Shown here: positions 1-10,183 of the stretch, piece by piece
Position numbering within the stretch: the first letter of the stretch is position 1
Layout of the letters: every line of letters starts with the position of its first letter
Notes under the pieces: generated by a model
Databases searched by the model: none
What the model was told of the DNA's origin: nothing
The model's input: only the letters and a program-made list of their open reading frames with translations
Position numbers and translations under genes: made by a program
IMG/VR virus record: IMGVR_UViG_3300029721_000031
Reading direction: 5' to 3' (one strand)
Length of the DNA stretch: 10,183 bases
Origin: a virus
Taxonomy: Duplodnaviria > Heunggongvirae > Uroviricota > Caudoviricetes

Positions 1-971
1 GTGATGCGCGGCTCCGTGCCGCCAAAGCCGTCCGGCACTGACTGGTCGCAGTACTGGCCGATGACATACAGCGCCCATTTATCCACATCCGCCGCACCAA
101 GACGTTTCCCCATGCCGTAGCGCGGATGGGTCAGCATATCCCACAGACACCAGGCCATGTTGTTGCTGTATGCTGGCTTAAACGTTCCGTCCCAGATACC
201 GCTGTATTGCCGCGTCTGCGGGTTATAGTTCGACGGCACCTGCAGAATGCGCCCGCGCAGATGATAATTACGGCTCACCTGCTGGCTGCCGAACTGCTCC
301 GAATCCACCTGCACGCCGACCAGTGCCGTGTTCGGGTAGCACTGTTTCACATCGATGATTTCGGTGTATGACGACCAGAGCGTTTTGTTCTGCAGCTGGT
401 CTGTGGTGCTGTCCGGCGTCATCCTGCGCATCCGTATATTGAACGGGCGCGGCGGCAGGTTACCCACCACCACCGAGGCCAGATACTGCGAGGTGGTTTT
501 GCCCTTAATGGTGATGTCTTTTTCCGTCACCCAGCCACCATTACGCTGTATCTGAACCAGCAGACGGACTTCCGACGGATTCCTGTCACCCTTTGAGGTG
601 GTTTCCACCAGTGCCTGTACACCGAAGGTAAAGCGCAGACGGTCGATGTTTGCCGACGTAATGGTGCGGGTGATCGGCGTGTCATATTTCACTTCCGTAC
701 CCAGCACCGTCTCGGAGCCGGAGGATTCAAATCCCTCCGGCGGTGACTGCTCCTGCTCACCTGCCCGGAACACCACCGTGACGCCGGATATATTGGTATT
801 CCCCTCACTGTCCAGCACCGGCGTACTGTTCAGCAGCACGCTTTTTAATCCATCCACCGGACCTTCAATCGGCCCTTCGCTGATGGCATCAATCACACTC
901 AGCAGCTGCGTGGATTTCAGGTTGTCCTTCGCTTCGCGCGGGGTATGCCCCTTACTGCTGCCTTTACCCAT
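1..971 (-). CDS. J: Tail tip / host-specificity protein J, N-terminal ~323 aa only; the gene continues beyond the left edge of the window
   Basis: Minus-strand frame opens with ATG at 971..969 and translates MGKGSSKGHTPREAKDNLKS..., which matches my recollection of the lambda J N-terminus. It stays open to position 1. The 60-nt spacer to the I stop equals the lambda I-J spacing as I recall it. Confidence 0.9.
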   Translation of the reverse strand, partial: MGKGSSKGHTPREAKDNLKSTQLLSVIDAISEGPIEGPVDGLKSVLLNSTPVLDSEGNTNISGVTVVFRAGEQEQSPPEGFESSGSETVLGTEVKYDTPITRTITSANIDRLRFTFGVQALVETTSKGDRNPSEVRLLVQIQRNGGWVTEKDITIKGKTTSQYLASVVVGNLPPRPFNIRMRRMTPDSTTDQLQNKTLWSSYTEIIDVKQCYPNTALVGVQVDSEQFGSQQVSRNYHLRGRILQVPSNYNPQTRQYSGIWDGTFKPAYSNNMAWCLWDMLTHPRYGMGKRLGAADVDKWALYVIGQYCDQSVPDGFGGTEPRI

Positions 972-993
972 TCGTCATGCTCCATAAACGATA

Positions 994-1013
994 AAACCGC
1001 CCGGAGGCGGTTT
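994..1013 (-). terminator. Terminator-like stem-loop in the I-J intergenic spacer (8-bp stem, 4-nt loop, followed by a U-rich tract on the transcript)
   Basis: Plus strand reads AAACCGCC cgga GGCGGTTT, a perfect inverted repeat. On the minus-strand transcript the stem is followed by UUUUAUCGUUUAU before the J start codon. Confidence 0.35.
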
Positions 1014-1031
1014 CACATAAAACGTTTTTCA

Positions 1032-1673
1032 TCAGCGACCAATCACCACAACCTGACCACCATCACCTTCATCTGCTGTGCTGATCTCCTGAGATACCAC
1101 ACGTGATCCCACGCGCATTTCACCGTACAGAACGGGCAGAACATTGCCCTGGGCAACCATATTATCCAGTGAAGAAAAATAGGTGTTCTGTTTGCCGTTA
1201 TCCGTTGTCTGTGTGCGGGGGGTTTTGGGTTTAGGGGCCAGCATCTGTGCAACACCGCCAAGCGTCATACTGGCACCGAGAGAAAACAGCAGATTACTCG
1301 CCATAATTCCTACCCCCGGCATCCATATAGCAACCGCCATAACAGCCGCCCCCAGCACAGCCTGAAACACACCGCCACTTTTGGCTCCTGCCAGACGCGG
1401 CACGATATGGATCACGGCACCATTTTCCAGCGGCTCATTAAGACGGGCAGACAATTCGGTTTCACCTGCATCACGCCCGGCAATGCGTACCTGGTACCAG
1501 CCGTCGCTCAGTTTCTGACGAAATGCCGGGATCTGCATGGCCAGCGCCCGGATGGCTTCGGACCCCGTTTTCACTCGAAGGTCGATGCGGCGGCCAAATC
1601 GTTGTAAATCCCCGTAAAGGCAGATGCGTGCCATGCCCGGTGACGCCAGAGGGAGTGTGTGCGTCGCTGCCAT
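1032..1673 (-). CDS. I: Tail assembly protein I (213 aa)
   Basis: ORF translation MAATHTLPLASPGMARICLYGDLQRFGRR... and C-terminus ...EMRVGSRVVSQEISTADEGDGGQVVVIGR match my recollection of lambda gpI. Its start overlaps the 3' end of K by 103 nt in another frame, as in lambda. Confidence 0.9.
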   Translation of the reverse strand: MAATHTLPLASPGMARICLYGDLQRFGRRIDLRVKTGSEAIRALAMQIPAFRQKLSDGWYQVRIAGRDAGETELSARLNEPLENGAVIHIVPRLAGAKSGGVFQAVLGAAVMAVAIWMPGVGIMASNLLFSLGASMTLGGVAQMLAPKPKTPRTQTTDNGKQNTYFSSLDNMVAQGNVLPVLYGEMRVGSRVVSQEISTADEGDGGQVVVIGR

Positions 1674-2309
1674 TTGTCGGTGTACCTCTCTCGTTTGCTC
1701 AGTTGTTCAGGAATATGGTGCNNNNNNNNNNNNNNNNNNNNNNNNNNNNNNNNNNNNNNNNNNNNNNNNNNNNNNNNNNNNNNNNACATCGCCCGGCTGC
1801 GCCGCTGACAACGGCACCTGATACAGCCCTGTGGCCTCCAGATTATCCAGATAGAGATTCTGACCGTTACGCCACCAGTCATCCCCGCGATGAAAATCCG
1901 GCATCTCAATTCCCGCCAGATGGTAAGCGTCCCGGAACAGCGTGTAACAGTCCGTTACCCCGTGCTCAAAGCGCCGCCCGGTGAGATGCGGCACACAGCG
2001 GAATTTATGAATCGCCCCCCGGCAGACCAGCCACCACGGCAAATCACTCTGTACCTGCAGCCGCCGGTCGGCCTCACTCAGCCAGGGCAGACCACCGGGG
2101 TGGCTGTGGACCAGCGCCACAATCTCTCCCTGCATTTCTGCACTCAGCCAGTCCTCCGGCGACATCCGGAAATACTCCTCCGGCTCACCGGAGATATTCA
2201 CGCAGGGAAAATATCTTTCCTCCTCCGGCGTTCTCACCACGAAGCCGCACGACTCCGCTGGCGCACATCGCCGGGCGTGCGCCAGAATCGCTGATTCTGT
2301 CTCTGTCAT
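1571..2309 (-). CDS. K: Tail assembly protein K (MPN/JAMM metalloprotease-like N-domain plus NlpC/P60-like C-domain), interrupted by an assembly gap
   Basis: N-terminal part (2309..1786) carries a JAMM-type motif HSHPGG...SEADRR and the Cys-containing DCYTLF segment. After the N-run the K C-terminus ...HHIPEQLSKRERYTDKWQRRTHSLWRHRAW... continues in a different frame (1721..1571). The ORF-track call 1707..2309 ending APYS is therefore a gap artifact. Confidence 0.8.
1722..1785. other. Assembly gap / masked region (64 N)
   Basis: Run of 64 n characters in the sequence. The reading frame of K differs on the two sides, so the gap length is not the true length of the missing sequence. Confidence 0.99.
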
Positions 2310-2314
2310 GGGAT

Positions 2315-3013
2315 TTACTGCGAAAGTTTGTTAATGGAAAGGAAGCTGCCAAAGTTGCCGACATTATTGCGAAACTTACAGCCACTCAGGCATTTGCTGC
2401 ATTTATCCTTCGTGATATCGGACGTCGGCTGGTCATATTCATCCGCGACCGCCGGACCGCTATAACCGCACTCATCGCCGCGATAGGTCCAGGTGCAGGT
2501 GTTGGCCAGCATGATACGTCCCGGAAAAACAGCGCCATCCGTTTCAGTCGGCGTGGACAGTACAAAAGAGGCACTGACCGCGCTCAGTTCGCTGCACTGC
2601 TCGATGCGCCAGCGGCTGATCACCTCCTGCTCCGGATCGGCTTCGCTGTTTCCGTTGACGAAGTTCACCGCATCCAGAAAGCGGGCGTAAACCTTACGCC
2701 GGACCACCGTTCCGCCGACCAGACTCTGCAGATCTTCCGCCATCCCGGTGATCATGCCGTGCAGGTTAGAGACCGCCAGTGTCGGACGGGCAGCACTGCC
2801 CTTGCCGTTCATCTCAAATCCACTCCCCTGAATGGGATAGGCCTGATACTGCCGACTCTGCCAGGTGACAGACTCACCTTTTTCGTTCTGCTCATTACAG
2901 AAAAAGTAGCGATCCCCGCCTACCTCGGTCAGGTCGATTTCCCAGAGCACCACGCTGGCCGACTGCTCCGCACGAATGCATTCATTCAGCGTTTCCTGTT
3001 GTATGTCCTGCAT
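2315..3013 (-). CDS. L: Minor tail protein L (232 aa)
   Basis: Translation MQDIQQETLNECIRAEQSASVVLWEIDLTEVGG...GNFGSFLSINKLSQ has the same length as lambda gpL and closely matches my recollection of it. The start codon overlaps the M stop (TGATG). Confidence 0.9.
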   Translation of the reverse strand: MQDIQQETLNECIRAEQSASVVLWEIDLTEVGGDRYFFCNEQNEKGESVTWQSRQYQAYPIQGSGFEMNGKGSAARPTLAVSNLHGMITGMAEDLQSLVGGTVVRRKVYARFLDAVNFVNGNSEADPEQEVISRWRIEQCSELSAVSASFVLSTPTETDGAVFPGRIMLANTCTWTYRGDECGYSGPAVADEYDQPTSDITKDKCSKCLSGCKFRNNVGNFGSFLSINKLSQ

Positions 3014-3312
3014 CAGATCACCACTTCGTCAAACTGACACGAAAAATCGGTATAGGTGATATGTTCTGTCGCTGACCACGTTCGACACACCACTCTGATT
3101 TTTCTGTTAATACCCGGCGGGCGCCAAAAAAAAGATTTATAGCCTTCATGCCGGGCTAAAAATTTTTCAAATGAATCACGTTCATTCGCCTCAACTTTGA
3201 AATCACAGGTGAAAACGCGCAGAGAATGATTAAGTCCATTTGGACTTCGTTGCTCATAACCATCGCCAAATCTTACAGTTTTTATCGATGGTTTATTTTC
3301 TGTTTTCATTCC
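3013..3312 (-). CDS. M: Minor tail protein M (about 99 aa from ATG at 3312; the ORF track extends to a GTG at 3351)
   Basis: MKTENKPSIKTVRFGDGYEQRSPNGLN... resembles lambda gpM (conserved VRFGDGY, KSF-W-PP segments). The ATG at 3312 is preceded by GAGGATGGA (Shine-Dalgarno). The alternative GTG at 3351 overlaps the tape measure stop and has no obvious RBS. Confidence 0.8.
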   Translation of the reverse strand, partial: GMKTENKPSIKTVRFGDGYEQRSPNGLNHSLRVFTCDFKVEANERDSFEKFLARHEGYKSFFWRPPGINRKIRVVCRTWSATEHITYTDFSCQFDEVVI

Positions 3313-3343
3313 ATCCTCTGGTAACCAGTGAAATTCTTCCGTA

Positions 3344-6300
3344 TTAGCCACTTAACATTCCCCCATCACGTCGCATATTTAACAGATTGCCCTGCACCCG
3401 CTGATCAACCATCCCCATAAGTGCTTTTATTGCCTGAGGGCCAATCTCTCCATTCTGGCCGTCATTTTGAATAGTGATTTGGTATACAGGGGCATAGGTA
3501 ATATCTCCGCCTCCATTACCACTTTTACTATTAACAGCTCTGACACCAAGAGAACCATCGGAAGTTCGTGTTAATGGCATAATGGCTTCCGGACCAGCCT
3601 CACCAAAAACACCAGCCCCTCTTGCAAAAGCAAAAAATTGCGGGGAATCATAAATACCGTTCGAATACGTGTTCAATGACGGAGACTCATAAACACCGCC
3701 CTTTGCATTCGGAATAAATTTACTAATAGCACTCCCGATAGTTCCTAAAATCCCCCCAGAAGAACTGTTACTAATGCTGTCGAAAATCCCAGTAATTGAA
3801 GCCTTTAATGCTATTCGACTAAGATCCGAAATCACGGAAGTAGCGAAAGAACGAAAATTTGCTTTGCCTGTCGTGACAAAATCACCCAGCGCATCGGTCA
3901 TTCCATCAAACATCTGAGTCGTGGTTGATTTTATCTGCTCACTGATATCCTTAGTGTCATCCAGCCAGTTATTGAATCCCTGGGAGGCACCACTAACCCA
4001 GTCTCCTGCCTGAATATCGAGCTGCTCGTTTTTCTGTCTGACAATTTCTTTTTCTCGTTCCAGAGCATCATTCAGAGCCTGCATTTTCTCCTGAAAAACA
4101 TGATTTGACATCCCACGGGATTTATCTGCATAGTCACGTTCAAGTTGCAGACGCTGATTGTTATATTCACGTTCAATCCGCAGTAATTCCTGCTGGCGTT
4201 GCTGATTTTTATCGCCAACCCCATAACCAGCAATCTGAATATCATACCCCTGTTGACGATTATCAATCGAAGCCTGCAATGAATCACGCCATGCAGCTAT
4301 TTCGGCTGATTCCTTGATTAGCCTGTTATTTTTTTCAATCGCAACATTTTTCTCCATCAACGCGGTTATTTCTTCCCGGTGTAAGAGAAGCGATTTCTGA
4401 TCCTTGGTTAATTTCGATGACGGTCGTGACTCCAGGTCGGCAATCTGCTGACGCCACTTAACCAGTTCCTGTTCAGAGGAACTTAATTTAACGGTTAATT
4501 CAGTTTGTGAACTTAGTAACGCATTCTGTTGATTCAGATGATCAATCATTCGTTGGGCAGCATCATCCGAATAACCTTTCGCCTTTGGTTGCTTTGGATC
4601 TTTATAACGCTCATTTATTTGAGCGATAAGATTATTATATTCTTCCTTTGAATACTGACTCTTTAGTTTTTCCAGTTTTGCAAGTTCACTAGCTCTCTGC
4701 TGCTCCCGGGTCTGATATTGTTTTGAAAAGGCATCTGCTCTCTGTCTGAGTTCAATTCCTTCCTGTTGTCGCTTGTTGTAATCGTTTATTGATGAATTTA
4801 GTACGTCCTGAGCAATTTTTTCTGCTTGAAGTACGCCCAATTGCTGCTTTAATCGTGCCAGCCTTTTATTTTGAGCTCCGCCATCTCCAATGCCACCTAA
4901 CCCGAAAACTCCGGGTCGGGTATTTTTTTCTATTTCATCAATTTGACGGAGAACATCTGAGATTTTTTGATCAAGGGAGGCCTCACGGCCAATATCCAGC
5001 ATGGAATCCCATGCCCATTTTGCGGAGTCTGCGACAGCTTTCCATGCAGTCTCAAGATAACCAAGATTTTCTTTAATCTGGTTGGTGCGCTGGATCATTG
5101 AGGATGAGTATGCTTCTGTCGCAATGCGGGCGGCCTCCTGCTGGTTCCCTTCATCCTGTAGCGCCTTAATCTGGTTATAAGTCGCAATTGTCAGAAAATG
5201 GTACTGATCATTAAGTTTTGATATGGCACTGACAGGATCCTTTGCAATTTCATTGAAGTCATTAACCAGTTGTTCGGTTGATATTCCTGTTACTTCGCTC
5301 GTTTTTACTATCGCTGTCGTCACTTGCTCCAGCGAACTGCTCGCTACCTTTCCCGAACGCACAAGCTGGTTTAATACTGCCGCCGCAGCGCCAGTTGTCG
5401 AATCAGCCGCATTCCCGGCACGTTGAACTATATCGGCCAATTGCCCGCTGGTTGTCCCCAACTGATTTCCGGTAAGAATAAGAGACTTATTAAATTCGTC
5501 CTGCTCCTGAGAGCCTTTATAGTAAGCCAGCCCTAAGACGCCAACGGCTGCTGCGGCCAGGGTAAAAGGATTAATTAATCCCAGCACATAAGAACCAACA
5601 CCTTTGATCGCCGGGCCAATCCCACCGAACATATCTTTTAGCTGGCCGCCCTGCTGCATTAACACCATAAAAGGCGACTGACCAGTGGACAACCCAACAA
5701 CAATATCCGTCATTTGTGCAGGCAACATGCGCATAGCAAAAGCCGTTTGTTTTGCCGACATTCCGGTTTTGCTTAATTGAGATTGAGTAACCTCAAGCTC
5801 ACTCCGCATAGCACGAAGTTTTCCAGAAAGTTCCTCATACATTTCAGGAGAGAGCATCCCCTTAGCTTTTGCTTCATTGAGCTGTTTCTGTTGTTCTACC
5901 AGACGATTAAAAGCAGTTCCGACAGGGTCAAGTTGAGCAATCAGACGTTGCAAAGCAGCAACCTGTTCATCATGCGCTTTTGCTGCTTCTCGCTCTGCCT
6001 GAGCCTCTCCGGTAAGCTCTCGCCGTGTTTCCTGTATTTTTCGGCTATAATTCTCAAACTGAGAACCATTTATTTTCCCGGATGCAAACGCAGCATTAAG
6101 TTCATCCTGCTGTTGTTCAAGATTTCTTAGCGCCGCAGCCAGAGGGTCGATCTTGTCCAGCATTCTTTGAAAGGCCTGAGTCTGCGCTTCCTGCTGGGCG
6201 GCAGCAAGTTTTCCGGCCTTCTCGGCTTCTCTCTGCGCTTGCGCAACCCCGCTCAATTCCTCTGTGGTTTCATTAAGTTTACGGACAAGAAATTCATATT

Positions 6301-6577
6301 CTTCTTTATCAATAAGCCCTTTATCGAAAAATTTCTTTAATTCAGAATAGCGTCGACCGACAGTATCAATTGCGGCACCAACTGGATCAATAGCTGCTTT
6401 TAATTTTGCGAGCGCGTTCTTCTCATCTTCTGTTGCCTTAGTCACTTTCCCTGCGCTATTTGCAGCAGTTTCCCCGGCCTGCGTCATTTTGACTAATGAG
6501 GAGGTCAGATTGTCAGCATTATTTTTTGCTCCAGTGCTATCAATAATTATTGCGAGACGCGAGGTTTGCTCTGCCAT
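3344..6577 (-). CDS. H: Tail tape measure protein (1077 aa), lambda H-like core with an N-terminal repeat extension
   Basis: Long coiled-coil-rich ORF. Segments [59 protein letters not shown], and the C-terminal [38 protein letters not shown] resemble lambda gpH as I recall it. It sits between G-T and M. Start ATG at 6577 with GGAG 9 nt upstream. Confidence 0.92.
5777..6391 (-). repeat. Three tandem in-frame repeats (~73-80 aa each) in the tape measure N-terminus
   Basis: Protein repeats begin IDPVGAAI (aa 63), IDPLAAAL (aa 143) and LDPVGTAF (aa 216). Each is followed by similar helical segments, e.g. [16 protein letters not shown] vs [16 protein letters not shown]. The corresponding DNA motifs (actggatcaatagctgc, agggtcgatcttgtcc, agggtcaagttgagc) are visible on the plus strand. 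Confidence 0.6.
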
Positions 6578-6600
6578 TTATTAAAACTCCAGACAACAAA

Positions 6601-6620
6601 AAGCCCACCGAAGTGGGTTT
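6601..6620 (-). terminator. Terminator-like hairpin (5-bp GC stem, UUCG tetraloop, U5 tract) 24 nt upstream of the tape measure start codon
   Basis: Minus-strand RNA reads AAACCCAC UUCG GUGGG CUUUUUGUUGU. It lies within a 163-nt non-coding spacer (6578..6740) between the T stop and the TMP start. Confidence 0.4.
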
Positions 6621-6740
6621 CAGGCGACATAATAGTAGATATAGCGATTACGAGGCCACGCAATGCTTTTCTCCAGGAGCATCATCGATTTAATTAAAGA
6701 CACCATCACATCTCTGTAACAGAGTGTACGTAATTAACAA

Positions 6741-7061
6741 CTACACACACTGCTCCTGAAAATACTGGTCATCCAGTGCAAAGATCACTGCTTCAAACTC
6801 ATCGCGCTCAATCAATACCGGATGAGTGGCTAAATATTCATTTATCTCTGTCAGAGATAAAGGCAAAGGCACCCCGGTCATTCCAGCATAACGTCGGGCA
6901 CGGGATATTACCGAATAGGCGTACAACAATTCCTTAAGCACCGGGTCTATTTCTGGTTCCGGTATCGGTGGCAACCTGAGTTTTTCTCGCTTCCATCTTG
7001 CCTTTTCCCCCCTTTCTCCCCCGAACTCCGATAACCACCGCTGGGCGGCTATGGCTTTTTT
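6741..7061 (-). CDS. T: T extension of the G-T fusion chaperone, reached by programmed -1 frameshift from G (no ATG of its own)
   Basis: The -1 frame relative to G is open from 7085 to the TAG at 6743..6741 and has no ATG start (the ORF track begins it at a TTG, 6974). A -1 slip at A_AAA_AAG would give ...DTIKK-AIAAQRWLSEFGGERGEKARWKREKLRLPPIPEPEIDPV...QEQCV, a G-T product of about 255 aa. Confidence 0.7.
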   Translation of the reverse strand, partial: KKAIAAQRWLSEFGGERGEKARWKREKLRLPPIPEPEIDPVLKELLYAYSVISRARRYAGMTGVPLPLSLTEINEYLATHPVLIERDEFEAVIFALDDQYFQEQCV

Positions 7062-7510
7062 ATCGTATCCTGCTTCTGCTGCTCTTTACCCTGGGCGATG
7101 CTGGCTGCTTCTGCAAGGATCTGCCAGTACAACTCTGGATTCTGCTTAAGCAGCGCGATCCCTCGTTCTGGCGTATATTCCAGTGCAACCTCAGCACCAT
7201 TAACCAGTTCACCAACCCCTTTCCAGTCTTTCAGCAGATAACGAGCAGCATTATCAATGAGTAAATCATCAACAGAATCTACCTCGGAAACCTTTGAAAT
7301 ATCAAACTCCTTCGTTCCGACGTGCAAACTGGCATCCATTTTCTCAATGTGACGACGGATTAATGCATTACGGGAGCGATACTGATCGTTATCGCTGCTT
7401 GCCACCAACAGTTTTAACCCGTCTATAGGTTTTAAGTCCTTCATTGGCGTAAACCAGCGTTCTCCACCGATGATAATTTTCTGATTAAGAATAAACATCC
7501 ATAACCTCAT
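7049..7510 (-). CDS. G: Tail assembly chaperone G (153 aa from ATG at 7510; alternative start ATG at 7498 gives MFILNQ...)
   Basis: Small acidic ORF immediately downstream of the major tail gene and upstream of the tape measure, i.e. the conserved G position. It ends ...QDTIKKP with a slippery heptamer spanning its last codons. Confidence 0.75.
   Translation of the reverse strand: MRLWMFILNQKIIIGGERWFTPMKDLKPIDGLKLLVASSDNDQYRSRNALIRRHIEKMDASLHVGTKEFDISKVSEVDSVDDLLIDNAARYLLKDWKGVGELVNGAEVALEYTPERGIALLKQNPELYWQILAEAASIAQGKEQQKQDTIKKP
7055..7061 (-). promoter_or_regulatory. Putative -1 ribosomal frameshift slippery heptamer A_AAA_AAG
   Basis: Minus-strand sequence gat acg ata aaa aag cca tag: the heptamer A AAA AAG occupies the last two Lys codons of G, one codon before the G stop. 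The same heptamer type is used by E. coli dnaX. Confidence 0.65.
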
Positions 7511-7519
7511 TCAATGCGT

Positions 7520-7546
7520 CCCCCTGTAGTGCAGTACCACAGGGGG
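7520..7546 (-). promoter_or_regulatory. Strong hairpin in the V-G intergenic region whose 3' arm overlaps the predicted G Shine-Dalgarno
   Basis: Inverted repeat CCCCCTGT(7520..7527) / ACAGGGGG(7539..7546). On the transcript the stem can extend to ~11 bp with one G-U pair and a 5-nt loop. The 3' arm ACAGGGGG ends 9 nt before ATG 7510. No U-tract follows, so it is not a canonical terminator. Confidence 0.45.
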
Positions 7547-7558
7547 AATAACGGAAAA

Positions 7559-8521
7559 TCAACTAATCGCATCAGCACTGGCTTTTGCGATCACGGCAGT
7601 CGGGGAGCATTTTTTTCTGGTTATCGTAGGTGCTTCATCTGCTGCGGTAATGCTCAATTGAACCTGGATAATGTCAGTATTACCCCCATCAGGCCATTCA
7701 CCTGACACCTGAACCTTCGGGAAACTGAAAGTGTATGCCCCCTCTCCATTCGAAAGCGTGAAGCTGAACGGAACTGTTTCTCCAGTCAGTGTTTTACTCC
7801 AGATTTCCCACGCGGCTTTAGACCATGAAAGCGTCACCGTACCGGACGGTGTAAAAGTAGTCGGAATATTTGCTCCTGCATAAGGCGAGCCAGTCCCGAT
7901 ACAACGCTGTGTCTGGAGTTTGTTATCGAACTGAATATCAAAACTGTCGATACAAAAACCGTTACCTCCGGCAACACCATTCAGGCTTACTGCTGAAACC
8001 GCCTTAAACGAATAGCGTAACTTTCCTGCACTATCCACAGGTTCGCCTTTGATAAAATTCGTATCATCGGCCTTTGATTCCCAGCCCAGCCCGGCAAAGG
8101 TTACGGTCGCTGTAATATCGCCGTCGTTAGGGATCTGCATTTTCCATGAGCCAACCTGCGCTCCTCTGACGACAGAGGCAATTCCGACATCGGACGCATA
8201 GGTCGCCAGAGAAAATGTTATTCGCTCATTCCCCATTGTCAGAGAATCGCCTGACCATTCCGCGCCGAAACAGGATGCAAGAAAATCATCATGTTGACCC
8301 CAGCGAAATTTGGTACCAACATCACCGCCGACATCCACAGTGCCAGGCGTCGCCCCCTGAGCCATCCGGGAGCCACCAATCTCATTATTTTCGCCTTTAT
8401 TCTGGGTGGGTTTTACTCCCCAGCTTGTGCGTTTTAATAAACTCCAGTCACCACTTGCTGGCGTAGTGCCTGCAACTGTCTCCCGGATAAATGCCGAGAT
8501 AACCTTTGCACCTGAACTCAC
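7559..8521 (-). CDS. V: Major tail (tube) protein, V-like (320 aa)
   Basis: Position immediately upstream of G/G-T. Gly/Thr/Ser-rich beta-type composition typical of tail tube proteins. GTG start at 8521 preceded by TAGGAGG with a 5-nt spacer. The family assignment is by synteny and composition, not a verified motif. Confidence 0.75.
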   Translation of the reverse strand: MSSGAKVISAFIRETVAGTTPASGDWSLLKRTSWGVKPTQNKGENNEIGGSRMAQGATPGTVDVGGDVGTKFRWGQHDDFLASCFGAEWSGDSLTMGNERITFSLATYASDVGIASVVRGAQVGSWKMQIPNDGDITATVTFAGLGWESKADDTNFIKGEPVDSAGKLRYSFKAVSAVSLNGVAGGNGFCIDSFDIQFDNKLQTQRCIGTGSPYAGANIPTTFTPSGTVTLSWSKAAWEIWSKTLTGETVPFSFTLSNGEGAYTFSFPKVQVSGEWPDGGNTDIIQVQLSITAADEAPTITRKKCSPTAVIAKASADAIS

Positions 8522-8547
8522 AGGAGCCTCCTATGTCATTAATTGCG

Positions 8548-8940
8548 CTAGAGCGCGCGATATGGAATTTGAAGATTAAGCTGGAACCAGCCATTCTTTT
8601 CGCCGACGGCTATTGAGGAAACAGCCTGGTAACTGAGACGATCGTCATCCTGAAACTCAAACAGTTCCCGCAATTTATCGGCTGTCTCAGTAATGAGTTT
8701 TGAACCAGAACCTGCGGGGACAAATAACTGAATAATGATTATCCCCGTGCGATAAACAACCGGCCCCGCGCCAATTTCATTAACTCCAGCTTGCCCGGGA
8801 ATATTACTTAACCGCGCCCAGATTAACTTACCGGAAGGATCGAACGTTGGCCCGTTCGGATACAATACGTCTTTTCCATCAATAATCGTCTGTGCCGTCA
8901 TTCTGGAAATAACCGTATTTCTGATTTCAGTAAACTTCAT
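8548..8940 (-). CDS. Tail terminator / tail completion protein (gpU-like role), 130 aa
   Basis: Size and position (directly upstream of the major tail gene) match the lambda U / siphovirus tail terminator slot. Start overlaps the upstream stop by 4 nt (ATGA). No specific motif verified. Confidence 0.55.
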   Translation of the reverse strand: MKFTEIRNTVISRMTAQTIIDGKDVLYPNGPTFDPSGKLIWARLSNIPGQAGVNEIGAGPVVYRTGIIIIQLFVPAGSGSKLITETADKLRELFEFQDDDRLSYQAVSSIAVGEKNGWFQLNLQIPYRAL

Positions 8941-9317
8941 TTGTAAGCCTGTAAAACACCATGAAAAGCGTTGGCATACACGCCAGTTGGCGCTTGTTGT
9001 GAATGACCGTTTTCAAGAGCCTCTGCATAAGGAAGGTTATTCTGGATATAAATAACCCCGTAATTTGCAGCTTTCGAAATAACCCCGATCCCACGCTGAA
9101 CAGCAATCGTACCGTTCGGATCCACGTTATCAGATATACCAAAATCGGGATGCTGTAACGACACCAGGTTGTTATTTCTGAAACGTCCGGTATCAACCGG
9201 AGCAGCAATATCAATAGCAGTAAGAATCTGAATAGCGATGTAGCGAATCTTCAGCCCTACATCTTCCTCAATCATCCCGGCAAATATTGACGGTTCTATA
9301 TCCCATGCCTTTGCCAT
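8937..9317 (-). CDS. HK97 gp10-family-like tail component / head-tail joining protein, 126 aa
   Basis: Contains PVDTGRFRNNN, resembling the DTGxLRxS motif I recall for the HK97 gp10-like family. Adjacent to and coupled with the neighbouring small structural genes. Confidence 0.55.
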   Translation of the reverse strand: MAKAWDIEPSIFAGMIEEDVGLKIRYIAIQILTAIDIAAPVDTGRFRNNNLVSLQHPDFGISDNVDPNGTIAVQRGIGVISKAANYGVIYIQNNLPYAEALENGHSQQAPTGVYANAFHGVLQAYK

Positions 9318-9701
9318 TTACGCTCTCCTTAACTGGATAGAGTAAACTGATGCGGAAGGATCTACACTTGCTGTAATTACCTCGTATCGTTGTAACTGCC
9401 TTGATACAGGATCATAAATCTCAATAATATGGTCGACAGCTGGTTTATCCGTAACCTCGCATACCAGAGCGGTTAATTTAAGGTCACCATGCAAAATATT
9501 AATCCCATCAATTCTGCCCAGCTTATAACGTGTCAACACGCCTCGCCCGGTATAGATTGCGGTGGATTCGCCGCCAGTTTCCGTCACAGGATCCCAGTGC
9601 CGGTGCGTAACGTAAGAACCAGAAAAATCACTCACGGCGTCCGCTAAATCCTCATCAAAAGCAGCGGCAACCTCTGACTGAATCTCTTCACGAAGCCCCA
9701 T
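9318..9701 (-). CDS. Head-tail adaptor / head closure-like protein, 127 aa
   Basis: Small ORF in the head-tail connector gene block. Its ATG shares one nucleotide with the upstream stop (TAATG). Function assigned by synteny only. Confidence 0.5.
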   Translation of the reverse strand: MGLREEIQSEVAAAFDEDLADAVSDFSGSYVTHRHWDPVTETGGESTAIYTGRGVLTRYKLGRIDGINILHGDLKLTALVCEVTDKPAVDHIIEIYDPVSRQLQRYEVITASVDPSASVYSIQLRRA

Positions 9702-10087
9702 TATCCCCCCCTCACAACCCTGACTTGTGAGCGACTAAGTCCGTACTGTTTCAGCAGTGCTATCGCAAGCTGTAAATCGGGTTCAAGCAATGCAGTGCTG
9801 TTTGCTGGCAACTCAGAAAATGATTTCGATACACTGACCCCGTCAGCCGACACGGCTTTACTGATAACAACGCCAGAATCATTTTTCTGCTGAAACAACT
9901 TACCGAATGAGGCAATTCTGGCTGCATATGCTCCCGCAAGTTTTACCTCTTCCGGAATACGGGATGGGTTAATTTTCAGGTTGAAGCCATTAAGCCAGGC
10001 ATTAGCCATTAAAACAGCTTTATTTTTAGCGTTCTCACTCGTCCAGGCGTTCCCAAACGCATTATCAACGTCATCACAGGTCACGTA
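9701..10087 (-). pseudogene. Head-tail connector-stage structural gene whose 5' end abuts the IS629 terminus; either 5'-truncated or cut off from its RBS and promoter
   Basis: Open frame runs right up to the IS boundary (Y-V-T-C-D-D-V-D-N-A-F-G-N-A-W...). The first possible start in phage DNA is a GTG at 10084..10082, only 3 nt from the IS end. The ORF-track N-terminus MTDFGGKTSIFSHPVYLFLRKFSLQDSRGGS is read-through into IS DNA. Confidence 0.5.
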
Positions 10088-10183
10088 TGAACCGCCCCGG
10101 GAATCCTGGAGACTAAACTTCCTGAGAAAGAGGTAAACAGGATGACTAAAAATACTCGTTTTTCCCCCGAAGTCCGTCAACGG
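10088..10183 (+). mobile_element. Left end of an IS629-like IS3-family insertion sequence (terminal inverted repeat starting TGAACCGCCCCGGG...), continuing beyond the window
   Basis: Sequence TGAACCGCCCCGGGAATCCTGGAGACTAAACTTCCTGAGAAAGAGGTAAACAGGATGACTAAAAATACTCG matches my recollection of the IS629 left terminus. It shows the IS3-family TG... end and an orfA start with RBS GAGG. Confidence 0.85.
10142..10183 (+). CDS. IS629-like transposase OrfA, first 14 codons (MTKNTRFSPEVRQR...), partial
   Basis: ATG at 10142 with GAGG 9 nt upstream. The N-terminal peptide MTKNTRFSPEVRQR matches the IS629/IS3-family OrfA N-terminus as I recall it. Confidence 0.85.
   Translation, partial: MTKNTRFSPEVRQR

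Follow-up and report, generated by a model that had tools for sequence, protein, structure and literature searches.

The tail genes in the window, by which we mean the whole stretch of 10,183 nucleotides that was analysed, raise the question whether they derive from one phage or from two and, if from two, where and how the parts were joined. The window covers the tail region of an intact lambdoid prophage of the Rac family from E. coli/Shigella, and all of its genes lie on the minus strand. Its features are as follows.

1–971, minus: 5' part of gene J (central tail fibre, host specificity), first 323 codons; 99% amino acid identity to lambda J residues 1–323; GC 56.9%
1032–1673, minus: gene I (tail tip assembly/insertion); 79% amino acid identity to lambda I; Pfam Lambda_tail_I, E = 1e-23; GC 56.2%
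1571–2314, minus: gene K (C40/JAB peptidase, tail assembly); coordinates as annotated by PGAP in L001, a near-identical locus
2315–3013, minus: gene L (tail tip hub), lambda-type from codon ~13 on; 93% amino acid identity to lambda L; Pfam Phage_tail_L, E = 1.5e-97; GC 55.9%, GC at third codon positions (GC3) 0.67
2975–2998, no strand: crossover interval of the mosaic joint, L codons 6–13, from informative sites; GC change point at 2974
2975–3037, no strand: patch conserved between Rac-type and lambda-type phages, comprising the last 8 M codons, the overlapping TGATG stop/start and the first ~12 L codons
3013–3351, minus: gene M (distal tail protein ring), Rac-type; 42% amino acid identity to lambda M; Pfam Phage_min_tail; GC 41.0%, GC3 0.35
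3344–6577, minus: tape measure gene, 1077 amino acids, Rac-type; 28% amino acid identity to lambda H; Pfam TMP_2, TMP_4 and Tape_meas_lam_C; GC 45.0%
6741–7510, minus: YdaY and a downstream 77-amino-acid ORF, Rac-type, flanked by the tube and tape measure genes; the downstream ORF has a weak Phage_TAC_18 match
7559–8521, minus: tail tube, 320 amino acids, Rac-type; Pfam Phage_tube_2, E = 1.9e-32; GC 49.8%
8548–10096, minus: tail terminator-like gene and three further head-tail genes, Rac-type; Phage_tail_terminator_5 for 8548–8940; from the PGAP annotation of L001; GC 44–47%

An earlier note on this DNA had proposed a sharp step in GC content near 3013. Windowed GC and codon usage display this step, including a drop in GC3. 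GC content was 57.1% in 1–3012 and 45.8% in 3013–10183, and a single-change-point likelihood scan placed the change at 2974 (2-log-likelihood support interval 2955–3031). The corresponding LLR of 54.7 was far beyond chance, the maximum across 200 shuffles of 50-nt blocks being 12.7. Mean GC of 60-mers was 0.572 on the left (n = 47) and 0.458 on the right (n = 118; Mann-Whitney p = 8e-15). The step resides mainly in third codon positions, with the GC3 of L and M given above and a value of 0.39 for the tape measure gene. A recount of the 60-mers at 2401, 3121, 4081, and 4561 yielded 34, 22, 24, and 22 of 60 as compared to 35, 22, 24, and 23 previously counted by hand. The 37–43% GC then stated for M and most of the tape measure gene holds for M and is too low for the tape measure gene, as the 60-nt samples happened to be low. 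A GC dip at 1601–1900 was considered as a second mosaic patch and rejected as an artefact of 64 masked N at 1722–1785. Lambda has no step at its own L/M boundary: M has a GC content of 55.8% and L of 55.7%, and GC is uniform across the boundary at 0.54–0.60. In the full prophage, L-K-I-J form a high-GC island (0.56–0.59), a minority block of ~5.5 kb that separates low-GC virion genes from fibre genes that are likewise lower in GC; the genes from M to the small terminase subunit range from 0.41 to 0.51.

The discontinuity in composition (GC change point 2974, GC3 from 0.67 to 0.35) coincides with a break in similarity. To the left, L-K-I-J match a lambda-type tip cassette by Phage_tail_L, Lambda_tail_I, the J N-terminus, high identity, and lambda gene order. 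The DNA of J, I, K, and L is 98.4–99% identical to that of the lambdoid phage PhiR49_1, with 98.9% nucleotide identity for L. The reading frame of K is broken in the window solely by the masked N; K of L001 shares 84% of its amino acids with lambda K and 100% with PhiR49_1 K. The close likeness of J, I, K, and L to lambda that had been noted before was therefore confirmed, at 99% for the J N-terminus, 79% for I, 84% for K, and 93% for L. From M rightwards a different picture emerged, and identity to lambda collapses from 93% in L to 42% in M. M still matches lambda gpM in PDB entry 8IYK (E = 2e-25). Only M and the tape measure protein are distantly homologous to lambda proteins, and no BLASTP match with E ≤ 0.01 was obtained between the chaperones, tube, and terminator and the corresponding lambda proteins (V, U, G/T). 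The module is hence not a lambda-type shaft module, in agreement with the different ancestry that the earlier note had assigned to the block of M, tape measure, chaperones, and tube. YdaY and the downstream 77-amino-acid ORF probably represent a tail assembly chaperone pair of the G/GT type, as suggested by a slippery A AAA AAG at 7061–7055 in a phase fitting a -1 shift. The virion module from M rightwards is family-specific with a GC content of 41–50%, and P22-coat-like head genes follow in relatives. Among deposited phages, the low-GC block matched by DNA only the same chimera (10 records), and the next-best M by protein was ~50% identical. Among species-representative genomes, M occurred at ≥97% identity only in Shigella flexneri and Escherichia ruysiae, with none of the others above 44%.

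Membership in the Rac family is documented by several matches. In K-12, Rac ydaY and ynaA match 5643–7400 at 98.6%, ynaA corresponding to the 5' third of the tape measure gene. The region trkG-ynaK at L001 is 99.9% identical to K-12 Rac; trkG and ynaK lie in the same prophage, upstream in relatives. On its tail-fibre side the L001 prophage adjoins sitABCD, and L-J and lom form one uninterrupted stretch with side-tail-fibre genes of lambda-like type. The matching vB_EcoS 'phage' records are prophages predicted by PHASTER rather than isolated virions, and they therefore do not demonstrate a working chimeric tail. RalR has been reported in three matching predicted prophages. The block of M and the tape measure gene was found in 712–721 of 5426 complete E. 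coli genomes (~13%), with the same joint in 717, and the joint was present in every complete E. coli genome having Rac-type M of this family. E. coli genomes contain a median of 4 places matching the window, in accordance with several lambdoid prophages per genome. Uniform identity to a single reference across 1–6577 had been named as evidence against a junction. Literally, such identity exists, at 99.6% throughout to E. coli GN02461. As GN02461 carries the same prophage family, the match shows that the chimera is widespread, not that it is absent, and the chimeric reading stands. The joint is not private to the window; it is fixed in ~717 complete E. coli genomes and is re-used repeatedly.

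Breakpoints were located by an informative-site partition together with mismatch counts per bin. The partition used two outgroups with Rac-type M, both obtained solely from a large protein collection. At 102 sites the window shares the base of both Rac-type outgroups and differs from lambda-type phages, and every one of them is located at or above 2999. The reverse pattern occurs at 81 sites, of which 68 are at positions up to 2974 and 13 are scattered in poorly aligned M. This partition delimits the crossover to 2975–2998, inside L and 15–38 nt from the L start at 3013, and so bears out the prediction of a switch within a few tens of nucleotides of the M stop/L start. The crossover interval is part of the conserved patch of ~61 nt, in which 50 of 61 positions (82%) match lambda, compared to ~55% for M overall. 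By percent identity, the joint is thus bordered by a flank of intermediate identity as defined for lambdoid mosaics (PMC3945230). At the patch, DNA that can be aligned with that of lambdoid phages comes to an end, and BLAST matches of lambdoid phages and of more than 4000 E. coli genomes stop at 2965–3035. No Chi site was found in the whole window, and neither direct nor inverted repeats were found in 2800–3200.

Taken together, the window is very probably a chimera in which a lambda-type L-K-I-J cassette of ~57% GC has been joined, inside L, to a Rac-type module by recurrent exchange that tolerates sequence divergence. The joint is an ordinary recombination joint and a textbook case of lambdoid mosaicism, with relaxed homologous recombination as the most likely route. 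Lambdoid mosaics arise mainly from homology-driven, divergence-tolerant exchange with flanks of intermediate identity, and RecT of Rac is active in such exchange (PMC3945230). The event may accordingly be pictured as homologous recombination of a Rac-type phage with a lambda-type prophage resident in the same cell, with recombinases of the Red or RecET type as candidates. The Rac-type parent would have possessed L-J genes of its own, ~72–78% identical, and its tip cassette would have been replaced; as homology does not extend beyond the conserved patch, the right-hand crossover would have had to fall within it. The structure of the tail may have favoured this position. In lambda, the ring of gpM is anchored to the tube, and its contact with the gpL/gpJ ring consists of electrostatic stacking (PMC10721106). 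By analogy, the M hexamer would have to fit its own tube and tape measure and would merely stack electrostatically on the L/J ring, which would make the M|L boundary a natural place for swapping tips with assembly unbroken.

The direction of transfer, tip cassette into Rac-type backbone, appears to follow from the composition and the two outgroups. As recombination is symmetric, a lambda-type phage could conversely have kept L-J and gained the module from M to the head genes from a Rac-type donor of lower GC content; the data show just two ancestries meeting at 2975–2998, and the contiguity of L-J and lom with the lambda-like side-tail-fibre genes would suit this direction. We consider it unlikely, however. 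It is the high-GC block that forms the minority between low-GC virion genes and lower-GC fibre genes, and the rest of the prophage has the Rac hallmarks trkG, ynaK, and ydaY. Furthermore, the L genes of relatives with Rac-type M are more diverged and lower in GC, as expected of the older partners of M: outgroup L is 78% identical in amino acids to lambda-type L, and in one outgroup L has only 44% GC and a GC3 of 0.38.

Fourteen family members were compared in order to follow the history of the joint. Mean pairwise divergence was 4.9% on the J-L side and 1.3% on the M-tape-measure side, and the left side was the more diverged one in 84 of 91 pairs. The members have 10 distinct alleles of L and 7 of M. 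Together with the split of informative sites at 2975–2998, these values indicate independent histories of the two sides. Even where M and the tape measure gene are nearly identical, members can differ by up to 10% in L-J. In the six members whose L differs by at least 5%, dense differences end between 2927 and 3005 (at 2927, 2990, 3000, and 3005), with Fisher p values of 1e-20 to 1e-31. Since dense differences end there and the left side is more diverged, we conclude that L-J alleles have been swapped repeatedly up to the boundary; exchange would thus be recurrent in the family.

This pattern has to be weighed against a single ancient joint that arose by illegitimate recombination at a gene boundary, was selected, and has been inherited vertically, with no role of the patch (Hendrix/Juhala model). 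Such a history would agree with the location at a gene boundary and with the occurrence of the joint in every genome that has this M. In both outgroups with Rac-type M, a lambda-family L likewise comes immediately after M, and the stop/start overlap is the same, so an old joint does exist at this position, and the deepest, original joint may stem from illegitimate recombination. As the sole explanation, however, a single ancient joint is largely refuted, and we regard it as quite improbable. It does not account for L alleles 5–10% apart next to near-identical M and tape measure genes, with differences ending at slightly varying positions no more than ~85 nt from the boundary. Moreover, L of the window is 98.9% identical to that of a present-day lambdoid phage and only 72–78% identical to outgroup L, and the crossover lies inside L within the 82%-identical patch and not exactly at the gene boundary.

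With regard to the patch itself, its conservation could be purely functional, reflecting the C-terminus of M, the N-terminus of L, and translational coupling. That the ~61 nt are kept beyond coding constraint as a dedicated Susskind-Botstein 'linker', with M|L as a selected hotspot across phages of the Enterobacteriaceae, is a doubtful proposition to which we give little credence. If it were true, the host-range cassette L-K-I-J(-lom-stf) would be hot-swappable between otherwise unrelated siphovirus shaft modules. Finally, the notion that no recombination occurred and that the GC difference reflects amino acid composition, codon adaptation, expression level, or an assembly or masking artefact is refuted and has almost no probability left: Ala/Gln/Lys/Glu coiled coil abounds in the tape measure protein and may bias its composition, and the masked Ns do mimic a GC dip at 1601–1900, but the step is largest at third codon positions, lambda M and H are as GC-rich as lambda L, identity to lambda drops at the same point, the joint recurs in 717 independently assembled complete genomes, and the N run is 1200 nt away from it.

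That lambdoid phages are modular mosaics and that prophages exchange DNA by way of homology is already established, and no concept is changed by the joint, of which we found no description for Rac-like prophages in open-access literature text. It is a clean and well-resolved case in which temperate phages shuffle their host-range (tail tip) genes without regard to the other virion genes. Lambdoid prophages residing in the same cell very probably serve as a continuing source of new tip cassettes for this family, which occurs in ~13% of complete E. coli genomes. In prophage typing, L-J genes are uninformative on the prophage family. The remnants in K-12 Rac also become readable: ydaY can be read as a putative G-type chaperone gene, and ynaA corresponds to the 5' third of the tape measure gene.

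Three known systems lend themselves to comparison. K-12 Rac has ydaY and the tape measure 5' third in common with the window. It lacks the head genes and has lost the DNA between a point inside the tape measure gene and lom, and for that reason it has no M/L joint. Full-size Rac-like prophages are known (Liu et al. 2015, PMC4632033; Jobling 2016, as cited in PMC5917428). The lambda tail tip complex (gpM, gpL, gpK, gpI, gpJ, gpH; PDB 8IYK; PMC10721106) has the same order H-M-L-K-I-J and near-identical L, K, I, and J sequences; M, L, I, and the C-terminal domain of the tape measure protein also fall into the same Pfam families. In contrast to lambda, M is only 42% and the tape measure protein 28% identical, the latter being 224 residues longer than that of lambda, and the tube, terminator, and chaperones belong to unrelated families. 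With the lambdoid mosaic joints described by De Paepe et al. 2014 (PMC3945230), the locus shares an abrupt change of relatedness and composition that falls on or close to a gene boundary, a segment of >90% identity common with other temperate phages next to a short flank of 82% (55% background), and E. coli hosts with several lambdoid prophages. There is no difference in kind to these joints; specific to the locus described here are the exchange of the whole L-K-I-J unit, a right limit pinned to a patch of ~61 nt, and the reuse of this limit within one family.

All genes of the window lie on the minus strand, as follows (amino acid identity to the lambda counterpart in brackets):

971 to below 1, minus strand, J, first 323 codons, extending past the window edge (N-terminus, 99%)
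1032-1673, minus strand, I (79%)
about 1571-2314, minus strand, K (84%)
2315-3013, minus strand, L (93%)
3013-3351, minus strand, M (42%)
3344-6577, minus strand, tape measure, 1077 aa (28%, to lambda H)
6741-6974, minus strand, small ORF, 77 aa
7049-7510, minus strand, YdaY
7559-8521, minus strand, tail tube, 320 aa
8548-8940, minus strand, terminator-like gene
up to about 10096, minus strand, three more small genes

BLASTP gave no match between the chaperone ORFs, tube, terminator and remaining genes and their lambda counterparts. By Pfam, L, I, M and the tape measure belong to lambda-type families and the tube to Phage_tube_2; M matched the solved lambda gpM structure 8IYK with E = 2e-25. 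Within K, 64 nt at 1722-1785 are masked as N where relatives have 69 nt, and this mask alone makes the reading frame seem broken in the window. The last 96 nt (10088-10183) are the end of an IS629 element (IS3 family), 100% identical to IS629 on Shigella flexneri virulence plasmids; it is inserted in the head-tail gene ending at 9701, 9 nt inside its 5' terminus. In its place, most relatives carry a small ORF followed by a P22-coat-like capsid gene.

From hand counts of GC, the earlier note had proposed a sharp compositional step near the L start at 3013, joining lambda-like L, K, I and J to an M-rightwards block of different ancestry. In a 200-nt sliding profile, GC was ~51-63% up to about 3000 and ~36-52% beyond; excluding the masked bases, it was 57.1% for 1-3012 vs 45.8% for 3013-10183, and 60-mers from the two sides differed in GC (p = 8e-15). 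A one-change-point likelihood scan placed the step at 2974 (support interval 2955-3031), with a log-likelihood ratio of 54.7, where 200 block shuffles reached no more than 12.7. GC3 fell from 0.67 in L to 0.35 in M and 0.39 in the tape measure gene, placing the step chiefly at the third codon position. The four hand counts were each correct to within one base, but the samples had fallen on low spots, as GC is 41.0% for M and 45.0% for the tape measure gene. A naive profile also dips to low GC at 1601-1900; this was rejected as a product of the N run. Over the full length of the prophage, L, K, I and J stand out as a ~5.5-kb island (GC 0.56-0.59, GC3 0.57-0.67); GC is 0.41-0.51 from M through the small terminase subunit and 0.42-0.52 in the fibre genes past lom. 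Lambda is uniform from E to J (0.54-0.60), without a step at its M/L boundary.

The proposed difference in ancestry agreed with the drop in lambda identity between L and M; both the observation and its interpretation hold. Many lambdoid phages (PhiR49_1, mEp332, mEp460, cdtI, Ayreon) matched the window at 93-98% DNA identity from position 1 to 2965-3035, ending there, and with a probe spanning the joint lambda-type matches stopped at 3016-3035 in thousands of complete E. coli genomes. A search of a large protein collection yielded two intermediate relatives of M, on a metagenome contig (L037; ERZ27254723 k141_25771) and in Citrobacter sedlakii (L036), with 83% and 75% aa identity to the window and about 40% to lambda. 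An L gene directly follows M in both; these L proteins are about 77-80% identical to each other, to the window L and to lambda L, with 44% GC and GC3 0.38 in L037 and 54% GC in L036. Judged from these sequences, the Rac-type M (that of the low-GC module) thus appears to have "older", lower-GC L partners. The window L is 98.9% identical in nucleotides to that of a present-day lambdoid phage, and it is probable that the tip cassette (L, K, I, J) was replaced within a Rac-type backbone. In L037 (2877-3913), where M adjoins the low-GC L and I and J have ~51% GC, the tip cassette may be unreplaced or long-ameliorated. L036 (1225-5047) carries ~4 kb of accessory genes between the chaperone and tape measure genes, with Pfam matches to KilA-N, Arc/FitA-like, P22_AR_N and ANT/pRha antirepressor-like families; the window counterpart is a 163-nt spacer (6578-6740).

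Informative sites were taken from a five-way M+L alignment of the window, the two outgroups and two lambda-type phages. The window agreed with both outgroups and not with the lambda-type at 102 sites, all at or beyond 2999; the 68 sites of the opposite type all lay at or below 2974, with another 13 scattered through the poorly alignable M body. The crossover therefore falls within 2975-2998 (L codons 6-13), coinciding with the GC change point and within the few tens of nucleotides of the L start that had been predicted. The two ancestries join here in the last patch of common sequence, 61 nt comprising the last 8 codons of M and the TGATG stop/start overlap and running on into L to 2977. This patch is 82% identical to lambda vs about 55% for the whole of M, and lambda-type and Rac-type DNA can be aligned only from about 3037.

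The closest matches to the window are E. coli chromosomal prophages, and the deposited "phage" records matching the chimera are software-predicted prophages. Beyond the window, the E. coli GN02461 element encodes Lom, side-fibre genes, a P22-coat-like capsid gene, portal and terminase, then ynaK, trkG and lysis genes. The cryptic Rac of E. coli K-12 MG1655 (5630-7389 of L035) is 98.6% identical to window 5643-7400, a stretch that takes in ydaY and ynaA, the latter corresponding to the tape measure gene's 5' third; K-12 Rac also matches the trkG-ynaK segment of GN02461 at 99.9%. This identifies the window as the tail region of an intact Rac-family prophage; full-size Rac-like prophages were described previously (PMC4632033; Jobling 2016, as cited in PMC5917428). 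K-12 Rac keeps only ydaY and ynaA of the tail module; one deletion runs from ynaA to lom and another removes the head genes between ynaK and ydaY, and the region holding the joint is gone. YdaY ends in DTIKKP; a slippery A AAA AAG at 7055-7061 (minus strand) is phased so that a -1 shift would lead into the frame of the downstream 77-aa ORF, itself a weak match to Phage_TAC_18. PGAP labels the pair as unrelated, "protein YdaY" and "hypothetical protein", yet together (6741-7510) they look like a conserved G/GT tail-assembly-chaperone frameshift; if so, K-12 ydaY would be a remnant chaperone gene.

Of 5426 complete E. coli genomes, 721 carry the M/tape-measure block and in 717 the cross-joint probe was covered; essentially every copy of Rac-type M adjoins a lambda-type L. 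A joint shared by 717 genomes can be neither an artefact of assembly nor a private event. In E. coli strain 64.1 (L045, 3004-3341) M is annotated as frameshifted, and some prophage copies are therefore decaying.

We compared the window with 13 other family members, from E. coli (11 genomes), S. flexneri (one), E. ruysiae (one) and a deposited record labelled "Salmonella phage". Between pairs, divergence averaged 4.9% for J-L vs 1.3% for M-tape measure, the left exceeding the right in 84 of 91 pairs. Six members carry L alleles 5-10% off the window, four of them with M within 0.8%, and in all six the dense differences stop at 2927, 2990, 3000 or 3005 (Fisher p 1e-20 to 1e-31 in the four members tested). 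One M protein, WP_000024051.1, occurs with at least six different L proteins. Exchange has recurred at this boundary, and in this family the turnover of L-J alleles is much faster than that of M-tape measure. Mismatches between the window and GN02461 number 33 in 1-1200, compared with 3 in all of 1201-10087; the position near 1200, in gene I, is a second, very recent allele-exchange breakpoint inside the tip cassette. Within the Rac-type clade, M (75-83% aa) and L (~77% aa) diverge at similar rates. Lambda-type L is as near to the outgroup Ls (78-80%) as these are to each other, yet lambda M shares only 40%; the L-J lineage must therefore have passed between the two M types, on one or more occasions, well ahead of the recent swaps.

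Such exchanges would be explained by divergence-tolerant homologous recombination between co-resident lambdoid prophages; in E. coli genomes, a median of 4 places match the window. With homology ending at about 3037, the right-hand crossover would be restricted to the patch. Neither a Chi site nor a repeat was found at the joint. In lambda, the tip is held on the tube by the beta-sandwich of the gpM hexamer, whose E-loops stack electrostatically on a ring of gpL and gpJ domains (PMC10721106). By this structure, M would need to fit its own tube and its own tape measure, and the contact of M with L and J, a ring-on-ring stack, is plausibly tolerant of a swap.

No description of this particular joint was found in the open-access literature; the phenomenon and mechanism are established, and the joint is known in kind. 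Database analysis added the exact position of the breakpoint, the conserved patch, the Rac-family identity, the prevalence, the probable direction and the evidence of repeated exchange. As a case of lambdoid mosaicism the joint is well resolved, and the prophage family that carries it is known. De Paepe et al. (2014) found that mosaicism of temperate phages with defective prophages is mainly homology-driven and tolerant of high divergence, often shows flanks of intermediate identity, and is promoted by Rad52-like recombinases, RecT of Rac among them (PMC3945230). The joint described here agrees with those experimental and genomic results.

Follow-up and report, generated by a model that had tools for sequence, protein, structure and literature searches.

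We identified an intact tape measure protein (TMP) in the tail module of a Rac-type lambdoid Escherichia coli prophage, in which a conserved leader is followed by three ancient helical modules that probably serve as extra ruler length at the N-terminal, head-proximal end of the protein. The gene lies on the minus strand of the window, by which we mean the whole 10,183-nt stretch of viral DNA analysed here (IMG/VR record IMGVR_UViG_3300029721_000031). Judged by its sequence, the open reading frame (ORF) is the tail tape measure gene of a lambda-family tail.

Results

Several sources agree on the identity of the 1077-aa ORF, which the preliminary description had also called a TMP. Pfam scans matched TMP_2 (PF06791; 270.5 bits against a cut-off of 30.2, E 1.3e-80), TMP_4 (PF24622; 86.2 against 27, E 1.7e-24) and Tape_meas_lam_C (PF09718; 91.4 against 23, E 3.9e-26). 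The NCBIfam model TIGR01541 scored 217.9 bits against a cut-off of 104.75, phrog_24 matched in PHROG with E = 0, and the matching PDB chains were lambda gpH (8iyk_H, E 1.9e-71) and T1 gp38 (9l9p_B, E 3.1e-56). A 100% nucleotide match to 3344..6577 carries the annotation "phage tail tape measure protein" and is identical to the WP_000840624.1 region of E. coli TUM14771 (NZ_CP128875, 519860-523093), where the locus is likewise intact. The gene order agrees as well: the TMP gene follows the tube gene and a chaperone pair with a frameshift and precedes M-L-K-I-J, as in a lambda-type tail module, and the PGAP annotation of the identical locus lists L, a K-like C40 peptidase, I and J downstream (lambda order H-M-L-K-I-J). 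The -1 frame at 6741..7061 is a candidate analogue of lambda T that would give a GT-type fusion. In lambda, gene T overlaps H, whereas in the Rac-type locus a gap of 163 nt, in which a terminator-like hairpin lies, precedes the TMP gene; in T1, a terminator is annotated at the corresponding position, just upstream of the T1 TMP gene.

Table 1. Features of the Rac-type tail module, given in window coordinates.
Feature	Position	Strand	Evidence
Tail terminator protein, caps tube at TMP N-terminal end (putative role)	8548..8940	-	PF13554 E 3.6e-8; PGAP "phage tail terminator-like protein"
Tail tube protein, 320 aa, measured by the ruler (putative role)	7559..8521	-	PF18906 Phage_tube_2 E 1.9e-32; PGAP "phage tail tube protein"
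Tail assembly chaperone YdaY, lambda G analogue, upstream of TMP	7049..7510	-	phrog_313 E 3e-46; PGAP "protein YdaY"
Slippery heptamer A_AAA_AAG (7061..7055), then -1 frame open for 104 codons	6741..7061	-	Sequence, translation, phrog_1189, weak Phage_TAC_18
Terminator-like hairpin CCCAC-TTCG-GTGGG and T-run, 26 nt upstream of TMP start codon	6604..6617	-	Terminator scan
Tape measure protein CDS, 1077 aa	3344..6577	-	ORF list and translation; Pfam, TIGR01541, 100% nt match
Conserved N-terminal leader, 62 aa, outside repeats	6392..6577	-	Dissimilar to units; residues invariant in relatives
Repeat unit R1, aa 63-142 (80 aa); weak SHOCT-like core aa 79-101	6152..6391	-	Pairwise alignment, AF2
Repeat unit R2, aa 143-215 (73 aa)	5933..6151	-	Pairwise alignment, AF2
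Repeat unit R3, aa 216-~281 (66 aa)	5735..5932	-	Pairwise alignment, AF2
TMP_2 domain, aa 267-471, spans MRMLPAQ...QQGGQ and hydrophobic stretch	5165..5779	-	PF06791; lambda gpH alignment starts here
Degenerate single copy of unit core motif, mid-protein, aa 627-687	4517..4699	-	Iterated unit HMM
TMP_4 domain, aa 671-748	4334..4567	-	PF24622
Tape_meas_lam_C domain, aa 858-932	3782..4006	-	PF09718
Minor tail protein M homologue, downstream of TMP	3013..3351	-	PF05939 E 1.2e-31

The three tandem N-terminal repeats that the preliminary description had placed at 5777..6391 are significant, and their coordinates are exact, since codons 63 and 267 map to nucleotides 6391 and 5777 (residues 63-267). 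Their [IL]DP anchors fall at aa 63, 143 and 216, with MRMLPAQ at aa 282, and the Pfam TMP_2 match already starts within the final ~15 residues of R3. Smith-Waterman scores were 125 for R1/R2, 85 for R2/R3 and 74 for R1/R3, against means of 26-31 (sd ~5) in composition-preserving shuffles (n=1000); the corresponding z values are 17.0, 12.7 and 9.0, and 0 of 1000 shuffles scored as high as observed. Pairwise alignment found no similarity between the 62-aa leader and the units. When the whole protein was compared with itself by BLASTP in sliding 80-aa windows, off-diagonal matches were confined to aa 47-267, at offsets of ~73-80 and 153 and with E-values from 3e-8 to 2e-13 (composition-based statistics), whereas a one-piece BLASTP of the protein against itself returned no off-diagonal HSPs. 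The units share 31-41% amino acid identity; [IL]DP, a loop glycine and several further columns are invariant and their spacing is kept. At the DNA level, TRF detected no tandem array over the repeat region, a seed-based search gave just 13-27-nt matches at 62-93% identity, and the codon-aligned units are 43-50% identical with a longest common exact run of 9 nt. In the self-comparison that the preliminary description had outlined, the protein shows the repeats, and the DNA of 5777..6391 has no detectable ones.

Two independent AF2 runs reproduced one helix-loop-helix per unit: helix 65-85, loop 86-90 and helix 91-143 in R1; helix 145-165, loop 166-170 and helix 171-216 in R2; and helix 218-238, loop 239-243 and helix 244-271 in R3. 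The pLDDT of the unit cores was 70-81, while its mean was low (49 for the full protein, 58 for the N-terminal 300 aa), and secondary structure alone was used; the models are monomers, and the state of the protein inside the tube is beyond their reach. In each predicted module, a 5-residue G-x-[IL] loop would join a helix of 21 residues to a long one of 28-53, with a break at [IL]DP. Foldseek found no PDB structure at E<=1e-3, the hits being generic helical hairpins alone, and the unit profile found just chance coiled-coil matches among PDB sequences (E>=0.08).

Within aa 1-266, no family reached its cut-off in a Pfam scan at E<=1; TMP_N (PF24164) was absent from the matches, TMP_3 was sub-threshold (18.5 against 41), and no tape-measure repeat family was returned. 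The core of the unit, K-G-x-[IL]-x-x-x-[YF]-x5-K-[LI], resembles the SHOCT/DUF1707 motif, but the SHOCT (PF09851) scores of the Rac-type TMP, 16.7 bits for the full protein and 22.3 for the N-terminal fragment, do not reach the gathering cut-off of 27, and the unit is three times the length of SHOCT. One unit of the four-unit relative P0020 is the sole one to pass DUF1707 (PF08044; 29.4 against 27.6 bits). The matches of the unit profile other than TMP_2 proteins are SHOCT/DUF1707-repeat proteins, including TMPs of the PhageMin_Tail type. The mid-protein copy at aa 627-687 was marginal in pairwise tests (z 2.7).

Lambda gpH (853 aa, NC_001416) aligns from query residue 270 and lambda residue 57 to both C-termini (28% identity, E 2e-80). 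The Rac-type TMP is longer by 224 residues, and because the alignment begins at query residue 270, about 213 of these precede the conserved MRMLPAQ segment, where the preliminary description had located the additional length; as it had also stated, the three repeats make up that length. The two proteins have the same set of TMP_2, TMP_4 and Tape_meas_lam_C domains, are collinear from aa 270 and share a gene neighbourhood, and lambda gpH has a weak mid-protein copy of the unit core motif at aa 412-461. The lambda segment EPVG...AMRMLPAQ is of the same length as R3. Unlike the Rac-type TMP, lambda gpH is without an N-terminal unit, has its TMP_2 from aa 56 onward, and is 224 aa shorter. The unit HMM found no N-terminal copy on lambda gpH, and alignment of the N-terminal 56 lambda residues with the leader and each unit gave nothing significant (best R2, z 2.8); that lambda aa 3-75 might be a single very diverged unit is unproven. 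T1 gp38 (PDB 9l9p chain B) is also a TMP_2-family TMP with a leader, one unit (aa 73-146) and then MRMLPAQ; it differs in having one clear unit, with a weak unit match of 13.6 bits, instead of three, and T1, which is virulent, belongs to a different phage family. Both gpH and gp38 are end-to-end homologues of the Rac-type TMP and come from solved tails, with 31 discs over 132.7 nm for the 853 aa of lambda (PMC12617516) and ~34 rings with a 42 Å rise for the 957 aa of T1 (PMC11945409). The gain from lambda to T1, 3 rings per 104 aa, is below simple proportionality, which counts against ruler scaling.

The gene is present in ~1,070 of 5,426 complete E. coli genomes. It is also carried by ten phage records (vB_EcoS) from a genome survey of clinical isolates; in a literature search for micrographs of phages with the gene, the sole paper naming these records was that micrograph-free survey, and a search on the Rac prophage tape measure returned nothing relevant. 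The K-12 Rac remnant ynaA, with ydaY upstream, is 98.9% identical in nucleotides over the first 878 nt, which include the leader and the three units. In K-12, ynaA is a pseudogene with just the first 311 codons left and the remaining tail module deleted, whereas the gene in the window is intact; from this match, the Rac-type TMP gene is the intact form of ynaA.

Comparison of homologous prophages, which the preliminary description had suggested, revealed that unit number does vary. We found one unit in Citrobacter relatives (924-967 aa), two in some Klebsiella relatives, three in the Rac-type TMP and in further close relatives (1046-1170 aa) and four in Enterobacter-type relatives (1192-1240 aa). 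The homologue search needed the full-length query, as the N-terminal 300 aa alone gave mostly gene fragments. The unit profile matched 136 cluster representatives (50% identity) at E<=1e-3, and those bearing TMP_2 have 1-5 units upstream of it. Among 153 TMP_2-containing proteins, which were chosen for having units and are phylogenetically related, TMP length increases by 52 aa per unit (r 0.54, p 9e-13; slopes of 52-55 aa per unit in all), and the remainder of the protein does not offset the gain (slope -7, p 0.21). Units begin at aa 63 in all close relatives, and residues M1, E3, Q4, S6-I10, D13 and S14 of the leader are invariant in 34 relatives across genera. We reject the possibility that the extension is a separate gene in relatives: one uninterrupted ORF spans it, the opening residues of that ORF do not vary across genera, and the split genes of some records break near aa 833, away from the extension.

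The units are, by sequence comparison, ancient and diverged. Across genera they are positionally orthologous (R1~U1 76-86%, R2~U3 62-79% and R3~U4 49-60% identity), and in one-unit relatives the unit itself is just 35-39% identical to the Rac-type TMP, compared with 68-92% for the leader and 80-93% for TMP_2. In 1071 of 1071 complete E. coli genomes with the leader, the repeat region is present as well (1063 at >=80% coverage), and all 39 full-length rows in a spread sample of 40 span exactly 878 nt; coverage counts and the spread sample together contained no whole-unit change in number among the gene-bearing E. coli genomes. Among five alleles with natural in-frame indels, four have the indel outside the repeats. 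The fifth, E. coli allele P0076 (on 4 contigs), has lost 25 aa of R3 in frame, which is not a whole unit, and the deletion is flanked by the 9-nt direct repeat TGCTATGCG.

Discussion

It is textbook knowledge that TMPs can have internal repeats and that tails are proportional to TMP length. The N-terminal repeats are an ordinary feature and reflect an ordinary phage way of setting tail length; no concept is altered. [quoted passage not shown] If assembly proceeds as in lambda, the tube would grow upward from the tip complex as tube protein polymerises around a TMP coated with chaperone, and the terminator would cap the tube once it reached the TMP end. The modules would then add ruler length at the head-proximal, N-terminal end, and unit number (0-5) may be one way in which this TMP family sets different tail lengths. 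With ~213 additional helical residues there would be ~6-8 more tube rings than in lambda, and since the three modules are absent from the lambda ruler the tail would be about a fifth longer. Calibrated on lambda (853 aa, 31 rings) and T1 (957 aa, ~34 rings), a tail of 37-39 tube rings (~160-168 nm) is plausible for the Rac-type virion, against 31 rings and 133 nm in lambda.

Tandem repeats are present in about half of catalogued TMPs (PMC13585406), and short periodic ones have been described by Belcaid et al., 2011 (PMC3271669) and Mahony et al., 2016 (PMC5099701). Like the Rac-type units, the repeats in the TMPs of Gram-positive phages (TP901-1, p2) and mycobacteriophages are tandem, vary in number and add ruler length (PMC3271669, PMC5099701); those units are 11 or 18 aa long and central, whereas the Rac-type units are N-terminal, 73-80 aa long and far more diverged from one another. 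In TP901-1, TMP deletions and duplications alter tail length linearly, and an N-terminal duplication resulted in a ~30% longer tail (PMC5099701).

Two readings of what the units are can be set aside on the sequence comparisons. A, E, Q and K are abundant in the region, which gives many sub-threshold matches to unrelated coiled-coil Pfam families, as would be expected if the repeats were a chance resemblance of low-complexity coiled-coil segments. There is next to no chance that this is so, and we rule it out: composition-preserving shuffles never match the observed scores (z 9-17), BLASTP E-values are as low as 2e-13 and no higher than 3e-8 with composition-based statistics, the [IL]DP, loop glycine and several other columns are invariant at kept spacing, and the same units are retained across genera. 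The preliminary description had regarded the repeats as hotspots of in-frame expansion and contraction that would change tail length between isolates. Genera do differ in unit number, and the 25-aa P0076 deletion at TGCTATGCG also speaks for an active array that expands and contracts by slippage or unequal recombination. Against this stand the absence of a TRF array, units 43-50% identical in nucleotides with no exact run longer than 9 bases, 1071 E. coli genomes with leader and three-unit region, sampled full-length rows that are all 878 nt, the position of four in five in-frame indels outside the repeats, and the positional orthology of units across genera. An active array with tail-length polymorphism between isolates is accordingly very improbable and close to refuted, and neither the hotspot proposal nor unit gain or loss among E. 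coli carriers is upheld. Unit number may instead shift over evolutionary time, through old duplications and N-terminal cassette exchange between conserved flanks and not ongoing slippage.

The remaining alternatives concern function. The units could be compact, folded-back SHOCT-like hairpins that form a head-proximal oligomerisation or capping module, for example organising the TMP bundle or meeting the terminator or the DNA end, and that add little or no tail length. The AF2 models are helix-loop-helix with hairpin cores as their confident parts, the K-G-x-[IL]-x-x-x-[YF] core has sub-threshold SHOCT scores (16.7-22.3 bits against 27), one unit of a four-unit relative exceeds the DUF1707 cut-off (29.4 against 27.6), and the profile matches outside TMP_2 are SHOCT/DUF1707-repeat proteins. 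We nevertheless consider this reading rather unlikely, because TMP length grows with unit number without compensation elsewhere, the single unit of T1 and a protein 104 residues longer than that of lambda go with ~3 more rings (PMC11945409, PMC12617516), the N-terminal duplication in TP901-1 lengthened the tail in proportion (PMC5099701), and SHOCT membership misses the curated cut-off in the Rac-type TMP. Less likely again is that the units are mainly docking sites for YdaY, the tail assembly chaperone, and for the frameshift product of its gene, with unit number setting chaperone stoichiometry and length a by-product. Directly upstream of the TMP gene there is indeed a chaperone gene with a -1 frameshift of the G/GT type, and the TP901-1 study, citing work on p2, speculates that TMP repeats and the chaperone pair via periodic aromatic residues (PMC5099701). 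However, lambda gpH depends on G/GT without having an N-terminal unit, alanine replacement of a TP901-1 repeat had no effect (PMC5099701), and chaperone docking is compatible with a ruler role, not exclusive of it. The ruler reading is the one we favour; hairpins that remained folded back inside the tube lumen would bring the gain per unit below 0.15 nm per residue.

Conclusion

We found no description of the ~75-aa unit in literature searches that included TMP repeats and SHOCT motifs in TMPs, and no Pfam model covers it. A broader reading, which we offer as a tentative possibility, is that the unit is a discrete, unnamed "ruler cassette" of TMP_2-type TMPs, present in 0-5 copies between leader and TMP_2 and swapped between prophages via the conserved flanks; it would set tail length in quantised steps of ~2.6-2.9 rings per unit, and its SHOCT-like core could perhaps have its own role in TMP bundling or chaperone docking.

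Here we established that ynaA, a pseudogene in K-12, is what remains there of the Rac-type TMP gene. The predicted 37-39 rings of the Rac-type virion tail are a concrete, testable figure, and lambda (0 units), T1 (1), Citrobacter (1), Rac-type (3) and Enterobacter (4) TMPs offer a natural homologous series in which N-terminal ruler length can be set against the number of rings.

The tape measure gene and its tail module

Read on its minus strand, the window is a lambdoid prophage's tail module; the table lists its features. Its tape measure protein (TMP) matches NCBIfam TIGR01541 (217.9 bits against a cut-off of 104.75) and PHROG tape-measure families as well as Pfam domains, and several E. 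coli chromosomes carry a 100% identical gene with the annotation "phage tail tape measure protein". Of 5426 complete E. coli genomes, 1096 match the whole gene, which belongs to a cluster of 4455 members; thousands of sequences already bear the TMP annotation. At the identical locus of TUM14771, genes for a terminator-like protein, the tube protein, YdaY (the tail assembly chaperone, analogous to lambda G) and a small ORF precede the TMP, which is followed by M-like, L, C40 peptidase (K-like), assembly (I-like) and J genes.

Features of the tail module and of the tape measure protein
Feature	Window position (strand)	Residues	Details
TMP ORF	3344..6577 (-)	1077 aa	
R1		63-142	starts with [IL]DP
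R2		143-215	starts with [IL]DP
R3		216 to ~281	starts with [IL]DP
TMP_2		267-471	Pfam, 270.5 bits, far over cut-off
TMP_4		671-748	Pfam, far over cut-off
Tape_meas_lam_C		858-932	Pfam, far over cut-off
Non-coding gap, T-like ORF to TMP start	6578..6740 (-)		163 nt
Terminator-like hairpin	6617..6604 (-)		CCCAC-TTCG-GTGGG and T-run, 26 nt before TMP ATG
YdaY chaperone ORF	7049..7510 (-)		3' end ATA AAA AAG CCA TAG
Slippery heptamer A_AAA_AAG	7061..7055 (-)		then -1 frame open 104 codons
Tail tube protein	7559..8521 (-)	320 aa	Phage_tube_2 at aa 4-293

The first 878 nt of the TMP gene share 98.9% nucleotide identity with E. coli K-12 ynaA, a Rac prophage pseudogene stump of 311 codons (3001..3933 of the K-12 derivative locus L002) that corresponds to the first 311 codons of the TMP gene, comprising a leader of 62 aa and all three repeat units (R1-R3). 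With ydaY lying upstream there too, the window accordingly holds an intact Rac-type tail module. Directly after ynaA, L002 contains Lom-family fragments and an IS5-like element.

The open -1 frame that follows the YdaY heptamer extends into the ORF at 6741..6974 (-), and the locus (6741..7510) is a lambda G/GT-type programmed -1 frameshift, whose two parts PGAP annotates as "protein YdaY" plus a distinct hypothetical protein. Whereas T overlaps H in lambda, the T-like ORF and the TMP are set apart by a gap here; in phage T1, a rho-independent terminator is annotated in the same place ahead of the TMP (5509..5528 of L005). Within the gap there is also a possible ORF of 28 codons, with its ATG at 6706..6704. 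Outside the window, 5' of the tail genes, this prophage has a capsid gene (L001 1..259) annotated as P22-type major capsid; a P22-type head with a lambda-type tail is a head-tail mosaic. In one phage record the tube protein is labelled as having a BIG2 (Ig-like) domain; the tube is therefore probably decorated with an Ig-like domain, as in lambda gpV.

Three old repeat units at the N-terminus

The preliminary description placed three tandem repeats at 5777..6391, which corresponds exactly to codons 267..63, and sliding-window self-BLASTP over the whole protein found internal similarity solely in this region (E 3e-8 to 2e-13). Local alignments of the unit pairs scored 125, 85 and 74, whereas shuffles averaged 26-31 (sd ~5; z = 17, 12.7 and 9.0), and none of 1000 shuffles reached the observed values. 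The leader shows no relation to the units. R1, R2 and R3 share 31-41% protein identity and, when codon-aligned, 43-50% nucleotide identity with a longest common exact run of 9 nt, and TRF detected no DNA tandem repeat in the unit region. The units are old and lack a DNA-level tandem repeat.

In both AlphaFold2 runs, one on the full-length protein (34 sequences) and one on aa 1-300 (19 sequences), each unit was predicted as a helix of 21 residues, a loop of 5 at a conserved G-x-[IL] and a helix of 28-53, with a break at [IL]DP; pLDDT was 70-81 in the hairpin cores and ~50 or lower elsewhere. The unit core is SHOCT-like, yet under the Pfam cut-off. No curated Pfam model reached threshold within aa 1-266, a region over which PHROG tape-measure families do extend, and searches of the unit by Foldseek and against PDB sequences returned nothing specific. 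The unit profile also matches proteins with many tandem SHOCT/DUF1707-like motifs (P0205, P0243, P0214, P0211, P0215 and P0225), some with up to 11 matched stretches, and these matches include very long PhageMin_Tail-type tape measures of 1543-1786 aa. SHOCT-like helical hairpins may recur as a building block in tape measures of unrelated families.

Lambda gpH (853 aa, NC_001416) is collinear with the window TMP from query 270/lambda 57 through both ends, which places 213 of the 224 additional residues at the N-terminus, as had been proposed. It lacks an N-terminal unit and has the core motif solely as a weak copy (aa 412-461), whose counterpart here is aa 627-687; in phage T1 gp38, one unit is recognisable (aa 73-146). 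The degenerate mid-protein copy at aa 627-687 (window 4517..4699 (-)), of marginal significance in pairwise tests, occupies an equivalent position in many relatives and may be ancestral to the N-terminal units.

Unit number among relatives

A unit HMM built from R1-R3 and iterated on homologues of the TMP found a single unit in relatives of the Citrobacter type (924-967 aa), three in the window TMP and relatives of 1046-1170 aa, and four in relatives of 1192-1240 aa, with units starting at aa 63 in all three groups. When 1.84 billion cluster representatives were searched exhaustively with the unit profile, 136 proteins matched (E<=1e-3), and those bearing TMP_2 had one to five units, two-unit forms included, immediately N-terminal to it. 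Each further unit went with an extra 52 aa of protein length (r 0.54, p 9e-13; n=153 TMP_2-bearing proteins of 850-1300 aa), without compensation downstream of the TMP_2 start (slope -7, p 0.21). The units are positional orthologues across genera: in four-unit relatives, U1 matches R1 (76-86%), U3 matches R2 (62-79%) and U4 matches R3 (49-60%), while the extra U2 is nearly equidistant from R1 and R2 (39-48%). One-unit relatives share 68-92% identity with the window TMP over the leader and 80-93% over TMP_2, against just 35-39% within the unit. Such divergence between conserved flanks points to exchange of an N-terminal cassette rather than recent deletion.

The suggestion that the repeats are a hotspot of expansion and contraction is unsupported among E. 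coli isolates. The leader alone (distant mode) and the 878-nt leader plus units each matched 1071 genomes, with the longer query covered to at least 80% in 1063; in a 40-row sample across the whole ranking, 39 rows were full length at exactly 878 nt and one was a 51% truncation. In-frame length differences among close alleles fall at aa 256-280, 468-498, after 552, 551-560 and 645-859, and solely the first is in the repeats. This allele (P0076, 1052 aa, four contigs) lacks 25 residues (window ~5738..5812 (-)) between two copies of the 9-nt TGCTATGCG (...AMR...AMR...), which suggests a microhomology-mediated in-frame deletion; its ruler would be shorter by about one tube ring. Nor is the extension a separate gene: the first TMP residues are invariant across 34 relatives, and records with two TMP features break near aa 833. 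Five deposited "phage" records have this break (L004, ON470595, 1501..4734, and four similar), with 99.5% nucleotide identity to the window in the L004 TMP region; it probably reflects gene disruption in those prophages or sequencing error.

Implications for tail length

Repeat units of 11 aa are known in TMPs (PMC3271669), units of 11/18 aa occur in that of TP901-1 (PMC5099701), and, of 45,500 catalogued TMPs, about half have tandem repeats (PMC13585406). Tandem repeats that vary in number and add to TMP length are well described; the 73-80-aa unit and its distribution in 0-5 copies N-terminal to TMP_2 appear undescribed, and the finding is of modest interest.

Siphophage tails polymerise from the tip upward around the chaperone-coated TMP and end at its N-terminal end. 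Katsura and Hendrix reportedly found in lambda that tail length changes linearly with TMP deletions and duplications. The same holds in TP901-1, N-terminal duplication included (PMC5099701). The tails of two phages with homologous TMPs have been solved: that of lambda (853 aa) has 31 gpV discs over 132.7 nm (PMC12617516) and that of T1 (957 aa) ~34 rings at a rise of 42 A (PMC11945409), giving 27.5-28.1 aa per ring, or 34.7 incrementally. For 1077 aa, these figures predict a tail of 37-39 rings, about 160-168 nm, in which one unit would account for ~2.6-2.9 rings. Since lambda gpH* has been reported as a trans-envelope conduit (PMC12617516), additional N-terminal modules might alter the structure of that conduit as well.

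Follow-up and report, generated by a model that had tools for sequence, protein, structure and literature searches.

The spacer between the tail chaperone and tape measure genes of a Rac-like prophage as a probable accessory-gene slot closed by a putative terminator

The window is a stretch of 10,183 nucleotides from a viral record (IMGVR_UViG_3300029721_000031) which, judged by its sequence, is a Rac-like lambdoid prophage and is 98-100% identical to induced E. coli siphophages including vB_EcoS-666R9. According to the list of open reading frames the whole operon of the window lies on the minus strand. A tube gene is followed by a G-like tail assembly chaperone, a homologue of YdaY, whose 3' end (...GAT ACG ATA AAA AAG CCA TAG) contains the slippery heptamer A_AAA_AAG (7061..7055). 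Past the heptamer the -1 frame stays open for 106 further codons up to a TAG stop at 6743..6741, and this extension corresponds to T in a G-T chaperone pair; the annotations of both Acinetobacter phage TRS1 and HK97 include an equivalent frameshifted CDS. The next gene, with its ATG at 6577..6575, is annotated as the tape measure protein (TMP) in every matching record. The spacer between the T stop codon and the TMP ATG (6578..6740) measures 163 nt and is the largest intergenic gap of the operon, in which all other junctions overlap or are at most 48 nt long. The features of the locus are as follows.

8521..7559, minus strand: tube gene (Pfam Phage_tube_2).
7049..7510, minus strand: G-like tail assembly chaperone, YdaY homologue (translation of the open reading frame; YdaY in matching phage and E. 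coli records).
7055..7061, minus strand: slippery heptamer A_AAA_AAG for the -1 frameshift that yields the G-T fusion, read from the sequence.
6741..7061, minus strand: T extension of the chaperone in the -1 frame and left border of the slot (translation; weak Pfam Phage_TAC_18 match).
6621..6740, minus strand: filler of about 120 nt, including a palindrome at 6712-6724 and a 28-codon open reading frame at 6706..6620, without a detectable gene, promoter or homologue.
6598..6620, minus strand: intrinsic-terminator-like hairpin (AAA)CCCAC-UUCG-GUGGG with a bulged C and UUUUU (terminator scan, folds, covariance model).
6578..6597, minus strand: TMP translation-initiation region GUUGUCU-GGAG(6590-6587)-UUUUAAUAA, which together with the T-run forms the conserved right border of the slot (alignment A4).
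3344..6577, minus strand: tail tape measure gene (TMP), 1077 aa, the downstream neighbour of the slot (open reading frame and translation).

The hairpin consists of a 5' arm CCCAC (6617..6613), a UUCG loop (6612..6609) and a 3' arm GUGGG (6608..6604), and is followed by C6603, by UUUUU (6602..6598) and then by the GGAG ribosome-binding site at 6590..6587 ahead of the TMP ATG. The stem holds four GC pairs and can be extended by A-U pairs across the bulged C. The U-tract of this allele reads C-UUUUU-G-UU and is of the weaker form; most relatives have 6-8 U directly abutting the stem. The 163-nt gap, the hairpin with its C-UUUUU and a palindrome (CTCTG-tta-CAGAG, 6712..6724) were first pointed out in the initial annotation, and all of them lie where it placed them. 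The folding calculation that it proposed does return a hairpin, of -8.7 kcal/mol, though 13 of 200 shuffled sequences fold equally well. The fold of the spacer as a whole is not significant (z = -1.19), terminator-like motifs occur in the window about as often as expected from shuffles (10 vs 9.5), and no covariance model of Rfam 15 matches anywhere in the window at E<=1. The GC content of the spacer (41-44%) forms no clear step against the flanking 100-nt windows, which range from 30% to 58%. The hairpin by itself is unremarkable, and its significance comes from the relatives.

Other structures in the spacer were considered and rejected. Pairing of an upstream CUCC with the GGAG of the TMP gene is present in the minimum-energy fold and is unsupported, the cargo at this position being different among relatives. 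The palindrome is broken by an A to C change in two loci (L054, L055), has no counterpart in relatives and is attributed to chance. A bidirectional terminator is unlikely; the opposite strand folds at -10.5 kcal/mol, but just UUU precedes CAGG there. A separate hairpin lies on the minus strand in the 48-nt gap (7511-7558) between the tube stop (7559) and the chaperone ATG (7510). It has a strong 12-bp GC stem (CCCCCUGUGGUA...CUACAGGGGG) without a U-run, gives -23.9 kcal/mol (z = -2.8) when folded within 66 nt, and its 3' arm overlaps the likely Shine-Dalgarno sequence of the chaperone. It may serve to control translation or the stability of the message between the most abundant tail protein and its chaperone.

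Relatives of the T domain (35-100% identity by tblastn, 49 phage records) were used to collect the corresponding loci from annotated phages, from IMG/VR and from one genome per species, and both the T stop and the TMP start could be placed in 105 loci, helped by a conserved TMP N-terminus of the form MxEQ[TS]SRLA[IV].... A strict terminator rule, which demands a perfectly paired stem of 5 or more pairs, 3 or more of them GC, a loop of 3-9 nt and at least 6 T in 8, recognises a terminator in 50 of 56 distinct upstream sequences from Enterobacterales, Pseudomonas and Acinetobacter. Of 6308 control windows taken on the same strand of these loci, 74 (1.2%) pass. The end of the stem is 18-27 nt from the TMP ATG in the relatives. 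Four of the misses (L005, L080, L109, L123) fail on the T count only, either because A-U pairs absorb the T-run or because there are just five T, one (L033) has a mutated stem pair, and one (L070, shared with L075) has a genuinely weak hairpin; in five of these six a hairpin and T-run can be seen by eye. In every locus examined, the ~50 nt that lead up to the TMP ATG follow a common plan of a GC-rich hairpin, 5-8 T, an (A)TTGCCCGGAGA-like ribosome-binding region and the ATG, of which the T-run, TTGCCCGGAGA and the ATG are nearly invariant from E. coli to Acinetobacter (alignment A4). Because its position is conserved among relatives, the hairpin is non-random. The initial annotation called the spacer with this hairpin unusual, but a terminator directly ahead of TMP is the rule within this phage family.

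The stems vary. There are at least 12 distinct stem sequences among the relatives, each of them self-complementary, such as CCCAC/GUGGG, CCCGC/GCGGG, CCUCGC/GCGAGG, GCCCGG/CCGGGU, GGCCGCG/CGCGGCU, GGCCCCGC/GCGGGGCU and CCGACC/GGUCGG. A covariance model derived from alignment A4 matches the element downstream of T in every one of the 66 family loci searched, and has a single match in the window, at 6576-6627 with 44.7 bits. Double-sided changes amount to 18 cells vs 5.2 in shuffles, a value exceeded in 0 of 500 shuffles of an alignment which, being fitted to the model, leans towards structure; the overall paired fraction is just 78% because stem length and register vary. With its stem-loop, its U-tract and a structure that selection appears to have maintained, the element may be classed as a putative Rho-independent terminator. 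Like canonical terminators with a C(UUCG)G loop it is intergenic and lies on the transcribed strand, with a stem rich in GC, the stable cUUCGg loop and a U-run on the 3' side. It differs from them in its short stem of 5 GC-rich pairs, in the C that precedes the run of 5 U, and in its location inside an operon that needs read-through.

A second site is matched by the covariance model in prophages of Acinetobacter and Pseudomonas, roughly before the tube gene and ~1.5 kb upstream of T (L111/L112:2539-2579; L116:2413-2465; L118:2412-2464; L120:2430-2484; L121:2431-2483; L123:2430-2481; L125:2436-2490; L126:2417-2469; L115:2540-2596). Phage TRS1 has extra genes and annotated terminators there, and the site suggests a second accessory-gene slot with the same design of right border.

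The DNA that the hairpin closes off differs widely. Across the 105 loci there are 59 distinct versions, in which the T stop and the TMP ATG lie 36 to 2979 nt apart, with between 0 and ~3 kb between the T stop and the hairpin. Empty slots of 36-45 nt, which hold the hairpin and ribosome-binding site alone, occur in Pseudomonas (L105, L107), Erwinia phage Gungnir39, Scandinavium and IMG/VR viral contigs with enteric-type sequence. Filled slots carry one to five genes, nearly all in operon orientation, that fall into 59 protein clusters. By Pfam these include an Ail/Lom outer-membrane protein, KilA-N, a P22-type antirepressor N-domain, GNAT, a zinc-ribbon membrane protein and a SocA/Panacea antitoxin with a partner open reading frame (toxin-antitoxin), and many of the other cargo proteins have lipoprotein signal peptides as judged by eye. 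This content is typical of prophage accessory ('moron') loci.

Junctions of two kinds are seen at the hairpin. The same hairpin is found with different cargo (L068 vs L073; L081 vs L103), and the same T-run and ribosome-binding backbone is found with different hairpins (L061, L068, L072, L080). Since both kinds of junction occur, the hairpin itself is a recombination boundary. In comparison with a diverged Rac-type lineage the window contains a near-identical patch from ~6850 to 6605, with 2 differences in 245 nt, that covers the last 110 nt of T plus the filler and has its right edge at the hairpin. Outside the patch the divergence is ~10% upstream and ~9% over the first 90 nt of the TMP gene, and differences from this lineage cluster at the terminator (6604-6591). 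A mosaic joint had been one of the readings offered for the spacer at the outset, and it is borne out by the 36 to ~3000 nt that relatives carry at this junction and by the patch at 6605-6850, which ends exactly at the hairpin. After ...FALDD the final 9-20 residues of the T domain are different in every lineage (alignment A2), and the Rac-type T C-terminus (window 6741-6850) belongs to the same mosaic patch as the filler. The variable T C-termini and the shared patch thus place the left recombination border inside the coding end of T and not at its stop codon.

The spacer is also present in E. coli K-12. A search among lambdoid prophages, as proposed in the initial annotation, finds it 98% identical in the ydaY-ynaA(tmpR) intergenic region of the K-12 Rac prophage and in 1046 of 5426 complete E. 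coli genomes, with a single copy per genome. K-12 Rac is a cryptic prophage that differs from the window in the deletion of its head genes and in its truncated TMP gene. The T stop and filler (6622-6745, 124 nt) are 100% identical between the window and K-12 Rac, and the four changes in a 201-nt region are all located within ~25 nt around the hairpin (window 6591-6612; L002:4410-4445), where the window has UUCG for the K-12 loop UUCGCG, C for U after the stem and U for A before GGAG. Among spacer variants with identical flanks the T-run varies from 5 to 8. The clustering of allele differences at the hairpin is due either to selection acting on the strength of the terminator or to slippage at a local mutational hot spot. 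In the K-12 allele the UUCGCG loop and GUGGGUUUUUU produce a perfect 10-bp stem of -12.8 kcal/mol. Folding energies are -12.5 and -12.8 kcal/mol for the alleles in which U follows the stem and about -10 to -18.3 kcal/mol for relatives; the window allele, with a C between stem and U-run, is the weakest fold of the family and may terminate poorly. Over the 201 nt, about 221 of the 1046 E. coli genomes match the window version at 99% identity or more.

The spacer is on balance probably the Rac-type version of a hypervariable moron slot, bounded on its right by a Rho-independent terminator that shields the tail genes from transcription in the prophage state and is read through with the help of Q. 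In this layout the terminator precedes the TMP ribosome-binding site by ~20 nt. In the lysogen, ordinary RNA polymerase coming from upstream promoters, be it those of accessory genes such as trkG or spurious starts, would terminate at the hairpin and U-run, so that TMP and the tail-tip genes would remain unexpressed. Q-modified polymerase that started at the late promoter would read through the hairpin during lytic growth. The terminator, T-run and ribosome-binding site would at the same time provide a fixed boundary for the exchange of cassettes by recombination. Read-through, or leakiness, is required because TMP and the distal tail genes have no other evident promoter, and it is also needed because the terminators of empty slots sit in a 36-45-nt gap amid essential tail genes.

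Lambda Q renders RNA polymerase resistant to intrinsic terminators. The evidence for Q comes from an intact relative, ON470614.1; the window does not extend as far as the Q region. This phage is lambdoid, and its genes come in the order integrase, recET, cI/cro-like, O/P-like, Q-type antiterminator, lysis, trkG, terminase, head and tail. Its Q protein (16207-16749) matches DUF1133 and Phage_antitermQ (27.4 bits, cut-off 26), and we infer from the gene order that the tail genes depend on Q. In K-12 Rac, trkG is an expressed accessory gene just upstream. [quoted passage not shown] The underlying model probably also weighs intergenic distance, and the gap is long, so that the score offers weak support for termination at the hairpin. 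The portions of the K-12 Term-seq and TSS tables that were available contain no entry in 1426262-1426599, where the Rac tail genes are barely transcribed, which makes them uninformative. The available part of a supplementary table (PMC7815308) lists an 'antisense' feature inside ynaA/tmpR at K-12 1426769 (-), equivalent to window ~6262 on the plus strand. This feature is taken to be a transcription start that points towards the spacer; on its strand just UUU follows the stem, and the hairpin is not an obvious terminator for that transcript.

A rather unlikely alternative, already among the options of the initial annotation and with several points in its favour, is that the tail operon has in this hairpin an attenuator or RNA-stability element of its own. 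Even in lytic growth it would terminate part of the transcription, or it would shield the upstream tube and chaperone message from 3' exonucleases; in either case the abundant tube and chaperone would be made in excess over the few-copy TMP and tip proteins, and the insertion of cargo would be secondary. The element is retained in the cargo-less slots of several genera, and insulation explains such terminators less naturally than a built-in regulatory role does. It is located between high-copy (tube, chaperone) and low-copy (TMP, tip) genes, the T-run and ribosome-binding site are conserved from E. coli to Acinetobacter, and the late-gene clusters of SPP1 are likewise described as delimited by putative terminators. 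Internal attenuators are known to set the stoichiometry of operons, as T7 T-phi does after gene 10 and as is found in rplL-rpoB, where partial termination has been measured. These resemble the window in having a terminator between highly and weakly expressed genes of one transcription unit, but the terminator of the window is predicted from sequence and the intact relative has a Q antiterminator. The presence of this antiterminator in an intact Rac-like phage argues against strong termination during lytic growth, but not against a role in stability. Hairpin strengths that range from -8.7 to -18.3 kcal/mol among alleles would not be expected of a finely tuned dosage device. A role in attenuation or stability and a role in insulation are not mutually exclusive. 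A tentative and similarly doubtful possibility is that the terminator did not arise as a by-product of morons but is a conserved backbone 'docking' device of the tail-module family across Gammaproteobacteria, placed directly ahead of the TMP ribosome-binding site, which would set the ratio of tube and chaperone to TMP, or the stability of the message, in lytic growth and would in addition offer a fixed and transcriptionally insulated landing pad.

It is improbable that the spacer is a neutral leftover in which hairpin and filler are scars of cassette exchange and the terminator of the window is already decaying. The mismatch or bulge and the weak fold of the window allele would fit such decay, as would the further stem damage in the prophage copies L033 and L036 and the concentration of the window/K-12 differences around the hairpin. 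The distance to TMP is nevertheless constant, and stems that are different in sequence but intact are found across Enterobacterales, Pseudomonas and Acinetobacter, empty slots included.

The filler has no homology to the cargo of 47 other slot variants (blastn-short, tblastx) and no matches in plasmids or other E. coli contexts. It is at least 99% identical in 1044 of the 1046 E. coli genomes, always in the same context. Its identity of 98-99% to the diverged Rac-type lineage, compared with 90-96% in the flanking genes, was considered as a sign of selection and is explained by the mosaic patch, which also covers the end of T. A consensus scan detects no sigma-70-like promoter on the coding strand in or just upstream of 6578-6740, and the sole nearby match (6734-6763, 9/12) is on the opposite strand. 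The 28-codon open reading frame (6706..6620) encodes MVSLIKSMMLLEKSIAWPRNRYIYYYVA, has a poor Shine-Dalgarno sequence and stops 0-2 nt ahead of the hairpin. Across 12 spacer variants its ATG is lost in four, where a GTG one codon upstream remains, and the other changes are one TGG to TGA nonsense, one Pro to Leu and one synonymous; the 28-aa peptide has been called in three contigs and two database entries only. This pattern of variation and the lack of homologues speak against a gene. YnaM, a known small protein of Rac, was rejected as a product of the spacer, being located between ynaE and ttcC instead, and a partial match in E. coli ET734 that had looked like a natural breakpoint is really an IS1 insertion. 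In this locus (L008, 1789-2593) IS1 lies in the spacer at window ~6652 and the TMP gene is rearranged, showing that in a decaying prophage the filler can be disrupted. The filler is read as an orphan remnant or minimal cassette that is apparently non-coding.

The least probable reading, and a very unlikely one, is a tiny live moron that expresses the 28-aa peptide or a terminator-ended small RNA from the prophage: an open reading frame that ends directly before a hairpin is a typical gene-plus-terminator layout, the segment is highly conserved in 1044 genomes and a few annotations call the peptide, but the start loss, nonsense and missense changes outweigh the sole synonymous one, conservation is equal over the adjacent coding end of T, there is neither a coding-strand sigma-70-like promoter nor a good Shine-Dalgarno sequence, no homologue occurs in the other slots, and ydaY is not mentioned in the main text of two K-12 small-protein papers. 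A small RNA, which the initial annotation had entertained, likewise finds no support in Rfam or in the promoter scan, and the available K-12 tables, for a region that is poorly expressed, list no TSS or 3' end. Its suggestion of the site of a degraded moron fits best, as the slot corresponds to the position of HK97 gene 15 and the filler has no homologue, promoter-like site or credible gene.

HK97 gene 15 was the first element to be called a moron; morons carry their own promoter and terminator, which permits expression from repressed prophages (PMC3594210). The gene 15 moron and its terminator have been described previously (Juhala et al. 2000; Cumby et al. 2012; reviewed in PMC3594210). In the HK97 record the stop of the frameshifted chaperone (GT) is followed by gp15, by an annotated putative terminator (GACCCGC-UAUCA-AGCGGGUUUUUUUU) and, 12 nt later, by the TMP ATG. 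HK97 and the family of the window have in common a slot between a frameshifted chaperone (the G-T analogue) and TMP in the context of a lambdoid late operon, and a right edge made of a GC hairpin and T-run 12-27 nt before the TMP ATG. They differ in that HK97 has a real gene there, for a 62-aa membrane protein (gp15) with a good ribosome-binding site and, by the general statement on morons in the review, its own promoter. The TMP and ribosome-binding site of HK97 are not homologous to those of the window, and the covariance model has no match in HK97. Of the hallmarks of a moron the window displays extra DNA between genes that are adjacent in relatives (163 nt, compared with gaps of 36-45 nt) and, putatively and by sequence, a factor-independent terminator at the downstream end; by the consensus scan it shows no promoter of its own, and it has no convincing cargo gene. 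The window therefore holds a nearly empty slot or remnant and not a live moron. The feature is an HK97-type architecture in another tail-module family, which makes it a known design and no new kind of element.

For the window itself this means that an odd-looking gap is ordinary phage genome architecture, and the breadth with which Gammaproteobacterial prophages conserve a terminator that closes the slot is a by-product of modest interest. The presence of the spacer in E. coli K-12 makes the distinction between insulation and tuning of the tail-protein ratio testable in a standard strain. Accessory genes have a hot spot at the chaperone/TMP junction in E. coli, Klebsiella, Erwinia, Pseudomonas and Acinetobacter prophages, which makes this junction a practical place to seek prophage-borne defence or conversion genes. 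If the terminator does act as a docking device, the G-T/TMP junction would be a preferred site at which such genes are acquired.

Follow-up and report, generated by a model that had tools for sequence, protein, structure and literature searches.

Frameshifting between the tail genes G and T is near-universal in long-tailed phages (PMC5009743). In lambda, the gpG/gpGT pair arises through a −1 frameshift on the heptamer G_GGA_AAG, and the ratio of G to GT is about 30:1; this work (Levin, Hendrix & Casjens 1993; Xu, Hendrix & Duda 2004, 2013, and 2014) is summarized in PMC5009743. Two genes of an HK97-like chaperone cluster shifted at 6 to 7% in reporters (PMC3711429). The heptamer A_AAA_AAG is the slip site of Escherichia coli dnaX (tau/gamma), where shifting reaches about 50% with the help of two stimulators, a Shine-Dalgarno-like sequence upstream and a hairpin downstream (PMC3711429). 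In E. coli reporters, A_AAA_AAG belongs to the three most efficient heptamers, with 0.29% shifting without stimulators, 4.3% with those of IS911, and 39% with the IS3 pseudoknot, compared to 0.28%, 3.8%, and 43% for G_GGA_AAG (PMC4066793). A tail chaperone with A_AAA_AAG has been recorded before. The genes ECs1801/ECs1802 of prophage Sp9 in E. coli O157:H7 Sakai are listed in cluster A_AAA_AAG_25 as 'tail assembly chaperone; [true]' (PMC4066793 Table S4), and our check of the end of ECs1801 gave AGA AAA AAG TAG. Poly-A heptamers are also routine in phage genome papers, one example being AAAAAAC in phage Loki (PMC5313236). For Acinetobacter phage vB_AbaS_TRS1, the deposited genome carries a short chaperone together with a chaperone coding sequence joined from two pieces (TRS1_19).

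How does the locus studied here compare with these systems? The window, that is, the whole stretch of 10,183 nucleotides of tailed-phage DNA that was analyzed, is 98 to 100% identical over this region to nine siphophage records from E. coli and to one from Salmonella. The genes around G and T lie on the minus strand in the order tail terminator, tail tube, G, T, tape measure, and minor tail M. The neighbors of the G/T pair are as follows.

8548..8940, minus strand: tail terminator.
7559..8521, minus strand: tail tube (major tail) gene, directly upstream of G (Pfam Phage_tube_2, E 1.9e-32).
3344..6577, minus strand: tape measure gene, the next gene downstream (Pfam TMP_2, E 1.3e-80; also Tape_meas_lam_C and TMP_4).
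3013..3351, minus strand: minor tail M.

G is the intact form of YdaY, a protein of the E. coli Rac prophage. What remains of ydaY in K-12 is truncated at the N terminus and fused next to ynaK, and the heptamer and an intact 104-codon T frame are still there. The locus is common: 1073 of 5426 complete E. coli genomes have it. Its layout in the window is described by the following features.

7049..7498, minus strand: gene G, tail assembly chaperone, 149 aa, with the stop codon TAG at 7051..7049.
7505..7508, minus strand: GAGG, ribosome-binding site read from the sequence, 6 nt 5' of the G start codon at 7498.
7055..7061, minus strand: slippery heptamer A_AAA_AAG, in X_XXY_YYZ phase with the G frame, the proposed site of a tandem −1 slip of tRNA-Lys.
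7049..7085, minus strand: overlap of 37 nt in which the G frame and the −1 frame are both open, with the heptamer inside.
6741..7055, minus strand: T segment in the −1 frame, 104 codons (AIAAQRW...QEQCV), with the stop codon TAG at 6743..6741.

The longest open reading frame for G runs from an ATG at 7510 to 7049 and encodes 153 aa. This ATG is probably not used. In the alignment of G proteins, all homologues begin with M-[FIL]-I-[LI], which corresponds to the Met encoded at 7498. Because the homologues start at this Met and a GAGG lies 6 nt upstream, G is most likely 149 aa long and the predicted GT fusion 252 aa long. These lengths replace the 153 aa and about 255 aa given for G and GT in the earlier note.

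The 3' end of G reads ...GAT ACG ATA AAA AAG CCA TAG. The single codon CCA separates the heptamer from the G stop, as the earlier note had described, and its count of 104 residues gained by a −1 slip is exact. The predicted junction peptide is ...QQKQDTIKKAIAAQRW, in which ...QDTIKK is joined to AIAAQRW. The −1 frame opens at 7085 and ends with the stop at 6743..6741. It had been described as lacking an ATG and as open well upstream of the G stop. No ATG, GTG, or TTG occurs in the first 27 codons after the heptamer, and the upstream opening amounts to only about 12 codons. The sequence AAAAAAG occurs twice in the window compared to 3.2 times expected and is thus not enriched. Finding one of the top two E. 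coli heptamers in phase within the 12-codon overlap has an expectation of about 0.0015 (12 × 2 × 4^-7) under the assumption of uniform base composition. The real evidence for a frameshift is comparative, in that the site stands at the same position in every related locus that we examined.

Compared at the level of sequence, the locus agrees with the lambda-type G/GT frameshift of Xu, Hendrix, and Duda in every feature by which that arrangement is recognized: the gene pair sits between the major tail and tape measure genes, G belongs to a recognized chaperone family, and the shift site and two-frame layout are kept in diverged homologues with both frames under constraint. As in lambda, the downstream reading frame lies in the −1 frame and lacks a start codon, tRNA-Lys reads the A_AAG with which the heptamer closes, and the predicted fusion is of similar size (252 aa here versus 279 aa in lambda). 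The lambda heptamer G_GGA_AAG is itself used by relatives of this G/T family. Unlike in lambda, where GGA (Gly) occupies the P site, the codon there is AAA (Lys), and neither G nor T has detectable sequence similarity to its lambda counterpart. In addition, T is set apart from the tape measure gene by a 163-nt spacer that includes a terminator-like hairpin, whereas lambda T reaches into the start of H. The Sp9 gene ECs1801 likewise has A_AAA_AAG beside its stop and in the same phase, and a −1 open reading frame and then the tape measure gene come after it. We also considered ECs1801 as a member of the same family as this G and rejected it, as BLASTP gave no alignment at E ≤ 100. The YdaY family is absent from the five prophage clusters of PMC4066793, and 'ydaY' appears 0 times in its text or supplements.

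The TRS1_18/TRS1_19 pair of phage TRS1 is a true homologue. Identity between T and the C-terminal extension of TRS1_19 is 36%, and the motifs SRxRRY, PLxL, and FALDD are common to both. The TRS1 shift site lies at the same junction but is G_GGA_AAG; its G protein is highly diverged from this G, and its host is Acinetobacter.

We then compared shift sites among about 260 related loci. These comprised 97 loci for which diverse G proteins were aligned, a Klebsiella clade and the Acinetobacter TRS1 clade with 80 loci each, and three single phages (TRS1, Aurca01, and Gungnir39). A shift-prone site was present at the G/T junction throughout. All 97 aligned loci carry an in-phase heptamer at one common position in G, at G identities down to 52%. 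Of these, 94 have A_AAA_AAG, and one Raoultella (L011) and two Pantoea loci (L013 and L016) have G_GGA_AAG. Over all sets, A_AAA_AAG is the form used in Escherichia, Shigella, Salmonella, Citrobacter, Klebsiella, Siccibacter, Dryocola, and Scandinavium. The Klebsiella clade reads GTA AAA AAG CCA TAG in 80/80 loci, and the Acinetobacter clade has G_GGA_AAG in 80/80 loci, always with T in the −1 frame. In Pseudomonas phage Aurca01 the site is G_GAA_AAG, and in Erwinia phage Gungnir39 it is C_GCA_AAG with TAA next. The A-site tetramer A_AAG is constant across relatives; shiftiness is kept, whereas the encoded residue varies between K and G. The earlier note had drawn attention to a dnaX-type heptamer in place of the lambda one. 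The heptamer is indeed A_AAA_AAG; it is not distinctive, however, because it performs about as well as G_GGA_AAG in E. coli reporters, the two interchange within the family, and ECs1801 is on record with it.

These comparisons also bear on whether the slip would be made by the ribosome or by RNA polymerase. Realignment of the polymerase on the run of six consecutive A's could also join the two frames, and poly-A tracts are able to cause such slippage (PMC3711429). However, transcriptional slippage has been described for runs of more than seven A's or eight T's (PMC3711429), and a run of six falls below this. Relatives with G_GGA_AAG, G_GAA_AAG, or C_GCA_AAG have at most three to four A's in a row, a pattern that fits re-pairing of tRNAs better than slippage of polymerase. 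The run also keeps strictly to one phase with respect to G, which matters to a ribosomal but not to a transcriptional event. We therefore regard polymerase slippage as highly improbable at this locus.

Could G and T instead be the two halves of one ancestral gene, split by an indel or a homopolymer sequencing error in a decaying prophage? The family includes the Rac prophage, which is defective in K-12, and several copies (P0001, P0122, P0123, L048, L050, and L062) carry deletions, truncations, or in-frame fusions. Against such decay, T lay in the −1 frame relative to G in 83/83 loci scored for frame, and in these loci homology to T begins right behind a shift-prone site whose position in G is constant. 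The heptamer and the open −1 frame recur across the approximately 260 loci, in several genera and in cultured phages, and at least 80% of an 841-bp query spanning G, the heptamer, and T is held by 1061/5426 complete E. coli genomes. Both frames are under purifying selection. Finally, the position of the zero-frame stop varies while the shift site stays fixed: this stop starts 10, 28, 82, or 112 nt past the first base of the heptamer and the intervening G tails are unconserved, whereas the −1 product is conserved, with a length of 100 to 119 aa. A split pseudogene is thus an extremely improbable account of this gene pair.

To follow coding constraint through the junction, we aligned the −1 frame peptides of 13 diverse loci; the alignment is free of gaps from the first codon after the heptamer. 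With the window sequence as the reference, pN/pS in the T frame was 0.16 to 0.38, as against roughly 0.9 or more for the two remaining frames. In the 27 codons that precede any possible T start, the pooled pN/pS was 0.22, and differences at codon positions 1/2/3 of the −1 frame numbered 73/69/161. The 27 codons upstream of the heptamer showed the periodicity of the G frame (54/27/142). As read from these sequence differences, selection acts on the G frame up to the heptamer and on the −1 frame after it. This switch excludes termination and reinitiation and, for that segment, an internally initiated T gene.

An internal start would make T a free-standing gene, beginning at the TTG at 6974, the GTG at 6941, or a later ATG, and the heptamer would then be incidental. 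Existing annotation agrees with such a gene. Of the two intact-prophage records that we inspected, the GenBank phage has a 'putative protein YdaY' and a 61-aa hypothetical protein, and the RefSeq chromosome has a 119-aa 'YdaY' from an internal TTG and a 66-aa hypothetical protein; neither marks a frameshift. The open reading frame list of the window shows T as a 77-aa TTG frame, and the Met codon of a 'YAGM' motif is common among relatives. The 77-aa entry arises because the earliest ATG, GTG, or TTG in the −1 frame is the TTG at 6974, 27 codons past the heptamer, and the remark in the earlier note that T is misrepresented there as a free-standing TTG frame was borne out. Those 27 start-less codons are nevertheless conserved as protein, as their low pN/pS and third-position bias indicate. 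Reading the sequence directly, we found no plausible Shine-Dalgarno sequence at proper spacing for the candidate starts. The conserved Met is Val in one relative (L012) and Gln in Gungnir39, and the start chosen by gene callers differs between genomes. A free-standing T would also leave unexplained why, at precisely the point where the frames join, a top-ranked heptamer is either retained or exchanged for another. On this evidence an internally started T gene is very unlikely. The fragments of T proposed by gene callers (61 aa, 66 aa, 77 aa, and 60 to 138 aa) are all labeled 'hypothetical,' and the K-12 record has no annotation over T; such scattered short fragments fit with a switch of frame at the heptamer.

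Termination at the G stop followed by reinitiation can be viewed in the same light. The G stop lies only one codon past the heptamer, so terminating ribosomes would be near the start of T. The T frame, however, has no ATG, GTG, or TTG for 27 codons, and in relatives the G stop begins as far as 28 to 112 nt past the first base of the heptamer while T conservation still begins at the heptamer. We assign reinitiation a probability close to nil. The reading that the earlier note proposed, a G/G-T chaperone pair made by a −1 slip on A_AAA_AAG, is supported by synteny, by conservation of the site, by the switch in periodicity, and by the homology of T to that of TRS1. We conclude from these sequence comparisons that the G and T frames in the tail module of this Rac-type lambdoid prophage very probably give two proteins from one start codon through −1 frameshifting, and that T is in all likelihood made in no form other than as the C-terminal part of a 252-aa GT protein.

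What are the G and T proteins? G matched PHROG 313, 'tail assembly chaperone,' with an E of 3e-46. The profile of this family (258 positions) weakly covers T as well, and the family therefore contains fused products. T itself matched PHROG 1189 (E 1.7e-36). Its best match to Pfam PF23812 (Phage_TAC_18) scored 20.3 bits (E 6e-4), below the gathering cutoff of 27 bits, and subthreshold matches to the same family were found in 11/13 T sequences. These scores suggest that T is distantly related to Phage_TAC_18 rather than a member. None of the NCBIfam models matched G or T, and a T profile searched against PDB sequences returned a chance match only. A structure model of T (pLDDT 77) has a predicted fold like that of the C-terminal region of annotated tape-measure chaperones; such proteins, 210 to 310 aa long, rank with its best matches in BFVD, at E about 0.01 and weaker.

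We also considered T as a member of the lambda gpT family. PF06223 (Phage_tail_T) gave no match to T at E ≤ 1, and the 13-member T alignment scored a probability of 0.1% against lambda T in hhalign. On these Pfam and hhalign results we do not assign T to this family, and T is T-like by position only. The earlier note had proposed aligning the fusion with lambda gpGT; given this lack of similarity, the alignment would have failed, and its failure would refute nothing. The role of T as a tube-binding domain is drawn by analogy.

Two elements near the heptamer could modulate the slip.

7028..7054, minus strand: hairpin of 27 nt with 11 bp and −13.1 kcal/mol, beginning 0 nt past the heptamer.
7068..7071, minus strand: AGGA, a weak Shine-Dalgarno-like sequence, 6 nt upstream of the heptamer.

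The hairpin has a z of −3.76, with 0/200 shuffles folding as well, for boundaries that were picked post hoc. The 87-nt region as a whole has a stability like that of shuffled sequences (z 0.14). The hairpin is confined to the E. coli/Shigella/Salmonella clade, with none in more distant relatives, and folds of 13 diverse relatives have no structure in common that could serve as a family-wide downstream RNA stimulator. It may thus be a clade-specific downstream stimulator rather than a family-wide one. The apical 5 bp of the hairpin would lie about 6 nt from the heptamer once the ribosome opens the base of the stem. The AGGA occurs in 11/13 diverse relatives, being missing from L012 and L016, and this signal is confounded with conserved Q/K-D/E codons. 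It is possibly an upstream stimulator. An Rfam scan of 6400..7700 returned only a subthreshold chance match (flpD, 19.4 bits versus a 40-bit cutoff, E 0.25). Both the AGGA and the hairpin are possible modulators that fall outside the conserved signal.

Here the resemblance to dnaX is a matter of the A_AAA_AAG heptamer and its proposed tandem tRNA-Lys slip. Where dnaX has its two stimulators, this locus has only the weak AGGA and the clade-specific hairpin abutting the heptamer, neither of them conserved family-wide. The −1 product is the shorter protein in dnaX, whereas it would be the longer one here. The GT slip would probably have a frequency between a fraction of a percent and several percent. 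In the Rac-type clade of E. coli, the AGGA and the hairpin might act jointly like the dnaX signal and yield far more GT relative to G than the ratio of about 1:30 in lambda, although we consider this unlikely. If true, the stoichiometry of the chaperones in tail assembly would differ within one protein family and would be tunable via a few synonymous changes.

On the basis of these comparisons, we propose the following mechanism. The majority of ribosomes would stop at the G stop codon and release the 149-aa G. A small fraction would pause on A_AAA_AAG with tRNA-Lys on AAA in the P site and on AAG in the A site, both tRNAs would re-pair one base back on A-AA/A-AA, and translation would continue in the −1 frame to give the minor product, a G-T fusion of 252 aa. 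On the model of lambda gpG/gpGT, the tape measure protein would be coated by the G portion common to both products, the T portion would bring in the tail tube protein, and both G and GT would be absent from the virion. In this scheme we infer the slip event, its frequency, and the binding partners, and the basis for the slip is comparative.

Searches of the literature on ydaY and frameshifting, and on the Rac prophage and tail assembly chaperones, which covered sources other than the table of Xu et al. 2004, returned nothing relevant. What is new here is only that the enterobacterial YdaY/Rac family belongs to the G/GT class. A G/GT frameshift at the YdaY locus is ordinary biology and changes no concept. 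The swap between A_AAA_AAG and G_GGA_AAG at a homologous site does provide a clear natural illustration of selection acting on slipperiness and not on residues. The main value of the finding lies in annotation: naming G a tail assembly chaperone and T its frameshift extension gives both a function, the gene starts are corrected, and one more protein family is brought under the near-universal G/GT rule.

The tail assembly chaperone gene G and the -1 frame segment T, which the proposed frameshift would join into the GT fusion, show different degrees of conservation among Acinetobacter relatives. When the related loci L130-L182 were compared with that of Acinetobacter phage TRS1 (L098), identity was only 33-38% in G versus 83-97% in T, and the boundary between the two was the lambda heptamer G_GGA_AAG. 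In these loci, therefore, the frameshift site falls on a mosaic joint. Such a joint fits co-evolution of G and the tape measure protein on one side and of T and the tail tube protein on the other.

Some relatives carry a second in-phase heptamer, G_GGA_AAA (CAG GGA AAA GAG), 30 nt upstream of the main one (loci L070, L072-L082, L086, L088, L089, and L008), and in these carriers the -1 frame is already open at that point. Slippage there, if used, would yield a GT variant with about 10 different residues. The equivalent position in the window is 7091..7085, where the codon is GGT; the upstream heptamer is thereby destroyed and a -1 frame stop, TAA, is created.

Natural derivatives of G and T were also found among the related proteins. 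In P0001, 12 residues (ASIAQGKEQQKQ) are missing; a deletion seems to have brought G and T into one frame upstream of the heptamer, leaving a GT-only allele. T is joined to the first 27 residues of G in P0123 and to a ParB/YnaK-like N-terminus in P0122, and it is truncated in several prophages (L048, L050, and L062). Presumably, all of these derivatives come from decaying prophages.

How is the gene represented in existing annotations? In the intact prophage record that we inspected (RefSeq NZ_CP023820; L002:4133-4492), "YdaY" is a 119-aa product with an internal TTG start, whereas the full gene (window 7049..7498) encodes 149 aa. The length in the RefSeq entry seems to have been taken over from K-12, where the gene is an N-terminally truncated remnant (L101:2493-2852). 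The K-12 Rac prophage itself has kept the heptamer, and downstream of ydaY its T frame of 104 codons is intact but unannotated.

Both intergenic regions flanking G and T contain further elements. The first extends from the tail tube stop (7559) to the G start (7498):

7519..7547, minus strand: strong 12-bp stem-loop without a U-tract

Its folding energy is -22.4 kcal/mol (z = -4.45), a stability equaled in 0 of 200 shuffles, and it may function in the processing or stability of mRNA. The second region is the 163-nt spacer from the T stop (6741) to the tape measure start (6577):

6620..6709, minus strand: bare GTG ORF of 29 codons, MMVSLIKSMMLLEKSIAWPRNRYIYYYVA
6594..6617, minus strand: terminator-like hairpin with a U-tract

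The ribosome-binding site of the tape measure gene lies ∼10 to 15 nt downstream of this hairpin. In relatives, a terminator-like hairpin occupies the equivalent position; its stem differs in sequence, and a similar ...TTG(C/T)C(C/T)GGAG motif comes after it. Sp9 of E. coli O157:H7 Sakai, an unrelated prophage, resembles the window in having such a hairpin. Besides the window, the loci concerned are L077, L073, L084, L091, L014, L015, and L097:20685-20720. Lambda has no spacer at this position. In several relatives the spacer is enlarged to 0.5 to 1.7 kb, apparently with extra ORFs inside, which would make it a candidate hot spot for insertions. The hairpin at 6594..6617 could act in transcription attenuation or mRNA stabilization, and therefore could set the stoichiometry of the tube and chaperone genes relative to the tip genes.

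Follow-up and report, generated by a model that had tools for sequence, protein, structure and literature searches.

The REP hairpins of malE-malF and the stem-loop of the puf operon are intercistronic stabilizing structures that set differential expression within their operons. In the late operon of phage T7, the intrinsic terminator T-phi follows the major capsid gene 10, and a proximal U-tract is a defining requirement for intrinsic termination. For phage lambda, Sampson and colleagues reportedly attributed the relative expression of the late genes to translation initiation in 1988. Stem-loop terminators delimit the late gene clusters of phage SPP1 (PMC6316719). Terminator hairpins also raise the abundance of the transcript upstream of them, the best being those that have a GC-rich base, are ~14 nt long in the stem and fold at −22 to −28 kcal/mol (PMC11696848).

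Here we analyze a GC-rich hairpin lying between the tail tube gene (V) and the tail assembly chaperone gene (G) in a viral DNA stretch of 10,183 nucleotides (IMG/VR record IMGVR_UViG_3300029721_000031), the whole of which we call the window. A literature search on the V–G spacer element found no paper, the term 'terminator' being confounded by the 'tail terminator' protein.

The tail operon and its tube–chaperone hairpin

The window comprises the tail module of an Escherichia coli prophage of the Rac-like, lambdoid kind, with every gene on the minus strand, as are the features located below. The 1.7 kb around the hairpin share 99.7–99.9% identity with nine induced E. coli phages, vB_EcoS-473R12 and -666R9 among them, and 98.6% with one Salmonella phage; positions 7400–7700 have a 100% match in E. 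coli 7/2 (NZ_CP023820), and a 301-nt probe spanning the V–G spacer has matches in 718 of 5,426 complete E. coli genomes. The Rac remnant of E. coli K-12 is without the spacer region, matching no more than the final 38 nt of the query. The 99.9%-identical phage ON470614.1 is lambdoid and encodes a Q-like protein (DUF1133 at 1.4e-107; PF06530 at 27.4 bits, just above the cut-off of 26), the gene for which is located upstream of the lysis, terminase, head and tail genes, in one shared orientation.

Gene order runs from the tail terminator (8940–8548) through tube V, chaperone G, the T extension and tape measure H to M, L, K, I and the start of J, where the names M, L, K and I (tail-tip assembly) follow annotation in a related phage. 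The V-like tube gene (7559–8521; GTG start, TGA stop at 7561–7559) encodes a 320-aa product matching PF18906 Phage_tube_2 (E = 1.9e-32) and phrog_290 (E = 2.5e-111), named 'phage tail tube protein' by PGAP, and is preceded by the Shine-Dalgarno sequence AGGAGG, read from the sequence at 8532–8527. The chaperone gene G belongs to the YdaY family (PGAP 'ydaY') and, by phrog_313 and a homologue alignment, occupies 7049–7498, encoding 149 aa from ATG 7498; its homologues carry PF27119. It ends in ...ATA AAA AAG CCA TAG, which includes a slippery heptamer, A AAA AAG (7061–7055, read from the sequence), for a predicted −1 frameshift to G-T, and the C-terminal ...T(V/I)KKP is conserved among homologues. 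From the slippery site, the −1 frame continues uninterrupted as far as TAG 6743–6741, affording a T extension (6741–7060) that matches phrog_1189 (E = 4.8e-37) and, weakly, PF23812 Phage_TAC_18 (20.8 bits; cut-off 27). The H-like tape-measure gene (3344–6577; 1077 aa) matches PF06791, PF09718, PF24622 and phrog_24. G thus has the lambda-type position between tube and tape measure, and the heptamer near its 3′ end together with the −1 frame open to 6741 justifies the names V and G.

The 3′ end of V varies among relatives. In most relatives outside the window lineage the open frame upstream of the spacer spans ~390–450 codons, and its match to the 320-aa window tube ends at residues 302–316, indicating that these proteins have an extra C-terminal segment of ~80–100 aa that is absent from the window tube. 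An A7 homopolymer lies inside V at 7610–7616, ~50 nt before the stop codon, and ranges from A7 to A9 in near-identical relatives; V ends at an earlier TGA in some of them (loci L008 and L036). Locus L019 also ends V early with the same A7 length, so there the shift arises elsewhere. Sequencing error, genuine polymorphism or slippage at this site could each account for the variation in run length, and the V–G hairpin was rejected as a frameshift stimulator for the run, the two being ~60 nt apart.

The hairpin itself occupies 7519–7547, as defined by sequence and folding, with a 5′ arm UCCCCCUGUGGU (7547–7536), an ACUGC loop (7535–7531) and a 3′ arm ACUACAGGGGGA (7530–7519). The initial annotation had described a perfect 8-bp G/C-rich stem extendable to ~11 bp in RNA; this core, CCCCCUGU/ACAGGGGG, is indeed present and extends to 12 bp on inclusion of one G·U pair and a closing U–A pair. 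Seven pairs of the stem are G–C, and its GC-rich base reads CCCCC/GGGGG. Eleven unpaired nucleotides separate it from the V stop, forming an AU-rich, single-stranded spacer, UUUUCCGUUAU (7558–7548). The folding free energy that the annotation proposed to compute came to −22.1 kcal/mol for the 36-nt fold, relative to a shuffle mean of −9.8 (z = −5.4), with none of 200 shuffles as good; a 76-nt context gave z = −2.5. Among all 40-nt folds on the minus strand of the window, the hairpin ranks second at −22.4 kcal/mol (window mean −6.8, s.d. 3.7), and partition-function folds in three sequence contexts returned a pairing probability of ~1. The hairpin is real and exceptionally stable, and not a chance feature.

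Several other identities were considered. An Rfam scan of 6400–8700 at E ≤ 1 returned no family, the only hit being a chance snoRNA match of 16 bits. Typical RNase III substrates are longer than a 12-bp stem, and an RNase III site is unlikely here for that reason. A REP, mobile or dispersed repeat was rejected after viral contigs were scanned with the pattern CCCCCTGT-N9-13-ACAGGGGG: among the matches listed, all 12 with the window loop have identical flanks and the others are unrelated hairpins, so that within those matches the window stem and loop occur only in the V–G context. A terminator serving the opposite strand was rejected as well, the plus-strand tail being AATAACGGAAAA and plus-strand genes being absent from the window. 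A weak UCCGU/AUGGA helix joining the start region to the hairpin base in one minimum free energy (MFE) fold is broken without compensation in loci L007 and L062–L065 and was set aside.

The chaperone start codon and its ribosome-binding site

The proposal that came with the hairpin was one of translational control: its 3′ arm was said to contain the only Shine-Dalgarno-like sequence upstream of G, so that the stem would sequester the ribosome-binding site and hold chaperone translation down. The outcome depends on which of two in-frame ATGs, 7510 or 7498, starts the 153-aa open reading frame (MRLW-MFILNQK...). The phrog_313 alignment begins at residue 5 of this frame. In an alignment of the window protein with 16 homologues from E. 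coli, Salmonella, Citrobacter, Klebsiella, Raoultella and Leclercia (62–94% identity to the window), Met5 is invariant and is followed by conserved I7, I12, R18, W19 and P22; 15 of the 16 homologues begin with it. Furthermore, loci L062, L064 and L065 read ATG AGG TTA TAG ATG, with an in-frame TAG parting the upstream codon from the conserved one. These comparisons support assignment of ATG 7498 as the conserved G start. The upstream ATG (7508–7510) overlaps the Shine-Dalgarno sequence and, given the alignment and the TAG-bearing loci, is not the conserved start.

GAGG (7508–7505) lies 10 nt 3′ of the stem, six nucleotides ahead of ATG 7498, and matches, by eye, a GGAG, AGGAG or AGAGG ahead of the start in every relative; in those relatives the chaperone Shine-Dalgarno is always 3′ of the hairpin and its T-run. 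The last pair of the stem is at 7519, leaving both GAGG and the start codon outside it, and the hairpin therefore has no gating role in the translation of G. In longer sequence contexts GAGG is 20–43% unpaired, pairing weakly and variably with other sequence and never with the hairpin.

The sequestration model does have attractive features. Free GGGGGA from the 3′ arm would pair well with the anti-Shine-Dalgarno (−9.4 kcal/mol); it lies 8–9 nt upstream of ATG 7510, which is in frame with G, and it is fully paired in the fold, the unpaired probability of GGGGG at 7524–7520 being 0.00. However, a distance of 21 nt separates GGGGG from ATG 7498, more than a Shine-Dalgarno of that start could span, and this start has its own GAGG. 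The 3′ arm is therefore the only candidate upstream of G solely for ATG 7510, the codon cut off from the conserved start in L062, L064 and L065. Neither the Shine-Dalgarno nor the start is contained in the stem, and the relatives do not conserve an arrangement in which they would be. On comparative grounds G would start at 7498 from an AGG outside the stem, which is the very outcome that the initial annotation named as contrary to its view; the AGG that it had placed at 7504–7506 is present, at 7507–7505. Overall, we find it scarcely credible that GGGGG is a Shine-Dalgarno sequestered by the hairpin; the V–G spacer is not a translational operator.

An ATG overlapping the chaperone Shine-Dalgarno (ATGAGG, ATGGAG or ATGCAGGAG) recurs across unrelated spacer families, where it is often in frame, 4–5 codons before the real start. 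Database gene models diverge at this position. GenBank phage records start G at ATG 7510, four codons too early, and RefSeq/PGAP 'ydaY', modelled on the K-12 remnant, is a 119-aa product from TTG 7408, 30 codons downstream of ATG 7498, with the consequence that conserved coding sequence appears intergenic. Fixing the chaperone gene start at 7498 corrects both sets of calls.

Terminator anatomy in relatives and the altered T-run of the window lineage

About 400 loci with G homologues were gathered from viral and genome contigs, including E. coli, Citrobacter, Klebsiella, Raoultella, Serratia and Pectobacterium, and the spacer from tube stop to chaperone ATG was extracted in 390, a locus count that is partly redundant (the same contigs were reached via several scans) and for which distinct-sequence counts are the safer measure. 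A second scan of viral contigs, with the protein alignment as query, gave no loci beyond the close ones of the first; single divergent proteins were effective queries. The 390 spacers correspond to 91 distinct sequences, 88 of them 35–73 nt long. Whole-spacer MFE and a strict perfect-stem rule each mis-scored relatives, as weak outer pairs and internal mismatches blurred the start of the tail, and were replaced by a single-hairpin search with a count of consecutive T. All 88 distinct spacers of 35–73 nt contain a GC-rich hairpin. Outside the window lineage, at least five consecutive T directly follow the GC-rich 3′ arm in 66 of 76 distinct spacers, and most relatives read stem-loop, run of 5–8 T, chaperone Shine-Dalgarno and ATG. 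The hairpin and T-run of these relatives have, as judged from their sequences, the anatomy of a canonical intrinsic terminator. Ten distinct spacers of other lineages have lost the T-run and kept the hairpin.

At least four unrelated hairpin sequences occupy the V–G position: the window type and the CCCG...CGGG, CCCTC...GAGGG and GGCC types. The CCCG..CCGC....GCGG..CGGG type occurs in named genomes of Citrobacter, Raoultella, Serratia, Pectobacterium and Scandinavium as well as in many viral contigs that Klebsiella-derived queries retrieved, the short CCCTCTTTGGAGGG type in contigs fetched by a Klebsiella query, and the GGCC type in Siccibacter. The CCCG type is alignable across genera, and its consensus has eight pairs, two of which show compensatory double changes. 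Two more distant phages were inspected by eye: in Erwinia phage Gungnir39 (51% G identity) the spacer reads AAGCCCGCC-CAG-GCGGGCTT and its T-run is poor, and in Pseudomonas phage Aurca01 (27% G identity) CTTTTAT comes after a GC-rich hairpin.

In CCCG-type loci such as L074, L259, L093 and L097, the loop contains CTGCATG, the complement of a CATGCAG that follows the T-run and precedes the Shine-Dalgarno; the two could form a pseudoknot or an alternative pairing. The complementarity is broken without compensation in L260, L352 and L343, giving no covariation support, and the window has no equivalent.

The window lineage retains the stem-loop and has lost the T-run. At the T-run position the window has CGCAUUGAAU (7509–7518), which spacer comparison identifies as a decayed U-tract; the sequence after the stem is CGCAUUGA, with 2 U in the first 8 nt. 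With a formula of the d'Aubenton-Carafa (1990) type and modern energy parameters, for which the threshold is approximate, the window has a T-score of 0.22 and a terminator score of −41.6, versus scores of up to +33 in relatives, many of them positive; a terminator scan of the window did not call the V–G hairpin. A T5 run occurs in none of the 12 window-lineage variants and TTTT in four of them, four reading (C/T)GTTTTGAAT and eight, including the window, CGCATTGAAT; loci L058, L062, L064 and L065 have CG/TG-TTTT-GAAT. The T-rich sequence of outgroups at this position makes it most likely that the T-run is an ancestral feature that decayed in this E. coli lineage. Of the features expected of an intrinsic terminator, the window thus possesses the GC-rich stem-loop and the co-oriented, non-coding location after a stop codon, and is missing the U-tract. 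With the T-run decayed to CGCATTGAAT, the window hairpin is expected to terminate poorly, and it is probably a poor terminator.

Such loss raises the question of whether the stem is a functionless relic of a terminator whose U-tract was recently lost. Beyond the absence of a U-tract from eight variants and its reduction to TTTT in the other four, about half of the stem substitutions among 11 variants break a pair, the neutral expectation, and spacer variation falls mostly inside the hairpin with both flanks nearly invariant. Covariation analysis of the same 11 variants turned up no double changes, although at so low a divergence the test carries no information. Moreover, a terminator may be dispensable under Q antitermination. 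However, all 11 scored variants keep the hairpin, at −13.7 to −21.6 kcal/mol, with 95% of stem cells paired in their alignment, and in L058 the loss of two basal G–C pairs is accompanied by a loop change that makes a new G–C pair. The other lineages argue in the same direction, since the hairpin outlasted the T-run in ten distinct spacers and has been replaced by unrelated sequences at this position, rather than lost. A decaying relic is, on this evidence, unlikely.

The question of residual termination is informed by the remaining non-coding gaps. The window's tail operon has three of sizeable length, V–G, T–H and I–J, each with a hairpin. Near the end of the T–H spacer (163 nt non-coding, 6578–6740), a hairpin CCCACUUCGGUGGG (6617–6604) and T-run CUUUUUGUUG (6603–6594) form a canonical intrinsic-terminator-like element (6594–6617), the top match of the terminator scan, followed by GGAG and ATG; a terminator directly before the tape-measure gene, then a conserved ..CCGGAG..ATG, was present in all 14 relatives with a locatable start. 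The I–J gap (I stop at ~1032; J start ATG at ~971, MGKGSSKG...) has a terminator-like hairpin, AAACCGCCUCCGGGCGGUUU then UAUCGUUU, at 994–1013, located by fold scans and sequence, and a GGAG likewise lies in this gap. Phage ON470614.1 has further terminator-like hairpins downstream of trkG and of its coat gene (GGGGCTTCGGCCCC-ATTTTTAATG). Rac-like tail operons are thus punctuated by terminator-type hairpins at conserved junctions despite the Q antiterminator.

Several relatives have extra genes resembling morons inserted between T and the T–H terminator. In the window, a 21-codon open reading frame, MMLLEKSIAWPRNRYIYYYVA (6685–6620), ends 2 nt before the T–H hairpin and is probably not a gene, having no obvious Shine-Dalgarno. 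The T–H spacer may represent either what is left of a moron or a small RNA.

The terminators at the other junctions, and the canonical ones at the V–G position in relatives, would fit a working, leaky terminator or attenuator in the window, which would stop some polymerases, especially unmodified ones in the lysogen, lowering transcription of G, T, H and genes downstream and insulating the tail genes from read-through. Intrinsic termination is, however, known to require a proximal U-tract, and a stem with 2 U in the following 8 nt and a score of −41.6, missed by the terminator scan, makes this distinctly improbable.

More improbable still is a role at the 5′ end of the downstream message, whereby cleavage in the AU-rich 7558–7548 segment would leave the stem to shield the G-T-H mRNA from RNase E, or the stem would insulate the G ribosome-binding site from V coding sequence. 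The single-stranded character of that segment is compatible with this idea, as are the hairpin's end 10 nt before the Shine-Dalgarno and at −21 from the start, which would approximate the expected 5′ edge of the 30S footprint, and the partial occlusion of GAGG in longer contexts by weak pairings with other sequence. On the other hand, the full terminator anatomy formed by the relatives' hairpin and U-run points to a 3′-end function.

A candidate 3′ function and comparison with known systems

Taken together, these observations lead us to prefer, with moderate confidence, the interpretation that the hairpin is the window lineage's version of a terminator-type intercistronic stem-loop between the tube and chaperone genes. 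Q-modified RNA polymerase, which resists terminators, would read through the hairpin and include it in a long late mRNA, the hairpin acting at most as a weak attenuator that stops a small fraction of polymerases. Located 11 nt past the V stop, it should not be melted by terminating ribosomes and would persist in the mRNA to block 3′-to-5′ exonucleases, such that message segments ending with V might outlast or outnumber those of G-T-H. G would be translated from ATG 7498 by its own GAGG outside the stem. The stronger Shine-Dalgarno of V would add to the effect, with tube protein exceeding chaperone as the result. Indeed, the V Shine-Dalgarno is the strongest among the tail genes, its AGGAGG forming a duplex with the anti-Shine-Dalgarno of −10.2 kcal/mol versus −6.3 kcal/mol for the GAGG of G, so that the V:G ratio is probably set in part by translation.

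This interpretation rescues part of what was originally proposed. As a stable stem-loop 3′ of the more-needed gene and outside the footprint of terminating ribosomes, the element has the features expected of a 3′-stabilizing hairpin, and the annotation's fallback suggestion, a 3′ stabilizing stem for V mRNA, is compatible with all of the findings. Its general idea that the element helps V exceed G likewise survives, via a mechanism other than sequestration.

Several considerations weigh against the terminator-type stem-loop interpretation. The 3′ ends, half-lives and termination efficiency that it invokes are all deduced from sequence. The T-run was lost within sequences that are 90–100% identical, an interval perhaps too short for the hairpin to have decayed. 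A Q-modified polymerase would ignore terminators, which leaves their retention in relatives unexplained by this account. Finally, phage lambda achieves its V:G ratio without any hairpin, its V and G lying just 15 nt apart.

A broader possibility is that hairpins are kept at the tube/chaperone, chaperone/tape-measure, I/J and post-coat junctions to punctuate RNA stability and so set structural-protein ratios, with the E. coli lineage as a natural separation-of-function variant in which the stem alone is selected. We regard this generalization as rather doubtful. Should V mRNA stability prove to depend on the stem alone, this E. coli lineage would offer a convenient natural test of hairpin function in isolation from termination. 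In itself, the V–G hairpin is an ordinary element that matters little beyond annotation.

Among known systems, the phage late-operon terminators of SPP1 and T7 (T-phi) offer a close parallel to the terminator-type interpretation. As in those phages, the window has a GC-rich stem-loop that sits in a short non-coding gap directly behind the gene of an abundant structural protein, shares the orientation of the operon and precedes the Shine-Dalgarno of the next gene, and its relatives have the full hairpin and T-run at this position. In contrast, the window copy is without a U-tract, efficient termination is not expected of it, and it is known here from sequence. Its GC-rich base, 12-bp stem and energy of −22 kcal/mol nonetheless come close to the optimum reported for raising upstream transcript abundance (PMC11696848). 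In being stable, 3′ of the more-needed gene and clear of terminating ribosomes, the hairpin also resembles the stabilizing stem-loops of malE-malF and puf, although it is no REP or dispersed repeat and any differential decay here is putative. Sequestering translational operators share with the window stem a G-rich, anti-Shine-Dalgarno-complementary stretch near an in-frame ATG; the window differs in having its conserved start and Shine-Dalgarno outside the stem, and its relatives have no Shine-Dalgarno in theirs. The V-G-T-H region of phage lambda, finally, is mirrored in the window by a tube gene, a G with an A AAA AAG −1 frameshift into T and a lambda-type tape measure (PF09718), whereas the 15 nt between V and G in lambda are replaced here by a spacer carrying a stable hairpin.

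Follow-up and report, generated by a model that had tools for sequence, protein, structure and literature searches.

The question raised by this locus is whether the insertion sequence (IS) that adjoins the rightmost structural gene of a prophage has disabled that gene and, with it, the assembly of virions. The window, i.e., the whole stretch of DNA that was analyzed, is 10,183 nucleotides long and comes from IMG/VR virus record IMGVR_UViG_3300029721_000031. All long open reading frames (ORFs) in the window are on the - strand, and together they form the neck and tail module of a lambdoid siphophage (Table 1). An earlier note on this DNA, made from its letters alone, had placed an IS3-family terminus at 10088 next to a phage gene whose frame is still open there, and had taken the prophage as likely defective. 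The observation itself was confirmed in every detail that is visible within the window, while what the insertion means for the prophage is a matter of graded probability.

Table 1. Coordinates of the features found in the window.
Feature	Position	Strand	Details
Partial J gene, then I, K, L, M		-	Tail genes
Tape measure, 1077 aa	3344..6577	-	PF06791, PF24622, PF09718
Tail assembly chaperone pair, YdaY-family G + GT	6741..7510	-	phrog_313; PF23812 weak
Tail tube	7559..8521	-	PF18906, 1.9e-32
Tail terminator	8548..8940	-	PF13554; phrog_179, 9.7e-41
Tail completion / Neck1	8937..9317	-	phrog_169, 2.6e-55
Head closure (Hc1)	9318..9701	-	phrog_161, 1.5e-28; ATG overlaps the adaptor stop
Adaptor (Ad1) remainder	9701..10087	-	Codons 4-131 and stop; lacks codons 1-3 and the Shine-Dalgarno (SD) sequence
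GTG, internal codon 5 (Val)	10082..10084	-	Only nearby candidate restart; 3 nt from the IS end
GTA, probable left copy of the 3-bp target-site duplication	10085..10087		Codon 4 (TAC on the - strand); adjoins the IS end
IS629-type IS3-family left end (IRL)	10088..10183	+	Terminal TGAACCGCCCCGGG at 10088; same ends at unrelated sites
SD-like GGGGCGG	10091..10098	-	Within the IS terminal repeat (outward reading); GTG follows after about 6 nt
orfA ATG	10142	+	Window ends 14 codons in

The break in the phage sequence and the adjoining IS629-type element

In the search for relatives, 723 genomes covered at least 80% of the query. Positions 1786-10087 were 99.96% identical to a prophage of Escherichia coli TUM14771, with 3 mismatches and no gaps over 8302 nt, and 99.92% identical to GenBank record ON470614. 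In all uninterrupted relatives listed, the homology ended at position 10087 of the window. On the + strand, the window reads GTCATCACAGGTCACGTA up to this point and TGAACCGCCCCGGGAATCC beyond it (TGAACCGCCCCGGGAATCCTGG in a longer reading), and an uninterrupted relative reads GTCACGTA followed by AGTGATCATGTG at the same place (AGTGATCATGTGTTACTCCTGAG in a longer reading). The break is thus at 10087/10088, and the terminus that had been placed at 10088 is borne out by the end of homology on one side and by an IS629-type left end on the other. In the remaining 8.3 kb, the neck and tail genes had the same length and reading frame as in uninterrupted prophages. Given that the ON470xxx "phage" records are PHASTER predictions from genome assemblies, with no isolated virions, the "intact" references of this study are uninterrupted prophages whose viability is unproven, and GenBank "phage" records were rejected as proof that intact relatives form virions.

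One NCBI contig, AARIRH010000087.1 of GCA_011970855.1, was 100% identical to positions 1786-10084 of the window. It ends with the GTG, leaving 3 nt to the IS junction, and the window reaches 96 nt into the IS. The 127-aa product that begins at this GTG was also found on this contig only, which added nothing to the right of the junction.

Positions 10088-10183 matched IS3-family copies across E. coli (6132 records). The first 60 nt of this part (10088-10147) were identical to the IS ends found at yeeJ, flgE, and iucD, all of which start with the same TGAACC. The full copy of the isoform at yeeJ is 1310 bp long, possesses inverted ends, is flanked by a 3-bp target-site duplication of GTC, and differs by 1 base from the 96 nt in the window. 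Similar to the known IS629-type left end, the terminal inverted repeat of the window starts with 5'-TG. In the 1310-bp reference copy, orfA matches HTH_Tnp_1 and a programmed frameshift is annotated. Judged by these sequence matches, the element is of the IS629 type, and a chance match is ruled out. It shares its terminal sequence and the start of orfA with the 1310-bp copies of IS629 in prophages of E. coli and Shigella, IS1203 and IS3411 being treated as isoforms of IS629 (PMC3271280). Because the ATG of orfA is on the + strand, the IS is oriented opposite to the phage late genes.

The duplications made by IS629 are 3-4 bp long, and 62% of the IS629 copies in O157 genomes lie within prophages or prophage-like elements (PMC3271280). 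The element studied here, of which the window holds the first 96 nt, is also in a prophage, the commonest setting of IS629. Its exact site was absent from 5426 complete E. coli genomes. The exact 41-nt left junction was not found in genome_contigs, a 26-nt left junction was not found in metagenome_contigs, and exact look-ups of IS-fused ORF products returned none.

The native start of the interrupted gene and its role as head-to-tail adaptor

In uninterrupted prophages, the gene reads CTCAGGAGTAACAC ATG ATC ACT TAC GTG ACC on the - strand, where an AGGAG SD sequence is followed by 6 nt and the ATG, and its product begins with M-I-T-Y-V-T. All full-length homologs, down to 47% identity, possess an N-terminal M-x-T-Y/F-V/I-T with an aromatic residue at position 4. 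The conservation of this motif identifies the ATG, which is 12 nt upstream of the GTG, as the real start and the GTG as internal codon 5. The IS was inserted between codons 4 and 5 of the gene, and the native AGGAG SD sequence and the codons ATG-ATC-ACT are detached from the coding sequence. Whether the gene had lost its 5' portion or had been cut off from its signals was left as two options in the earlier note; both apply, as codons 1-3 and the AGGAG SD sequence were displaced together. The alignment of 9701..10087 to intact homologs that it called for showed that codons 1-3 are missing and that the intact start is ATG. The GTG was found where it had been described (10084-10082, with 3 nt between it and the IS end), and no homolog that starts at the position of this GTG, the case that would have spoken against a truncation, was found in the homolog search.

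The - strand frame is open from 9701 to the end of the window. For the ORF that enters the IS, the only possible start is a TTG at 10180, and in the closest full-length copy of the isoform this frame is open to about 10222 only. The GTG is the only realistic restart codon. The duplex energy of the GGGGCGG motif with the 3' end of 16S rRNA, a computed value only, was -7.2 kcal/mol, compared to -6.9 kcal/mol for the native AGGAG. Because this SD-like motif precedes the GTG, some translation of a protein without the four conserved residues may occur.

The interrupted gene was identified as that of the head-to-tail adaptor by its PHROG profile, the fold of its model and the gene order taken together. 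In tailed phages, the adaptor binds the portal once the DNA is packaged and lets the tail attach. Intact copies in uninterrupted prophages encode 131 amino acid residues, of which residues 2-130 aligned to positions 1-127 of the 128 positions of PHROG 493 (phrog_493), "head-tail adaptor Ad1," with an E value of 1.1e-47. No curated Pfam head-tail connector family was matched, and the sole Pfam match was to PF20557 (DnaT_2), whose 19.3 bits were below the cut-off of 27. Single-sequence and profile searches of solved structures with the adaptor gave nothing significant, for which reason a fold comparison was needed. An AlphaFold model built from 29 homologs had a moderate mean pLDDT of 63.5, with about 80 for residues 1-65. 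The predicted fold was nearest to those of Mu gpJ and HK97 gp6 and agreed with an adaptor fold. Different from the adaptors HK97 gp6, SPP1 gp15, and Mu gpJ, the protein has no significant sequence match to any solved structure. In the relatives, the genes follow the order of capsid, a 58-aa gene, adaptor, Hc1, Ne1 (tail completion), terminator, and tube, and the head genes thus lie to the right, as had been expected. In public databases, members of the family go by the names "protein singed" or "DnaT-like ssDNA-binding protein" (PF20557). These names look misleading in view of the head-to-tail adaptor indicated by PHROG profile, gene order and fold comparison alike.

Expected effects on virion assembly and alternative readings

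The explanation that we favor, to which we assign a probability of about 0.72 as a whole, is a simple IS629-type insertion in the adaptor gene of a Rac-type prophage that cuts the supply of adaptor and, with it, virion assembly. In this explanation, an element of 1310 bp, the length of full copies, would have inserted after adaptor codon 4 with its transposase gene opposite to the late genes. With a duplication of GTA, the far side of a simple insertion would read ATG ATC ACT TAC TGA. Translation from the native ATG would yield M-I-T-Y before it terminates at the TGA that the IS end supplies, some 1.3 kb upstream of what remains of the gene. Adaptor, now without the four conserved residues at its N-terminus, would then be made from the internal GTG only, weakly or not at all. 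A shortage of adaptor would leave filled heads neither closed nor joined to tails, and infectious particles would fall sharply. At the right junction predicted for such an insertion, the right end of the IS would join GTA-AGTGATCATGTGTTACTCC, in which the duplication precedes the adaptor start and then the 58-aa gene. That the insertion is simple has been assumed, not shown, since the window includes neither the right IS end nor the second copy of the duplication nor the head genes; by analogy with strain LR-71-1, a simple insertion is the most likely case.

In the 5426 complete E. coli genomes, only LR-71-1 (NZ_AP027599.1, locus 7089-8400) has an IS within a few bp of the site. There, an IS1203-isoform interrupts the same adaptor gene in the same orientation 2 bp away, with a target-site duplication of AAG. 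The GTG is likewise the first usable start, from which PGAP calls a 127-aa product. The insertion of LR-71-1 comes after GTAAG and that of the window after GTA; the two IS isoforms differ at 3 of the 96 visible nt; and the backbone of LR-71-1 is 99.1% identical over 7850-10183 (IS end included), whereas that of TUM14771 is 99.96% identical over 1786-10087. Given that position, isoform and backbone all differ, the insertion in LR-71-1 most likely arose independently. Its surroundings are a prophage remnant next to rfb genes, in which IS26 also cuts the tube gene.

Two insertions in the same orientation and 2 bp apart hint at a local preference, and are too few to show one. A preference for a target sequence was also considered. 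In the junction search, alignments at other IS copies extended 20-30 nt into the phage flank; the flanks showed only scattered short coincidences (such as "cgtcatcac") among thousands of IS sites, which were rejected as chance. The excision of IS629 is reported to be promoted by IEE (10.1101/2023.06.07.543989). It is conceivable, although very improbable, that the adaptor start is a preferred landing site of IS629 and that the IS, by supplying an SD sequence, acts as a reversible dimmer of virion production that is undone by excision, e.g., with IEE. If so, the production of adaptor would be turned down, not off, and the insertion would be no simple knock-out.

The simple insertion was weighed against other readings of the same junction. 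The IS may instead mark the edge of an IS-mediated deletion or rearrangement, with DNA other than the adaptor start and the head genes on its right, the prophage being a tail-module remnant. We regard this as unlikely, and it remains a real alternative because of TB354 (locus 3819-6831), in which an IS of the same family adjoins a capsid gene without its N-terminus. The capsid gene is followed directly by a terminase fragment and then IS1; no portal, minor head or scaffold gene is left, and the head module was lost through IS activity. In addition, the prophage of the same type in LR-71-1 was cut by IS26, and matching duplications were found at only 21 of 47 IS629 sites (PMC3271280). A search of genome_contigs, the single collection examined for this purpose, did not turn up the predicted right junction with either a 3-bp or a 4-bp duplication. 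This missing junction is uninformative, however, because the source assembly is itself outside the searched collections. Against a deletion, the nearest comparable event, 2 bp away in LR-71-1, is a simple insertion with a duplication of AAG and with the head genes intact to the right. That the junction is an assembly artifact, in which a chimeric contig end fuses the phage to a repeated IS, is barely credible. A run of 64 N at 1722-1785 and an end 96 nt into a multi-copy repeat are typical of draft assemblies, and the NCBI contig, which is otherwise identical, breaks off 3 nt from the junction. The join, however, coincides to the base with the canonical IS terminus, as at other insertion sites, which is unexpected for a chimera, and a contig break at the junction is what a repeat there would cause.

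The insertion might also be nearly harmless, with a working adaptor made from the GTG by means of the SD-like motif of the IS, transcriptional read-through and infectious particles as the outcome. The position of GGGGCGG about 6 nt before the GTG and its computed energy, which is similar to that of the native SD sequence, are consistent with this possibility, as are a Q-type antiterminator in the relatives, an IS antisense strand without strong terminators, and intact genes throughout the region downstream of the insertion. However, GTG is a weaker start codon than ATG, and the G-rich motif is part of a repeat (CCCGGGG) that is GC-rich, palindromic and possibly folded. Moreover, the four residues that would be lost belong to the motif with an aromatic position 4 that is conserved in all full-length homologs down to 47% identity, and the homolog search returned none that starts at the position of the GTG. 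On balance, we consider a nearly harmless insertion to be distinctly unlikely. Under the simple insertion that cuts the adaptor supply, virion assembly is probably crippled, which is not proven. The defectiveness of the prophage proposed in the earlier note thus stands as a plausible consequence of the truncation; as a fact it is undemonstrated, with an SD-like motif before the GTG and the rest of the module undamaged.

A further part of that proposal, that the IS would be polar on the tail genes, was probably overstated. The relatives encode a match to Phage_antitermQ (PF06530, 27.4 bits with a cut-off of 26) as well as DUF1133. In lambda, neither intrinsic nor Rho-dependent terminators stop RNA polymerase that Q has modified, and transcriptional polarity on the tail genes is therefore probably minor. 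Terminator-like sites on the antisense strand of the IS did not exceed chance, two weak ones being found, and a scan of both strands of the IS gave 3 sites, compared to a mean of 1.3 (sd 1.3) in shuffled sequences. No outward sigma-70-like promoter was found in the IS end. By analogy with lambda, the IS probably has little effect on how the tail genes are transcribed. The stop of the adaptor gene overlaps the start of the head closure gene (TAATG), whose own SD sequence has a computed energy of -11.8 kcal/mol. Because the head closure gene possesses this strong SD sequence of its own, the adaptor itself is expected to suffer the main damage.

Between the chaperone genes and the tape measure gene, a gap of 160 nt in the late operon contains a terminator-like hairpin (6617-6604, - strand), CCCAC-TTCG-GTGGG and then CTTTTTGTTG. 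As evidence of antitermination this hairpin was dropped, its folding energy having a z of -0.39 relative to shuffled sequences.

Damage to prophages by IS insertion is ordinary, well documented and already known. The locus is one more case of prophage decay by IS elements, with little weight beyond annotation. Its proper annotation is a head-to-tail adaptor gene of a Rac-type prophage that IS629 has interrupted, rather than an intact 127-aa "protein singed." The practical value of the insertion is that of a strain marker. It also calls for caution, as a prophage scored as intact by its gene content may fail at head-tail joining.

The neck and tail module of a Rac-type prophage

The relatives ON470614 and TUM14771 carry integrase, ydaQ, ralR, recT, recE (annotated as exodeoxyribonuclease VIII), racC, kil, sieB, trkG, and ydaY. 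Since these records, which are 99.9% identical to the window, carry markers of Rac, the element in the window is considered a full-length relative of the Rac prophage. Similar to Rac of E. coli K-12, the near-identical relatives of the window have the Rac markers, beside the same tail module. Rac of K-12 has lost most of its structural genes. Different from it, the window holds the full neck and tail module, the tail and neck being the part of the prophage that is visible.

The 64 N at 1722-1785 fall in tail gene K, where the relatives and the otherwise identical NCBI contig have 69 real bases. A mutation that splits gene K was rejected, as the split in the ORF list reflects these 64 N (masking or gap). 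In the chaperone region, a slippery A_AAA_AAG (AAAAAAG) was observed at 7061-7055 on the - strand, just before the stop of the ORF for the YdaY-family chaperone. A simulated -1 shift yielded a 256-aa fusion that reaches 6741, the usual G/GT arrangement, and public annotations give the parts of this chaperone as separate genes (YdaY and a hypothetical protein).
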